Source: an uncultured delta proteobacterium
GTDB taxonomy: Bacteria > Desulfobacterota > Binatia > UBA9968
Direction of reading: 5' to 3'
Assembly: GCA_963771465.1 (NCBI GenBank)
Contig: CAVYTU010000017.1
Span: 960,001-1,024,000, forward strand
DNA length: 64,000 nucleotides
Of the stretch, positions 1-64,000 are shown one piece after another. Below the pieces are notes generated by a model. That model saw nothing but the letters and a program-made list of their open reading frames with translations. It ran no database searches and was not told the origin of the DNA. Each line of letters begins with the position of its first letter. Positions within the stretch are counted from its first letter, which is position 1. The position numbers and the translations under genes are program-made.

Positions 1-2223
1 CGCTGCAAAACCGCGCTTGCCGATATCGAAGTAGTGCACGAAGATACCGACGGCAGCCTTTGGCATATTCGCTATCCGCTAGCCGACGATGGGTCACAGG
101 CTCTCATCGTCGCGACCACTCGGCCGGAAACCATGCTTGGCGATAGCGCCGTTGCCGTTCATCCCGACGACCAGCGTTACAAAGAATTCGTCGGCAAAAA
201 AATTCGTTTGCCGATCACCGGCCGAATCGTGACATTAATCGCCGATTCGTTCGTTGACCGCGAGTTCGGCACCGGCGCGCTCAAGATCACGCCAGGGCAT
301 GACTTCAACGATTTCGACATTGGCGAGCGGTTTCATCTCGACAAGATCAGTATTTTCGACGCGGATGCGCGGATTGACGCAAGCGCATTTTCGGCCCGCG
401 GTGAGAGTGGCGATTGGATTGAGCGCTACGGCGGCAGGGACCGTTTCGAGGCGCGCAAACTCGTGGTCGCCGAATTGAACGAGAACGGCTTTCTCGTCAA
501 GACCGAGGCGCACAAGCTATCCGTTGGGCGCTGCTATCGCTGCCAGACGGTGATTGAGCCGTATCTCACGCCGCAGTGGTTTGTCGACATCAAACCGCTC
601 GCCGAGCCGGCGATGCAGGTCGTGCGCGACGGCCGGATCAAGATTGTCCCGGAAGGTTGGAGCAACTCTTATTTTGCCTGGATGGAAAACATCAAGGACT
701 GGTGCATCTCGCGGCAGATTTGGTGGGGTCACCAGATTCCAGCCTGGTACTGTAAAAGTTGCGACGGCGCGAATCTTATCGTCGCAGCAGACGGCGGCTA
801 CTCGCTCACCAAAGACGCCCAGCCGATCGTCGGACGCCAACGGCCGGGAAGTTGTCCTCAGTGCGGCAGCAAAGAACTGCTACAAGATCCCGACGTGCTC
901 GATACCTGGTTTTCTTCCGGTCTCTGGCCGTTTTCCACGCTTGGCTGGCCGGAACGCACCGAGGACTTAAAAACTTTCTACCCGACTTCGACTTTGGTGA
1001 CCGGCTTCGACATTCTTTTTTTCTGGGTCGCGCGCATGATCATGATGGGACTCAAGTTCATGGGCGATGTGCCGTTTCGCGATGTCTATATTCATGCGCT
1101 GGTGCGCGACGAGCAGGGCCAGAAAATGTCCAAGTCCAAAGGCAACGTCATCGATCCGCTGGAGATTATGAGCAGGTATGGCACCGATGCGTTTCGCTTC
1201 ACGCTCACCGCGATGGCGGCCATGGGCCGCGACATCAAGCTCGCCGAAGAGCGTATCGGCGGTTATCAGAATTTCGTCAATAAATTGTGGAACGCGGCGC
1301 GCTTCGTGCAGATGAATCTAGGCGATTCCGCTGACGCACGACCCAGCGGTCAAAGCCGACTCGCCGCCAACGATCTTGCACTGGCCGACAGCTGGATTCG
1401 TTCGCGTCTGGCATCGACCATCCGCGATGCTCGTGAAGCGGTCGAAGCTTATCGATTTAACGATTACGCCAATGTCTTGTATCAGTTCACCTGGCATGAG
1501 TTCTGCGACTGGTATATCGAGATGAGCAAGCTTTCGCTCAACGGTGTCAACGCCAATCAAGCAGGCGAATGCCGGCAATTGCTGCGCGAGCTGTTAGAGC
1601 AGATTCTTTTGCTGCTTCATCCGATCATGCCGTATGTCACTGAAGAAATCTGGCAGGTGCTCGGCGAAGAGCGTCCGAGCATCATGGTCGAACCCTATCC
1701 CAAGCTCGAGGCTGCTTGGATCGATGCCGGCTGTGAGAAGCAAATGAACTTTTTGATGGGCGTCATTCGCGCCGTCAGAAATCTCCGCACCGAGCTCAAC
1801 TGCCCGCCGGGGAAGGAAGTCAAAGTGATTTTTTGTGGCCGGGATACCGACCTCAACTTTCTGCGTGAACAGCAGCGTTATCTGCGCGCTTTGGCGCGGG
1901 TCGGAGCGTCCGATTATCGTTCAACCGGAGATCGGCCCAAGGGAGCGGCCACAGCCGTGGTCGACGCCACGGAAATCTATTTGCCGCTTGATGACCTGAT
2001 CAATCTCGACGATGAGCGGGCGCGTCTGAGCAAGGAAATTGGCAAAGTTGAGGATGAAATGCAGCGCGTTCGAAAGAAGTTGGGTAATAACGACTTCATC
2101 GCCAAGGCCAAGGAAGAAGTGATTCAAAAGGAGCGCGACAAGGCGGTTCAGTTCGAAGAGAAAATGCGCACGCTGCGCACCAACCTGGAGAAAATCGCGG
2201 AAATTCAAGCCGGAAAGGAATAG
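1..2223 (+). CDS. valS: Valine--tRNA ligase (5' truncated by window edge)
   Basis: ATTRPET, DWCISRQIWWGH, KMSKS motifs and C-terminal coiled-coil arm; frame open from base 1. Confidence 0.98.
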   Translation, partial: RCKTALADIEVVHEDTDGSLWHIRYPLADDGSQALIVATTRPETMLGDSAVAVHPDDQRYKEFVGKKIRLPITGRIVTLIADSFVDREFGTGALKITPGHDFNDFDIGERFHLDKISIFDADARIDASAFSARGESGDWIERYGGRDRFEARKLVVAELNENGFLVKTEAHKLSVGRCYRCQTVIEPYLTPQWFVDIKPLAEPAMQVVRDGRIKIVPEGWSNSYFAWMENIKDWCISRQIWWGHQIPAWYCKSCDGANLIVAADGGYSLTKDAQPIVGRQRPGSCPQCGSKELLQDPDVLDTWFSSGLWPFSTLGWPERTEDLKTFYPTSTLVTGFDILFFWVARMIMMGLKFMGDVPFRDVYIHALVRDEQGQKMSKSKGNVIDPLEIMSRYGTDAFRFTLTAMAAMGRDIKLAEERIGGYQNFVNKLWNAARFVQMNLGDSADARPSGQSRLAANDLALADSWIRSRLASTIRDAREAVEAYRFNDYANVLYQFTWHEFCDWYIEMSKLSLNGVNANQAGECRQLLRELLEQILLLLHPIMPYVTEEIWQVLGEERPSIMVEPYPKLEAAWIDAGCEKQMNFLMGVIRAVRNLRTELNCPPGKEVKVIFCGRDTDLNFLREQQRYLRALARVGASDYRSTGDRPKGAATAVVDATEIYLPLDDLINLDDERARLSKEIGKVEDEMQRVRKKLGNNDFIAKAKEEVIQKERDKAVQFEEKMRTLRTNLEKIAEIQAGKE

Positions 2224-2226
2224 ACG

Positions 2227-3078
2227 ATGGATATTCACGTCAGTCCGCAGATCGAACGTTTGATTCGCGATTCATTGGACGAGGACATCGGCGCCGGCGA
2301 CCTGGCGACTATGGCGACCGTCGCCGCCGAGGCGCAAGGTAAGGGATTATTTCGCGCCAAGAAAGACGGCGTGGTAGCCGGCTTAGTCTTGCTTGAGCGA
2401 ATTTTCTATTTCATCGATCACAGAATACAGGTTCGCTTGCTGACCAAGGACGGTACGGCGGTAGCGAACGGAACGGTGGTCGCTGAAGCGGTGGGACCAG
2501 TTCGCGCTTTATTATTAGCCGAGCGCACGGCGTTGAATTTTTTGCAACGCTTGTCGGGCACCGCGACCTTGACGCGCAAATTAGTTGACGCGGTCAAAGA
2601 TTTTCCCTGCAAAGTTCTCGATACGCGAAAGACGACGCCAGGACTTCGGACGTTAGAGAAATACGCCGTGCGCATGGGCGGCGGCATGAATCATCGGATT
2701 GGTTTGTACGACGCCGCTCTGGTCAAAGACAATCATATCGAAGCGACCGGCTCGATTGCCGATGCGGTCCAAGCGGTGCGCCGCCATGCGCCGTTCATGG
2801 CCAAAGTCGAAGTCGAAGCCGGCAACCTGAAGCAAGTTCAAGAGGCGATCGACGCCGGCGCCGACGTCATCATGCTCGATAACATGACCTTGGCGCAGAT
2901 GGCGGAAGCCGTAAAACTCGTCAATAAGCGCGCTTGGGTCGAAGCTTCGGGCGGTATTACGCTCGATTCGATTCGCAAAGTCGCCGAGACCGGCGTTGAT
3001 TTTATTTCCTCCGGCGCGCTGACTCACTCGGCGCCGGTGGTCGACTTCAACATGAAGATCACGATGAATGTCGCCTAA
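2227..3078 (+). CDS. nadC: Nicotinate-nucleotide pyrophosphorylase (quinolinate phosphoribosyltransferase)
   Basis: DTRKTTPGLR, NHRxGL, KDNH, EVE, MLDN, EASGG motifs. Confidence 0.97.
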   Translation: MDIHVSPQIERLIRDSLDEDIGAGDLATMATVAAEAQGKGLFRAKKDGVVAGLVLLERIFYFIDHRIQVRLLTKDGTAVANGTVVAEAVGPVRALLLAERTALNFLQRLSGTATLTRKLVDAVKDFPCKVLDTRKTTPGLRTLEKYAVRMGGGMNHRIGLYDAALVKDNHIEATGSIADAVQAVRRHAPFMAKVEVEAGNLKQVQEAIDAGADVIMLDNMTLAQMAEAVKLVNKRAWVEASGGITLDSIRKVAETGVDFISSGALTHSAPVVDFNMKITMNVA

Positions 3079-3886
3079 CGATCCGCTTCAAGGCGCGGCC
3101 TGGTCGATGGATGAATTGCGTCACGGCCTGGCGCTCAAAAGACTCGGTAGCGGGTTTCATTATTTCGCCGAGATCGATTCGACGAACACTTACGCCCGTC
3201 AGCTCGCCGAAAACGGCGCGAGCGAAGGCGAGATCGTTATCGCCGAGGCGCAAACTCAAGGACGCGGCCGACTCGGCCGCCGCTGGCAGTCGCCGCCATT
3301 CGCCAATCTTTATTTCTCGGTAATACTCCGCCCTCAGCTCCCGCCGATGCGGGCGCCGCAAATCACTTTGACGGCCGCCGTGGCTTTGGCTGAAACCGTG
3401 GCTTCGTTCATCGCTCAACCCGCCACGATCAAATGGCCCAACGACATTCTCGTCGACGGCAGGAAATTGGCGGGCATTCTCACTGAAGCCTCATGCGACC
3501 CGAATAAAATAAAATTCGTCATTCTTGGCATCGGCGTGAACTTGAACTATCGCGTCGCGACAATGCCGGAGGAGATTCGCGCCCACGCCACTTCGATGGC
3601 CGAATTAACCGGCAGTTCGATTCACCGTGAAAGCTTTCTCAGACGATTGATTCAAGGCCTTGACCGGTGCTATGGAGAGCTTGACGAGTTCGGCTTTGCC
3701 GGGCTGGCGCCGCGTTGGGAAGCGCACTTTGGATTGCGCGATAAGCGGGTGCGAGTAGAGCTGCTCGACCAGATCGTTACCGGACGGGCGCTAGGCATCG
3801 ATGAGGACGGCGCGCTGCTGATTGAAGATGACCGGGGGACACGTCAAAGAGTGCTCGCCGGCGATGTGATTCCAGTGGAGAGTTGA
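3068..3886 (+). CDS. birA: Biotin--[acetyl-CoA carboxylase] ligase, no N-terminal HTH
   Basis: [32 protein letters not shown]. Confidence 0.95.
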
Positions 3887-3897
3887 TACCAAGTTCC

Positions 3898-4692
3898 ATG
3901 CTTTTGGCCATCGATATCGGCAATACCAACATCGTCCTGGGGCTGTACCAGGACAAACAGTTGATCACCCATTGGCGTTTGGCGACCCAAGCCGAGCGCA
4001 CCGCCGATGAGTATGGCGTCATCATTACCCAGCTCGTTACCTACGCCGGTTTCACGGTCGATCAAATCCATGCCATTGTCGTCTCCTGCGTCGTGCCACC
4101 GATGTTGACGACGACCCAGGAGTTGGCGCAGAAGTTTTTCAAGCTCGAGCCGCTGATCGTCGGACCCGGTATCAAGACCGGCATGCCGATTCTCTATGAG
4201 AGTCCCAAGGATGTCGGCGCCGACCGCATTGTCAACGGCATTGCCGCCTACGAAAAATATCGCGACAGTTGCATCATCGTCGATTTCGGTACGGCGACGA
4301 CCATTGATCTGATTTCTAAAAAAGGCGAGTACGTCGGCGGCGCCATCGCGCCGGGCTTGTCGATCTCGCTCGAAGCCTTGGTGCAGCGGGCGTCGAAATT
4401 GCCGCGCATCGAAATCGTCAAGCCCAAAGAAGTGGTCGGGCGCAACACGGTCAATTCGATCCAAGCTGGGATTTTTTTCGGTTACGTCGGTTTGGTCGAT
4501 GGCATCGTGCGGCGAATTCAAAAAGAACAAAACGTGCACGCAAAGGTCGTCGCCACGGGCGGATTGGCGCCGTTGGTTGCCGCGGAATGCAGCAGCATCC
4601 ATGAGGTGGATGAGTTTTTAACCCTCGAAGGGTTGCGTATCATCCACGAACGAAATTCACTCCAAGAGGTAAAAATCAGAGCACAGAGTTAA
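3898..4692 (+). CDS. coaX: Type III pantothenate kinase
   Basis: [33 protein letters not shown]. Confidence 0.96.
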
Positions 4693-4716
4693 TTTTTTAA
4701 GGAGGAACCGATTGTC

Positions 4717-6828
4717 ATGGCTGTAACGGAGCTCGATAAACTTCGTAACGTCGGCATACTAGGTCATGGGGGTTCAGGCAAAACCTCCGTGGGCGAGGCG
4801 ATGTTGTTTGCGGCGGGGGCGACCCAGCGGCTGGGCAAGGTTCAAGACGGCACATCAGTGCTGGATCATGAACCCGAAGAGATCAAGCATCGTGTGTCGA
4901 TCTCGACGGCGTTTCACTCCTTATCCTGGAACAAATTTCCGATCACGTTGATCGACACGCCGGGTTACGCCGCGTTCTTGGCCGATTCGATTTTTTGCAT
5001 GCGCGGTTTTCCCACCGCCGTCTTCGTACTCAATCCGGCGGTGGGCTTGCGCGTCGAGTCCGAGCGTCTATGGGCGAAAGCCAATGAAGACGGTGTCAGC
5101 CGGTTGCTGTTTGTCAGCAAGATGGACCATGAACAGGCCAACGTGCACGAGCGTATCGCGCCGATGCTCGAAACTTTGGAAGCCAAAGGCGTTTATCTGC
5201 AAATGCCGATCGGCGTGGAAGCCGAGTTCAAAGGCGTGGTCGATCTGTTGACCATGAAGGCATATGTCTACAGCGGCGATTCGGGAAAATTCACCGAAAG
5301 CGAAATCCCCGCCGACTTGAAGGACAGCGCTGAGGAATGGCGCCAAAAAATGGTTGAAGATGTGTCCGAGACCAACGACGAACTCTTAGAAAAGTTTCTC
5401 GACGGCCAAGAGATGTCGGTGGACGATCTTAAACAAGCGATCCGCGCCGCAACCCGAGAGCGAAAAATTTATCCCATCTTGTTTGGCGCGCCGCTGCGCC
5501 AAATCGGCGTTGTCCAACTACTCAATGCGGTCACCGATTATCTGCCGTCGCCGCTTGAGGCGGGCGTCGCCGAGGGGCAGAACCCGGTCAACGGTGAACC
5601 GGTGAAGCGCGCTGCGGATCCCAACGGGCCGTTCTCAGCTTATGTTTTTAAAACCCTCATCGATCCCTTCGCCGGCAAGCTTTCGATCATGCGCGTGATG
5701 TCCGGTAAGATCGTATCCGACATGCCCTGTTACGTGGCAAGCCGCCAGGTACGGGAAAAAGTCGGTCACCTGTTTCGCCTCGAGGGCAAAAAACAAGAGA
5801 CGGTAAAGGAAGCGTTGGCCGGCGAGATCGTCGCAGCGGCGAAGTTCAAAGACATCGCCACGGGTGATACGCTTTGCGACGAAAAGACGCCGATTCGATA
5901 CCAAGACCCGATCCATTTCTCACCGAATATCTCGTTTGCCTTGGAGCCCAAGAGTAAAGCTGACGAGGATAAGTTGCCCCAAGGGCTGCATCGCATGAAG
6001 GAAGAAGATCACACTATCGAGCTGCACCGCGACGAGGAAACCAGAGATTTTATTTTGTCGGGTATGGGCCAGCAGCATATCGAAATCGTTGTCGAGAAAT
6101 TGAAACGTAAATACGGCGCTGAGGTCGTGCTTAAAGCGCCCAAGGTGCCCTACAAAGAAACCATTCGCGGCAGCGCCAGCGCTCAAGGGCGGCAAAAAAA
6201 GCAGACCGGCGGTCATGGCCAGTTCGGCGATACCTGGATCAAAGTCGAACCTCTGCCCCATGGCGGCGGATTTGAGTTCGTCGACAAAATCGTCGGCGGC
6301 GCGATTCCGAAAAATTATATTCCGGCGGTGGAGAAGGGGATTCGAGATGCGATGGCGGGCGGTTACCTGGCCGGCTATCCGATGGTGGATGTCCGGGCGA
6401 CGCTTTACGACGGCTCCTATCATGATGTCGATTCCTCAGATATGGCGTTTAAGATCGCCGCGTCGATGGGATTCAAAAACGCCGTGGAAAAGGCCAAGCC
6501 GATTTTGCTCGAACCGATGATGAACATGGAAGTGTCGGTACCGGATGAATGCTTGGGCGATGTGATCGGCGATCTCAATAGCCGGCGCGGCAAGGTGCTC
6601 GGCATGGACACCAAGGGCCATATTCAAGTGATCAAGTCAAAAGTGCCCATGGCCGAAGTATTGAAATACGCCCAAGATCTTCGTTCGATCACGAGCGGAC
6701 GCGGCGAGTTCCATATGGAGTTCTCGCACTACGACGAGCTGCCGGCGCATTTGGCGGAAAAGGTAATCAAGGAAGCCAAGGCGCGCAAGGCGGGGGAGCC
6801 GGAAGGGGAACACAAGGCGCATGGGTAG
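4717..6828 (+). CDS. fusA: Elongation factor G-like protein (EF-G2 type)
   Basis: GHGGSGKT, DTPG, SGMGQQH, KQTGGHGQFG, DGSYHDVDSS; AGGAGG RBS; divergent G2/G4 motifs. Confidence 0.92.
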   Translation: MAVTELDKLRNVGILGHGGSGKTSVGEAMLFAAGATQRLGKVQDGTSVLDHEPEEIKHRVSISTAFHSLSWNKFPITLIDTPGYAAFLADSIFCMRGFPTAVFVLNPAVGLRVESERLWAKANEDGVSRLLFVSKMDHEQANVHERIAPMLETLEAKGVYLQMPIGVEAEFKGVVDLLTMKAYVYSGDSGKFTESEIPADLKDSAEEWRQKMVEDVSETNDELLEKFLDGQEMSVDDLKQAIRAATRERKIYPILFGAPLRQIGVVQLLNAVTDYLPSPLEAGVAEGQNPVNGEPVKRAADPNGPFSAYVFKTLIDPFAGKLSIMRVMSGKIVSDMPCYVASRQVREKVGHLFRLEGKKQETVKEALAGEIVAAAKFKDIATGDTLCDEKTPIRYQDPIHFSPNISFALEPKSKADEDKLPQGLHRMKEEDHTIELHRDEETRDFILSGMGQQHIEIVVEKLKRKYGAEVVLKAPKVPYKETIRGSASAQGRQKKQTGGHGQFGDTWIKVEPLPHGGGFEFVDKIVGGAIPKNYIPAVEKGIRDAMAGGYLAGYPMVDVRATLYDGSYHDVDSSDMAFKIAASMGFKNAVEKAKPILLEPMMNMEVSVPDECLGDVIGDLNSRRGKVLGMDTKGHIQVIKSKVPMAEVLKYAQDLRSITSGRGEFHMEFSHYDELPAHLAEKVIKEAKARKAGEPEGEHKAHG

Positions 6829-6839
6829 GGGCCGATAAC

Positions 6840-7061
6840 ATGGCGGCGGATTCCTACAGCCAGTTCAACGCGAGCCTGCTCTACTGTAACAAGTGCGGCC
6901 AGGCCATGCCGGTGCGCCAGCGCTTGCTGCTGGTTCTGCCCGATGGCGACCTGTATGACTACACCTGTGAACGTTGTCATACTTCGGTGGGGTCGAAAAC
7001 CGAGAAGGCCGGTGCGAATCAAAACATCGGTAATCGCAAGCCTGGTTTAGGAGAATTCTAG
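6840..7061 (+). CDS. Small zinc-ribbon protein (CxxC...CxxC), unknown function
   Basis: CNKC and CERC pairs; packed tightly between fusA and the amidohydrolase. Confidence 0.75.
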   Translation: MAADSYSQFNASLLYCNKCGQAMPVRQRLLLVLPDGDLYDYTCERCHTSVGSKTEKAGANQNIGNRKPGLGEF

Positions 7062-7062
7062 C

Positions 7063-8091
7063 ATGGCCGTTATCGATTCAGACGCGCATGTCCTCGAGAC
7101 GGAACATACCTGGGACTATATGTTGGAGTCCGAGCGCGCGCTCAAACCGCGCATCGTGCCGACGCCCAACGATCCGACGTCGGGCGGCGAATCGTGGCTG
7201 GTGGATGGGACCTATATCGGCAAAGCGCGCAATGTCGGCGCCGATACCTCGCGCGAGTCGCGCGAGATGGCTGACATCACGGCGCGGCTAAAGCACATGG
7301 ACGATCTCGAGATCGATATTCAGGTGCTTTATCCGACGATTTTCTTGCGGCCGTTCACGCGCCGCGCTGATGTCGAGCTGGGTGTGACGCGAAGCTACAA
7401 TCGTTGGCTGATCGATATTTGGAAAAAGGCGCCGCAGCGGCTGCGCTGGGTGGCGGTGTTGCCGCTGCTGTCGATGGACCAAGCGTTGGCGGAAGCGCGC
7501 CATGCCAAGGAAAACGGGGCTTGCGGGATTTTCATCCGCGGCCTTGAGGGGGAGAAGCGCTTGCACGATGCCTACTTTTATCCCCTCTACGAAGAGGCGG
7601 GCAAACTCGACTTGCCGATTTGCGTTCATTCAGCGACTGGCAGTTTCGCTGTGCACGATTATTTCGCCGATGAGTGCGGCTTTAACCGCTTCAAGCTCGC
7701 CGTGGTCGGCTCGTTTCATTCATTGATCTTCTACAAGATTCCAGAAAAGTTTCCCAAGACCAAGTGGGGCTTCATCGAAGTAAGTTCCCAGTGGGTACCC
7801 TATGCGATCCACGACTACGCGCGCCGCTACGAACGCAACGGCGCCAAGATTGACAAGAGCGAGGTGTTGCGTAAGAACAAAATTTGGGTGGCGTGCCAGA
7901 CCGACGACGACCTACCGTACGTGCTCAAATACTCCGGTGACGATATGCTGGTGATCGGCACGGACTACGGCCACAACGATACTTCTTCGGAAATCTTGGC
8001 GCTGCGCAAATTAAGAGAAGATGGTCTGGTGCCGACGCCAGTCGTCAACAAGATTCTCGATGACAACGCGCGGGCGTTATACGGTATATAG
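7063..8091 (+). CDS. Amidohydrolase-2 family protein
   Basis: IDSDAH, YNRW, PICVH, GTDYGH, NARALY; AGGAG RBS. Confidence 0.9.
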   Translation: MAVIDSDAHVLETEHTWDYMLESERALKPRIVPTPNDPTSGGESWLVDGTYIGKARNVGADTSRESREMADITARLKHMDDLEIDIQVLYPTIFLRPFTRRADVELGVTRSYNRWLIDIWKKAPQRLRWVAVLPLLSMDQALAEARHAKENGACGIFIRGLEGEKRLHDAYFYPLYEEAGKLDLPICVHSATGSFAVHDYFADECGFNRFKLAVVGSFHSLIFYKIPEKFPKTKWGFIEVSSQWVPYAIHDYARRYERNGAKIDKSEVLRKNKIWVACQTDDDLPYVLKYSGDDMLVIGTDYGHNDTSSEILALRKLREDGLVPTPVVNKILDDNARALYGI

Positions 8092-8121
8092 CCCGTCAGC
8101 CTCAAAAGCCCAGACCCTAAC

Positions 8122-9147
8122 ATGATCATCGATTTTCAAGCCCATGTATTTCCCGAAGTCTATCTCGCTGAGATGAAGCGGCTCGACGGCGCGGTTATTC
8201 TCGAAGCTCCCGATCCGCATAGCGGCATGACGTATTTTTACGACAAGCCGCTCAAATGCCGGATCAACACCTGCACCTTGCAAGGGCAGAATATCGAACG
8301 GCGCTTACAGCATATGGATCAGCACGGTGTTGACATCCACGTGTTGACGATCCCGGCGCCGGGCGCGGACCGCTTCGAAGGGGACGGCGCACTTGGCATC
8401 GCCCGGATTGCAAATGACGCCATCGCGGCGATCGCGCGCAAGCATCCCAAACGCTTTATCGGCTTTTTCACTTTGCCGACTTGCGATATCAAAGCGTCGC
8501 TTGATGAGTTGGAACGTTCGGTTAACGAGCTCGGTCTACGCGGCTTCGGCGGCTTTGCCAATTTGAATAGTAAGGCCTTGGACCGCGAAGAGCTGTTTCC
8601 GATTTACGAACGGCTGGCGACGTACAAGCTTCCGGTTTATGTCCATCCGACCGCGCCGCTGGCGACGGAATCAAGCGGCATCGACATCATGCCCACACTC
8701 ATCTTCGGCTGGGCCTACGATAGCACTGTGGCGATGACGCGCTTGGTTTATGGCCGGGTGTTGGAGCGCTTTCCGGAGATCAACTGGGTGGTCGCCGATG
8801 TCGGCGGCGTGTTGGCGTTTTTCGCTCAGCGAGCGATCAATATTTACACCGGCCGCACCGAGGAGATTCGCCACAAGTACGGTTTGAAAGAAAATCCTCT
8901 TGACTCGTTCCGCCGCTTTTACGTCGACACGGCGGATCATCCGGCGTCGACCTTACGCTGCGTAAAAGATTTTTTCACGCCGGATCGGATGGTGCTGGGA
9001 ACGAATTATCCCTACGGACCGGAAGAAGGCTGTGTGCTGCTTAGGAACAGTCTCAAAGCGATCGATGGTCTCGACTTGAGTTCCACCGATAAGGAAAAAA
9101 TTCTCGGCGGCAATGCCGCGAAGATTTTGGGAATAGGAGGGGCATGA
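8122..9147 (+). CDS. Amidohydrolase-2 family protein (ACMSD/decarboxylase-like) with atypical metal ligands
   Basis: IIDFQAH, PVYVHP, FYVDT, GTNYPY, KILGGNA. Confidence 0.88.
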   Translation: MIIDFQAHVFPEVYLAEMKRLDGAVILEAPDPHSGMTYFYDKPLKCRINTCTLQGQNIERRLQHMDQHGVDIHVLTIPAPGADRFEGDGALGIARIANDAIAAIARKHPKRFIGFFTLPTCDIKASLDELERSVNELGLRGFGGFANLNSKALDREELFPIYERLATYKLPVYVHPTAPLATESSGIDIMPTLIFGWAYDSTVAMTRLVYGRVLERFPEINWVVADVGGVLAFFAQRAINIYTGRTEEIRHKYGLKENPLDSFRRFYVDTADHPASTLRCVKDFFTPDRMVLGTNYPYGPEEGCVLLRNSLKAIDGLDLSSTDKEKILGGNAAKILGIGGA

Positions 9148-10745
9148 AATTCACCAAGGCAGCGCGGCCAGCGATCATGGGCCAGAACGGCATGGTTTCG
9201 TCCGGCCATCACTTAGCTTCGCTAACCGGTGTCGAGATTCTCAAGGAAGGCGGCAATGCCGTGGACGCCGCCCTCGCCGCTGCGTTCGTCATGTCGGTGG
9301 TGAAGCCCGAGACCAGTGGTCCGGGCGGCGATCTTTTCGCGCTGATCTACATAAAAAAAACCGGCAAAGTGGAAGCGCTCAACTCCAGCGGGCCGGCGCC
9401 GGCCAAAGCGACCATCGAGCAGTTTCACGACCGTGGCTTGAAAGGCATTCCACAATACGGGCCGCTCAGCATCGCCGTGCCGGGTGCCGTCGACGGCTGG
9501 CTCGAACTGCACAAGAAATATGGCACGAAAGATTTGGCGCGCTTAACCGCCGACGCGGTGCGTATCGCGCGCGAGGGCTTTCCAATCTCTCTGGAGTTCT
9601 CCGAAAGCGTCGCCGAATTCGCGCCGGAATATCCCTGGGTCGATAAATACTATCGCCAACCTTTCGGTACGGCGAAACCTGGAAACATCTTGTCGCAAAA
9701 AGGTCTGGCGGGGGTATTCGAAAGGATTGCACGCCAGGGGCGTGCCGGCTTTTACGCCGGCGAAGTCGCCGAGAAAATTTGTGCGACGATCAAAGCCGAA
9801 GGCGGCATGCTGGCGCCGGAAGACTTGCAGCCGATCGTCTGCCAGTGGCTTGAGCCGTTGGCGGCGACCTATCGCGACACCCTGGTTTACGAGCAACCGC
9901 CGGTATCCCAAGGTTTCATGGTCTTGGAAATGCTCAATATCGCCGAGGCTTGGCCGTTTCATGACGGCAGCATGAGCCAGGCGGAAATGATTCACTGGCA
10001 AATTGCGGCAAAAAAACTCGCCTTTGAGGATCGTATTCGATATCTCGAAGACCCCGCGTTCGGCGATCCGAAGATCGCGTTATTAATTTCCAAGGCGCAC
10101 GCGGCGCAGCGGCGCGAGCTTGCCGAAGAAATTCTGCGTCGGCCGCCAGCTTCAGCCGGCAATCAGAGCAGCGATACGACCTATCTTTGCGCTAGCGATC
10201 GCGACGGCAACGCGATCTCGTTCATTCAAAGCGTCTTTGCGCCCTTCGGCTCGCGCGTGATCGCCGGCGATACCGGCGTGATCATGAACAATCGTTTATG
10301 CAGCTTCGGTCTCGACCCGAGCAAGGCCAACTCGCTCAAGCCGGGCAAGCGACCGGCGCACACGCTCAATACCTATATGGTCTTTCGTGACAATGAGGTC
10401 TTTGCGATCGGCGGCAGTCCCGGCGCCGATGAGCAGCCACAAACTAATTTTCAAATCATCCACGACCTCGTCGATCTCGACATGGACCCGCAGAGCGCCG
10501 TCGAAGCGCCGCGCTGGAGCCACATGCCAGGCACGCCGCCGCGCGATCGATTGCCCGAAGCGCTGCGCATGGAAGCGGGCTACGATCGGACGACGCTCGA
10601 AAACTTGCGGATGAAAGGTCACCAGGTCAACGTCGTCGAGCGCTGGTCTTTCGGTAGCGCCAAAGTCATTGTGCGCGACCGCGCCAACGGCTGCTGGGTC
10701 GGCGGCGCCGACCCGCGGCGCGTCGCCTATGCCATGGGTTGGTAG
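9144..10745 (+). CDS. Gamma-glutamyltransferase family Ntn-hydrolase (cytoplasmic)
   Basis: GGNAVDAA, AVPGAVDGW, DTTY nucleophile Thr, PGKRPAHTL, GGADPRR; no signal peptide. Confidence 0.93.
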   Translation: MKFTKAARPAIMGQNGMVSSGHHLASLTGVEILKEGGNAVDAALAAAFVMSVVKPETSGPGGDLFALIYIKKTGKVEALNSSGPAPAKATIEQFHDRGLKGIPQYGPLSIAVPGAVDGWLELHKKYGTKDLARLTADAVRIAREGFPISLEFSESVAEFAPEYPWVDKYYRQPFGTAKPGNILSQKGLAGVFERIARQGRAGFYAGEVAEKICATIKAEGGMLAPEDLQPIVCQWLEPLAATYRDTLVYEQPPVSQGFMVLEMLNIAEAWPFHDGSMSQAEMIHWQIAAKKLAFEDRIRYLEDPAFGDPKIALLISKAHAAQRRELAEEILRRPPASAGNQSSDTTYLCASDRDGNAISFIQSVFAPFGSRVIAGDTGVIMNNRLCSFGLDPSKANSLKPGKRPAHTLNTYMVFRDNEVFAIGGSPGADEQPQTNFQIIHDLVDLDMDPQSAVEAPRWSHMPGTPPRDRLPEALRMEAGYDRTTLENLRMKGHQVNVVERWSFGSAKVIVRDRANGCWVGGADPRRVAYAMGW

Positions 10746-10839
10746 CGGCTCGGCCTGCCGAGATCGATTGGCGCAGCGTCGTCGGTTAGAATCCTAGTCC
10801 AAAGAACAAATTGCCTGGAGTCGGTTTGAGCGGTTGCCA

Positions 10840-11331
10840 ATGTTTTCGGACTGGTCATACTCGCAGACTTTTCGCGCTATCGGTCAATCTTTAGAAGAGA
10901 TTGGCGTGCAGGATTTTTCGCTTTCTTGGCGTGACGACAAATTTGTTGTCCGCGGCACTCGGAGTGTGGCCGCCAGGCGTAGCTGGTTCGCAGCGCTATT
11001 TGAAAAGCGTCCCAAAGATGTCAATAAAAAAATTGAACTTCACTATCTTAAGAAAAGTATTTTGTGGCTCCAAATTCGAGGCGAAGGGATGCGCAAACGG
11101 CCGGATCAGACGCCGGACTACTTTCGTTTATCCCAGACGCTGCGCACGGTCGGAGCTTACGTCGATAATATGACTCTTCGATTTCTCGCATTGACGCGCA
11201 GCGGCGGTAATTTCACGCTCGAGTTTCAGCAGAAGGATGGCCTTAAACGGGTTGAGGAACATGGCGTGGGATCGTTTGAGACTTATTTTTTGCACACCTA
11301 TTTGAGCGGGCGAAAAAAATCGCGGAATTAA
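10840..11331 (+). CDS. Hypothetical protein with internal duplication; paralog of 59256-59747
   Basis: Two similar segments, QTFRAIGQSLE and QTLRTVGAYVD, shared with the 59 kb ORF. Confidence 0.75.
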   Translation: MFSDWSYSQTFRAIGQSLEEIGVQDFSLSWRDDKFVVRGTRSVAARRSWFAALFEKRPKDVNKKIELHYLKKSILWLQIRGEGMRKRPDQTPDYFRLSQTLRTVGAYVDNMTLRFLALTRSGGNFTLEFQQKDGLKRVEEHGVGSFETYFLHTYLSGRKKSRN

Positions 11332-11357
11332 TCTGCTACTGACAACTAGCCAAAGGA

Positions 11358-12209
11358 GTGCGCTTGGAAAAAATTGGCATGATCGGCACCGGCGCCATGG
11401 GTTTGGCGCTGTTGGAACGGCTGAAGGTCGCCGGAGTGACTGATGTGGTTTGCCATGACGCCTACCAGCCGGCTTTGGATTCAGCGACGGCTCTGGGATA
11501 TCGCGCCGCTGCCAGTGCCGCCGACGTGGCTACGCAAGCGACGCTGATCGACATCGTCGTGCGCACCGATCAGGACATGCTCGACTGCGCGCTTGGGCTC
11601 AATGGAGTACTTGAATCGGCACAGCCAGGGACACTGTTGCTGCTCCACAGTTCGGTATTGCCGGACACGATGAAAAAAGTTGCAGCAGCGGCGTGCGCCA
11701 AGGGGATTCACGCGGTGGACGCCTGCATGACCGGCGTACCCGACACCGTGCGCGCCGGCAATCTGAGCTTTGTCGTCGGCGGCGAGGACCAAGACGTCGA
11801 GCGCGCCACGCCGCATCTATTGAAAATGAGCAAAGAAGTCTTTCACATGGGACCGATCGGCACCGGCGCTGTGGGGAAGCTGATCAAGAATATGCTCGGC
11901 GGCGCCGAGACGTTGATCGTGCACGAGGCGATTCAGATCGGCATCGCCGGCGGTATTCCCTATCCCAAGGCGTTGGAGATGATGCGGCGCATCGGTCACG
12001 ACAGCGTGCTCAATCGCTGGCAACGTACTTTCGATCCGTCGGGCAACGATCCGCTGCCGCGGTCGGGTCGCAACGTATTGAATAAAGATATTCCGCTGGT
12101 GGCCGAGCTAGCGTGCCTGTTGAATACGGAAACTCCGATCACCCGGCAGTTGGCGGCGGCTGCCGACCGTGTCGTGGCGGCCAATGAGAAGCGTAATAAG
12201 CGGAACTAA
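11358..12209 (+). CDS. NAD(P)-dependent beta-hydroxyacid dehydrogenase (3-hydroxyisobutyrate/6PGD family)
   Basis: GMIGTGAMG Rossmann motif, HMGPIGTG, KLIKN catalytic Lys; AAGGA RBS. Confidence 0.9.
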   Translation: MRLEKIGMIGTGAMGLALLERLKVAGVTDVVCHDAYQPALDSATALGYRAAASAADVATQATLIDIVVRTDQDMLDCALGLNGVLESAQPGTLLLLHSSVLPDTMKKVAAAACAKGIHAVDACMTGVPDTVRAGNLSFVVGGEDQDVERATPHLLKMSKEVFHMGPIGTGAVGKLIKNMLGGAETLIVHEAIQIGIAGGIPYPKALEMMRRIGHDSVLNRWQRTFDPSGNDPLPRSGRNVLNKDIPLVAELACLLNTETPITRQLAAAADRVVAANEKRNKRN

Positions 12210-12231
12210 GACTCAAAGGATAAAAATTCAA

Positions 12232-13284
12232 TTGAAGTGTAGTCTGTTTACCGAGATTCAGGTCCCTATTGGGGCGTCGCCGGCGGCGCGGCTAGAAGAG
12301 TTCATGGAACAGGCGGAGTTGGCCGATCGTCTGGGCTTCCACACTTATTGGGTAGCCGAGATTCATTGCCAGCCGCAGTTTTCCCTGATGTCGGCGCCGT
12401 ATGTTGCGCTAGGCGCCGTGGCGCAGCGCACCAAGCGGCTCCGTTTGGGCGTCGCCGTGAATACCTTGCCCGTGCATCACCCGGTGCAGCTCGCCGAGCA
12501 GGCGGCGATGTTGGATCTAATCAGTGGCGGGCGCATGGAGTTCGCCTGCGGCGGCGGCCATCCGCATAGCCGGGCGTACGAATGTTTCGGCGCCGACCAC
12601 AAAGCGACACACGATGTGATGGCCGAAGCGATGGCCGTCATTCGCAAGGCTTGGACGGATGACAAATTGACTCACGACGGCAAGTTTTTTCAGATCCCCG
12701 GCGTGATCGTCAATCCCAAGCCGGTGCAAAATCCACTGCCGCCGTTCTGGATGGCGACCAGCTCGATGGACGGCGTCGAAGTCGGCGCGCGCTTGGGTGT
12801 GAATCTTTTTTTGCCGATTCATACGCGTACCCCGGATCAGGTTTTCGAGTTTGCCGATGCCTACTGGGCGGGCTTGAAAGCGCACGGCCATGATGCGGTA
12901 ACCAGGGAGTTGGGCCTGTTGATTCCAATGCATGTCGCGAAAACGACCGCCGAGGCGAAAGCACGCTCACAAGCGGGGATCATGAGCTACTTCAAGACGA
13001 TCCTCGATATGCGCTTGGATTACACCGATTGGCTGACGCGGCGCGGCGCGGAGTTGCCAGCGCGCCTGCGCACGGCGGCTGGCGCGATGGTCGGCTTCGA
13101 AACAATTTGCGAGAAGCATGCGGTGATCGGCGATTCGCAATTCGCGATCGATAAAATCAAGGGGCTGGCGAAGAAAACCGGCGCTTCGCAACTGCTCACC
13201 TGGTTCAACATCGGCACGGTGCCGCACGCTGCGGTGACAGAGTCGATGCAACAGTTCGCGAGTGAAGTGATGCCAAAACTTTGA
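12232..13284 (+). CDS. Luciferase-like (LLM) flavin-dependent oxidoreductase
   Basis: AELADRLGF, RTKRLRLG, HPVQLAEQAAMLDLISGGR, PKPVQ; TTG start chosen after AAGGA. Confidence 0.92.
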   Translation: MKCSLFTEIQVPIGASPAARLEEFMEQAELADRLGFHTYWVAEIHCQPQFSLMSAPYVALGAVAQRTKRLRLGVAVNTLPVHHPVQLAEQAAMLDLISGGRMEFACGGGHPHSRAYECFGADHKATHDVMAEAMAVIRKAWTDDKLTHDGKFFQIPGVIVNPKPVQNPLPPFWMATSSMDGVEVGARLGVNLFLPIHTRTPDQVFEFADAYWAGLKAHGHDAVTRELGLLIPMHVAKTTAEAKARSQAGIMSYFKTILDMRLDYTDWLTRRGAELPARLRTAAGAMVGFETICEKHAVIGDSQFAIDKIKGLAKKTGASQLLTWFNIGTVPHAAVTESMQQFASEVMPKL

Positions 13285-13314
13285 TACGGATTGGAATACT
13301 GGAGGGTAAGCGAA

Positions 13315-13662
13315 ATGGAAGAGTTGACCGAACAGAAATGCGTGGCCTGCCGAGTTGGGGCGCCTTCGGTGACGGCTGAGGAGATCAAAGCGTTTCAGCC
13401 GATTGTGCCGGAGTGGCGGATCGTTACCGAAGATAATATTCCCAAGCTCGACCGGTTGTTTAAGTTCAATGATTTCAAGGACGCCATCGCGTTCACCGAC
13501 GCCGTCGGCGCCGCTGCCGAAGAGGAAGGGCACCATCCGCGTCTGACCACGGAGTGGGGTAAAGTCGCCGTCACTTGGTGGACGCATAAAATCAAAAACC
13601 TGCACAAGAACGACTTCATCATGGCGGCCAAGACCGATGCGATTTATCGAAAGGTAGTGTGA
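13315..13662 (+). CDS. Pterin-4-alpha-carbinolamine dehydratase
   Basis: EEGHHP, WWTH, NDFIMAAKTD signature. Confidence 0.93.
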   Translation: MEELTEQKCVACRVGAPSVTAEEIKAFQPIVPEWRIVTEDNIPKLDRLFKFNDFKDAIAFTDAVGAAAEEEGHHPRLTTEWGKVAVTWWTHKIKNLHKNDFIMAAKTDAIYRKVV

Positions 13663-13719
13663 CGAGGGTTGCCGTTTCGTAGTGACGGTGTGAAGGGATA
13701 ATAGCGATTTCGCTCGCGG

Positions 13720-14799
13720 TCATTTTTTACGCGGGTCGTGTAACTTCTCGTCGGGAGCGTGATACATTCCCGTGCGGATGATTTTCACCATGTTGGCTAG
13801 CGCGAGTGCGGCGTTGCTAACCTCGGCGAACAAGTCTTTATCTTTGTCGAGATCGTCGTGACTCGTGGCGTAGGGTTGGTACCAGCCCACCCAAGTATCG
13901 ATCAACGCCGTCGGGCCCGCTGGAATCATCTCCATGTCAGTGAGCCAATCGGTCAGCATGCGCCGCAGATTCTCCGGCCCGGCGGCGTCGCCGTGCGCGA
14001 TGACCGAGAAGGCGCGTCCGGCGAGATGCTTAGGATAACTCCAGCCTTTGAGCTCAAGCTGTTTGGCCATTAGCGGATTTTTTCCTTTTGTCGTCGTTGG
14101 ATCGGGGTTGCCGCCGTCGGCACATACCAGCCTATCGATCATGAGCTTTAGACTCGCCGGCGCATGATACCAATGCACCGGGCAAACGATCATCACGCCA
14201 TGCGCCGCCACCCAGCGCGGATAAATCTCGTTCATCCAGTCGTTGACCTGACCCATTGCGTGATTGGGATAACAGGAACACGGCCAATGGCACAGCGGTT
14301 GCGCCGTTGAAACGCACGCCTTGCACGGAAATATACTCTTGTACGGCTCGTCAGCGAGCGTCGAGATGTCGAGAAAATCCACTTCAAAGCGGCGCAACGA
14401 TTCGATGGTCTTTTGCGCCTGCTGCGCCAAGCGTCGGGTTTTGGAAATTTCTCCCGGGCAAGTGTGCTCGCTGCGGGTTGATCCGCTGACGATCAATATG
14501 CGTGACAGCGACTGGGGATTTTTCTGGCGTTTCTCGGCTGCTTGAATCTTTGCCCGGGTGTCAAGCCATTCGATCGGCAGGGCGAAGTTTGGATCGGCAA
14601 ATCCTTTACCCGCGGGTTTTTTGCGCGGCGATTTCCGGTAGGCGATGTAGCCGTCCCAAGCTTTTTCGAAAACCCTCTCCAGTTCCGGCTTGACTGCGTC
14701 GAAGGCGGGGTCGTAGAAACGCGCGAAAAAACGCTCGCGAAACTGCTCTTCGGTCAAAGGCACATATTTGGTCTGACGGCGCACAGTTGGTTTAGCCAC
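13720..14799 (-). CDS. Flavodoxin-fold / NADPH-dependent FMN reductase family Fe-S flavoprotein
   Basis: SGSTR, CKACVSTAQPLCHWPCSC cluster, PVHWY, LKLMIDR; GGAGG RBS. Confidence 0.88.
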   Translation of the reverse strand: MAKPTVRRQTKYVPLTEEQFRERFFARFYDPAFDAVKPELERVFEKAWDGYIAYRKSPRKKPAGKGFADPNFALPIEWLDTRAKIQAAEKRQKNPQSLSRILIVSGSTRSEHTCPGEISKTRRLAQQAQKTIESLRRFEVDFLDISTLADEPYKSIFPCKACVSTAQPLCHWPCSCYPNHAMGQVNDWMNEIYPRWVAAHGVMIVCPVHWYHAPASLKLMIDRLVCADGGNPDPTTTKGKNPLMAKQLELKGWSYPKHLAGRAFSVIAHGDAAGPENLRRMLTDWLTDMEMIPAGPTALIDTWVGWYQPYATSHDDLDKDKDLFAEVSNAALALANMVKIIRTGMYHAPDEKLHDPRKK

Positions 14800-14905
14800 G
14801 GATGCCTCCGTTAAAGAATCAGATGCCAGAAGTATTTCGATACTTTCACTGCCGAAAGGGATTATCTCTGAATGAATCTGAACCGGTCGAGACGGCTGGC
14901 ATTAA

Positions 14906-16543
14906 CTACAACAACTGATCGACAATCACGTCCGCATTCTTGGCGCCAACTTCAACGGGATTCTTCTTATACTCGCCAGTCAGGTCGCCGGCGCCGCGCG
15001 TGGTCGGATTGCCGTCTTTATCCAAGCGGACGGTGATGTTGATCTTGCCGGTGAACGGCGTGCCTTGCATCATGACGTTTTCTTGGCTGAGGGAGTAAGT
15101 CAACGGGAACGTCGGTTTGTCGATTTTTTTGACCGCCAGGGGCGGGCCGCCGGTGGCGGCTGCGGGTCGCGCGATGATAAAGAGCGCGGCTTGCGGATCG
15201 ATCTTATCTTTCAACTTTGGATCGATAGTAATTGTGCCGGAGATGTTTTGGCCGGACGGCGTCGCCGCCGGCGCTGCGGTGGAAGTTGATTTGGGCGCGC
15301 CGCCCGTGGCTGGGATTTCGGCCAGCACTTTGGCGACTTCGTTTCTTTCTTCTCCCGGAGGCACGAGATTCAGCAGCCTCTCGAATATCTCGCGCGCGCC
15401 GGCGAAATCTTTCTTGTCTTGATAGAGCACCATGCCTTTGCCCCACAGCGCCATGGGAAAATTGGGTGCGCGCGTGAGCGCCTTTTCAAAGGCCATCAAC
15501 GCGCCGTCGCCATGGCCGGCCTGCATGAGAACAAAGCCCATGTAGCTGTGCGCTTCGGGATGGTTCGGGTCAGCGCTTAAGACTTTTTTGAAGGCCTCGA
15601 TGGCCTTGGGAAACTCCTGACGAGAAAAAGCCTGCTTGCCTTCGGCGAGTGCGGCGGCGGCTTCGCCATTGGCCGGAGTCGTGCCGGTCATGAAGTCGCC
15701 GGTCATGGAATCGTTGGCGCCTTGGCGCGGTCGGATCGATTGGGTGAGCATGACGCCTAAGGCTAAGCCGAAGAGCATAAGGAAAACGCCGCCGCTGATC
15801 AGTTGCCAGCGTTTAAAGCGATTGTGTGAAACGGGATCTTTGGGCGATTTATCTTTTGCCGGCTTGTGCTGAGATTTCCGAGCGGGCTCGGCCGGCAGCG
15901 AGTTGAGTTGCCGCAGCACCGTGCCGCCTTTGCTCTCGATCTCGTGTTTCAGCGCCGCGTAGTCGGTTTCAGAAAGCTTTCCCGACTGAAAGTCGAATTC
16001 CAATTCATTCAACTCGTCTTTCACGCGGCCGCGCTCCCGCAGTAACTGCGCGCGGCTGCTGGTGTCTTCAATATCCGGGAGGGCAAAATCTTGGCGCAAT
16101 AATTCGCCCTGAGCCGGCGCTAAGTCGGAGCTTTCAGCCGGTGGCGTCACCGACTGTCTCTTATTTGTCGACCAGCGCCGCACAAACCACAGCGCGGTGA
16201 TCACGCCGATGACCAAAACAACATAGGGCAAGATCCACAAAAGCGCGCTGAAGCCGGTTGTCTTGGGTTTGAGCAAAACCCATTCGCCGTATTTTGATAC
16301 GAAGAACTCTTTAATCTGCTCATCAGTCTTACCGGCTTGAAGCTGTTCGCGCACGATGGCGCGCATTTGCTGGGCCATCTCGGACGGCGAGTCTGCGACT
16401 GAAAGGTTTTGACAGACGACGCAGCGTAGTTCGGTGGCAATCTCGCGGGTACGGTCTTCGAGGTCGGGCGCTGGCGCGGCGTGGAGCGGCGCGTGGAAAA
16501 GGACCAAAAGGACGTATAGGAGAAATAGTTTAAGAGCAGCCAT
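14906..16543 (-). CDS. ccmH: Cytochrome c biogenesis CcmH-CcmI fusion (CcmH redox domain, TPR, C-terminal beta domain)
   Basis: LRCVVCQN, FFVSKYGEWVLLKP, TPR helices, C-terminal ALFIIAR...PPLAVK domain. Confidence 0.9.
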   Translation of the reverse strand: MAALKLFLLYVLLVLFHAPLHAAPAPDLEDRTREIATELRCVVCQNLSVADSPSEMAQQMRAIVREQLQAGKTDEQIKEFFVSKYGEWVLLKPKTTGFSALLWILPYVVLVIGVITALWFVRRWSTNKRQSVTPPAESSDLAPAQGELLRQDFALPDIEDTSSRAQLLRERGRVKDELNELEFDFQSGKLSETDYAALKHEIESKGGTVLRQLNSLPAEPARKSQHKPAKDKSPKDPVSHNRFKRWQLISGGVFLMLFGLALGVMLTQSIRPRQGANDSMTGDFMTGTTPANGEAAAALAEGKQAFSRQEFPKAIEAFKKVLSADPNHPEAHSYMGFVLMQAGHGDGALMAFEKALTRAPNFPMALWGKGMVLYQDKKDFAGAREIFERLLNLVPPGEERNEVAKVLAEIPATGGAPKSTSTAAPAATPSGQNISGTITIDPKLKDKIDPQAALFIIARPAAATGGPPLAVKKIDKPTFPLTYSLSQENVMMQGTPFTGKINITVRLDKDGNPTTRGAGDLTGEYKKNPVEVGAKNADVIVDQLL

Positions 16544-16546
16544 GGT

Positions 16547-17113
16547 TCACCGTACGCCTTGGTAGTCTCCTCGTCCTTCCTGCGCGCTGGCAATGCCTTT
16601 GGCGGCTTCTTCAAGTTTGCTCAAAACTAACGCGGCGCGGATGGCGCCGACGTGTTTGTAAGTGATACGACCTTGAGGGTCGATGAAAAAACTTTCCGGA
16701 ATGCCCCAGGTGCCGTAGTCGACGGCGATCTTGCCGGATTCGTCGCGGCCGTTGGGATAGGTGACGTTGAACTCTTTGAGAAATTCTTTCGACGCCTGAT
16801 CGCTGTCCTGCAAGGCGACACCGAGGAAGATCATGTCCTTGTCTTTTACCTTTTGCCAGGCGGCTTCAAGATCATGCGCCTCGGCGCGGCACGGCGTGCA
16901 CCAGGAGGCCCAGAAATTCAGGAACACCGCTTTACCGCGCAAGTCTGCCAAAGCGATTTTCTTGCCGTCATAGAGCGTCACGGTGAACGATGTCGCGGGT
17001 TTGGCGAGCAAGGGCGAAGTAATGTACTTCGCGTCGCGGGTAAATCCGAAGGCGAGCAACGCCAATATCGGCGCGATGATGAGGAGGGTAATAATTAAAC
17101 GGCGCCAGGACAT
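16547..17113 (-). CDS. ccmG: TlpA/CcmG-type thiol:disulfide oxidoreductase
   Basis: NFWASWCTPC, GIPESFFID, N-terminal TM; position in ccm operon. Confidence 0.88.
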   Translation of the reverse strand: MSWRRLIITLLIIAPILALLAFGFTRDAKYITSPLLAKPATSFTVTLYDGKKIALADLRGKAVFLNFWASWCTPCRAEAHDLEAAWQKVKDKDMIFLGVALQDSDQASKEFLKEFNVTYPNGRDESGKIAVDYGTWGIPESFFIDPQGRITYKHVGAIRAALVLSKLEEAAKGIASAQEGRGDYQGVR

Positions 17114-17143
17114 GAGTTTGTTTCGTTGCGCTCGAAGGCGTTG

Positions 17144-17199
17144 ATGTTGAATGCCAGATTACAAATTGCAAATTTCAGATGACGGATTAGTAATTTCAT
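17144..17199. repeat. Degenerate heptamer tandem tract (8 units starting AT)
   Basis: atgttga/atgccag/attacaa/attgcaa/atttcag/atgacgg/attagta/atttcat. Confidence 0.5.
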
Positions 17200-19164
17200 T
17201 ATTCGGATTCATGCTCGGCGACTTTTCGCATCGGCCAGACGCAGATCAGCGTGCCGAAGATGATCACGAAGCCGCCGATCCACATCCAGATAACCAGCGG
17301 ACGCACCAACACTTTGAGCGTTGCTCGGTTGCGGTCAACTTCGCTGAAGCCGGAGAGAATCAAATAGATGTCTTCACTAAGACTGCTCTGATGCACGGCG
17401 CGGCCGACGGGCGACTCCTGGGTCGGAAAGAATTTCAGCGCGGGCGTGACCACGCCTTCGTCATTGCCATGGTGAAAAACCCGGAAGGCGCCTTCGACGC
17501 GGAAGTGGGTCGGTTGTTGGGAACCTTTGAGACCCTCGAACTGGATGCGGTAGTTGCCGATGATCAAATTATCTTTGACCGCTAAGGTCGCGTCTTTTTC
17601 GCTACTATAGGTCATCGAGCCGGCGATCCCCATCATGATCAAGACGATGCCGAGATGAACGATGAAGCCGCCGTAGCGCCGCTGATTGCGTCGGGTCAGG
17701 GTGACGAGACCGCGCAGGATGCCCTCACCGGCGATGCGCTTGCGCGCGCGCAGAGCGAGCGCCGTGTCGAAAGTGATCGTGCACACCACGAAGGCGAGCA
17801 GCGTAAATCCGAGGAGCGGCAAAAAATCTTTGACTTTCCAGATGAACAGGAACAGGCCGAACCCAAGTGCCGCCGCCGCCGGCCAGAGAAAGTTGCGTTT
17901 CAAGTTGTCCCACGTGGCGCGCCGCCAGGCGATCATCGGACCGACCGCCATGAGAAATACCAAGCATAAAAATAGCGGCACGGTGACGGAGTTGAAATAG
18001 GGCGCGCCGACGCTGACTTGAACGCCGGCGACCGCTTCGGAAATCAGCGGAAAGATCGTGCCGAGGAAAATCGTAAACAGCGCCGATACGAGCACGATGT
18101 TGTTGAGCAAAAACGCCGACTCGCGGCTCACCATGGAGTCGAGCTCGGGTTGTTCCTTCAGCAGGTCGGCGCGGTAGGCGAGCAGACCGAAGGAGCCGAG
18201 CAAGATGAATGCGAGAAAGGCAAGAAAGAACGCCGCCGACAGGCCCGGAGGAAAATGCATGGATCGACGAGATGATACCCGAGCGAGTGAGAAATGTGCC
18301 AAAGATCGTCAGGCTGAAGGCGACGATGATCAGCGACAGATTCCATACCTTAAGCATGCGCCGGCGCTCCTGCACCTGCACGGAATGTAAAAACGCGGTG
18401 GCCGGCAGCCACGGCATGAACGCGGCGTTCTCTACCGGGTCCCAAGCCCAGTAGCCACCCCAGCCAAGCACATGATAGGACCACCAGGCGCCGACGAGAT
18501 TGCCCGCGGTCAGAAAAAACCAGGCGATGATTGTCCAGCGGCGCGTCGTGGTGATCCAGGCTTCGTCGATTTTGCCGACGATTAGCGCCGCCATGGCGAA
18601 CGCAAACGGCACGGTAAGACCGACGAAGCCGGTATAGAGTAGCGGCGGGTGGGTCATCATGTTGGCGTCTTCGAGCAGCGGATTGAGACCGCGGCCGTCG
18701 AGCGGGATGGGCGAAACGATTTCAAAAGGATTGGACAGGAAACCGATGACGCCAAGAAAAAACGCCGAGACGATGGAAAAAATCATCACCACCCAGGGCA
18801 TCATTTCATGGTGGCGATTACGATAGACCCAGGCGACGATGCCGGCGAAGATGATGAGAATCCATTCCCAAAGCAAAAGCGAGCCTTCGAGCGCGCCCCA
18901 AAGTCCGGTGACGCGGTAGTATATCGGCGTGGCGCGGGTGGTGTTGAAAGCGACGTACTTAATCGAGAAATCAGTGGCGACCAGACCATAGATCAGCGCC
19001 ATCGCCGCCACCGTGACCAACGAAAATTGACTGAAGATCGAGTAGCGCGCGACGGCGCGAAAGCGTTCCGCTTCAAAGCGCGCCGCGATCAGCGGACTGG
19101 CGATGCCGGCCAGCGCCGCGACAAAGGCCAACAGGATCGCAGTATGACCGAGAGTTGCGGTCAC
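17199..19164 (-). CDS. ccmF: Heme lyase CcmF, split by a +1 frameshift near 18235 (probable sequence error)
   Basis: HPPLLY, WGGYWAWDPVENA, GTFLTRSG..SIHAF in the first frame; SRES, SVGAPYF, HLG, PLVIWMWIGG in the second. Confidence 0.93.
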
Positions 19165-19604
19165 TTGGCGACGGCTTCCTTGGCGGGAACGAAACTGTTA
19201 TTGGGCGTCTTGCCGTCGGCGTGAGGACTGTAATCTTCGGCGTGTTTGGCCATGATCATGGTTGCTTGAAAGACGCCGTCGCTGCCGACCCGGCCTTCGA
19301 CGACTGCGCCTTTGCCTTCGACGAAAAGGTCCGGCGGCACGCCTTTGAAATAAACCGGAAATGCGGTGTTGCCGTCAGTGAGCTGGAAACGATAGGTGAG
19401 GTTCTGCAAGTCTTTTTGCAGCGAACCTTTGACGACCATGCCGCCCATGCGGACAAACTTGCCTTGCAGCGATTTTTCTTCGGCGCGTAGTTCGGACGGC
19501 ATCTTGAAATAGACCATGGCCTCCTGCAAGCCGCCGTAAATGATGTAGGCCAGCGCGGCGAGAATAATCACTCCGCCGATCAAAAAACGTCTAGATTTTA
19601 TCAT
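19161..19604 (-). CDS. ccmE: Heme chaperone CcmE
   Basis: VRMGGMV, PDLFVEG, AKHAEDY (HxxxY). Confidence 0.95.
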   Translation of the reverse strand: MIKSRRFLIGGVIILAALAYIIYGGLQEAMVYFKMPSELRAEEKSLQGKFVRMGGMVVKGSLQKDLQNLTYRFQLTDGNTAFPVYFKGVPPDLFVEGKGAVVEGRVGSDGVFQATMIMAKHAEDYSPHADGKTPNNSFVPAKEAVAK

Positions 19605-19746
19605 CGCTGCCTATTATCTCCGAAGATCTCAGCCGATCAAGCTCCGCTTCAGCTTGCCGATAGCGGCGCTTCAAGAACAACCAGTACACGACGATGGTGC
19701 CGCAAACAATTCCATAGGCCAATGAAACAAATCCCCAAGCTCCCAT
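19591..19746 (-). CDS. ccmD: Heme exporter protein CcmD (51 aa; absent from ORF track)
   Basis: Own translation MGAWGFVSLAYGIVCGTIVVYWLFLKRRYRQAEAELDRL...; TGATG overlap with ccmC stop; lies between ccmC and ccmE. Confidence 0.8.
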   Translation of the reverse strand: MGAWGFVSLAYGIVCGTIVVYWLFLKRRYRQAEAELDRLRSSEIIGSDDKI

Positions 19747-20442
19747 CAAGCACCTCGCTCCAGACGCAGCGCTTTAATCTCCTGGCGCATCTCGCCGACT
19801 CGATAGCGCAGCGACAGCAGGTAGAAGTAGAGCAGCAAGAAGCCGACGAAACTGATCGTCAGCGCGGTCAACATGGCCGGATGGACATTTTCCCACGGCG
19901 CCTTATCCGGCCGCAGAATCGACGGCGGTTGATGTAAAGTGCGCCACCAATAGACCGACATGTGAATCAGCGGGATGTCGAGAAAACCGATAATGCCGAG
20001 AATCGCCGCGGCTGAAGCGGCGCGATTTTCATCTTCGATCAACGATCGCAGCATCAAATATCCGGCGTAGATGAGCAGCAGGATCGCCGTGAGGGTCAAG
20101 CGCGCATCCCACGTCCACCAGACTCCCCAGGTCGGGTTTGCCCCAGATCGATCCTTCGATAATCGTCAGCGCGGTGAAAAGTACGCCCAGCTCGGCGGCG
20201 GCATGCGCGAGCAGGTCATCGCGCTTTTCGCGTTTCCACAAATACATGCCGCTGCCGATGAAGACTAAGAAATAGGATAGATAGGCAGTCAGGATGCTCG
20301 GCAGATGAAGATACATGATGCGTTGGACTTCGCCCTGATAAGCATCGGGCGGCGCGACGGCCAAGCTCCAGTAAAGCCCAATCGCGACCGCCACCAGTGC
20401 TAGGCCGCCGAGAATGCCTTTACGCTTCTTCGATTGAGTCAT
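19746..20442 (-). CDS. ccmC: Heme exporter CcmC, split by a +1 frameshift near 20135 (probable sequence error)
   Basis: RIMYLHLP, GSIWGKP|TWGVWWTWDARLT (WWD motif across the break), SVYWWRTLHQ. Confidence 0.93.
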
Positions 20443-20449
20443 CTGCCCA

Positions 20450-21127
20450 TCAGCTTTCAATCACCCAGTCGAAGATCAAAACTCCCACGGTTATGAATAT
20501 CACGTCGAAGCCGACCAGCAGCTTCAGCCACGACACCGCCTCGCCGAACTCGCCGTGCCTCAGGACGCTTTCCATACAACGAATGGTGGCGAGGATAACT
20601 GGAATCATCAATGGGAACAATACTAGCGGCAACAGTAACTCGCGCGCTCGGGCGCGCAAGGTGAGCGCTGACATGATCGTGCCGAGAACGCAAAAGCCGA
20701 TGGTGCCAAGTAAAGTAACCAGAAAAAGTTGCGGGAGCAAATTCCAAGCGGATAAATTAAACAAAATCCAAAACAGCGGCATGACGACGAGCTCGACGAG
20801 CAGCATCAGGATCAAGTTGAAACTCGTTTTGGCGAGAAACAGCGCGCCGCGGTCAAGCGGCGAAAGCAGCAGGGCGTCGAGACAATGGTTCTCGCGTTCG
20901 GCTTGAAACAGTTGCGCCAGCCCGAGGGTTCCGGTGAACAAAAACGCCAGCCAAAGCAGCGCCGGCGCCATCTCGGCGATTTTATCCGGCGCCAGATCGA
21001 AGGAAAAGTGAAAGACAAAGAGGAGCAGCGTGCCAAAGAAAAACATCGTCAACAGACTGTCACGCCGGCGCAGCTCCAAGAGCAGGTCCTTGCACAGCAG
21101 TAGATAGGTTTGCTTTAGGAGAGCCAT
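20450..21127 (-). CDS. ccmB: Heme exporter permease CcmB
   Basis: KDLLLELR, ERENHCLDALLL, LLLPLVLFPLMIP; six TM segments. Confidence 0.93.
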   Translation of the reverse strand: MALLKQTYLLLCKDLLLELRRRDSLLTMFFFGTLLLFVFHFSFDLAPDKIAEMAPALLWLAFLFTGTLGLAQLFQAERENHCLDALLLSPLDRGALFLAKTSFNLILMLLVELVVMPLFWILFNLSAWNLLPQLFLVTLLGTIGFCVLGTIMSALTLRARARELLLPLVLFPLMIPVILATIRCMESVLRHGEFGEAVSWLKLLVGFDVIFITVGVLIFDWVIES

Positions 21128-21831
21128 GACTCTCCATGGGGCAGAAACTCGCCGAAGGCTTGAGCAAAGGTCGGCCAAGGCTGCTGTTTCGCTTCATCGA
21201 AGGTCAATTTTCCCTGATGCAAAATCATCGCACGGTTGCAAAGGTTAAGGGCACGGGAAACATGGTGCGAGGCCATGATCACGATGTGCCCCTGTTGGCA
21301 ATGAGAGCGAAGAAAACCCTCTAACAAATCGACGCCGTTGCCGTCGAGCACGCCGTAGGGTTCATCGAGCAGGAGCAGGCCTGGCTGCAAGAGTTGCCAT
21401 TTGGCGATGGACACGCGGCATTTCAGGCCGCTGGAAAGATTGGCGACGAATTCGTCCCGCCGCTGGGCGAGGCCGACGGCTTCGAGCGCTGATTCGATGC
21501 TCGTCGCACGATCGTTGCGCTCATAGAGCGACGTGAAGAAGCGCAGGTTTTCCCAAACGGTCAGGTTCTCGTAGAGATGATCCGAAGGCGCCAGAAAGCC
21601 GATTTGCCGGCGTGCCGCGGGATTGCTCGCGGCCATGGTTGCGCCGTCGACGAGTATCGATCCCGTTGTCGGCGCGATCATGCCGGCGAGGAGTTTTAGC
21701 AGTGTCGTTTTGCCGGCGCCGTTTGGACCAAGCAGCGCGACGAATGCGCCTGACGGGAGATCGAGATTGAGATCTCTGAGCGCCCACAAAAAGCCATAAG
21801 CTTTGGCGAGTTTATTGATGGTCAAGCGCAA
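21115..21831 (-). CDS. ccmA: Heme exporter ATP-binding protein CcmA
   Basis: GPNGAGKTT, LSSG, LLLDEP; heads the ccm operon. Confidence 0.9.
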   Translation of the reverse strand: MRLTINKLAKAYGFLWALRDLNLDLPSGAFVALLGPNGAGKTTLLKLLAGMIAPTTGSILVDGATMAASNPAARRQIGFLAPSDHLYENLTVWENLRFFTSLYERNDRATSIESALEAVGLAQRRDEFVANLSSGLKCRVSIAKWQLLQPGLLLLDEPYGVLDGNGVDLLEGFLRSHCQQGHIVIMASHHVSRALNLCNRAMILHQGKLTFDEAKQQPWPTFAQAFGEFLPHGESWLS

Positions 21832-21942
21832 GAGTGCGGTTCGCTTTCCTTCATCGAAAGGAGCTTAGCGTTGAGTCGATCGACTATAGTGAGCGATCTT
21901 TGTGGATTCAAGCGCGACTTCGGTTTGCTAATTTGTTAGCGT

Positions 21943-21976
21943 TTGATTGACATTAATACCGCATCTCTCCTATTTT
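21943..21976 (+). promoter_or_regulatory. Putative sigma70 promoter (TTGACA-N18-TATTTT) overlapped by an FNR/CRP-like box TTGAT-N4-ATTAA
   Basis: Direct motif match in the divergent intergenic region. Confidence 0.4.
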
Positions 21977-22013
21977 GGTTTGGCTACATTCGGTTTTCGC
22001 TGAGGAGGAATCG

Positions 22014-22688
22014 ATGAATCCCGTCGTTACGGTCACCGGCTTTTGGGATGCGTTTATCACCAAGATCGCGGTGTTTTTGCCCAATTTATTTTTCGCCATC
22101 GCGATCATTCTGCTCGGCTGGGTGATTTGTAATGTGATCAAGCGCATTGTCGTGCGCGTGTTAAAGCTTTGCCAGTTCGATATTTTGGCGGAGCGCGCCG
22201 GCATCAAGCAGATTCTTGACCGCGGCGGTATCCGCCAATCGGCATCGGATATTGTCGGTCTATTGGTTTTCTGGTTTCTGTTTCTTATCGCGATCGTGAC
22301 AACCTTGGAAACGCTCAATTTGAGCGGCGCCACCGATACCCTGCACACGATCTATTTATACATTCCCAAGATCGTTGCCGCCCTGGTGACGCTGATCCTC
22401 GGCCTTTACTTCGCCAACTTCCTTGAGTCCGTCACGCGGACTTCCTGCGCCAACGCCGGCTTGGAGCAGGCCAGTTCCATCGGCCGCGCGGCTTACATCG
22501 CGGCCGCGATATTTGTCGTTGCCGGTATCTTCGAGATTCTCGATATCGCCTCAGAGATAGTCATCTGGGCGTTTATTTTGGTCTTTGGCGCGGCTTGTTT
22601 GGCGCTCGCTTTGGCCTTCGGCTTGGGCGGCCGAGACGTCGCCGGACGCTTCCTGGAAAGATGGTTAGAGCAGAAGAAAAGCGAATAG
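22014..22688 (+). CDS. Conserved TM-helix repeat / MscS-associated (CmpX-like) membrane protein
   Basis: FLPNLFFAI and YIPKIVAAL repeats, ALAFGLGGRD; GAGGAGG RBS. Confidence 0.85.
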   Translation: MNPVVTVTGFWDAFITKIAVFLPNLFFAIAIILLGWVICNVIKRIVVRVLKLCQFDILAERAGIKQILDRGGIRQSASDIVGLLVFWFLFLIAIVTTLETLNLSGATDTLHTIYLYIPKIVAALVTLILGLYFANFLESVTRTSCANAGLEQASSIGRAAYIAAAIFVVAGIFEILDIASEIVIWAFILVFGAACLALALAFGLGGRDVAGRFLERWLEQKKSE

Positions 22689-22697
22689 TTAGGTACC

Positions 22698-22726
22698 TTG
22701 ACTCGCAGTAGGTAATCAGTTAATTT
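22698..22726 (+). promoter_or_regulatory. Putative sigma70 promoter of the icd operon
   Basis: TTGACT-N17-TAATTT. Confidence 0.55.
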
Positions 22727-22749
22727 CGACGAGTTCAAAATTCAACCAT

Positions 22750-22802
22750 CAAAAATAGCCTAAGGCGCGGCAAATTCTGTGGACGCCCTTAGGCTATTTT
22801 TG
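22750..22802 (+). promoter_or_regulatory. 16-bp perfect inverted repeat in the icd leader (terminator/attenuator-like)
   Basis: CAAAAATAGCCTAAGG ... CCTTAGGCTATTTTTG, ending just before the GAGGAG RBS. Confidence 0.7.
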
Positions 22803-22816
22803 CACGTGAGGAGAAT

Positions 22817-24223
22817 ATGGCAGATTACAAAGTGGTAAAAGTCCCGAAGGACGGCGCTAAGATCACCCTGGGGGCGAACAAAAAGCTAAGCGTTCCCGAC
22901 AATCCGATCATTCCTTTCATCGAAGGCGACGGCACCGGCCGCGATATTTGGCGTGCCTCGGTAAAGGTCTTCGATGCCGCGGTGCAGAAAGCCTATGCCG
23001 GCAAGAAGAAAATTCACTGGATGGAAGTCTATGCCGGTGAGAAATCCTTCAAGCAGTACAAAAGCTGGCTGCACGAAGAAACCGTGCCGGCATTTACAGA
23101 ATTTCTTGTCGGTATCAAAGGGCCACTGACCACGCCCATCGGTGGCGGTATGACATCACTAAACGTCGGACTGCGTAAGTTGCTCGATCTCTACGTCTGC
23201 CTGCGGCCCGTGCGTTACTTCAACGGTGTGCCTTCCCCGGTGAAGCATCCTGAATTTGTCGATATGGTGGTTTTCCGCGAAAACACCGAGGACATTTATA
23301 CCGGTATCGAGTTCCCCAACGGGACTGAGGCCAGCGCAAAGTTCAAATCAGTGCTCAAAGAGAATTTTCCCAAAGAATTTGCCAAGATTCGCTTTCCGAA
23401 TACGGCCTCTATCGGCTTGAAACCGGTTTCCGTCGAAGGGACGGAACGGTTGGTGCGTGCGGCGATTCAATGGGCGTTGACCAACAAGCGCAAGAACATC
23501 AATTTCGTCCACAAGGGCAACATCATGAAATACACCGAGGGCTCATTCATGGAATGGGGCTACGCCCTCGCCAAGCGCGAATTTCGCAACGACGTGATTG
23601 CCGAGCGCGAGTCGTGGATCTTGGGCAATAAAGAAGGCAACCCGAACATCAGTGTTGAAGATAACGCCAAAGCAATCGATCCCGGTTTCGAAATGATGTC
23701 GCCGGATCAGCAGAATGACATCAAAAAAGAAGTGGAAGAAGCCCTCAAACTCTGGCCAAGCCACGGTGACGGCAAGTGGAAAAAGAAACTAATGCTCAAA
23801 GACTCCATCGCTGACGTGACCTTGCAGTTCGTGCTTATTCGGCCCAAGGATTACGATGTCATCGCCACCATGAATTTAAACGGCGATTATCTATCGGACG
23901 CTCTGGCGGCGCAGGTTGGTGGCATCGGCATCGCGCCGGGCGCCAATATTAACTACGAGACCGGTCACGCGGTGTTCGAAGCCACCCACGGCACCGCGCC
24001 GAAGTATGCTGATTTGGACAAGGTCAATCCAGGCTCGGTAATCCTCTCCGGGGAAATGATGCTTCGTTATATGGGCTGGGGTGAAGCTGCCGACTTGATC
24101 ATCAAAGGCATCGAAGGCGCGGTCAACGATAAAACCGTGACCTACGACTTCGAACGATTGATGCCGGGCTCGAAGCTGGTTAGCTGTTCGGGTTTCGGCG
24201 ACGCGATTATTTCCAATATGTAA
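22817..24223 (+). CDS. icd: NADP-dependent isocitrate dehydrogenase (long form with insertion)
   Basis: [45 protein letters not shown]. Confidence 0.97.
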
Positions 24224-24244
24224 ATTCTCGAAGAGGGTAAAGTC

Positions 24245-25189
24245 GTGGCTAGGAAAAAGCTTGCATTAATCGGTGCCGGAAACATCGGCGGGTCGATGGC
24301 GCATTTAGCCCTATTGAAGGGTCTTGGCGACGTGATTTTGTTCGACGTCGTCGAAGGACTGCCTCAGGGAAAGGCTTTAGATTTATCCCACGCCGGGCCG
24401 GTCGAAGGCTTCGACGGCAATGTCATCGGTACCAACAAATATGATGATATCGCCGGCGCCGATGTTTGCATCGTCACCGCAGGCATCGCCCGCAAACCGG
24501 GCATGAGCCGGGACGATCTGCTCGGCACCAACGCCAAAATTCTATCTTCCGTCGCGGACGGGATTAAGAAGCACGCGCCGAATTCCTTTGTCATCGTAAT
24601 TACCAATCCCTTGGATGCGATGGTGACGTTGATGCAGCGCGCTCTCGGTTTCCCAAAATATCGCGTGGTCGGCCAATCGGGAATTCTCGATTCCTCGCGC
24701 TACCGTTCCTTCATTGCCAAAGAGCTCAATGTGTCGGTAAGGAGCGTGCAGGCCATAGTCTTGGGCGGCCATGGAGATGACATGGTGCCGGTGCGGAGTT
24801 CGTCTAGCGTCGGCGGCGTCCCGGTGGAAAAGCTAATTGCCTCCAATCGGCTCGATGAGATCGAAGCGCGGGTACGCAACGCCGGCGGCGAAGTGGTCGC
24901 TCTGTTAAAAACCGGTTCTGCGTATTTTTCGCCGGCATCGGCCGCGATTCAAATGACCGAAGCGTTTCTGTTCGACAAGAAAGAAATACTTCCCTGCGCG
25001 GCGCTGCTTGAAGGTGAGTATGGCGTCACGGGTTATTATTTTTGCGTGCCTGTTATAATTGGCGCGGGCGGCGTGGAAAAGATCATTGACATTAATTTGA
25101 ACGCGGGCGACAAAAAGGCGTTCGATGAGTCGCTCAATCACGTCAAAGATATCGTCCAAGCCATGGACCGAGTGTTGAGCGCTAAGTAA
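24245..25189 (+). CDS. mdh: Malate dehydrogenase (LDH-like)
   Basis: [26 protein letters not shown]. Confidence 0.97.
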
Positions 25190-25250
25190 CCAGCGAAAAG
25201 TCGGCGCTAGGGCTTCAATCCGAAGCTCAATTCCATATTTCCGTTCCTCA

Positions 25251-26414
25251 ATGAATATTCACGAGTTTCAGGCGAAGGAGATCTTAAAACGCTTCGGCGT
25301 GATGGTGCCACGCGGCATCGTTGCGACGACGCCTGAGCAAGTAAAAGCCGCGGCGTTGGAACTCGGCGGCGGCGTGTGCGTGGTTAAGGCGCAGATTCAT
25401 GCCGGCGGGCGCGGCAAGGGCGGTGGGGTTAAGGTTGTCAAGAATGCCGATGAAGCCGTAGCGCGGGCGCGCGAGATACTCGGTAAGAATCTTGTCACCC
25501 ATCAGACCGGCCCGGAGGGCCGGCGGGTACGTCGCTTGCTGGTCGAGGAAGGGCTTAATATCGCCCGCGAACTGTATCTTGCCATGGTGCTCGATCGTGC
25601 CCAATCGCAAGTAACGGTCATTTGTTCCTCGGAAGGCGGGGTTGAGATCGAAGAAGTCGCCGAGAAACATCCTGAAAAGATCTTAAAAGAAGCCATCGAT
25701 CCGGTGATCGGTTTAGCGCCGTTCCAATGCCGTCGGGTGGCTGTAGCCTTGGCCATTCCAGCCGGGCTTACCGGCAAATTCGTCGCTGTGATGCAATCGC
25801 TGTATCGCGCCTTCGAGGAGTGTGACGCTTCGCTGGCCGAAATCAATCCTTTGATTATCACCCAAGAAGGCCACCTCCTGGCGCTCGACGCCAAAATGAA
25901 CTTCGACAGCAACGCGTTTTTTCGCCAGAAAGACATTGTCGCGTTGCGCGATTTCGACGAAGAAGATGCGCGCGAGGTTGAGGCGGGCAAGTACGACCTC
26001 GCTTATATTTCCCTCGACGGTAATATTGCGTGCATGGTGAACGGCGCCGGTTTGGCAATGGCGACCATGGATATCATCAAGCTCTATGGCGGCGAGCCGG
26101 CCAACTTCCTCGATGTCGGGGGCGGCGCGGACAAAGAAACCGTGTCTCAGGCATTTAGAATTCTCCTCGCCGACGCGCGGGTGCGCGGCCTACTGATCAA
26201 TATCTTCGGCGGCATCATGCGCTGTGACGTGCTCGCACAGGGCGTCGTCGATGCTGCGCGCGAGCTGCAAATTACCGTTCCCCTGGTCGTACGCATGCAA
26301 GGCACCAATGTCGCGCAGGGAAGAAAAATCTTAGCCGATTCAGGTCTGACGATTATCTCCGCCGAAACGATGTCGGACGCAGCTGAGAAAATCGTCAAGG
26401 CGGTTAAAAATTAA
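25251..26414 (+). CDS. sucC: Succinyl-CoA synthetase beta subunit
   Basis: [36 protein letters not shown]. Confidence 0.98.
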
Positions 26415-26478
26415 AAATGGAAAAATTAAAAATTATCAAAAGAGATTACATTTTTAAATTTGCCCTTGTAATTTTTGA
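26404..26478. repeat. AT-rich heptamer-periodic imperfect inverted element between sucC and sucD
   Basis: TTAAAAA units on the left; TTTTTAA/CTTGTAA/TTTTTGA units on the right. Confidence 0.5.
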
Positions 26479-26494
26479 TTGAAGTCGGAAGTTC

Positions 26495-27367
26495 ATGTCC
26501 ATCTTAGTCAACAAATCGACCCGTGTTTTGACCCAGGGCATCACTGGCGCCACGGGTCAGTTTCACACCAGAGCGTGCAAGGAATACGGCACGCAGATGG
26601 TTGGCGGCGTGACACCGGGAAAAGGCGGCACGACCTTCGAAGCGATTCCCATCTTCGAAACGGTGGCGCGCGCGGTGAAAGAGACCGGCGCCAACGCCAC
26701 GGTAATCTACGTGCCGCCGCCATTTGCCGCTGACGCGATTTTAGAAGCTGCGGATGCCGATATTCCGCTGATTATCTGCATCACCGAAGGCGTGCCGGTA
26801 CGCGACATGGTCAAGGTGAAGCGCTACTTCGCCGGTAGAAAGTCGCAGCTACTCGGTCCCAACTGCCCAGGTACGATCACTCCGGGCGAGTGTAAGATCG
26901 GCATTATGCCGGGCCATATTCATAAGCAGGGAACGATCGGTGTGGTCTCGCGCAGCGGCACGTTAACCTACGAAGCGGTCGACCAGCTAACCCGGTTGGG
27001 ATTGGGGCAGTCCACTTGTGTCGGCATCGGCGGCGACCCAGTGCATGGTTTCGAATTTGTCGATGTACTAAAAATGTTCAACGAGGATCCAAATACGGAA
27101 GCGGTGGTGCTGATCGGCGAGATCGGCGGCAGCGCCGAAGAAGAAGCCGCCGCGTGGATCAAAGCCAATATGAAAAAACCGGTGGCGGGCTTTATCGCCG
27201 GACAGACGGCGCCGCCGGGAAAAAGAATGGGGCATGCGGGCGCGATCATCTCCGGCGGCAAGGGGACGGCGAAGGAAAAGATCGAAGCGATGAAACAGGC
27301 TGGTATCCGCATGGCGTCATCGCCGGCGACCATCGGTCAAACGATGCAGGAGGCGTTAGCAAAGTAA
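26495..27367 (+). CDS. sucD: Succinyl-CoA synthetase alpha subunit
   Basis: [27 protein letters not shown] phospho-His. Confidence 0.98.
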
Positions 27368-27786
27368 TGGCTGTAGAAAGAACTTTATCGATCGTCAAAC
27401 CGGATGCGGTGGGAAGAAATCTCATCGGCGAGATTCTTAGGAAGTTTGAAGCTGCGGGACTTAGAATTGCGGCAGGGAAATTGATTCGGCTCACTCCCGA
27501 GCGCGCCCAGGGGTTTTACGCGGTTCACAAAGCGCGGCCATTTTTTCACGGCCTGTGTGAATATATGTCCTCCGGTGCGATATTTGTTTCGGTGTTGGAG
27601 GGTGAGAATGCCATCGCGAAAAACCGTGAAGTCATGGGCGCCACCGATCCGGCAAAAGCGGCCGCCGGGACGATCCGCAAAGAGTTCGGCAAGGACATCG
27701 AACAAAACGCGGTGCATGGCTCAGATGCTCCCGACACCGCGGCTACGGAAATCGCTTTTTTCTTTAAGCCCGACGAGATTCTTTAG
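27367..27786 (+). CDS. ndk: Nucleoside diphosphate kinase
   Basis: [22 protein letters not shown]; start overlaps sucD stop (TAATG). Confidence 0.97.
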
Positions 27787-27823
27787 CTCCAAGCTGATTT
27801 CACTTTTCTACCGGTAAAGCGCA

Positions 27824-28891
27824 GTGAAGCCCAATATCAAAGATTTGAGCTTCAGCGAGTTCTCGACATTTATCGCCGAGCGAAAGCATACGGCCTATCG
27901 GGCCAAACAGGTTTGGCAGTGGCTGTTTCAAAAGCGCGCTCGGGAATTCGCCGAGATGAGCAACCTGTCGCGCAAGTTACGCGATGAGTTGGAGCAACAT
28001 TTCTCTATCAGCGGTCTCGCCGTTCTGCGCCGAAACGAGTCGCGCGACGGCACGGTCAAGTTTCTCTTTGGCCTCGCCGACGGGCAAAGCATCGAGAGCG
28101 TGCTTATTCCGGAAACTAAACGGCTGACACTTTGTATTTCGACCCAAGTCGGGTGCGCTTACGGGTGCGCGTTTTGCGCCACAGCGCTGCTCGGTTTCAA
28201 AAGAAATTTGCGTGCCAGCGAGATCGTCGATCAGATTATTGAGGCTAGCCGCGAGCCGGCTGCGGCCAAGGGGATTAGCAATATCGTTTTGATGGGAATG
28301 GGTGAACCGCTGGCCAATTACGCCAATACTTTACGCGCCATCGAGATCATGACCGATGCCAGTTGGGGCTTAGGCATCGCGCCGCGCCGGGTGACCTTGT
28401 CGACCGTCGGCCTGATTCCGCAAATCGAAAAACTCATGGCGGAAACCAACGTTAGTTTGGCGATCTCGCTGCACGCCGCGACCGAAGAGTTGCGTGGTCG
28501 CTTGATGCCGGTGAATCGAAAATATTCGCTCCAACAACTAATGGACTGCTGCCGAAACTTGCCGCTGCCGCGGCGCAAGCGGATTACCTTCGAATATGTG
28601 TTGCTGCGCGGCGTCAATGATTCGCTGGCGGACGCGATGGCGCTCTGCCGCGTGCTCCGCGGCGTGCCGAGTAAAGTGAACGTGATTCCCTTCAATCCCC
28701 ATCCCGAAAGCGAGTTCGAGCGGCCGGCCGATGAGTCGGTCAAACGTTTCCAACAAGTGCTCTTTGATCATAAGATTCAGGTCAACGTGCGCCGGCCGCG
28801 CGGCGACGACATCGCCGCGGCCTGCGGGCAGCTGCAGGGGCAGGCGGAAGGGCGCTGGCGGGAATCATCGGCACAGATCGGGACTGGTTAG
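27824..28891 (+). CDS. rlmN: 23S rRNA/tRNA m2A methyltransferase RlmN
   Basis: CISTQVGCAYGCAFC, MGMGEP, ISLHA, DIAAACGQL. Confidence 0.96.
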   Translation: MKPNIKDLSFSEFSTFIAERKHTAYRAKQVWQWLFQKRAREFAEMSNLSRKLRDELEQHFSISGLAVLRRNESRDGTVKFLFGLADGQSIESVLIPETKRLTLCISTQVGCAYGCAFCATALLGFKRNLRASEIVDQIIEASREPAAAKGISNIVLMGMGEPLANYANTLRAIEIMTDASWGLGIAPRRVTLSTVGLIPQIEKLMAETNVSLAISLHAATEELRGRLMPVNRKYSLQQLMDCCRNLPLPRRKRITFEYVLLRGVNDSLADAMALCRVLRGVPSKVNVIPFNPHPESEFERPADESVKRFQQVLFDHKIQVNVRRPRGDDIAAACGQLQGQAEGRWRESSAQIGTG

Positions 28892-28897
28892 ATCATC

Positions 28898-29758
28898 ATG
28901 GATCGGCGCATGATCGGTGTCATTGGCGGCAGCGGATTGTATCAAATGGCGGGACTCGAAGCCGTGCGGCGAGTCTCGGTCGAGACGCCCTTCGGCAAGC
29001 CTTCCGACAAACTTGTTAGGGGGCGAATCGGCGCCCTGGAACTGGTCTTTTTGCCGCGCCACGGAATCGGCCACCGCTGGTTGCCGACTGAAATAAACTT
29101 TCGCGCTAATATTTTCGCCATGAAAAAACTCGGTGTCGAACGAATTATCTCGGTCAGCGCGGTGGGGAGTCTACGCGCGGAGATCGCGCCTGGTCACTTG
29201 GTCATCCCCGATCAGTTCATCGATCGCACCACCCAGCGGCCCAGCACGTTTTTTGGTAAAGGCATTGTCGCCCATGTGAGTTTGGCCGATCCATTCTGTC
29301 AGGCGCTTTCAGGGATTTTGGCTCGTGCGGCCGCCAGTGAAGGTGCGCGAGTCCACGAGGGCGGTACCTATGTGTGTATGGAAGGGCCGCAGTTCTCAAC
29401 TCGCGCCGAGTCCCACATGTATCGAAGCTGGGGCGCGCATGTCATCGGCATGACCAATTTACAGGAAGCGAAACTGGCGCGGGAAGCGGAGATTTGCTTT
29501 GGCACCTTGGCGCTCGCTACCGATTACGATTGTTGGAATGAACATGCCGGCGACGTCGAGATCGAAAATGTTCTGGCCGTATTGGCGCAGAACGTCGAGC
29601 TGGCGCAAAAGACCATTCGGCGTGCGCTGGCTACACTCGGCGAGCCGCGAACTTGCAGCTGTGCCTCGGCGTTAAAGGATGCTATCATCACCGACAAATC
29701 GCGAATTCCAAAGAAGGTCCGGGCCGAATTGCGGCCGATCATCGGGAAATATTTATGA
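28898..29758 (+). CDS. mtnP: S-methyl-5'-thioadenosine phosphorylase
   Basis: IGGSG, RHG, EGPQFSTRAES, GMT, TDYDCW. Confidence 0.95.
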   Translation: MDRRMIGVIGGSGLYQMAGLEAVRRVSVETPFGKPSDKLVRGRIGALELVFLPRHGIGHRWLPTEINFRANIFAMKKLGVERIISVSAVGSLRAEIAPGHLVIPDQFIDRTTQRPSTFFGKGIVAHVSLADPFCQALSGILARAAASEGARVHEGGTYVCMEGPQFSTRAESHMYRSWGAHVIGMTNLQEAKLAREAEICFGTLALATDYDCWNEHAGDVEIENVLAVLAQNVELAQKTIRRALATLGEPRTCSCASALKDAIITDKSRIPKKVRAELRPIIGKYL

Positions 29759-30660
29759 GCGTATTGGTTGTTGGCACCGTTGCTTTTGACTCCATCGAGA
29801 CCCCCTTTGGTTCGGCTGAAAGAATCCTCGGCGGCTCGGCGTCTTATTTTGCCCTCGGCGCTTGTTTCTTTGCGCCGGTGCGGGTCGTCGGCGTGATCGG
29901 CAAAGATTTCCCGCAGGATTATCTCGATCTGTTCGCCGAGCGCAAAATTGACATCGCCGGCATCAAGCGCGAGCCGGGCGACACTTTTCACTGGCGCGGC
30001 CGTTATCACGAAGACATCAATCAGCGCGATACCATCGAGCTCCACCTAAACGTGCTCGCCGGTTTCGTCCCCGAGCTGCCGGATAACTACCGCGACGCGG
30101 AATATGTTTTTCTCGGTAACATCGATCCGGTCATGCAGATGGAAGTGTTGAATCAAATTCGCAGCCTTAAGCTAGTCGTTTGCGACACCATGGATCATTG
30201 GATTCGCGAGAGCCAGGAAGAACTCAAGAAAGTGCTCAAGCGCATCGAAATGCTGGTGATCAACGACTCGGAAGCGCGCCTGCTGAGCGGTTACGACAAT
30301 ATCGTCAAGGCGGCGCGGGCGATTCTCCGCATGGGGCCGAAAATGGTGCTGATCAAGCGCGGCGAATACGGCGTGCTGCAATTTTCCGATTCCTCGGTGT
30401 TCGCGACGCCGGCTTATCCATTGGAAGAAGTCTTCGATCCCACCGGCGCCGGCGATTCGTTTGCCGGTGGCTTGATGGGACATCTCGCGCGCAGCGGCGA
30501 CACAAGCGAGGGCGGCCTGCGCCGCGCCATTGTTTACGGCTCGGTGGTCGCCTCGTTTACGGTAGAGGATTTCGGCGTCAAGCGCTTGACCGAAGTGTCT
30601 CTGCCGGAAATTGAAGAGCGCTACCAAAGATTCGTCCAGCTCACCGATTTCCATTCCTGA
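29755..30660 (+). CDS. PfkB family carbohydrate/nucleoside kinase
   Basis: LGGSASY, NDSE, KRGEYG, DPTGAGDSFAGG. Confidence 0.93.
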   Translation: MSVLVVGTVAFDSIETPFGSAERILGGSASYFALGACFFAPVRVVGVIGKDFPQDYLDLFAERKIDIAGIKREPGDTFHWRGRYHEDINQRDTIELHLNVLAGFVPELPDNYRDAEYVFLGNIDPVMQMEVLNQIRSLKLVVCDTMDHWIRESQEELKKVLKRIEMLVINDSEARLLSGYDNIVKAARAILRMGPKMVLIKRGEYGVLQFSDSSVFATPAYPLEEVFDPTGAGDSFAGGLMGHLARSGDTSEGGLRRAIVYGSVVASFTVEDFGVKRLTEVSLPEIEERYQRFVQLTDFHS

Positions 30661-30664
30661 GTCG

Positions 30665-31618
30665 ATGCAGCTCTCCATCGTTATTCCAGTCTTCAATGAG
30701 GAAGAGAACATCCAACCGTTAATCCGTGAAATCGATGCCGTGCTGGCGCCGTCGGGCCGACGCTACGAGATCATCGCCGTCGACGACGGGAGCAAGGACG
30801 GCACCTTCGCGGTGTTGCGCGGCTTGCTGTGTCAACAAAAAACATTGAAAGCGGTGCGGCTCAAGCGCAACTTCGGCCAGACTGCGGCGCTGGCGGCTGG
30901 TTTGGCCTATGCCCAAGGCGACGTGGTCGTGCTCATGGACGGCGATGGGCAAAACGATCCGGCCGATATTCCGGCGCTGCTTAAAAAAATCGATGACGGT
31001 AACGACCTGGTTGCCGGCTGGCGCCATAATCGCCAAGACCCGTTTCTCAACCGGCGCTTGCCGTCGATGATCGCCAATCGGCTGATTTCGTGGACAACCC
31101 AGGTGAAATTGCACGATTATGGTTGTACGCTTAAGGCGATGCGCAAGGATCTGGCCAAAAATTTGCGGCTCTATGGCGAAATGCACCGCTTCATTCCCGC
31201 CATCGCCTACGAGCGCGGCGCGCAGATCGCCGAACTGAAGGTGAATCACCGGCCACGGCTGCGCGGTAAATCGAAATATGGCATCATGCGCACGCTCCGC
31301 GTGGTTCTCGATCTTTTGACCGTCAAGTTTCTCGCCAGCTATTCGACCCGCCCGGCTCATGTCTTCGGACCGATCGGTTTCCTCAGCGGACTGGCGGGTT
31401 TTGCCATGGGCTTGTATTTAACCGTGCAGAAATTGGTCTACGGCCTGCCCATCGGCGGCCGGCCATTGCTGCTCCTGGCGATACTTCTTATTTTTATCGG
31501 CATTCAGTTCATCACCATGGGCTTATTGGGTGAAATGCTGGCGCGTACGTACCATGAATCGCAAAATCGTCCGGTATACGTCGTCGGTGAAATCTTGGGA
31601 GGTGACAAGGCTTTATGA
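30665..31618 (+). CDS. GT2 glycosyltransferase (ArnC/GtrB/DPM-like)
   Basis: PVFNEE, VDDGS, RNFGQTAA, MDGDGQND, two C-terminal TMs. Confidence 0.93.
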   Translation: MQLSIVIPVFNEEENIQPLIREIDAVLAPSGRRYEIIAVDDGSKDGTFAVLRGLLCQQKTLKAVRLKRNFGQTAALAAGLAYAQGDVVVLMDGDGQNDPADIPALLKKIDDGNDLVAGWRHNRQDPFLNRRLPSMIANRLISWTTQVKLHDYGCTLKAMRKDLAKNLRLYGEMHRFIPAIAYERGAQIAELKVNHRPRLRGKSKYGIMRTLRVVLDLLTVKFLASYSTRPAHVFGPIGFLSGLAGFAMGLYLTVQKLVYGLPIGGRPLLLLAILLIFIGIQFITMGLLGEMLARTYHESQNRPVYVVGEILGGDKAL

Positions 31619-32919
31619 AGCTCGCTGTGGTTGGCACGGGTTATGTGGGTTTGGTTGCCGGGACTTGTTTTGCCGAGAGCGGCAACGATGTCGTCTGCGT
31701 CGATATCGATGCGAGCAAGATCGCCATGCTCAAAGAAGGTAAGGTGCCGATCTATGAGCCGGGGTTGGAAGAGATGGTTCGCCGCAATGCTGCCGAGGAG
31801 CGACTGTTTTTCTCCACGGATTTGGCGGCGGCGGTAAAACATGCGGCCATCATATTTATCGCCGTCGGTACGCCGCAAGGGCCAACGGGACACGCCAATC
31901 TGGAATACGTTCGCGCCACGGCAAAGGGTATCGCCAAGGCGATGGATGGCTTTAAGATCATCGTCACCAAGAGCACGGTGCCGGTGGGCACGGCGGATCA
32001 AATCAAACAATGGATCGCCGCAGAAACAGCACAAGGCTTCGCCGTCGTGTCCAATCCTGAGTTCATGAAAGAAGGCGCGGCGGTGGAAGATTTCATGAAG
32101 CCCGACCGCATCGTTTTGGGTAGCGACAACGCCGATGCCATCGAAGCGGTCAAAGAGTTGTACGAACCGTTTATGCGCACGGGTAATCCCATCTTGGCGA
32201 TGGACAGCCGGAGCGCCGAGATGAGCAAGTACGCCGCCAACGCCATGCTTGCCACCAAGATCTCCTTTATCAATGAGGTGGCCCGGCTATGCGAAGATCT
32301 CAACGCCGACATCGGCGAAGTGCGTCGGGCGATCAGCTTGGATCGGCGCATCGGTCCGCACTTTATTTTTCCCGGCGCCGGTTACGGCGGCTCATGTTTT
32401 CCCAAAGACATCCGTGCGATGATCAGTATGGGCGGCGACGATCCCGACATGTTGTTACTCAAAGCGGTTGAGGCGGTAAACGAACGACAAAAAGGCTTGC
32501 TAGTCGAAAAAATCAAGCGCCGCTTCGGCGCCAAGCTGTCCGGACACACCTTCGCCATTTGGGGCTTGGCGTTCAAGCCGCGCACCGACGACATGCGCGA
32601 TGCGCCGTCGATCACCGTCATCGAAGCGCTGCTCGCGGCCGGCGCCAAGGTGCAGGCCTTCGACCCGGAGGCCACGGACGAAGCGCGCAAAATATTTGGC
32701 GCGCGAATTGACTACGCTCAAAGAAGCTACGACGCGCTTAGCGGCGCATCCGCTTTATTGATTCTCACCGAATGGAACGAGTTTCGCCGGCCTGATTTTT
32801 CGCGGGTCAAATCCCTGCTCAAACAGCCGGTGATCATCGACGGCCGAAACATTTACGATGCCGAGGATTTGCGCAAACTTGGATTTACCTACGAATCGAT
32901 AGGAAGGAACCATGGCTAG
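31615..32919 (+). CDS. ugd: UDP-glucose 6-dehydrogenase
   Basis: [32 protein letters not shown]. Confidence 0.96.
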
Positions 32920-33851
32920 ATATTTAGTGACTGGCGGCGCGGGTTTTATCGGATCTCATCTGTGCGAGAGTTTCCTCAGCCAGGGGCATGAGGTGCTGTG
33001 CATGGATAATTATTCCACCGGGGCGAAGGATAATATCGCGCCGTTTCTAAAAAACCCGCGCTTTCGCTTCATCGATCATAACGTCAGCCGTTACATCGAA
33101 GTGCCCGAGCCGCTGGATTTCATTCTCCATTTCGCGTCGCCGGCGAGCCCTGTGGATTATTTAGAGCTGCCGATCCCCACGCTCAAAGTCGGCGCGTTGG
33201 GGACTCATAACACGTTGGGCCTCGCCAAGGCCAAGGACGCCGTGTTCTTGTTGGCATCGACTTCCGAGGTTTATGGCGATCCGCTGGTTCGGCCTCAGCC
33301 CGAAGATTACTGGGGCAACGTCAATCCCATCGGTCCGCGCGGTGTTTACGATGAAGCGAAGCGATTCGCCGAGGCGATGACGATGGCCTATCATCGCTAC
33401 CATGGTTTGAAAACTCGGATCGTCCGCATCTTCAATACCTATGGGCCGAGAATGCGGCTGCGCGATGGCCGCGTGGTGCCTAACTTTATCATGCAGGCGC
33501 TCAAAGGGGAGCCGCTGACGGTTTATGGCGAGGGACAGCAGACTAGAAGTTTTCAATATGTCGACGATCTCGTGGCTGGGCTCAATAAGTTGCTGCATGC
33601 GAATTATCACCTGCCGGTAAATATCGGCAATCCTGACGAGATGACCGTGTTGGAGTTCGCCAAAAAAATCATCGAACTGACCGGATTCGAAAAGCTCAAT
33701 TGTCTTTAAGCCGCTGCCGGAGGACGATCCCCAAGTTCGCCAACCCGATATTTCCAAGGCGCGAGCGATTCTCGGTTTTGAGCCGAAGGTAAAGCTTGAA
33801 GCGGGTCTAATCAAAACCATCGAATATTTCCGTTCAAAGTTAACGGGGTAA
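32912..33851 (+). CDS. UDP-glucuronate decarboxylase (UXS-like), +1 frameshift near 33686 (probable error)
   Basis: [30 protein letters not shown]; C-terminus [14 protein letters not shown] continues in the next frame to TAA at 33851. Confidence 0.92.
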
Positions 33852-33853
33852 AA

Positions 33854-34780
33854 ATGAAAGTAGTCGTCACCGGAGGCGCCGGCTTTATCGCTTCGCATAT
33901 TGTCGACGCTTATTTGGCGCGCGGTCACGAGGTGCATGTCTTCGACGACTTCTCCACCGGTCAAAAAAACAATCTCAACGGCAGCGCGACGGTCCATAGG
34001 ATCGATATCGCCGATGGCAAAGTCGTCAAGCTGATCGAAGCATTGAAGCCGGATGCGCTGAGCCATCATGCGGCGCAGATGGATGTGCGCCATTCGGTGG
34101 CGGACCCGACTTTTGACGCGCGCGTCAATATACTTGGTTTTATTAATTTACTCGAAGGCTGCAAAAGCGCCGGCGTGAAAAGAGTGACCTTCGCTTCCTC
34201 CGGCGGCGCGGTGTACGGCGAACAGGAAGTATTTCCGGCCCCTGAAAGCCATCTTACCCAACCGGCGAGCCCCTACGGCGTGAGCAAGCGCGCCGGCGAG
34301 CTTTATCTGTCCTATTATCATCAAGCTTATGGACTTCCCTATATCGCCTTGCGTTACGCCAATGTTTACGGGCCGCGCCAGTCGGCCCACGGCGAAGCCG
34401 GCGTGGTGGCGATATTTTTATCGGTATTGCTTTCTGGCAAGACGCCGCTCATCAACGGCGACGGCAAGCAAACGCGCGACTACGTCTACGTTGACGATGT
34501 GGTGGCGGCGAACGTCGCCGCGCTGGAGTCGCCCTTTGTCGGCCCGATCAATATCGGCACCGGCGTCGAAACCGATGTGACAACGATCTTCGAGCATCTG
34601 CGCAAGGCGGTGGGTAGCGAAGTCAAAGCACAGCACGGGCCAGCTAAAGCCGGCGAGCAGCGGCGCAGCTGTTTGGACACGCGGCGCGCCGGTGACATAC
34701 TGGGCTGGCGGCCCCGGGTCGCACTGGTGGACGGCCTCAAGCGTACGGCGGACTTCTACCGCGCCAACCTGAACCGATGA
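33854..34780 (+). CDS. UDP-glucose 4-epimerase-like NAD-dependent epimerase
   Basis: [33 protein letters not shown]. Confidence 0.92.
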
Positions 34781-36570
34781 CTCTCGAGCATATCCGAAAT
34801 TTTTCCATCATCGCCCACATCGATCATGGCAAGTCGACATTGGCGGACCGGCTCCTGGAATTCACCGGCGCGGTGAGCGCGCGGGAAAAGACCGACCAGA
34901 TTCTCGACAGCATGGATCTCGAACGAGAGCGTGGAATTACCATCAAGGCGAGTCCGGTGTGTCTGCGCTACAAGGCCAAGGACGGCAAAGTATATAAGCT
35001 CAACTTGATCGACACGCCGGGCCACGTCGATTTCACCTACGAAGTTTCGCGCAGCTTAGCGGCGTGTGAAGGCGCTTTGTTAGTCGTCGACGCCGCCCAG
35101 GGCGTTGAAGCGCAGACCGTCGCCAACGTCCATATGGCGTTGGATCACAATTTAGAAATTCTCCCGGTCATCAACAAGATCGATTTGCCGAGCGCGGAGC
35201 CCGAACGGGTGAGAATGGAGATTGAAGACGTCATCGGCATCGATGCCTCCTACGCGATTCCCGCGAGTGCTAAAGAAGGCGTCGGCACGGAAGAAATTCT
35301 CGAAGGCATCATCCACCATTTTCCACCGCCCAAGGGCGACCCCGCCGGGCCGCTGCGCGCACTGATCATCGACAGTTGGTTCGATCCCTATCACGGCGCG
35401 GTGGTCATGCTCAGACTATTCGACGGCACGATGCAAAAGGGCACCAAGATTCGCATGATGTCGAGCGGGTTGGTGTTCGAAGTTCTGCGTCTGGGTGTCA
35501 ACTCTCCCGTGCCGGTGGAGGTTTCTGAGCTTCGGGCCGGCGAAGTCGGCTTTGTCATGGCCGGCATCAAGGAAGTCGGCGAGACCCAAATCGGCGACAC
35601 GATGACCACCGACGATCGGCCGGCGAGCGAGCCGCTGCCAGGTTTCAAGCCGATGAAGCCGATGGTCTTTAGCGGACTTTATCCAACCGATTCCGGCCAG
35701 TACCAGGCGCTGCGCGAAGCGTTGGAAAAACTCCGCCTCAACGATTCGTCGTTTACTTTCGACCCCGAGACATCGCAGGCACTCGGCTTTGGGTTCCGCT
35801 GCGGCTTTTTGGGTCTGCTGCACCTGGATATCATCCGCGAGCGGCTGGAGCGGGAGTTTTCGCTCAGCCTAATCACGACCGCGGCGACGGTTATTTATCG
35901 CGTCATAACGGTTACCGGTGAGACGTTGACGATCGATAATCCGGTGAAGCTCCCCAACGAAGGCGAGATCGAGCGCATCGAAGAGCCGGTGATCCAAGCG
36001 ACTTTGCACCTGCCGCAAGAATATCTCGGCTCGGTTTTGACACTTTGCCAGGAAAAAAGAGGCACGCAGAAAGAAATCAAATATCTCGGTCCGAAGCGCG
36101 CCCAGCTGATCTATGAATTGCCGCTCAACGAGATCGTCGCCGATTTTTATGATAAGCTTAAATCCGTCAGCCGCGGCTACGCTTCGATGGATTACGAGGC
36201 GATTGGCTACCGCGAGGCGGATCTGGTCAAGCTGGACGTGCGTATCAACGGCGAGATAGTCGATGCCATGTCGATGATCGTGCACCGAGAAAACGCTTAT
36301 TACCGCGGCCGCGAGTTGGTGCACACCATGCGCGGGTTGATCCCGCGGCAGATGTTCGAAGTGGTGATCCAAGCCGCCATCGGCAGCCGGATTATCTCGC
36401 GCGAGACGGTCAAAGCGTTACGCAAAGACGTGATCGCCAAATGTTACGGCGGTGATATCACCCGCAAGCGCAAACTGTTGGAACGTCAAAAAGAGGGTAA
36501 GAAACGCATGAAGCAAGTCGGCAAAGTGGAAATACCCCAGGAAGCGTTCCTAGCGGCGCTTAAAATTTAG
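34777..36570 (+). CDS. lepA: Elongation factor 4 (LepA)
   Basis: [36 protein letters not shown]. Confidence 0.98.
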
Positions 36571-36584
36571 ACGAGGGGTTGCCA

Positions 36585-37253
36585 ATGGCGTTGGAAAAGG
36601 CGAATAAAGTGAAAGAGACAAACGTAATGGAAAGTTCGGCAACGATGAAGGCAAAATCGACTTTCCGCGAATACGCGGAAGCGATCATCATGGCGCTGGT
36701 TTTGGCGCTGTTTATCCGGACTTTCATAGTTCAAGCGTTCAAAATTCCTTCCGGTTCGATGATCCCGACTTTGGCCATCGGCGATCACATCCTGGTCAAT
36801 AAGCTATCCTACGGTGTGCGCATACCGTTTCTCGAACGCTATCTGCTCGATTACGCAGAACCCGCGCGCGGTGACGTGGTCGTGTTTATCTTTCCGGAGG
36901 ATCGATCCAAGGACTTCATCAAGCGCGTGATCGGGGTTGCCGGCGATACCGTCGAAGTTCGCGCCAAAAAAGTTTATATCAACGGCAAGCCCATCGATGA
37001 TCCCCACGCTTATTTCGCCGGCTACGATCCCCAAGCCGGCGGCGCCGGTAGCGGCGATGAATATGGGCCAAAGGTCGTGCCGGAGAATCATGTTTTTGTC
37101 ATGGGCGATAATCGTGACCGCAGTTACGATAGCCGCTTTTGGGGTTACGTGAGTCTCAACGACGTGCGCGGCAAGGCCTTCCTAATTTATTGGTCTTGGG
37201 ACGGCAATGATCGTTGGGTGCGTTGGGAGCGGCTCGGCAGCCTCATACGGTAA
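36585..37253 (+). CDS. lepB: Signal peptidase I
   Basis: IPSGSM catalytic Ser, FIKRV Lys, GDNRDRSYDSR. Confidence 0.96.
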   Translation: MALEKANKVKETNVMESSATMKAKSTFREYAEAIIMALVLALFIRTFIVQAFKIPSGSMIPTLAIGDHILVNKLSYGVRIPFLERYLLDYAEPARGDVVVFIFPEDRSKDFIKRVIGVAGDTVEVRAKKVYINGKPIDDPHAYFAGYDPQAGGAGSGDEYGPKVVPENHVFVMGDNRDRSYDSRFWGYVSLNDVRGKAFLIYWSWDGNDRWVRWERLGSLIR

Positions 37254-37360
37254 CTAGAAATCAGTTAGAGATTTTAGCTAGAGACGGTCGGCACGTTGGA
37301 GAGCTGGCAGGCACGGGAATATGCCTCTCTTCACAGCGTCAATTTTGAATAGAGGTGGCA

Positions 37361-37648
37361 ATGACCAAGAAAATGAAAATAATCCTGACCACGCTGTCGA
37401 GTCTGCTGCTGTTGCTCGTCGTCGTCAACATTTTCATCGGCCTTGGCAATCAGTCGATCCAAGCCGAGGTGGGCGAGCGCCAGCAGGTGATCGCCCAGAC
37501 GATGCAATTGGAAACGCTCCACCGCCAACTGATCAACGTATTAGCCAATCTCGCGCTCAAGACTAACGATGAACCGCTAAAAAAAGTGTTGTTATCCGCT
37601 GGAATCGATCTCGGCGGCGGGCCGGAAGGCGCACCGGGAAAGAAATGA
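37361..37648 (+). CDS. Unknown single-TM coiled-coil protein, family A copy 1
   Basis: GAGGTG RBS, N-terminal TM, GNQS..ERQQ..ANLA..D..LK..L...GI shared with 38154. Confidence 0.82.
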   Translation: MTKKMKIILTTLSSLLLLLVVVNIFIGLGNQSIQAEVGERQQVIAQTMQLETLHRQLINVLANLALKTNDEPLKKVLLSAGIDLGGGPEGAPGKK

Positions 37649-37654
37649 GGGCTC

Positions 37655-38068
37655 ATGGCTGAGGAAAATTTCGACACCAGGGATGATGGCGATGAAGCGT
37701 CGGCGCTTCATTCGGATCAACGGCCGATTTCGCACTTGCCATTCATCATTACGTTAGTCGCGTTGCTGCTGTATTTTGCGTTTCAGACCCTGTCGCTACT
37801 TACCGAACGGGCGAACCTTGGCTCGGTCAAGAGCAATCAAGACGGCGCGCTCCAGGAGGCGCAGAAAGTCCAGTCACAGTTTCGTTTGCTGGTTAGCAAA
37901 ACCGGCGAGCTCGCCGATCAGGGCCATGCCGGCGCCAAGATGATCATGGAAGGCTTGCAGCGCCAGGGCATCGGTTTCGCTCCGGAAACGAAGATGCCGG
38001 AAACCAAGACGCCGGCCAAAAGCGAACCTTCCGCCCCTGCAAAAAACGAATCTAAAGCGGCGAAGTAG
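37655..38068 (+). CDS. Unknown single-TM coiled-coil protein, family B copy 1
   Basis: Acidic N-tail, TM, FQT..ER..NQ..QEA.KV..LA..G..GA..LQ..G shared with 38451. Confidence 0.82.
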   Translation: MAEENFDTRDDGDEASALHSDQRPISHLPFIITLVALLLYFAFQTLSLLTERANLGSVKSNQDGALQEAQKVQSQFRLLVSKTGELADQGHAGAKMIMEGLQRQGIGFAPETKMPETKTPAKSEPSAPAKNESKAAK

Positions 38069-38153
38069 TCCGAGGTTGTTTGGCGGTCGCAAATTTACCT
38101 AGCGAAATTATCCGGTAGCAACAACCTATTCAGTCGGCACGGTAGGTTAACTC

Positions 38154-38444
38154 ATGATCGGTCAACGGGGACTCAATCTGTTCAGTTTTCTGACGCTGAT
38201 ATTAGTATTCGTCAACATGTTTTTGCTGGTTGGCAATCAATCCTTACAGCGCAGTGTCACGGAGCGCCAGCAGTTCATTATGCAAAGTATCCAGGCGCAA
38301 ACGGGAGCGCGCGAGATCATCGCCGCGGTCGCCAATCTTGCGGTGCGGACCGACGACGAACAGCTAAAAGAGTTGCTGGCCAAACACGGCATCACGGTGT
38401 CGGTAAAATCCGCGCCGGCTGCCGCCGCGGTGAAGAGCAAATAA
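38154..38444 (+). CDS. Unknown single-TM coiled-coil protein, family A copy 2
   Basis: Aligns with 37361-37648. Confidence 0.82.
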   Translation: MIGQRGLNLFSFLTLILVFVNMFLLVGNQSLQRSVTERQQFIMQSIQAQTGAREIIAAVANLAVRTDDEQLKELLAKHGITVSVKSAPAAAAVKSK

Positions 38445-38450
38445 GTCAGA

Positions 38451-38801
38451 ATGAGCGCGGATAACGTCGAAGATCGCGAACAAGCCGCAAGCGAAACTCA
38501 GCCGGTGCCGAGCGCGAACCTCGCGTTAACACTGGTCGTGTTGTCCTGGTGCGCCTGGACGGTATTCCAAACCGTACAGTTCGTGCGCGAGCGTAATCAT
38601 CTGACTCAGCTCAGAGCCAACCAAGAAACGCCCATTCAAGAAGCAACCAAAGTTAGAGCGCAGATCGAGGCCATCACCGCCGACACCGTCAAGCTCGCCG
38701 CAGCGGGCAACGTCGGCGCCCAACGCATCGTCCTCGAATTGCAAAAGCGCGGCTTCAAGCTCCCCGCCAATGCGAAGCCCGCGGCGCCGACAAAAAAATA
38801 G
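38451..38801 (+). CDS. Unknown single-TM coiled-coil protein, family B copy 2
   Basis: Aligns with 37655-38068. Confidence 0.82.
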   Translation: MSADNVEDREQAASETQPVPSANLALTLVVLSWCAWTVFQTVQFVRERNHLTQLRANQETPIQEATKVRAQIEAITADTVKLAAAGNVGAQRIVLELQKRGFKLPANAKPAAPTKK

Positions 38802-38888
38802 TGAAGCATAGCAATTCGCGTGACGGTATGCGGTGGACGTGAGTTAGCCATTCGTGAATTAACCCAATCAATTGTCATATTCATAGAC

Positions 38889-38918
38889 GTCGGGTTACGC
38901 TACGTCGACCCGAGCTAC
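38889..38918 (-). repeat. GTAG-type REP-like palindrome
   Basis: Minus strand GTAG-CTCGGGTCGACGTAGCGTAACCCGAC: GTAG tetranucleotide then a TCGGGT/ACCCGA stem. Confidence 0.55.
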
Positions 38919-38949
38919 TGAAGTGTACACGGCTCGAGAATCCTTCTTA

Positions 38950-38978
38950 TTGACCCTCGCTGAAATTCCCTCTAGCTT
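38950..38978 (+). promoter_or_regulatory. Putative sigma70 promoter of lhr
   Basis: TTGACC-N17-TAGCTT. Confidence 0.45.
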
Positions 38979-38993
38979 GAACTTGTCTATGCA

Positions 38994-41900
38994 TTGGGGA
39001 GATCAAGCTTGAACGATTTATTTCATCCCTTAGTTGAACGCTGGTTTTCTGAGCGCTTTCAGGAACCGACGCCGGCGCAAGCGCATGGCTGGGAATCGAT
39101 CGCTGCCGGAAAGTCTACTTTGATCGCGGCGCCGACTGGCTCTGGTAAGACATTAGCCGCATTTCTTTGGTCCATTGACCGCTTGATCAAACGCGCCCTC
39201 GACGGCGCGCTCGATGAGCGCACCAGCGTTGTCTACGTTTCGCCGCTAAAAGCGCTCGGCAACGATATCGCCAAAAACCTGCAAACGCCGCTGGCGGAAA
39301 TCTATCAGCTTGCCGGCCGCGAAGGTATTTTACTGCCGACGATCCGGGTGGCGGTGCGGTCGGGTGACACGCCGGCAGCGGAGCGCCAGACGATGGTGCG
39401 CCGGCCGCCGCATATTCTCATCACCACGCCCGAGTCGCTCTACATTCTTCTCACGTCCGTGCGTAGCCGCGAGTTTCTTCGTACCGCGGAGACACTGATT
39501 GTCGACGAGATCCATGCCACCGCTCAGGATAAGCGCGGCGCGCATTTGTCGTTGTCATTGGAAAGGCTCGATGCTTTAACAGGTAAGCGACTGCAACGCA
39601 TCGGTTTGAGCGCAACCCAGAAACCGATCGACGAGGTCGCGCGCCTGTTAGTCGGAAGTCGCTACGTTGCGGCAGATCGCACGCCGGACTGTGCGATCGT
39701 CGACGTCGGTCATCAGCGCGAAATGAAACTTCGCATCGAGGTGCCCGACGACGAACTCGGACCGATCATACGCCAGGATATCTGGGCCGCGGTGTACGAT
39801 AAACTTGTCGCTGAGATCAAAGCGCATCGGACGACGCTGATTTTCGTCAACACGCGCCGGTTGGTCGAACGGGTGTCGCACCAGCTAACCGAGCGGCTCG
39901 GCGAGGACAAGGTTGGCGCCCATCATGGCAGCCTATCGCGCAAGTCGCGGCTCGCGGTGGAAGAGAAACTCAAGTCCGGCGCGTACCCGGTCGTCGTCGC
40001 GACCGCTTCCCTAGAACTGGGCATCGATATCGGTCACGTCGACGTGGTTTGCCACATCGGTTCGCCGCGCAATTTGGCCGTGCTGCTCCAGCGGGTCGGC
40101 CGCTCCGGCCACTGGCACGGCGCCATTCCCAAAGGGATACTTTTCCCCTTGACGCGCGATGATCTGCTCCAGTCAGTCGCCGCGATTCGTGCTGTGCGCC
40201 AGGGTGAATTGGACAAGCTCATCGTGGTCAAACAGCCGCGCGATATTCTCGCTCAACAAATGGTGGCGACGGTGGCGAGCTGGGATTCAGGCGCAAACAT
40301 TCCGGTGCGGCAAGGCCACGGGCGAAGCCGATTCGCAATCGCAGAATTGACCGCAAAGAGCGCCAAGAAGAGCGAAGATGAGGGAATTAGTGAAGAGGCT
40401 TTGTGGCAGCTCATGCGCGGCGCGTATCCGTACGAGAATCTCTCGCGCGAAGAATTTGACCAGATTCTTGAGATGCTTTGTGAAGGCGTCGAGACGCGGC
40501 GCAGCCGGCGCAGCGCTTTCATTCACCGCGATCGCATCAACGGCATGCTCCGGCCGCGGCGCGGCGCGCGCTTGACGGCGATTACCAACGGCGGCGCGAT
40601 TCCCGACACGGCGGATTATCAGGTGATCGAATTTCCGAGCGAGACCTTCGTCGGCACGGTGCATGAAGACTTCGCCATCGAGAGCCTGGCGGGGGATATT
40701 TTTCTGCTCGGCAACCGTTCCTGGCGCATTCGCCGTGTCGCTTCGGGCAAGGTATGGGTGGAAGACGCCAAGGGACTGCCGCCGACCATTCCATTCTGGA
40801 TGGGAGAGGCGCCGGCGCGAACCTTTGAACTTTCCAAGGCGGTGGGAGAGTTGCGAGTCGCCGTGGCCGAAAAGCTCACAGACAGATGCGCCGCGGCTCA
40901 GTGGCTCATCGACCAAGTGGCGATGGCGCCGGCGGCAGCCGAGCAGATCGTTGGCTATGTCGCCGATACGATCGCCGTGCTTGGCACAGTGCCGTCGCAA
41001 GGGAAACTCATCGCCGAGCGTTTCTTCGACGAAGCCGGCGGTCAGCAATTGATTCTCCATTCGCCGTGGGGCGGGCGGATCAATCGAGCTTGGGGTTTAG
41101 CGCTGCGCAAGCGTTTCTGCGTCAGCTTCGACCGGGAGTTGCAAGCGGCGGCGACCGACGATGGCATTTGTATTTCTCTGGTCGAGCAACATTCGTTTCC
41201 GCTAAACGACGTCTTCGCCATGCTCAAGCCGGCCATGGTCGAAGACCATCTGACTCAAGCGGCGCTTGATTCGCCGATGTTTACTAACCGCTGGCGCTGG
41301 AATGCGACCCGCGCTCTGGCGCTGATGCGCTTCAGCGGCGGCAAGAAAGTACCCGTCGCACTTCAGCGCATGCGCGCCGAGGATTTGCTCGCCGCGGTAT
41401 TTCCCGAGCAGGTGATGTGTCAGGACAATCGCACTGGGCCGGTGGAGCTGCCTGATCATCCGCTGGTCAAAGAAACCATCGGCGATTGCTTGCACGAAGC
41501 GATGGATATCGATGGCCTCACCGACATTCTTACCCGCATCGAGAACGGCGAGATCGAAACTCTCGCCATCGATACGCCGTCGCCGTCGCCCATGGCCCAT
41601 GAAATTCTCAATGCCAATCCCTACGCCTTTCTCGATGACGCGCCGTTGGAAGAACGGCGCGCCCGCGCCGTGTCGCTCAGGCGGGTCGATCCTTGGCTCG
41701 GACGGGAGTTCGGTCAACTCGATGTCGCGGCGATCGCGGCGGTCTGCAAACAAGCGTGGCCGGAAGTGCGCAACGCCGATGAGCTGCATGATTTTCTCCT
41801 GGGTGTCTGTTTGCTGCCGGTCGCGCTGCGTCCGGATTGGCGTCCACTGGCCGAGCAATTAATCGACAATCGCCGCGCCACTATCGCTAGTTGGCAAGCC

Positions 41901-43421
41901 GCGAATGGCGCGGCAGGCGCCTACGTCGCCGCTGAACGAAGCGATCTGGTGCGTGTGGCCGTGTCAAATATTGCTTTAACGCCGCCGGTGGAACTGCCTC
42001 TAGGATTTGCCGAACCCATCGCTGACGCAGAGGACGCGGTTAAAAAAATCGTCCAAGGATGGCTTGAAGTGAGCGGTCCGATCACGGCGAACGCTCTCGC
42101 TTTGCGCCTGGGCCTGCCGATCAACAAGGTCAGCGCCGCATTGATCGCGCTCGAAAGCGCCGGAGTCGTCATGCGCGGCCAGTTTAGCAATCGCAGTGCG
42201 AACGCGGACGGAGAAGAATGGTGCGACCGGGTGTTACTCGCGCGCATTCATCGAATGACGTTAGGGCGCATGCGCAAGGAGATCGAACCCGTCACGGCCG
42301 CTGACTTCATGAATTTTCTCATGCACTGGCAACATGTGACGCCGGAGCGGCAGCTGCGCGGCCGCGATGGCATCTTGACGGTCATCGAGCAGTTACAGGG
42401 CTTGGAGCAGCCGGCGCCGGCTTGGGAGCAGCATATCTTGCCGGCGCGCATCGCGCACTACGATCCCGCTGATCTGGAGCATCTCTGCCTCGCCGGCATG
42501 GTGGCATGGGGAAGGTTGCGCACTGAGAACGACACGTCGATGCCGTTGGCACAACTGGGCGGCGTTGCGAAGAAACGTCGCCGCTTGCTGGCGCCGGCGC
42601 GTAACGCGCCCATCGCTTTCCTATTGCGCGAAGAGATCGCTTGGTTCCTGGAATCCACTTCCGTCCGATTCACGGAAATTGCCACGTTGTCGGCGATGGC
42701 GTTGGAAGTGGCGAGCTATCTCGACCGCTCCGGTGCGTCGTTTCTTACCGATATCGCGCGCGGCACCGGACTTTTGAAAGTCAAAGTCGAAGAAGCGCTC
42801 TGGCAATTGGTCGCCCATGGCTTGGCGACGGGGGATGGGATTGCGGGATTGCGAGTGCTGCTAACGCCGCAACACAAGCGTGTCGAACGGCGGCGCGGAT
42901 TGCGGGTGATCTCCGGCGGACGCAGCGCCGAGCGGGCGATGCCGATCGGACGTTGGTCCCTATGGCGCCAGCAAAAAGTCGCCGAGGAGATTAGCGCGGA
43001 GGCGATCGTGGAACGGCGTGGGCGCCAACTGCTCGATCGCTACGGGATCGTCTTCCGCGAGCTGTTGGCGCGCGAATCGAACATGCCGACCTGGCGCAGT
43101 CTGCTGGCTGTCTATCGGCGCCTTGAAGCGCGCGGTGAGATTCGCGGCGGCCGTTTCGTCAACGGTTTTGTCGGTGAACAGTTTGCGCTGCCAACAGCGG
43201 TTGAAACCTTGCGCGCCTTGTGCCGGACGGAAACCAATCCGTCGCCGATTATTCTGTCGGCGGCCGATCCGCTCAATCTTGTGGGAATTATCAGTCCCGG
43301 CGCCCGCTTATCGCACTATTCAAATCAAGCCATCGCTTATCGCGGCGGTGTCCCATTGGAGGTCGGACTGGTGGGTGAGCTGATCAGCCGGCTCCAACTG
43401 CAATCGACTCAAGAAGGCTAA
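38994..43421 (+). CDS. lhr: Lhr-family ATP-dependent helicase (long form with C-terminal winged-helix/glycosylase-like region)
   Basis: APTGSGKT, SPLKAL, TTPESL, DEIH, SATQ, HHGSL, QRVGRSGH, RGGRFV..GEQFALP; exact start uncertain. Confidence 0.95.
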   Translation: MGRSSLNDLFHPLVERWFSERFQEPTPAQAHGWESIAAGKSTLIAAPTGSGKTLAAFLWSIDRLIKRALDGALDERTSVVYVSPLKALGNDIAKNLQTPLAEIYQLAGREGILLPTIRVAVRSGDTPAAERQTMVRRPPHILITTPESLYILLTSVRSREFLRTAETLIVDEIHATAQDKRGAHLSLSLERLDALTGKRLQRIGLSATQKPIDEVARLLVGSRYVAADRTPDCAIVDVGHQREMKLRIEVPDDELGPIIRQDIWAAVYDKLVAEIKAHRTTLIFVNTRRLVERVSHQLTERLGEDKVGAHHGSLSRKSRLAVEEKLKSGAYPVVVATASLELGIDIGHVDVVCHIGSPRNLAVLLQRVGRSGHWHGAIPKGILFPLTRDDLLQSVAAIRAVRQGELDKLIVVKQPRDILAQQMVATVASWDSGANIPVRQGHGRSRFAIAELTAKSAKKSEDEGISEEALWQLMRGAYPYENLSREEFDQILEMLCEGVETRRSRRSAFIHRDRINGMLRPRRGARLTAITNGGAIPDTADYQVIEFPSETFVGTVHEDFAIESLAGDIFLLGNRSWRIRRVASGKVWVEDAKGLPPTIPFWMGEAPARTFELSKAVGELRVAVAEKLTDRCAAAQWLIDQVAMAPAAAEQIVGYVADTIAVLGTVPSQGKLIAERFFDEAGGQQLILHSPWGGRINRAWGLALRKRFCVSFDRELQAAATDDGICISLVEQHSFPLNDVFAMLKPAMVEDHLTQAALDSPMFTNRWRWNATRALALMRFSGGKKVPVALQRMRAEDLLAAVFPEQVMCQDNRTGPVELPDHPLVKETIGDCLHEAMDIDGLTDILTRIENGEIETLAIDTPSPSPMAHEILNANPYAFLDDAPLEERRARAVSLRRVDPWLGREFGQLDVAAIAAVCKQAWPEVRNADELHDFLLGVCLLPVALRPDWRPLAEQLIDNRRATIASWQAANGAAGAYVAAERSDLVRVAVSNIALTPPVELPLGFAEPIADAEDAVKKIVQGWLEVSGPITANALALRLGLPINKVSAALIALESAGVVMRGQFSNRSANADGEEWCDRVLLARIHRMTLGRMRKEIEPVTAADFMNFLMHWQHVTPERQLRGRDGILTVIEQLQGLEQPAPAWEQHILPARIAHYDPADLEHLCLAGMVAWGRLRTENDTSMPLAQLGGVAKKRRRLLAPARNAPIAFLLREEIAWFLESTSVRFTEIATLSAMALEVASYLDRSGASFLTDIARGTGLLKVKVEEALWQLVAHGLATGDGIAGLRVLLTPQHKRVERRRGLRVISGGRSAERAMPIGRWSLWRQQKVAEEISAEAIVERRGRQLLDRYGIVFRELLARESNMPTWRSLLAVYRRLEARGEIRGGRFVNGFVGEQFALPTAVETLRALCRTETNPSPIILSAADPLNLVGIISPGARLSHYSNQAIAYRGGVPLEVGLVGELISRLQLQSTQEG

Positions 43422-43532
43422 TCAGACGGGAGATGGCCCCGATTAGTTATCCAGTGGATTTGACGAACCTTCACACTGCTGGAAAGGAATCAGCGGTTAT
43501 CCTAACTCGCCGGTATTGGCGGGAACGCTTCG

Positions 43533-43844
43533 CTAATTCTGCCGTTCACTTGCCGGCATTTGCCGCGCCATACCGTTTCCCGGTTTGTGCATGGGCGAAG
43601 ACAGCACCTCTTTGAGAACGCGAATTTCGACGACATCTTCCTGAAGCCGCGTCAGACCTTCCTTGGCGCGGTGGATTTCGGCGAGCATGGAATCGATCTC
43701 GCCGATGGAAATGGTTTCCAAGGCTTCGCGAATCTTGCGGTTCATGCCGAAAAGATTCTGCACGCCGCCTTTATCGGAAATTTTGTTGTCTAGTTCAACG
43801 TATACTCGGGTAACGCCTTCCATCTGGCTCTTAACATCGTCCAC
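43533..43844 (-). CDS. Hypothetical helical protein (103 aa)
   Basis: GAGGAGG RBS before GTG; amphipathic helical sequence. Confidence 0.75.
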   Translation of the reverse strand: MDDVKSQMEGVTRVYVELDNKISDKGGVQNLFGMNRKIREALETISIGEIDSMLAEIHRAKEGLTRLQEDVVEIRVLKEVLSSPMHKPGNGMARQMPASERQN

Positions 43845-44029
43845 AGTAAATCCTCCTCATACACTTGCGGTAAATTTTTTGTTGATGTAACTACGTAAAA
43901 TCATATACCCGTCGAGAAAACAAGCACGCGAATCTTCGCAAAATTATTTTTGAACAAGTCAGGAAAGTTAGCGCGACAAATGCAGCAGCTGGTTTGATTG
44001 TGCGAAAAAAAAGTTTGAGGTGAATCGCA

Positions 44030-46255
44030 ATGGCCGAGATTCGCAGCGTCGGCATTCCCAGTCCAAGAGTCGAAGGCGAGCAGAAAGTCGCGGGCGCAGC
44101 GGTGTACGCCGTCGATGTCAAGCTGGGCGATATGTTGTGCGCCAAAGTGTTGCGCAGTCCCATGGCGCACGCGCGCATCAGGTCGATCGACGTCAACAAA
44201 GCCGCGGCGCTGCCCGGAGTGAAAGCGATTTTGACCGGTAAAGATCTCGCGGGTGCCAAGATCGGTAAAAAGATCATCGACATGCCGCTCCTCGCCGAGG
44301 ATGTCGTGCGCTTCGCCGGCGAAAAAGTCGCCGTGGTAGCCGCCGAGAGCGTGGCGATCGCGGCAGCCGCACTGGATTTGATCGATGTGGAGTATGAACA
44401 GTTGCCGGTGGTTACCGATCCGCTCGAAGCGCTGCAGGCCCATGCGCCGCTGATTCATCCAAACGTCGGCGAGTACAAGGGACTGCTGCATAAGATCGAC
44501 ACGCCGAGCAACGTCTTTGTTCATCTGACTTGGAAAAAGGGCGCGGTGGAAGAAGGTTTTCGCCAATCCGATATCGTGGTGGAGAATACTTTTACCGTGC
44601 CGGCGATCCACCAGGCCTACATCGAGCCCCATTCATCTCTGGTGCGTCTCAATGCCGATGGCAGCGCGGACATCTGGTCGTCCAACAAGAGTCCGTTCGG
44701 CATGCGCGATGCGGTCGCCAACGCGTTACGAATCGCGCCGACAAGCTTAACCATGCATCCGTGCTACGTCGGCGGCGACTTTGGTGGCAAAGGGGACGGC
44801 AACGATGTCGCGCTATGCTACGCGCTCGCGCGCAAGACCGGCCGGCCGGTAAAGCTGACAGTCGACTACACAGAGGAACTGATGGCGGGTAATCCACGCC
44901 ACGGCGCTGTGATCAAGATCAAAACCGGGGTTAAGAAAAACGGCCTCATGATCGCCGAGCATATCGAGTTCGTATTCGACAGCGGCGCCTACGGCGCCTA
45001 TCGGCCGCAGGGATACTTGGTCGGCGCCCACGACGCGCCGGGACCCTATCGCGTGGCCAATTGTCTGGTCGAGGAAAAATACGTCTACACCAACAAGATG
45101 CCCGCCGGTTATATGCGCGCGCCGGGCCATTTGCAGGCTTTTTTCGCCTCCGAGAGCCAGGCCGATTTGGTCGCTAGACGCTTAGCTATGGAGCCAGCGG
45201 AGTTTCGCCGCATGAACTTCATGCATGACGGCGACGCCTCGCCGCTTGGAGAAGTGATTCCCCATGTCAAAGCGAGCGAAACTTTAAGCCGCGCGTTGGA
45301 CGCTGCCGGATTCACCGGCGCCAAGGGAAAAAATATCGGCCGTGGTTGCGCGATCGCCGATTGGGTATCAAAAGGCGGCGAATCCTACGCCATCATCAAG
45401 GTCGACGAGCGCGGCAAGGTAACGCTGTCATCGGCGGTAACCGACACCGGGCCGGGAGTTTTCACCATGATGCGCCAGATCGTCGGTGAAGAGCTCAGTG
45501 TACCCCTCGACGCGATCGCCGTGGAAATGTTGGACTCCAACCAAGTCGTCAAAGACACGGGTGTGCGCGGCAGCAGCAGCACGCGAGTGCACGGCGGCTC
45601 GGCGCTCGATGCCTCGCGCAGAATGCGCGACGAGATTCTCAAGATCGCGGCCCAAGCGATGGACGCCAGGCCGGACGAATTGCTGCTCTTCGATGGCGGG
45701 GTGACCCATGGGCGAGCCGAGCGGCGCATGACCTACGGCGAAATCGCCCGCGCCCATGGCCAACCGATCGTCGTTGAAGGTCACTACCTCAATATGGCCG
45801 ACGGGCCGGAGGCTTCGTTGGTGGCACAGGTGGCCGAGGTTGAAGTCGACAGGGAAACCGGCGAAGTGCGGGTCACCAAGCTCACCACGGCGCATAACAC
45901 TGGGACGATCTTGAATCCGCTGACGCATCAAGGCCAGATCGACGGCGCGGTGATGATGGGATTCGGTTACGGTGTGATGGAAAATCTCGCCTATGACGAA
46001 AGCGGTAAAGTGCTCGCGGCCAATTTGGGCGAGTACAAAATCCCTAATATCAAGGATATCCCTGCGCTTAAAACTACGATCCTGCAATCCGATTTCGGCA
46101 GCGGGCCGTATAACAGCATGAGCATCGGCGAGACCGCGTTAATTCCCACCGCCGCGGCGATCGCCAACGCGGTCGACGACGCGGTCGGCGTTCGTATCAA
46201 GTCGCTGCCGATCACCGCCGAAAAAGTTTTGAGCGCGCTGAAGGCGCTGGCCTAA
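44030..46255 (+). CDS. Xanthine dehydrogenase/CoxL family molybdopterin-binding subunit
   Basis: RSPMAHARI, QAYIEP, VGGDFGGK, MRAPG, GQIDG, IGE C-terminal Glu. Confidence 0.93.
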   Translation: MAEIRSVGIPSPRVEGEQKVAGAAVYAVDVKLGDMLCAKVLRSPMAHARIRSIDVNKAAALPGVKAILTGKDLAGAKIGKKIIDMPLLAEDVVRFAGEKVAVVAAESVAIAAAALDLIDVEYEQLPVVTDPLEALQAHAPLIHPNVGEYKGLLHKIDTPSNVFVHLTWKKGAVEEGFRQSDIVVENTFTVPAIHQAYIEPHSSLVRLNADGSADIWSSNKSPFGMRDAVANALRIAPTSLTMHPCYVGGDFGGKGDGNDVALCYALARKTGRPVKLTVDYTEELMAGNPRHGAVIKIKTGVKKNGLMIAEHIEFVFDSGAYGAYRPQGYLVGAHDAPGPYRVANCLVEEKYVYTNKMPAGYMRAPGHLQAFFASESQADLVARRLAMEPAEFRRMNFMHDGDASPLGEVIPHVKASETLSRALDAAGFTGAKGKNIGRGCAIADWVSKGGESYAIIKVDERGKVTLSSAVTDTGPGVFTMMRQIVGEELSVPLDAIAVEMLDSNQVVKDTGVRGSSSTRVHGGSALDASRRMRDEILKIAAQAMDARPDELLLFDGGVTHGRAERRMTYGEIARAHGQPIVVEGHYLNMADGPEASLVAQVAEVEVDRETGEVRVTKLTTAHNTGTILNPLTHQGQIDGAVMMGFGYGVMENLAYDESGKVLAANLGEYKIPNIKDIPALKTTILQSDFGSGPYNSMSIGETALIPTAAAIANAVDDAVGVRIKSLPITAEKVLSALKALA

Positions 46256-46327
46256 GGCGCTCGGTTTGCGTTGTAAGTTTTGGCTTACCGATTCTACGGC
46301 AGCGTGAATGGCTGTGCTATCTTCATC

Positions 46328-46690
46328 ATGAGCATTTTCGATGTCGGCCCGATCCGCCATTTGATCAACGCGACCCGCTATTCGTTTCAAGGGCTGCGGC
46401 ATGCCTGGGTTAACGAGGAATCGTTTCGACTGGAGGTCTGCGTGCTGGTTGTTGCGTTACCGGTGGGTTGGGTTCTCGGCAAGAGCGCGGTGGAACGGGC
46501 GCTGCTGATGGGCAGTTGCTTATTGGTAGTGGTTGTCGAGTTGCTCAATTCCGCTATCGAGGCAGCCGTCGATCGGATCGGCACGGAACATCACGAGATT
46601 TCGGGTCACGCCAAAGACATGGGTTCGGCGGCGGTATTTTGCGCACTCTTGCTCGCCGCCGTGGTTTGGCTATTGGTCCTGTCGGGCTGA
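46328..46690 (+). CDS. dgkA: Diacylglycerol kinase
   Basis: YSFQGL, EESFRLE, ELLNSAIEAAVD, AKDMGSAAV. Confidence 0.94.
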   Translation: MSIFDVGPIRHLINATRYSFQGLRHAWVNEESFRLEVCVLVVALPVGWVLGKSAVERALLMGSCLLVVVVELLNSAIEAAVDRIGTEHHEISGHAKDMGSAAVFCALLLAAVVWLLVLSG

Positions 46691-46885
46691 AATAATTGAT
46701 CAAACGTCGCGGCGGATCGGGTGATGAGGATTGCAGTTCGATCAGATGATAGCAAAATCGTCCTATGAAGGGTTGAAAAGATGCTGCGGGAAAAGGCCGG
46801 CAGATAGCTGTTTGAATCATGTTTGCTGCGCGAGTCAGCAGTGCTCGATAAGTCACTGTGAGAGACGAGAAATCATCAGCAAGTA

Positions 46886-47419
46886 TCACCGCAGCATCGG
46901 TTTTTCTGGATGCAGCCGGTTCCATTCTTCGATGGTCGGCAGCACCTGCATCTTACCGTAGTTGGCTTGGGTGACGTTAAATCTGCCGCCGGTCCATTCG
47001 GCCATGGTACCGTCGCCGCAGTTATTCGGCGCTGGAAATAGTATGGTCGCGACGGTCATGAGATCGTTGAGGCCCAACAAGGTTAGGACAATATCCTTCG
47101 CTCTCTCTCCGGATGTGCCTTCATTGTTCATAATCGCTTCGATGTGATGACATTCATGAGCGAGAACATAGGGGTTGTTAACCGAGAAAGCCGTCATGGT
47201 CGACGGAATGTAACAGCCCAACACAGTCGTAGCGGCTGCACATTCGCGCATCACCGTCGCCTGATCGGCGACGTTGACCGACCAGCCGCGATAAATAAAG
47301 CCGCGGTTGGGGTCGTGCCACCATAGCGGCGAGGTGCAGGCGGAGATCAGCGCCAAGGCCAAGAGCGGCGCGATATTCTTTACATACCCGATGATTGAAT
47401 TCCACGGTTTGTGCTTCAT
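46886..47419 (-). CDS. Putative lipoprotein with HExxH motif
   Basis: Lipobox LISA|C, LAHECHH, GGAG RBS. Confidence 0.7.
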   Translation of the reverse strand: MKHKPWNSIIGYVKNIAPLLALALISACTSPLWWHDPNRGFIYRGWSVNVADQATVMRECAAATTVLGCYIPSTMTAFSVNNPYVLAHECHHIEAIMNNEGTSGERAKDIVLTLLGLNDLMTVATILFPAPNNCGDGTMAEWTGGRFNVTQANYGKMQVLPTIEEWNRLHPEKPMLR

Positions 47420-47548
47420 TGGGAACTCCTTGTCGACTGCTCCAAATAGTTATCGGCGGTTTGGCGCAAATCTTAGGGCGGTTGGCGAGGTTTGTTGCCG
47501 CTCCTTCGGCCGTGCGCTATGGTGACGCTTAGGAGTTCGTTGAAGGGC

Positions 47549-49294
47549 GTGAAAATACGGGTTTTATCCGATGAGATGGCGAGCCGAATCGCCGCCGGCG
47601 AGGTCGTCGAACGGCCGGCCTCGGTGGTCAAAGAGCTGATCGAAAATTCCCTCGATGCCGGCGCCCAAAAAATTTTTATTTGTATCGAGAAGGCCGGCAG
47701 CGCGCTGATTCGCGTTAGCGACGATGGCGAGGGCATGGCGCCGGCAGACTTAACCTTAGCGATTGAGCGCCATGCGACCAGCAAACTCGCCGACGATGAC
47801 GCACTTTTTCGCATTGCGACTTTGGGATTTCGCGGCGAAGCGCTGCCGAGTATCGGCTCCATCGCGCGCATGGAAATTGTTTCGCGCCAAGCCGGCGCGG
47901 CGACGGGTCAGCTCTTGCGCGTCGATGGCGGGAAGAAAGATGAGTTACGGACCGCGCCGGCAGCGCCGGGTACGACCATCGAGATCAAAGATATTTTTTT
48001 TAACACCCCGGCACGGCGCAAGTTTCTCAAAACGCCGGCGACTGAGTTGAGTCATATTTGCGACGTGGTCAATCGCATGGCGCTGGCATTTCCGGAAGTT
48101 CATTTCCGATTGCAACACGACGGCCGAACCGTCGCCGATTACGTCGCGGTCGGCGATGCCAAGGATCGCTTGTACCAGGTGCTCGGGCGCGACGTGGCCA
48201 AAGGATTGGTTCCGTTCAGTTCGCGGCACGGTGACGGCGAGTTGGCGCTTTCTGGTTATGTGAGCGCGGCGCCGATTTCATTTCCCAACACGCGCTACAT
48301 TTACACCTTCGTCAATCGGCGCTACGTGCGCGACAAGGTTCTCACCCATGCACTCCTACAAGGATACGATACGCTGCTGATGAGGGGACAATACCCGGCA
48401 GTGCTATTGTTGCTGAAGATTCCGTTTGAGGAAGTCGACGTCAACGTCCATCCGGCCAAATACGAGGTGCGCTTTCGGCATCAATCCGATATCCACGAAG
48501 CCGTGTCGCGGGCGGTGCGTCAAGTGCTGCGACAAGAAGCCAGAGAGCCGATGCTTCACCCAAGTTCGCATTCTACGACGCCGTTCTTCAGGGTGGGTGA
48601 GGCACCCGTGCCTTACGCGATTGCGCCGACCTCGCGCTACGATCAACCGACAGGACGTGAAGCGGTTTTCCTCATGCCGGCGCGCACGGAAATGTTTACC
48701 GAGCCGGGCTTTTTCTCATCATTGACCGTTCTCGGGCAAATTCTTGGGTGCTATCTGATCTGTGCTTCGCAGCAAGGATTGGCGCTGCTCGATCAACACG
48801 CGGCGCACGAAAGGGTTGCCTTCGAGAAGCTGCGCCGCCAGCTCGATGCCGGGCAGGTGGCCCAGCAAAGTCTGTTGATCCCGCAGTCGGTGGAACTTAG
48901 CGCCGGCGAGATGATGCTCGTGGAGCACAAGCGCGATGTGCTCGAAAGTTTCGGCTTTACCTTGGAGCCGTTCGGTCCCAACGCCTATGCGATCATTGCA
49001 GCGCCGGCGTTGCTGCCGGAAGGAGATTACACTCAAACAGTGCGCCAGATGGTCGCCGAGCTGGCCGACGTGGATACCTCGGCGAAACTCCGCCAGCATC
49101 TCGAAGAGCGGCTGGCGACCATCGCTTGTCATAGCGTGATTCGTGCCAATCGTAAATTAGAAATCGACGAGATGCGCGCGCTACTGCGCGAACTCGATGA
49201 GATCGAGTTCGCCACCCAATGTCCTCACGGCCGGCCGGTGTTGCTGGAGTTTAGCCGCGATGAGCTCGAGCGCATGTTCAAGCGCGTAGTGTAA
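47549..49294 (+). CDS. mutL: DNA mismatch repair endonuclease MutL
   Basis: IAAGEVVERP, GFRGEAL, VDVNVHP, DQHAAHER, ACH, CPHGRP. Confidence 0.97.
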   Translation: MKIRVLSDEMASRIAAGEVVERPASVVKELIENSLDAGAQKIFICIEKAGSALIRVSDDGEGMAPADLTLAIERHATSKLADDDALFRIATLGFRGEALPSIGSIARMEIVSRQAGAATGQLLRVDGGKKDELRTAPAAPGTTIEIKDIFFNTPARRKFLKTPATELSHICDVVNRMALAFPEVHFRLQHDGRTVADYVAVGDAKDRLYQVLGRDVAKGLVPFSSRHGDGELALSGYVSAAPISFPNTRYIYTFVNRRYVRDKVLTHALLQGYDTLLMRGQYPAVLLLLKIPFEEVDVNVHPAKYEVRFRHQSDIHEAVSRAVRQVLRQEAREPMLHPSSHSTTPFFRVGEAPVPYAIAPTSRYDQPTGREAVFLMPARTEMFTEPGFFSSLTVLGQILGCYLICASQQGLALLDQHAAHERVAFEKLRRQLDAGQVAQQSLLIPQSVELSAGEMMLVEHKRDVLESFGFTLEPFGPNAYAIIAAPALLPEGDYTQTVRQMVAELADVDTSAKLRQHLEERLATIACHSVIRANRKLEIDEMRALLRELDEIEFATQCPHGRPVLLEFSRDELERMFKRVV

Positions 49295-49324
49295 TCCTTT
49301 CCTGCCATTCTCCGATTAAATTGC

Positions 49325-50242
49325 ATGAAGCCCAAGCTCGTCATTCTTCTTGGTCCGACTGCGGTGGGCAAAAGCGAGCTTGCGTTGGAATTGGCGGATA
49401 AAATTAATGGCGCCATCGTCAACGTCGACTCGCAGCAGGTGTATCGCTATCTCGACATTGGCACCGGCAAGCCTTCTAAAGCGGAACGCGAGCGGGTGGC
49501 ACACTTCATGATCGATGTCGTCGATCCCGATGAAGAATTTAACGCGGCGCTCTATCGACGGCTCGCTAGTGAGTGCATTGCACAGATTCACCGCCGCAAT
49601 CAGAACGCCATCGTGTGCGGCGGCACGGGACTTTATCTCAAAGCGCTGACCAAGGGGCTGTTCGAAGGGCCTGGCCAAAATAGCGAGATGCGCCAAGTCT
49701 TGGAGCAGCGGATCGAGACCGAAGGACTCGCGTCGCTTTATCGCGAGCTTTTACAGATCGATGCGAGCGTCGCTGCGACGCTTCATCCTAACGATCGCCT
49801 GCGTACGATACGCGCTTTGGAAGTTTATCACTCGACGGGCAAACGGTTGAGCGACTGGCAGAAGGAGCATGCTTTCCACGAGCAACCTTTCGATCTACTC
49901 AAGATCGGTTTGAATCGCGAGCGCGGCGAACTATATGATCTGATCAATCGCCGCAGCGAGCGCATGGTCGAGGCTGGATTTCTCGACGAAGTGCGAGGTT
50001 TGGTGACTAAGGGATATAGCTTGTCACTAAAACCGCTTTCGAGCGTTGGCTATCGTCAGATGGGACAGGTAATGCGGGGACTGCAAGATTTGCCCGCTGC
50101 GCTGGAGGAAATGAAACAGGAAACCCGCCGCCTCGCCAAGCGCCAGCTCACCTGGTTTCGCGCCGATGGGGAAGTTCGCTGGTTTCATCCAGAGCAGAGA
50201 TCGGCAATCATCGACGCAGCGAAGAATTTCCTTTCAAACTAG
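49325..50242 (+). CDS. miaA: tRNA dimethylallyltransferase
   Basis: GPTAVGKS, DSQQVY, GGTGLY, AKRQLTWF; follows mutL. Confidence 0.97.
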   Translation: MKPKLVILLGPTAVGKSELALELADKINGAIVNVDSQQVYRYLDIGTGKPSKAERERVAHFMIDVVDPDEEFNAALYRRLASECIAQIHRRNQNAIVCGGTGLYLKALTKGLFEGPGQNSEMRQVLEQRIETEGLASLYRELLQIDASVAATLHPNDRLRTIRALEVYHSTGKRLSDWQKEHAFHEQPFDLLKIGLNRERGELYDLINRRSERMVEAGFLDEVRGLVTKGYSLSLKPLSSVGYRQMGQVMRGLQDLPAALEEMKQETRRLAKRQLTWFRADGEVRWFHPEQRSAIIDAAKNFLSN

Positions 50243-50250
50243 GGGCCTCC

Positions 50251-51660
50251 ATGAACTTAAAGCGATCGTTAAGCTATTTGATTGTCCTGCTGGCTTGGAT
50301 TGCCGTAATTTCGAAGAGTTATGCGGCAGAAGCTAAGCTTGATTGGACGGCGCTGGAAGACGAAGCTGTGACATTACTTAGCCGTTACATTCAAGTCGAC
50401 ACGACCAACCCCCCCGGTGATGAACTGAAAGCGGCTCAGTTTCTCAAAGCGATTTTGGAGCGCGATGGCATCGAAGCGCGGGTTATCGAGTCGGCGCCGG
50501 GACGGGCAAATATTTACGCCCGGCTTAAAGGTAACGGAGCGAAGAAAGCCATCGTGTTAATGCATCACATGGATGTGGTTCCGGCTGAAGCGAAGCAGTG
50601 GAAAGAGCCGCCCTTCAGCGGCGCGATCAAAGACGGCGTGATCTGGGGGCGTGGCGCAATCGACAACAAGGGCGGCGGCGTAATGGGGCTGATGACGCTG
50701 CTCGCACTCAAGCGCCAAAACGTTCAGCTCAAGGGTGATGTCATTTTTCTCGGTACGGCGGACGAGGAAGCCGGCGGCGTGCTCGGCGCCGGCTTCCTGT
50801 TGGAGAAACATCCGGAGCTATTCAAAGACGTCAGCGTCGTTTTGAACGAAGGCGGCGGCATTCGTCTCGGCGAGGATGGCCGCGCGCGCCTGTACAGCGT
50901 CGGCGTGGCGGAAAAAGTTCCGCTTTGGTTGAAGTTGACAGCTGCCGGCAGCCCCGGCCACGGCGCGTCGCCGGGAGACAATCAGGCCGTGCTCAAGCTA
51001 ATTGCGGCTCTGGCTCGCATCGCGACTTATCAGAGCCCGATCAAAGTCGTGCCGGAGGTGCAGAAGTTTTACGCCGATAGCGCGGCGGCAGCGCCGGCAA
51101 ACCGGCGCCAACAATATTCAGATTTGCGCAAAGCGTTGCAGGATCCGGTCTTCGCCGCCGAGTTTCTCAAAGACCGCAGCAACAATGCCCGCGTGCGTAA
51201 TACGATTTCGATCACCGGCATCAAGGGTTCGGATAAGATCAATGTGATTCCCGCTGAAGCTTCGGCGGAAATTGACGTGCGCTTGTTGCCGGGCGAGGAA
51301 CCGCAGGCTTTTATCAATGAAATGCGGCGTATAGTTAGTGACGATTCAATCAAGATCGAAATTCTGCTCTCGCGCGCAGCGGCGACGTCGCCGCCAAGTC
51401 CCGACGCCCTAAGGGTCATCGGGGAGTATGCTCAAGCTAGCGATCCCGGCGCCACGGTAATGTTTACGATGGGAAGCGGTTTCACCGATTGCCATTTTTT
51501 CCGCGCCAAGGGCATCCCGTGCCTCGGTTTTCTGCCTCGGCGCAGCCGCCCGAGCGAAGAAGGCATGGTCCACGGCATCAATGAGCGAGTGTCGGTGCAA
51601 AGTGTCAAGTCCGACGTTCGCGCGATGTATGAGCTCGTGCACAAGTTGGCTGCGGAATGA
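50251..51660 (+). CDS. Secreted M20/M25/M40 metallo-hydrolase
   Basis: Signal peptide (SYA-A), HMDVV, GRGAIDNK, DEE, HGINE. Confidence 0.92.
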   Translation: MNLKRSLSYLIVLLAWIAVISKSYAAEAKLDWTALEDEAVTLLSRYIQVDTTNPPGDELKAAQFLKAILERDGIEARVIESAPGRANIYARLKGNGAKKAIVLMHHMDVVPAEAKQWKEPPFSGAIKDGVIWGRGAIDNKGGGVMGLMTLLALKRQNVQLKGDVIFLGTADEEAGGVLGAGFLLEKHPELFKDVSVVLNEGGGIRLGEDGRARLYSVGVAEKVPLWLKLTAAGSPGHGASPGDNQAVLKLIAALARIATYQSPIKVVPEVQKFYADSAAAAPANRRQQYSDLRKALQDPVFAAEFLKDRSNNARVRNTISITGIKGSDKINVIPAEASAEIDVRLLPGEEPQAFINEMRRIVSDDSIKIEILLSRAAATSPPSPDALRVIGEYAQASDPGATVMFTMGSGFTDCHFFRAKGIPCLGFLPRRSRPSEEGMVHGINERVSVQSVKSDVRAMYELVHKLAAE

Positions 51661-51684
51661 TAATAGAAGAAAAGCTTTGTCACG

Positions 51685-53400
51685 CTATAGGGTTTGGTTG
51701 GCAAATTTTCGCGCCACCAAGGTTGCTCCCATTAGGCCGAATATAAGCATGACACCCAGTGCGGCGGTTGTCGCGACTTCGCCATTGCTCCACAGCTCCC
51801 AAACTAGAACCGATAGTACGATACTGTCGTGGCTATATAACATGATGACAGAGCCCATTGCCTTGGTGACGACAATCGCCGAAAAAATCCAGCCGTTGAC
51901 CAACGCCGGCAGCAAAAGCGGCAGGGTAATTTTCCGAAATGTCTTGAACCACGAGCCGCCGCTGGCGTAAGAAGCCTCTTCGAGCTCTTTGTGGAGTTGC
52001 GTCATTGCGGCGTTCATGACCCGGGTGCCGAATGCGATGCGACTCGTAATGTAAGCGATGAGCAAAATCCAGATCGTGCCGTAAATCGGCACCGGTAGAA
52101 AAATATAAACCCACATCAGCGCCACACCCGTGACGATGCCCGGAATGGCGTGGGGCACGAAGGTGAGGAAGTCGAGGACCTTGCGTCCACGGCCGCGGCT
52201 TTTGACGATAACCCAGGAGAGCACCGAGCAGATCAACATGGTGATCGTCGGCGCCAAAAGCACCATGTAGAGCGTGTTTTTAAGCGCCAGGCCGACTTTG
52301 GAAATGTCGAACACGGTGCGATAATTCTCAAGCGAGATACGGCTCAGCGCGGCCATGGAGGGCGCTTGATAGACCGGCAGCACGGACGCCCAGATCAAAA
52401 CCAGCAGGGGCAAGAGAATGGTAACGAGAAAATAACCCACGACGAACGCGATGGCGATAAACCTCCAACGACCTAAGTCGATGGTTTTGGGGCGATAAGC
52501 TTTACCGGTAATCGTCGCGTACCTGTCGGCGTCGCGGGAAAACTTGCTATAGGCGGCGATTAAAAGGGCGCTGATCGCGAGCAGCAAAATCGCCAAGGTG
52601 CTGAGCATGCCATAATCGGGAGGCGATTCCTGTTTCACGAGATAGATCTTAAAAGCCAAGACCTGTATGCCCGCGCGCATGCCGATCACGCCGGGAATCT
52701 CGAAAGATTCCATGGCGGAGATCAGCACGTAGATCAGCGCGCCCAGGATCGACGGACGCAAAACTCGTAGGGTGATGCGATGGAGCGTGGTTAAAAAGCC
52801 GGCGCCGAGCACGTCCGAGGCCTCCTCGAGCGACGGATCCATGCGGCGAAAAGAACCGGCCATCATCAAAAAAGTGATCGGCGTGAGATGCAACCCCTCA
52901 AGAAAAATCATCCCTGGCAAGTTGTAAATATTTAGCGGCGCTTGATCGAGGTTGAAGGCGTGCTTTAGGGCCAGATTGACGATGCCTGCGCCTGGACTAA
53001 GTAAGAGAACCCAGGCGATGGAAAAGAGTACGCCAGGGATGGCTATTGGTATAAGAAAAAGTGGATAGAGCAGATTTTTACCTGGTAGGTTGGTGCGCTC
53101 AACTAACCAGGCGAAGATGATTCCCAATAAAAGCGCGATCGCCGCCGAGCCCAGTGCGAACAGCAGCGTATTGAACATAAGCTCGTAGGTGGCAGGATTG
53201 GCATAGGCGCGGACATAATTTCCGAGAGTTAATTCCGCCGGCATGCCAATCTGCCCGCTGCGGAAACTCGTCCATAGGAGAAAAATCAGTGGGATGACAA
53301 CGAGGTAGATAGTGACTACGAGGACTGGCCCGACGACCAAAGTCCTTGAGTCCCATCTAAAGGTATCGATACGGGGATAGGTTTGTCTTTCGGCCCTCAT
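51685..53400 (-). CDS. ABC permease, FbpB/ThiP-type with two fused TMD repeats
   Basis: Two EAA loops (LEEASDVLG, LEEASYASG), about 12 TMs. Confidence 0.92.
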   Translation of the reverse strand: MRAERQTYPRIDTFRWDSRTLVVGPVLVVTIYLVVIPLIFLLWTSFRSGQIGMPAELTLGNYVRAYANPATYELMFNTLLFALGSAAIALLLGIIFAWLVERTNLPGKNLLYPLFLIPIAIPGVLFSIAWVLLLSPGAGIVNLALKHAFNLDQAPLNIYNLPGMIFLEGLHLTPITFLMMAGSFRRMDPSLEEASDVLGAGFLTTLHRITLRVLRPSILGALIYVLISAMESFEIPGVIGMRAGIQVLAFKIYLVKQESPPDYGMLSTLAILLLAISALLIAAYSKFSRDADRYATITGKAYRPKTIDLGRWRFIAIAFVVGYFLVTILLPLLVLIWASVLPVYQAPSMAALSRISLENYRTVFDISKVGLALKNTLYMVLLAPTITMLICSVLSWVIVKSRGRGRKVLDFLTFVPHAIPGIVTGVALMWVYIFLPVPIYGTIWILLIAYITSRIAFGTRVMNAAMTQLHKELEEASYASGGSWFKTFRKITLPLLLPALVNGWIFSAIVVTKAMGSVIMLYSHDSIVLSVLVWELWSNGEVATTAALGVMLIFGLMGATLVARKFANQTL

Positions 53401-53440
53401 TTGCGCGCCCTTTCACGCTCACTCTCGAATGTCTAGCGCG

Positions 53441-54454
53441 TCATTTGATGCCAAACTTGTTCTTCAGCTGTTCTTGATACTCCTTGCTCGAGTTGTAAAA
53501 TTCATCATCCTCGTAAATAAACTTCTGACCCTTGATAAGCTGCGCTTGTCGCGAACCGCTGCCGGCGGCAGGGTTGCCTTTGTTCAGTACCTCGTCGATC
53601 GCTTTTTCTCCGTCTGGGGAATAAACCCAGTCGAGCCACACCAGCGCAGCATTCGGGTGAGGTGGTTTGGCGCTGAGAAAACTCTTGGGTCCTCGGCCGA
53701 TCAGAGGATTGGCCTTGACGAGTTCGATGGTGGCGCCTTTGTCTTTGCTCGCCATCGCTCTGAACAGAAACGCCTCGGCAGTGATATGCAGATCGCCGGC
53801 CGCGACGAGGGTGAGCCCCGGCGTCCAGCTCAATATCTTCGGTTGATTAGCCGCCAATTTGGTAACGTAGGCAAGAGTTTTCTCTTTGCCCCAAACATTG
53901 GGTTGGCCAAAAACCACCCACATGTCCATGACATCGGGCACAGCGATTTTGCCTTTCCACTTCGGATCGAGCAAATCTTCCCATGTTTTAGGCGCGTCCT
54001 TGGCGGCAACGAGGTTGGTATTGTAAACCGGCACGCTGACGTTGAAACCGAATGGCGCGTAATAGCCATTGGGATCTCTAGCGTCGGCAGGTAATCTCGA
54101 TAATCCAGGAACGGACCATTTCTGCATCACGCCGGCCTTGACCCAATCCTGCGCCGCTCGCGAGCCGCCGCTAATAACATCCCAACTATATTTCTTCGCA
54201 GTAAACTCGGCCCAAACCCGCTCCTGGGTCGCCTTACTCGATGTGTTCCACTGATCGACCACAATGAAAGGATACTTTTGGTTGAAGCGTTTGATGAACT
54301 CACGGTCTTCCGAGTCCGTGCCGCCGCCCCACCAAATCAACTTTCCTTCGGCTTTGGCTTTTTCAATCACGTCCGCAGGCGCAGCATGAGCCAATGAGTT
54401 TAAAAAGCTGAACAGGATTGCCAAGACTAAAAGGCGCATCGATGATTTCTCCAT
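53441..54454 (-). CDS. ABC solute-binding protein (FbpA/AfuA-like cluster)
   Basis: Signal peptide AHA-A, AKAEGKL, YNTNLV, PKTWEDLLDPKWKG, PHPNAA. Confidence 0.9.
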   Translation of the reverse strand: MEKSSMRLLVLAILFSFLNSLAHAAPADVIEKAKAEGKLIWWGGGTDSEDREFIKRFNQKYPFIVVDQWNTSSKATQERVWAEFTAKKYSWDVISGGSRAAQDWVKAGVMQKWSVPGLSRLPADARDPNGYYAPFGFNVSVPVYNTNLVAAKDAPKTWEDLLDPKWKGKIAVPDVMDMWVVFGQPNVWGKEKTLAYVTKLAANQPKILSWTPGLTLVAAGDLHITAEAFLFRAMASKDKGATIELVKANPLIGRGPKSFLSAKPPHPNAALVWLDWVYSPDGEKAIDEVLNKGNPAAGSGSRQAQLIKGQKFIYEDDEFYNSSKEYQEQLKNKFGIK

Positions 54455-54485
54455 GAGTCGATAAGCTGCTCGGTTCGCAGGCTCG

Positions 54486-55373
54486 TTAAATTAAGCAAAA
54501 CGGCGGACGTTGGCGGCCGGGCGCGCCTAGTTGGACGACAAAAAGCGTCGCGCCTTTTTTGCTCGACGTGGCCGCATAGGGAGCGTTGGCGGGATAATAC
54601 ATGCAGGAGACTGCGCGATATTCTTTTCCGTCATACGACACGTCTCCGTCGATGAGCAGGCGGATCTGCTCGCATTCGGCTATGCCTGCCGGCGTGCTGG
54701 CGCCGGCGTCGAGGCCGACTATCTTGATGTTCGGACCGAGCTCGTTGAAGTAGCCCAGATGTTTAACTTGCACGCCCGGAACATTTTCCAGCGGTTCGAA
54801 ATTATATTGCCCGGTATGCATGACCACGTAATTGTTATATCTCGCTTCCGGGTATTCTATCTTTCGCCCGAAGACATATTCTCTGATCGCCTCGGCGCTG
54901 TCTTGCTTGCGGCCATCGGGCCAGACGAACAAGCCTTTCTCCAAGGTGCCGATCTCGGCCAATTTTTGCTGTGCTTCGTGATATTCCGGCGAAGCATGAT
55001 AGAGGATCGGGTGACGCGACACGCCGGGAAACTGCATGGTGAAGCGAATATTTTCGTCGCAGCCTTCCTCGGTGTAAGTCGGTCCGTAGGGTATTCCCTC
55101 GGGCACATAGATCGCGTCGCCTTGTCTGAGGACTTCATGCTTGCTGTAGTTCTCGCCGCCCTTGAGAAAATAACGCACCTGATCAAAATCATGCTTGTGG
55201 CGCGGGTTCATGCGTTCGTGGTTATAAACCGTCATGCCAGCGTTCATGGAAATGCTCCGGTCACGGTCGTAAAAACCAAAATGAACACTGCGTCGGCCGC
55301 CGCCTCGATGTTTGACGACTTGCCCCCATGAGGACTCATGCTCCGAAACAGTGACGGGTGTAGCTAGGTTCAT
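54486..55373 (-). CDS. Uncharacterised bicupin-like protein, paralog 2
   Basis: PRHKHDFDQVRY and GDAIYVPEGIPYGP cupin motifs; AAGGA RBS. Confidence 0.8.
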   Translation of the reverse strand: MNLATPVTVSEHESSWGQVVKHRGGGRRSVHFGFYDRDRSISMNAGMTVYNHERMNPRHKHDFDQVRYFLKGGENYSKHEVLRQGDAIYVPEGIPYGPTYTEEGCDENIRFTMQFPGVSRHPILYHASPEYHEAQQKLAEIGTLEKGLFVWPDGRKQDSAEAIREYVFGRKIEYPEARYNNYVVMHTGQYNFEPLENVPGVQVKHLGYFNELGPNIKIVGLDAGASTPAGIAECEQIRLLIDGDVSYDGKEYRAVSCMYYPANAPYAATSSKKGATLFVVQLGAPGRQRPPFCLI

Positions 55374-55398
55374 AAATAATCCTTTTCAGTGATTGAAG

Positions 55399-56283
55399 TT
55401 AGATCAAACACCACGGCGGTGGCTGACCATTGGCAATGCCGAGTTGCATCACCAGCAAGGTTGCCCCTTTGGCGCTGGATGTCGAAGGATAGGGCACCTG
55501 TGCAGGAAAATACATGCAGGAAATCGCGCTGTGCGATTCGCCTTGAAACGAAATTTCGCCGTCGATGACGTAGCGCACTTGCTCGCAGGGCGCGGTGCCG
55601 GGTTGGGTGCTGGCGCCGGCGTCGATGCGGACTATCTTGATGTTTGGACCGAGCTCGTTGAAATAACCTAAATGCTTGACCTCGACACCTGGCACGCCTG
55701 GCAGAGGAGTCCATGCGTACTCGTTCGAGTGCATTACGATGTATTCGTCATAGCGCGCTTTTGGGTATTCGAGCGGTTTACCGCCGAGATGCTCGCGAAT
55801 CGCTTCGGCACTATCTTGCTTGCGGCCGTTGGGCCAGACGAAAAGACCTTTGTCATCAAACGTCCCGCCCATTTCGCGCAAGTCGAGCTCGCCCATTTGC
55901 ACTTCGTTGCGCTGGAAAAACGGCCGCTTGGACGCGCCTTGAAACTGCATACCGAGGCGGACGTTCTCATCGCAACCTTCAGCTGTAAAAGTCGGTCCGT
56001 AGGGCACCCCTTCCGGAAAATAGACGCAATCGCCGGGACCGAAAACTTGTTTACTGTAATTTTCTCCGCCCCGCGCATAGTAACGAACCTGGTCGAAGTC
56101 ATGCTTGTGGCGTGGGTTGAGACGTTCTGCGGTATAAACCGACATGCTTGCGTTGATTGCAACACCATGCGCGCGGTCGAAAAATCCGAAGTTTTTGCCT
56201 TTGCGCCCGCCGCCGCGATGTCCTACAAGCTGGCCGAACGCCATTTTCTCGCCGGGAACTATAACCGGTGCAGTAATTGCCAT
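55399..56283 (-). CDS. Uncharacterised bicupin-like protein, paralog 1
   Basis: PRHKHDFDQVRY and GDCVYFPEGVPYGP; AAGGAG RBS; aligns end-to-end with paralog 2. Confidence 0.8.
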   Translation of the reverse strand: MAITAPVIVPGEKMAFGQLVGHRGGGRKGKNFGFFDRAHGVAINASMSVYTAERLNPRHKHDFDQVRYYARGGENYSKQVFGPGDCVYFPEGVPYGPTFTAEGCDENVRLGMQFQGASKRPFFQRNEVQMGELDLREMGGTFDDKGLFVWPNGRKQDSAEAIREHLGGKPLEYPKARYDEYIVMHSNEYAWTPLPGVPGVEVKHLGYFNELGPNIKIVRIDAGASTQPGTAPCEQVRYVIDGEISFQGESHSAISCMYFPAQVPYPSTSSAKGATLLVMQLGIANGQPPPWCLI

Positions 56284-56439
56284 AATAATCTCCTTCGTGG
56301 ATTTAAACTGTAAGTGGCTTCTTAGATTAATAGCTCAGGCGCGGAGTTAGTGTCAAACGACGGCCGAGCGCTTAAAGAAAAACACGCTCGTTTTGGCAAG
56401 ATCCGTGGACTAAAACTATGCGGATCGGCGCGGGCACCT

Positions 56440-57699
56440 TCAGCAGCACGGTAGCGGATTCTCGATCAAGTTGTAGACATGATCGAAGGTCACGTCGTTG
56501 ATGCGGGCGAGGATTTTAAACGTGCGCGGCGGTTCATTCTTGAGGAAAACCATCAGCGCGGTTTCTACCGGCGGACAGCCGGCTTTGACACAGGGGACTT
56601 CCTTGACCACGATGGCCGCGTCGGCGGGGAACTCCAGGATGGTTTGTACCCAGTAGCGGATTTGATCCAAGGTAAACTTCGACACGTCTTGTTTTTTGCC
56701 GTAGGGATCGACGTCGTCGGCCGATGACGCAGCGCCATTCCCCGTCGTGATGCAGTTCATGAAACCTTGAGTAATTTTTTCACGGTCCAAGTTTCTACCG
56801 ATAAAGACCAATCGGTTGAGCCGGTCTTCTGCTTCCGCCCACGCCCGGCCGGGCCGGCCTTCAAACAGTAAATGGACCCCCTGGAAGACGAACTGGTCGG
56901 GGTCTTTGCGCAGGTTGAGGATTCCTTTCATGCGCAACATCCGTTCGCCGAATTCGCCGATCAGCTCACGAAACCACTGGCTGATCTTGACGCCGTCGAG
57001 GTCGCCGGCGGTTTCGATGGCGACGGTTTCGATGTCCTCGGTGTGAGCGTGGTTATGATCATGTTTGGCCGCTTTGATTTCCAAGTCGAGGCCGCGCAGG
57101 TCGAGAACCATGCCGATATCGATATCGGAGTTTCTCGTCTGGCAGACTCGCGCCGCGCCGTTCAAGTTGCGCAGTTTGAATTCCAGTTCCGGCAGATCTT
57201 CTGGATTGATCAAATCGATCTTGTTGAGCAGCACCATGTCGGCGAAAGCGATCTGCTCTTTGGCTTCCGGCGAACTACTCAACTGTTGGAGGATATGCTT
57301 AGCGTCGACGACGGTGACGACGCCGTTGAGCGCATAAGCGCTTTTAATTCGATCATCGATAAAAAAACTCTGCACCACCGGCGCCGGATCGGCGAGGCCG
57401 GTAGTTTCGATCATCAGGGTGTCGAATTTTTCGCGATGATCGAGCAGTTGCAACAAACTGCGCAACAGGTCGCCGCGCACGCTGCAACAAATGCAGCCGT
57501 TGCTCATCTCGACAACTTCCTGGTCCGAGGAGATCAACAGGTGGTGATCGATGCCGACCGCGCCGAACTCGTTGACGATGACGGCGACCCGCCGGCCATG
57601 ATCGGCGGTCAGGATGCGATTGAGCAAGGTCGTTTTGCCGGCGCCTAAAAAACCCGTGAGTACGGTTACCGGCACCCGTTGATCGTTAGTCTCTGACAT
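56440..57699 (-). CDS. COG0523/CobW G3E metallochaperone GTPase with an extra Cys-rich C-terminal domain
   Basis: GFLGAGKT, NEFG, GCICC, ETTG, NKID, short His tract, RMKG, QGVH, LVFIG; C-terminal CVKAGCPP...PCC. Confidence 0.92.
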   Translation of the reverse strand: MSETNDQRVPVTVLTGFLGAGKTTLLNRILTADHGRRVAVIVNEFGAVGIDHHLLISSDQEVVEMSNGCICCSVRGDLLRSLLQLLDHREKFDTLMIETTGLADPAPVVQSFFIDDRIKSAYALNGVVTVVDAKHILQQLSSSPEAKEQIAFADMVLLNKIDLINPEDLPELEFKLRNLNGAARVCQTRNSDIDIGMVLDLRGLDLEIKAAKHDHNHAHTEDIETVAIETAGDLDGVKISQWFRELIGEFGERMLRMKGILNLRKDPDQFVFQGVHLLFEGRPGRAWAEAEDRLNRLVFIGRNLDREKITQGFMNCITTGNGAASSADDVDPYGKKQDVSKFTLDQIRYWVQTILEFPADAAIVVKEVPCVKAGCPPVETALMVFLKNEPPRTFKILARINDVTFDHVYNLIENPLPCC

Positions 57700-57724
57700 C
57701 TGTAAAGTCCTCGTTGTTCGTTGA

Positions 57725-57753
57725 AAAATAACAATGGCTCACCGTTGAGTCAA
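57725..57753 (-). promoter_or_regulatory. Putative sigma70 promoter of the COG0523 gene
   Basis: Minus strand TTGACT-N17-TATTTT with extended TG. Confidence 0.45.
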
Positions 57754-57798
57754 TCGCGCGGCAATTGTATATCTTGTCCACTCACGGAGGGTTTTGGC

Positions 57799-58548
57799 AT
57801 GAAACTTAAAGGCAAAGTGGCATTCATCACCGGCTTCGGATCGGGTTTGGGACAGGCGATTGCCGTGATGTTCGCTCAGGAAGGCGCCGCAGTGGCGGGC
57901 ACTTCACCGACGGAATCCAAAGGACGCGAGACTGTGGTGTTGGTCGAGAAGGTCGGCGGCCGCGCGCTTTTTTGGCCCGGTGACGTTGCCAATTCGGCGC
58001 AGATAAAGACTCTTATCGACGAAACCGTGCGGCAATTGGGCGGCATCGACATCGTCGTCAATAGCGGCGGCGTGCGCACCAACGGCAGCATCACCGACAT
58101 CAGCGAAGCGGATTGGGACCGCACTCTCGACATTAATCTAAAGGGCGCGTTCATCGTCTCGCGCCTGGCGATTCCAGAAATGAAAAAACGCGGCGGCGGC
58201 GTGATTCTACACATCGCAGCGCGCTCGGGCATGATCGGGCAAGGCGGGCGAGCGGCTTACTGCGCTTCTAAAGGCGGCATGGTCACACTCACCGAAGCGA
58301 TGGCGATGGATCACGCCAAAGATAAGATTCGCGTCAACTGCATTTGCCCGGGGCCGACGCGCACGCCGATGGTCGACACCTCGACGCCGGAAAAACTGGC
58401 GCGTTACAAAACCAGGGTTCCGATCGGCCGCATTGGCGAGCCGCAAGACGTCGCCTATGCGGCGCTGTATTTAGCGTCAGACGAGGCTTCGATGGTAACG
58501 GCGGCCATATTACCGGTGGACGGCGGTATGCGGCTCACCGGTTCCTAA
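57799..58548 (+). CDS. Short-chain dehydrogenase/reductase
   Basis: TGFGSGLG, YCASK, IRVNCICPG, VDGG; GGAGG RBS. Confidence 0.93.
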   Translation: MKLKGKVAFITGFGSGLGQAIAVMFAQEGAAVAGTSPTESKGRETVVLVEKVGGRALFWPGDVANSAQIKTLIDETVRQLGGIDIVVNSGGVRTNGSITDISEADWDRTLDINLKGAFIVSRLAIPEMKKRGGGVILHIAARSGMIGQGGRAAYCASKGGMVTLTEAMAMDHAKDKIRVNCICPGPTRTPMVDTSTPEKLARYKTRVPIGRIGEPQDVAYAALYLASDEASMVTAAILPVDGGMRLTGS

Positions 58549-58585
58549 GAATCAGATGACGAAATGAATTGAGAAGGACAGAATC

Positions 58586-59224
58586 ATGCTCGACGTAAGG
58601 CCAATTGGAATTGAAGATTATGCGGAGCGGTACAGCAAGCCGCTCTCCGCGTTGCACGATAAGTTATGGGTCGAAACCTATTCGAAAATGCACAGCCACA
58701 AGATGATGGTCGGCGCGCTGGAGGGACAGTTCTTGAAAATGCTCGCAGCGATGACCGGAGCGCGGCGCATTCTCGAGATCGGCATGTACACCGGTTATAG
58801 CACCCTCGCGTGGGCCGAAGCGTTGCCTAAGGACGGCAGGGTTGTCACCTGTGACATCAACCCGGAGACAACCGAGATCGCCAAACGCTACTTTGCCGAG
58901 AGCCCGCATGGTCACAAGATTGAAATCAAGCTCGGCCCGGCGTTGGAATCCTTGAAAACCGTTTGGGGTCCCTTCGATATCTGCTTTATCGACGCCGACA
59001 AGGAAAACTACGGCGCTTACTACGAACAGTGTGTCGAGTTGGCGAGACCAAGAGGACTGATCGTTCTCGACAACATGCTGCTCGGCGGCAAAGTTCTCGA
59101 CCCCGCCGATCCGCGCACCGTTGCCGTCGATGCCCTCAACAAACGCATCCGCAATGATCCGAGAGTAGAGAACGTCCTTTTGCCGGTGCGTGACGGGATC
59201 ATGCTGGCGCGCAAGGTTGCATGA
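58586..59224 (+). CDS. Class I O-methyltransferase (CCoAOMT/Methyltransf_3 family)
   Basis: LEIGMYTGYS, FIDADK, LDNML, LPVRDG. Confidence 0.93.
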   Translation: MLDVRPIGIEDYAERYSKPLSALHDKLWVETYSKMHSHKMMVGALEGQFLKMLAAMTGARRILEIGMYTGYSTLAWAEALPKDGRVVTCDINPETTEIAKRYFAESPHGHKIEIKLGPALESLKTVWGPFDICFIDADKENYGAYYEQCVELARPRGLIVLDNMLLGGKVLDPADPRTVAVDALNKRIRNDPRVENVLLPVRDGIMLARKVA

Positions 59225-59255
59225 GAGGGAAAGTGTCGAGCCCTACGGATTTTGG

Positions 59256-59747
59256 TTAGCGAATTTGCTTTCCTCTTTTCTCATGTTCGCGCAGAAAAAG
59301 GTTGTACAGAGAGGCAACGGTGCGCTCTTCTAATTCCGGGTGGCCGGAGCGATTGCGGGCGACGATGGTGATGCTCAAATCCTCCTTCTTCTCGAGTTCG
59401 ATCAATTCCGCGTCTTTTGATTTCAGATGAGCACCCACGGTGCGTAAAGTGTTCGCCAGACTGTGCGAGTCCGGCAGGCGGTTGGTTTTGGCTCTTTGCG
59501 AGCGTCCTTGGCGGTCGAGCTGCTCGATGTCTTGCCATGTGAAGGTCAGCGAGCTGCTCAATCCTTCACTGCGGTTACGCTGCTGCCAATTGCGCAGCTT
59601 GGCGAGGAGCGAATTTTCTTGATCCGGTTCGCCCGTCACGATAAAGCGCTCGCCTTGTAGCTGTAATTTAAAATTCCGAATGCGCTGGGCTTCGAGCGAC
59701 TGGCCGATGGTTCGCAGTTGGAGATCGTAAGATTTCTTTTCCGCCAT
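59256..59747 (-). CDS. Hypothetical protein with internal duplication; paralog of 10840-11331
   Basis: LRTIGQSLE and LRTVGAHL segments; GAGG RBS. Confidence 0.78.
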   Translation of the reverse strand: MAEKKSYDLQLRTIGQSLEAQRIRNFKLQLQGERFIVTGEPDQENSLLAKLRNWQQRNRSEGLSSSLTFTWQDIEQLDRQGRSQRAKTNRLPDSHSLANTLRTVGAHLKSKDAELIELEKKEDLSITIVARNRSGHPELEERTVASLYNLFLREHEKRGKQIR

Positions 59748-59857
59748 GAACAACCTCACCTGGACGCTCTACATCGATCCATTGGTTTATCCGAGTTACG
59801 CTGCGCGTTCATAGCACTCTCGCCTTTGGCAAACAAGGTCTAAAACTCCTCACTTTC

Positions 59858-59886
59858 TTGACATCAGTTGGGGGCAAAAGTAAGGT
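59858..59886 (+). promoter_or_regulatory. Putative sigma70 promoter of the ubiD-family operon
   Basis: TTGACA-N17-TAAGGT. Confidence 0.6.
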
Positions 59887-59924
59887 GAGAAACTCGATTA
59901 CTTTCACTTCCCACGGAGGCATTC

Positions 59925-61397
59925 ATGGCACGTCCGGAGAGAGTCGGCGCTTCACATAGCACGGTGAGTTATCGCGGTTTGCGCGACTGGATCGACCAAG
60001 TTGAAAAGATGGGCGAATTGTTGAAGGTCAATGGCGCCCACTGGGACCGTGAGATGGGCTCGATCACGCAGATGCTCACCGAAGGCGGTAAGGGCAAGGC
60101 GCCGGCCATCGTGTTCGACGAAGTGCCCGGCTATCCCAAGGGCTATCGGACTTTGTACGGTCAATTCTCGACGATCAAGCGCGTCGCGCTGACCCTTGGC
60201 TTGCCGCTCGAATACGAACACAAAGCCGACATCGTCAAAGCCTATCATCACGTCATGACCGACATGAAAATGATCAAACCGAAGATGGTCAAGAGCGGAC
60301 CGATCTTCGAAAACGTCTTTGAAGGCGACAAAGTGGACGTGCTCAAACTGCCGGTGCCGATTCACCACCAGGCCGACACGCACCGTTACGTCGGTACCGC
60401 CGATATGTGCATCACCAAGGATCCCGACGCCGATTGGTATAACTTCGGCGCCTACCGCTGCGAAGTCTACGACGAGAAAACCATCGGCTGCCAGATCACC
60501 GAAGGCAAGCACGGCCGGATTCACCGCGACAAATATTTCGAGCGCGGCCAAAGCTGCAAGTTTGCCATCGTCTGCGGCCAAGATCCGCTTCTCTACATGC
60601 TTTCCGCTAGCCCGCTGCCGAGCGGAGTTTCCGAGTATGATTTTGCCGGCGGCATCCGCGGCGAACCGGTGGAAGTTGTCAAAGGTCCGTTCACCGGGTT
60701 TCCGATTCCTGCCGACGCCGAAATCGTCATCGAAGGCGAAGCCGTGCCGGGCCAGAGCAAGCCTGAAGGTCCGTTCGGCGAGTGGATGGGCTACTATTCC
60801 GACGACGTCGTGCCGCGGCCTTATCTAAACGTGAAGACCGTCATGTACCGCAACAATCCGATTCTCACCTGTGCGCCGCAGCATAAACCGGTGGACGAAA
60901 CCGGTCTGCTCAAAGGTATCGCCGGCGCGGCGGAGATATGGAACGCGCTGGAAGCTTGCGGCTTGCCCGAAATCCTCGGCGTGTGGAATCACGAAGGCGC
61001 GCCGGCGACGCGTTTCACGGCGATCCAAATCCGCCAGCGCTATCCCGGCCACGCGCGCAATGTTTTGCACGTCGCGTCAAACTGCATGGCCGGCGCCTAC
61101 AACGGTAAATGGACAGTCGTCGTCGACGACGATGTCGATTGCTCGGATATCGATCAAGTGCTGTGGGCCATGGGCACGCGCTTCGATCCGATGACCGATA
61201 TCGATCTGGTGCAAAAAGCCTGGTCGTCGGGACGCGATCCGATGTTTCTGCCGGGCAATTTCAACAACCGCATCTTGATCGACGCTTGCCAGCCGTACAA
61301 TCGAAAACTGCGCGGCGAGTTTCCTAAAGTCGTCGAGGTGCCGGAGAACGTGCGCCAACAATTGAAGGCGAAGTTTCCACAAATCTTTAAGCCATAA
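59925..61397 (+). CDS. UbiD-family prFMN-dependent (de)carboxylase
   Basis: NFGAYR, IPADAEIVIEG, EGPFGEWMGYY, VVVDDDVD, VLWAMGTR. Confidence 0.93.
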   Translation: MARPERVGASHSTVSYRGLRDWIDQVEKMGELLKVNGAHWDREMGSITQMLTEGGKGKAPAIVFDEVPGYPKGYRTLYGQFSTIKRVALTLGLPLEYEHKADIVKAYHHVMTDMKMIKPKMVKSGPIFENVFEGDKVDVLKLPVPIHHQADTHRYVGTADMCITKDPDADWYNFGAYRCEVYDEKTIGCQITEGKHGRIHRDKYFERGQSCKFAIVCGQDPLLYMLSASPLPSGVSEYDFAGGIRGEPVEVVKGPFTGFPIPADAEIVIEGEAVPGQSKPEGPFGEWMGYYSDDVVPRPYLNVKTVMYRNNPILTCAPQHKPVDETGLLKGIAGAAEIWNALEACGLPEILGVWNHEGAPATRFTAIQIRQRYPGHARNVLHVASNCMAGAYNGKWTVVVDDDVDCSDIDQVLWAMGTRFDPMTDIDLVQKAWSSGRDPMFLPGNFNNRILIDACQPYNRKLRGEFPKVVEVPENVRQQLKAKFPQIFKP

Positions 61398-61412
61398 TCC
61401 AAGGAGTCAACG

Positions 61413-62138
61413 ATGGTTTTTACAAGTTGGCGCGGAGTAGTTGGCGTGGTTAAACCAACCCATCGGCCGGGATCGTTGGAAGAATTCATTCGCCTGATGC
61501 CGGAAGGCGTAGGCGTCGTGCCGGTGTATCTTAACTTCCAGCGCGGCACGGAAGACGAATTTGTTGGGGCGCTCAACGCCGCCCATGAAAAAGTCGCGGA
61601 ACTGGCTAAAGAAGGCGTCGATTTGATTCATCCCGAAGGGGCGCCGGTTTTCATGGTGCATGGCTTCAAAGGCGAGGAAAAAATCGTCAAAGAGTGGGAA
61701 GCCGAATTCAAAATCCCTATCGTCACGGCGGGACAGACGCAAGTCGAGGCGCTGCGCGCTCTAGGCCTAAAGAAAATCGTCGGCGTGACCTATTCATCCG
61801 GCAGTATCAACGACATGTTCAAGCGCTATTTTCAGGAAGCCGGATTTGAAGTCTTGGCGATGGAAGGGATGAAAGTCGACTTCGCCGACGTTGGCCGGCT
61901 AGCGTCCACGGAAATCTATGCGCATACGCGGCAAGTCTTTCTAAACAATCCCGGCGCCGACGGAATCTACATGCTCGGCACCGGCTGGCGCTGCCTCGAT
62001 ATCGTTCACTTACTCGAAGAAGACTTACAGGTTCCCGTCGTTCACGCCGTTCCGGCGCGGGTGTGGGCAGTTCAGAAACGGCTGCACATTAGGCAGAAGG
62101 TGAAGGGATTCGGCAAGCTGCTCGAAGAGATGCCGTAA
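61413..62138 (+). CDS. Maleate isomerase/arylmalonate decarboxylase (Asp/Glu racemase fold)-like protein lacking canonical Cys
   Basis: GVDLI, EALRALGLKKI, YFQEAGFEV, ADGIYM, LEEDLQVPVV, GFGKLL; AAGGAG RBS. Confidence 0.85.
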   Translation: MVFTSWRGVVGVVKPTHRPGSLEEFIRLMPEGVGVVPVYLNFQRGTEDEFVGALNAAHEKVAELAKEGVDLIHPEGAPVFMVHGFKGEEKIVKEWEAEFKIPIVTAGQTQVEALRALGLKKIVGVTYSSGSINDMFKRYFQEAGFEVLAMEGMKVDFADVGRLASTEIYAHTRQVFLNNPGADGIYMLGTGWRCLDIVHLLEEDLQVPVVHAVPARVWAVQKRLHIRQKVKGFGKLLEEMP

Positions 62139-62145
62139 GGTCGAA

Positions 62146-63139
62146 TTAGAACCTGCCTTCTTTTTCCAGTTTCCTGACAAACCGATCGTCGACCAATTCT
62201 TCCGCTTTGAGTTTGCGGATCTTTTCGTTGGTTTGACCGAGCAGGCGGATGACGTTACGCACGCCGTCGGCGCGCGGATAGATTTTTCTTCTCATAGATA
62301 TTCGCAAGCGTGTCGTAGCCTTCCATGGCTTGTTCAATACTTTTCAGCCGCAGTCCCTTCATCAGACTTTTCAGTACCGCCGGTTTGTTTTCCGGTTTTT
62401 CGACGAACTGAAGCGCGTCGACTACCCCGCGCAGGACGTTCTCGACGACTTCGGGGTGCGAGTTCATGTAGCGCCGGGTCGTCAGGACGCCGGTACTTTG
62501 GAAAGGGATCGGCAATTTGGCGAGGTCGCCGAGATTGGTAAAGCCTTTGCTGATCAACGGCGCGGAAAAGGTATAACCCAAATGCGTCGCGGCGACGGTG
62601 TCATTGAGCAGCGCTTGGCTGCGCACCGACTCATCGCCGAGAACGCGAAAACTAATGCCGTCGCGTTTGGCATCCAAACCCCAATATTCGAGCGCCATCG
62701 TCGTGAACATCCAACTGCCGCCGCTGGCGCTGGTGACCGCGATGACTTTGCCTTTCAAGTCAGCTGGCATTTTGATTGTCGGCGACGCCATGATGTTACC
62801 GATGAGCTTGTTGATGATGCCCGCGACGAATACCAAATCCATACCTTCGGCGGCGGCGCCGAGCACGGCGCCAGTGGCTGACCCGGAATGCAGCTGGGTT
62901 TCGCCCGAAGCCAGCGCCGCCATGCCAACCGGCCCATTGCGGACGGTGACGAAAGTCAATTCCAACCCATAGCGACGAAAAATACCTAGGTCTTGAGCCA
63001 CGTACATCGCCGCTTCGCGCTCGCTGAACGAGCCGCTAGTCATTATGACTTTCGTGATGGCTTGAGCAGCAAAAACAGGTGAGACGGCGAACATGAGCCA
63101 GCAGCAGACCCATTGTCCGACGGCGAATTTTAATTTCAT
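62146..63139 (-). CDS. ABC substrate-binding protein (NMT1/SsuA-like), +1 frameshift near 62285 (probable error)
   Basis: Signal peptide, GIFRRYGL, DLKGKVIAVT; C-terminus VDDRFVRKLEKEGRF in the next frame; GGAGG RBS. Confidence 0.88.
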
Positions 63140-63158
63140 GATTTTCCTCCGCGAACCG

Positions 63159-63187
63159 ACAGTAAAGAAAAGCGACAGCGGGGTCAA
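63159..63187 (-). promoter_or_regulatory. Putative sigma70 promoter of the SBP gene
   Basis: Minus strand TTGACC-N17-TACTGT. Confidence 0.45.
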
Positions 63188-63265
63188 GACGAAATTCCCT
63201 TGCGCCGGTGTCCGTGCTATAGACTAGTGAAATCTCGAAAACTCAATCTACCGGCGCAAATCCCA

Positions 63266-64000
63266 ATGATCCTTGAAGCGGAAAAATTTCGTAGTTTCGA
63301 ACACGCCGGCTGGCAGGAAATTCCTGCCGGCTATCACGAAGCTTTCGGTAGCCTGACAACGCAGACCATCGAGGCGCTACTCGACGCTGTGCGTTTGAAG
63401 AAGGATATGAGCTTTCTCGACATCGCCAGTGGACCCGGCTATCTCGCCGCCGCGGCAGGCCAGCGCGGCGCGACGGTGCTTGGGGTCGATTTCTCCGCGG
63501 CGATGGTCGAGCAGGCAAAAAAACTTCATCCCGGTGTCGAATTTCGCGAAGGCGATGCCGAGAATCTGTCGCTCGGCAACGGTTTGTTTGACGCGGCGGC
63601 GATGAATTTCGGCATCCTTCATTTGGGCCAACCGGAGTTAGCTTTATTGGAAGCGCTAAGAATTCTTCGCGGCGGCGGCCGCTTCGCTTTCTCTGTCTGG
63701 GCCAAGCCGGAAGAAACCATCGGTTTTGACATCGTCCTGCGCGCCGTCGAGTTACACGGCGAGCCCCGCGTCGAACTGCCCGAAGGCCCGCCATTTTTTC
63801 GTTACAGCGAACCGGACGAATGCACTCGCGGCTTGCTCGTCGCGGGTTTTGAGTCGCCGAGCGTCACAAAGGTGATACAGAGGTGGCGTTTGCCGGCTGG
63901 CGATGGGCTTTTCAATGCGATGAAAGACAGCACCGTGCGCACCGCCGGTCTGCTGCGCGCACAAAAACCGACGATACTCAAAAAAATCCGCGATGAAATG
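63266..64000 (+). CDS. Class I SAM-dependent methyltransferase (3' truncated; absent from ORF track)
   Basis: Own translation: FEHAGW, LDIASGPG, GVDFSAAM, GDAENL, FDAA, LRGGGRFAF. Confidence 0.9.
   Translation, partial: MILEAEKFRSFEHAGWQEIPAGYHEAFGSLTTQTIEALLDAVRLKKDMSFLDIASGPGYLAAAAGQRGATVLGVDFSAAMVEQAKKLHPGVEFREGDAENLSLGNGLFDAAAMNFGILHLGQPELALLEALRILRGGGRFAFSVWAKPEETIGFDIVLRAVELHGEPRVELPEGPPFFRYSEPDECTRGLLVAGFESPSVTKVIQRWRLPAGDGLFNAMKDSTVRTAGLLRAQKPTILKKIRDEM

Follow-up and report, generated by a model that had tools for sequence, protein, structure and literature searches.

FtsB and FtsL are regarded as partners in a hetero-oligomer, joined by contacts between their transmembrane (TM) and coiled-coil segments; to our knowledge, they are near-universal in walled bacteria, and their genes do not usually form a coupled pair. 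PilN/PilO and GspL/GspM, from type IV pili and type II secretion, are bitopic proteins with heterodimerising periplasmic coiled coils. Braun's lipoprotein (Lpp) is a small, almost purely helical envelope protein with a conserved C-terminal lysine, and TonB and TolA join an N-terminal TM anchor to an extended helical or proline-rich periplasmic spacer and to low-complexity segments of proline, lysine and glutamate. We analysed a 64,000-nucleotide stretch of DNA from an uncultured member of the Binatia (the window), in which a set of small genes that we call A, B, A' and B' invites comparison with each of these systems.

Similar to FtsB and FtsL, A and B are two small bitopic proteins with a helix that is continuous with the TM segment. 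A preliminary description of the locus had drawn this analogy, which stands as a matter of architecture but does not extend to family membership, to a division-cluster context or to the breadth of distribution. No match to the Pfam families DivIC (PF04977) or FtsL (PF04999) was found for A, B, A' or B' at E ≤ 1, nor among 74 members of the wide B family at E ≤ 0.01. Unlike FtsB and FtsL, A and B are patchily distributed and adjoin lepB and lhr rather than division genes, and each carries an additional short helix as well as a Pro/Ala tail with Lys or Arg at its end. As with PilN/PilO and GspL/GspM, adjacent and probably paralogous genes encode bitopic proteins, but the A and B models are purely helical and lack a ferredoxin-like periplasmic domain. 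There are no pilus or secretin genes near A/B and no Pfam match to PilN or PilO, and GspL_C was found in one of the 74 B members, at a sub-threshold E value of 0.0034.

A and B share with Lpp a conserved terminal lysine, but they differ from it in having an uncleaved TM anchor, no L-x-x-C lipobox and a flexible Pro/Ala tail ahead of the lysine. The genome that contains the window (99.36% complete) had no match to the YkuD-type L,D-transpeptidase family (PF03734), a search that in a control detected the family in 7 of 14 known genomes; we therefore rejected covalent attachment to peptidoglycan through YkuD as the main reading. The N-terminal TM anchor and the helical or proline-rich low-complexity stretches recall TonB and TolA, from which A and B differ in lacking a globular C-terminal domain, in being much shorter and in always forming a paralogous pair; ExbBD or TolQR partner genes are absent from their vicinity. 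Phage spanins were considered and rejected, given the housekeeping neighbours, the missing lipobox and the lack of any match for one wide-B-family representative in phage records.

Two tandem gene pairs lie between lepB and lhr

The preliminary description had read four small open reading frames (ORFs) as two cognate pairs placed after lepA and lepB, and both points were borne out at the coordinates in Table 1, on the + strand. A and A' share 40 of 88 residues (45%; E 3e-23), and B and B' share 40 of 126 (32%; E 1e-19). The spacer between the first and second gene is exactly 6 nt in both copies, as had been noted (TGA-GGGCTC-ATG and TAA-GTCAGA-ATG). The sequence motifs quoted earlier for the two pairs are present, except that the gap between GNQS and ERQQ is 6 residues, not 5. 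GAGGTG lies 5 nt ahead of the ATG of gene A, and the stop codon of this gene falls within a GTGAGG-type Shine-Dalgarno-like string, so that translation of A and B is probably coupled. A promoter and terminator scan of positions 36400-39200 returned nothing above shuffle expectation, and the spacer between the two pairs contained no promoter-like or terminator-like site.

Table 1. Features of the module and of its flanking genes (positions in the window)
Feature	Position	Strand	Remarks
lepA	34777..36570		Upstream of lepB
lepB (signal peptidase I)	36579..37253	+	Pfam Peptidase_S26, E 2.9e-54; upstream boundary, outside the module
Gene A	37361..37648	+	95 aa; alternative GTG start at 37355
A-to-B junction	37646..37657	+	Stop TGA, 6-nt spacer, ATG
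Gene B	37655..38068	+	137 aa
Spacer between the two pairs	38069..38153	+	85 nt
Gene A'	38154..38444	+	96 aa; paralogue of A
Gene B'	38451..38801	+	116 aa; paralogue of B; 6-nt spacer after A'
Lhr-type large helicase	38994..43421	+	Pfam DEAD, Helicase_C, DEAD_assoc, WH_Lhr; downstream boundary, outside the module

A, B, A' and B' are real genes

Searches at E ≤ 0.001 recovered 235 homologues of gene A and 292 of gene B. The median dN/dS was 0.15 for A (178 ortholog pairs) and 0.20 for B (136 ortholog pairs); compared among themselves, the A' orthologues gave values of 0.09-0.18 and the B' orthologues 0.21-0.40. Parts of all four genes were covered by contigs from four metatranscriptome libraries of four different studies. 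One 923-nt contig from these RNA libraries reaches from lepB across A into the start of B, another (38036-38206) crosses the spacer between the pairs, and a third (38290-38459) runs from A' into B'.

We considered whether the ORFs might be chance open frames in intergenic DNA, given that they are small and without family annotation. This reading has next to no chance of being correct and is refuted by the conservation data: hundreds of homologues share conserved residues, the dN/dS medians lie at 0.15-0.20, synteny is kept in 28 of 28 loci from relatives, and the AlphaFold2 models reach a pLDDT above 90 over the helices. Purifying selection, together with A-B pairing in every locus examined, makes the pattern far exceed chance. 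A, B, A' and B' are real genes. Coverage by the RNA-library contigs has a gap at 38534-38630, which is uninformative.

A and B are always inherited together

The preliminary description had raised the question whether A and B always occur as adjacent genes. In all 28 loci from relatives, A is directly followed by B. In other lineages, we examined 73 loci, mostly from Burkholderiales metagenome-assembled genomes (MAGs) and gathered with the single peptide pattern [DE]EL[RK]KRG[VI]T, so that the sample over-represents one subfamily; here, B lies just downstream of every A ORF (68 of 68), and 67 of the 72 loci with B also have A. We saw no locus with A only or B only away from contig edges. Among 29 pairs from relatives, the spacer measures 6 nt in 21 and 7 nt in 5, with one pair each at 4, 9 and -4 nt. 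In Proteobacteria, a 4-nt overlap between the two genes occurs in at least 22 pairs. The pairing of A with B is obligate.

A wide, patchy and unnamed family pair

The B profile matched 815 protein clusters (clustered at 50% identity) at E ≤ 0.001, of which 509 remained at E ≤ 1e-10. The earlier remark that no named family is recognisable held in Pfam, NCBIfam, PDB-sequence and fold searches. Among the 74 wide B-family members, no Pfam family was common to more than two, and NCBIfam had no match for A or B from the window or from three loci of other lineages (L054, L059 and L080). A sequence search of the PDB with two of our family profiles gave nothing below E 0.048; Foldseek against the PDB returned no match for B and two for A at E 9.9. 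A wide fold search gave a flat, uninformative list of generic long helices (top Z 5.5), and the ESM Atlas search led to unnamed clusters only. Every source record listed carries 'hypothetical protein' or a stray automatic name. Fused longer forms of B were absent among 8000 candidates, which is weak evidence. Plasmid and phage collections gave no tblastn match; for the phage set (50,697 records), the query was one wide-B-family representative. A limited literature search for 'choice-of-anchor D' with 'PEP-CTERM', which concerns the neighbours described below, found no related paper.

The distribution is uneven. Of 200 other genomes from the window's phylum, none has A/B; nor does any of 24 genomes drawn from two families within the same order, and in a sample of 150 further Burkholderiales genomes there were 3 carriers. 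None of 100 other Gemmatimonadota genomes carries the family, which casts doubt on MAG labels outside the Burkholderiales, and these may be binning errors. Together, A and B form a wide, patchily distributed and unnamed family pair that spans several bacterial groups.

In some genomes, the pair itself has multiplied. In the A tree, Binatia A and A' stand apart from 68 other sequences (SH-aLRT 95), and in the B tree, Binatia B and B' stand apart from 70 others (SH-aLRT 94). Because both trees group the Binatia pairs against all other members, they fit the view, put forward in the preliminary description and supported here, that the module was duplicated once as a unit within the Binatia lineage. 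Four of 29 genomes showed a second pair, and A' has orthologues in three relatives (G207, G224 and G225); in G225, B' looks frameshifted and A' is still an open frame. Tandem double pairs occur in the window and at two further loci (L098 and L107), and two separate modules are present in G261 and G265.

Genomic neighbourhood differs between lineages

All 28 loci from relatives encode a LepB homologue upstream of A. In the window's Binatia family, the pair stands alone between lepB and the Lhr helicase gene, and in two sister genera without A/B, lhr follows lepB directly. The neighbours in the window are housekeeping genes. In other lineages, 36 of 62 loci have a same-strand PEP-CTERM-like ORF that ends no more than 400 nt upstream, under the labels Burkholderiales, Steroidobacteraceae, Gemmatimonadaceae and Anaerolineaceae; this surface-protein neighbour is missing in the other 26 of the 62 proteobacterial loci and in the window. 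Of the long upstream ORFs, 29 of 33 form one family, choice_anch_D was found in all nine upstream proteins tested, and the upstream gene measures 1851-2891 aa in six of six extended loci. A neighbouring giant gene is absent in all 29 Binatia genomes with the pair, and the window's genome has no match to the exosortase models PF09721 and TIGR04178.

A and B share one architecture

A begins with a TM helix that contains Asn23, continues into a long Gln-rich helix and a short helix, and reaches a G-I-D segment before a short Pro/Gly tail that ends in KK. B has an acidic N-tail, a TM helix with a near-invariant F43-Q44, a long amphipathic helix, a G-H-A-G turn, a short helix, G-I-G-F and a Pro/Glu/Lys tail that ends in K. 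In the AlphaFold2 models of both, one long helix runs from the TM segment onward and is followed by a short C-terminal helix, with a pLDDT above 90 across the helices. The common plan is a TM helix with a conserved polar residue, Asn for A and Gln for B, some 14-16 residues from its start, a helix of about 40 residues continuous with it, a turn into a second, short helix, a brief G-[IV]-x-[IVF] segment and an unconserved Pro/Ala-rich tail ending in Lys or Arg. Asn23 of A is kept in 68 of 91 sequences, with N, S, D or T at this position in 82, and Gln44 of B in 90 of 96.

A shared architecture had been proposed before, and it is supported by the AlphaFold2 models, by hhalign, which aligned A and B colinearly over 72 columns with P 0.0026 but a probability of 11.6%, and by the wide B-family HMM, which, run against a small set of ORFs, matched A-family members at a best E value of 1.3e-8. 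BLASTP found no similarity between A and B. We conclude that A and B are probably distant paralogues. The description of both long helices as heptad helices proved half right: hydrophobic periodicity in the B helix is 3.6 residues and was reached by 67 of 2000 shuffles, but the A helix, with 482 of 2000 shuffles reaching its value, lacks a significant heptad pattern. We rejected a cleaved, secreted form of A for three reasons: the hydrophobic segment spans about 20 residues, the model shows one uninterrupted helix, and small residues do not consistently precede G-N-Q-S in the family.

The C-termini would most likely be periplasmic, as suggested by long B N-tails without a signal peptide, by one variant that carries two extra TM helices and by the Pro/Ala tails. 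B N-tails of at least 60 aa without a signal peptide occur in 10 of 113 representatives; they reach 125 aa and contain many Lys and Arg residues. Within 15 residues of the TM segment, K+R counts are ambiguous, averaging 1.48 in the N flank and 1.99 in the C flank of A, the C flank being the richer in 57 of 91 sequences; for B, the means are 1.71 and 1.65. The last residue is Lys in 115 of 120 A matches and 113 of 120 B matches of a Binatia-like set, and sequences from other lineages end in Lys or Arg in 53 of 68 cases for A and 59 of 74 for B, compared with a background of 12.6% Lys and 12.9% Arg at the C terminus of 4403 ORFs in the window's genome.

Discussion

We give an even chance to the reading that A and B are co-made, small single-pass proteins that assemble as a hetero-oligomer in the envelope. 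A and B would be made together from a translationally coupled A-then-B pair, and would assemble side by side in parallel orientation, with contacts along the TM and juxtamembrane helices. The product would be a hetero-oligomeric, membrane-anchored stalk, most likely facing the periplasm, which may serve as a scaffold or in the handling of large surface proteins. We infer the binding of A to B, their parallel orientation, the periplasmic topology and the envelope role. The case for a heterodimeric coiled coil rests on translational coupling, co-inheritance and the conserved polar TM residues, and that for an envelope role on the finding that, in Proteobacteria, a gene for a giant PEP-CTERM 'choice-of-anchor D' surface protein usually precedes the pair.

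A and B could instead form homo-oligomers or act alone, as merely co-expressed paralogues with overlapping or redundant roles. Their probable paralogy, their common architecture and the readiness with which modules multiply (the window, L098, L107, G261 and G265) would all suit such proteins, but the A-then-B order and the 6-nt or overlapping junctions are kept across phyla, and none of the 68 A genes lacks a B gene. If the paralogues were redundant, one or the other should drop out on its own, but no single-gene locus was seen away from contig edges; the relative in which B' looks frameshifted while A' stays open also counts against this reading, which we regard as unlikely. It is less likely again that A and B are a dedicated accessory of the giant PEP-CTERM proteins, an anchor or acceptor for the exosortase-processed protein in which the amine of the terminal lysine would be a possible nucleophile and of which the Binatia copies would be orphans that had lost this partner or been put to another use. 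This idea draws on the choice-of-anchor D gene directly upstream in 36 of 62 loci, giant in all six extended loci, on the occurrence of this link under four group labels, on the conserved Lys/Arg at the end of a flexible tail and on a patchy, accessory-like distribution (3 of 150 other Burkholderiales genomes). Against it, the giant neighbour is missing in 26 of 62 loci and in all 29 Binatia genomes, and MAG labels outside the Burkholderiales may be binning errors. Compared with PEP-CTERM accessory proteins, A and B lack an NCBIfam match and adjoin a PEP-CTERM gene in 0 of 28 loci from relatives and not in the window, whose genome keeps both pairs under purifying selection without an exosortase match.

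The proteins might also be inserted the other way round, with cytoplasmic C-terminal helices that contact nucleic acid or the translocon from inside through a helix-turn-helix with an 'L-x-K-R-G-I' motif and the Lys/Arg-ended tail. Such an orientation would fit the position beside lepA/lepB and lhr; the K+R counts of A do not favour an N-in topology, and the strongly acidic N-tail of Binatia B is of a translocatable kind. A' also has a weak match to an SAP/HeH (Ish1-like) motif, seen in this protein only, but at E 0.093 and 13.5 bits it falls far below the cut-off of 26.6 bits. The tails are Pro/Ala-rich and basic only at the terminus, B N-tails of up to 125 aa with many Lys and Arg residues lack a signal peptide, and the neighbourhood in other lineages is extracytoplasmic, with PEP-CTERM surface proteins; we judge the reversed orientation improbable.

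There is also a slim chance that A and B form an inner-membrane-anchored heteromeric stalk whose flexible Pro/Ala tails present their almost invariant terminal Lys/Arg for attachment to another component of the envelope, as a counterpart of Lpp, or as an exosortase acceptor or anchor for the PEP-CTERM giants. If the former were true, A/B would be an inner-membrane counterpart of Braun's lipoprotein; if the latter, they would be the long-sought anchor for giant PEP-CTERM surface proteins. The conserved Lys/Arg at the end of a variable tail lends itself to simple tests.

For annotation of the window, A, B, A' and B' represent one conserved module in two copies rather than four unrelated hypothetical proteins; the tie to lepB is one of position within a single family and does not hold in general. 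A and B define a previously unmodelled pair of protein families, for which neither Pfam nor NCBIfam has a model. The frequent place of A/B behind giant PEP-CTERM genes makes them a concrete candidate partner in a poorly understood pathway, the handling of exosortase substrates in the envelope and their attachment there.

Two cognate gene pairs behind lepB

The four small open reading frames A, B, A' and B' (see table) fall into two cognate pairs, A with A' (40/88 identities, 45%; E 3e-23) and B with B' (40/126, 32%; E 1e-19), and no similarity between A and B was found by BLASTP. The A-to-B spacer is exactly 6 nt in both pairs, as the preliminary description had it, and the motifs quoted there were all found, except that the gap between GNQS and ERQQ is six residues rather than five. 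The genome of the window (G000; 6.9 Mb, 99.36% complete) carries only these two copies of each gene. Directly upstream of A lie lepA and lepB, and an Lhr-type helicase gene lies downstream, within a housekeeping neighbourhood (icd, mdh, sucCD, rlmN, sugar-nucleotide enzymes, lepA, lepB, lhr, mutL and miaA). This neighbourhood also holds two adjacent NAD-dependent epimerase/dehydratase genes, the first of which encodes only 265 aa before a 145-nt gap and may be 3'-truncated.

Homologues at E≤0.001 numbered 235 for A and 292 for B; the source records listed are mostly unnamed, the others being entered as 'hypothetical protein' or under stray automatic names, and NCBI records among the named homologues belong to Candidatus Binatia MAGs. 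Median pairwise dN/dS between orthologues was 0.15 for A (178 pairs) and 0.20 for B (136 pairs), and the second copies are likewise constrained (A' 0.09–0.18, B' 0.21–0.40). Contigs from four metatranscriptome libraries of as many studies overlap all four genes in part: one of 923 nt runs from lepB through A into B, another bridges the end of B into A' and a third A' into B', with the reservation that such contigs may reflect DNA carry-over and do not prove a single transcript.

Across 29 pairs from relatives' loci, the spacer was 6 nt in 21 (20/28 without G205, a genome flagged unpublished), 7 nt in five and 4, 9 and -4 nt in one each. The stop codon of A sits within a GTGAGG-like string a few bases 5' of the B ATG, and at least 22 proteobacterial pairs overlap by 4 nt. 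Such a junction is typical of translational coupling and of partners made in fixed proportion, as A and B probably are.

Coordinates of the A and B genes and of associated features
Feature	Location	Coordinates	Strand	Description
Epimerase/dehydratase, first	window	32912–33709
Epimerase/dehydratase, second	window	33854–34780
A	window	37361–37648	+	ORF, 95 aa
B	window	37655–38068	+	ORF, 137 aa
A'	window	38154–38444	+	ORF, 96 aa
B'	window	38451–38801	+	ORF, 116 aa
Choice-of-anchor D match	G000, C11	49054–49317
B' of G225	L008	2661–2735, 2735–2941		matches in two reading frames
Giant upstream gene	L123	1036–9711
Giant upstream gene	L124	10691–16606	-
Giant upstream gene	L125	1647–9542
Giant upstream gene	L126	10495–17883	-
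Giant upstream gene	L127	3368–9364
Giant upstream gene	L128	3924–9479
Downstream NTPase	L080	2867–5272		~790 aa; AAA_16, AAA_22, NACHT or NB-ARC-like
Downstream NTPase	L096	2862–5240		~790 aa; as L080
Downstream NTPase	L101, L110, L111, L118, L119, L120			~790 aa

A shared architecture with a fixed last residue

That the proteins belong to no named family was borne out throughout. Nothing rose above threshold for A, B, A' or B' in Pfam and NCBIfam (the best match, B' to DUF5681, scored 18 bits against a cut-off of 27.5), and no Pfam family was matched by more than two of 74 diverse B members. Profile searches of PDB sequences and Foldseek gave no match, VIA wide returned generic long helices only (Z≤5.5) and the ESM Atlas unnamed clusters only.

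AlphaFold2 models of both proteins consist of one long helix, with pLDDT above 90 over most of its length, followed by a short one (A, residues 2–68 and 71–79; B, 28–88 and 92–103). An hhalign comparison of the two families was colinear over 72 columns (P 0.0026, at a probability of only 11.6%), and the wide B HMM matched A ORFs with E down to 1.3e-8 in a small ORF set. The conserved columns of A (N23 in the transmembrane (TM) helix, N30, Q34, R40, Q42, Q46, L61-A62, D70, L77 and G81) correspond in order to those of B (Q44 in the TM helix, R52, Q62, L86-A87, G90, A94, L101 and G105). The common layout proposed earlier is thus upheld, and A and B are probably paralogous, single-pass membrane proteins. 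Their polar TM residues, Asn in A and Gln in B, lie 14–16 residues into their helices, a depth that would suit parallel packing of the two helices through an Asn–Gln contact. The periodic long helix ascribed to both was recovered for B, which is amphipathic with a period of 3.6 (a signal matched by 67/2000 shuffles), but not clearly for A (matched by 482/2000).

The short helix leads into G-[IV]-x-[IVF], beyond which the tail is Pro/Ala-rich and has no conserved sequence. In Binatia-like sequences the C-terminal residue is Lys in 115/120 A and 113/120 B proteins; in other lineages it is Lys or Arg in 53/68 and 59/74, respectively, with a further 11 A proteins ending in Pro, those listed as K-P. 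These counts come from related, not independent, sequences; for comparison, Lys is terminal in 12.6% and Arg in 12.9% of 4403 long ORFs from G000. Such constancy at the very end of a tail that otherwise varies freely is nonetheless genuine and has to be explained. The B tail is atypical in three genomes: in G221 (L020) the product has 150 aa and an unrelated end rich in Arg and Pro, and in G220 (L012) and G203 (L015) the 3' end is short and lacks the terminal Lys. All three resemble the outcome of a frameshift in the low-complexity tail or of an assembly error.

A patchy but obligate pair and its duplication

With A as query, matches were found in 26/30 genomes of the window's genus (25/29 without G205) and 2/6 from other genera of its family, but in 0/24 from two other families of the order and 0/200 in a sample of other genomes from the phylum, where the wide B profile added only a single weak match (E 1.7e-4) to G000 itself. 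lepB is missing too from G204, one of the unmatched genomes of the genus, whose gap is thus attributable to the assembly; G235, also flagged unpublished, was uninformative. B directly follows A, with a LepB homologue upstream, in 28/28 relatives' loci (27/27 without G205), and the Lhr N terminus falls inside the available flank in 16/28. In two sister genera without A and B (G232 and G234), lhr begins ~100–200 nt after lepB; the module was therefore inserted into, or deleted from, the lepB–lhr junction.

The module is much wider than the window suggests, yet patchy. Against 1.84 billion cluster representatives, the Binatia B HMM found 815 proteins at E≤0.001 and 509 at E≤1e-10. Among B-family proteins from metagenomes, one subgroup (P0316, P0335, P0339 and P0385) has a conserved, Gln/Arg/Pro-rich N-terminal extension of ~100–120 aa that begins MQE and precedes the TM helix. 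A pattern-plus-tblastn scan of species-representative genomes, built on a 20-sequence B alignment, gave 73 loci; its single peptide pattern, [DE]EL[RK]KRG[VI]T, samples one subfamily. Nearly all lie in Burkholderiales MAGs (Rubrivivax, Rhizobacter, Rhodoferax, Accumulibacter and Ideonella), and a few are labelled Steroidobacteraceae, Gammaproteobacteria, Gemmatimonadaceae, Anaerolineaceae or Chitinophaga. Because the family is sparse (3/150 other Burkholderiales genomes sampled and 0/100 other Gemmatimonadota), labels outside Burkholderiales may be binning errors. No match was found in plasmid and phage collections. A Binatia-only A HMM detected an A-family ORF immediately upstream of B (E 1e-13 to 1e-30): all 68 A ORFs from other lineages have B just downstream, and 67/72 loci with B also have A, B lying at the very edge of the available sequence in 3/6 loci without an A call. 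The check proposed in the preliminary description, whether the two genes always occur side by side, thus has a positive answer, across phyla.

Binatia first and second copies group together in the trees of both A (23 versus 68 other sequences; SH-aLRT 95) and B (22 versus 70; SH-aLRT 94), compatible with the pair having been duplicated as one unit, as proposed, within the Binatia lineage. A second pair was seen in 4/29 genomes (G000, G207, G224 and G225), a count that does not prove its absence from all others, as some loci end soon after B. In G225, B' appears either to have been frameshifted or to be misassembled; A' next to it remains an open frame. In the lepB+A+B tree, these four genomes fall inside a nine-genome sub-clade (support 88) that includes single-pair genomes. 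In the A and B gene trees, however, the second copies branch outside every first copy, those from other genera among them (support 86–94), and B'-type proteins at only 47–48% identity are present in metagenomes. The duplication would therefore be an old one followed by repeated losses, or a more recent one with rapid divergence or with transfer from one member of Binatia to another. Double pairs in tandem are also present at two Burkholderiales loci (L098 and L107), and another two separate modules each are found in two genomes.

Surface-protein genes beside the pair

Of the loci with A, 62 have 700 nt or more of sequence upstream; in 36 of them a PEP-CTERM-like ORF on the same strand ends no more than 400 nt before the pair, and in 26 there is none. 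Of the long upstream ORFs, 29/33 belong to one family whose ends consist of a PEP motif, a run of hydrophobic residues and clustered Arg, and 9/9 proteins tested have repeated NCBIfam choice-of-anchor D domains. In all six loci extended to 20 kb (L123–L128), the upstream gene encodes 1851–2891 aa. These giant genes, from MAGs of Rubrivivax, Ideonella, Steroidobacteraceae and Accumulibacter, contain 3–9 choice-of-anchor D stretches, and their PEP-CTERM-like tail is visible in shorter views of the same genes. Downstream genes are varied: of 40 tested, eight encode ~790-aa AAA_16/AAA_22/NACHT-like ATPases and three TPR proteins, six are purL, and the remainder comprises unrelated housekeeping genes. 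The ~790-aa NTPase may be a fourth cassette member in one subgroup. G000 has a single choice-of-anchor D match, elsewhere in the genome. Since 26/62 loci and the window have no such surface-protein neighbour, the link is frequent but not obligatory, and the core unit is the A–B pair itself.

A putative membrane-anchored stalk

The observation of a duplicated module is confirmed and its earlier interpretation partly supported: the two-gene module is real, conserved and unnamed, and the heteromer of A and B, the central claim of the preliminary description, remains putative. The C termini of both proteins are most likely periplasmic, a placement drawn from the long N-terminal tails of B (up to 125 aa, rich in Lys and Arg, with no signal peptide; at least 60 aa in 10/113 representatives), from a B variant with two extra TM helices and then an Arg-rich loop before the B TM helix, and from the Pro/Ala-rich tail; flank-charge counts beside the TM helix are ambiguous. 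An Lpp-like covalent bond between the terminal Lys and peptidoglycan is an attractive idea, but is weakened by the lack of any match to the YkuD-type L,D-transpeptidase (PF03734) in G000. A role for A and B as acceptor for exosortase substrates, for its part, cannot apply in G000, because no exosortase was detected there by PF09721 or TIGR04178. In the best-supported reading, A and B in fixed proportion would form a hetero-oligomeric, membrane-anchored helical stalk and serve an envelope role, one tied to large surface proteins in those loci that encode them next to the pair.
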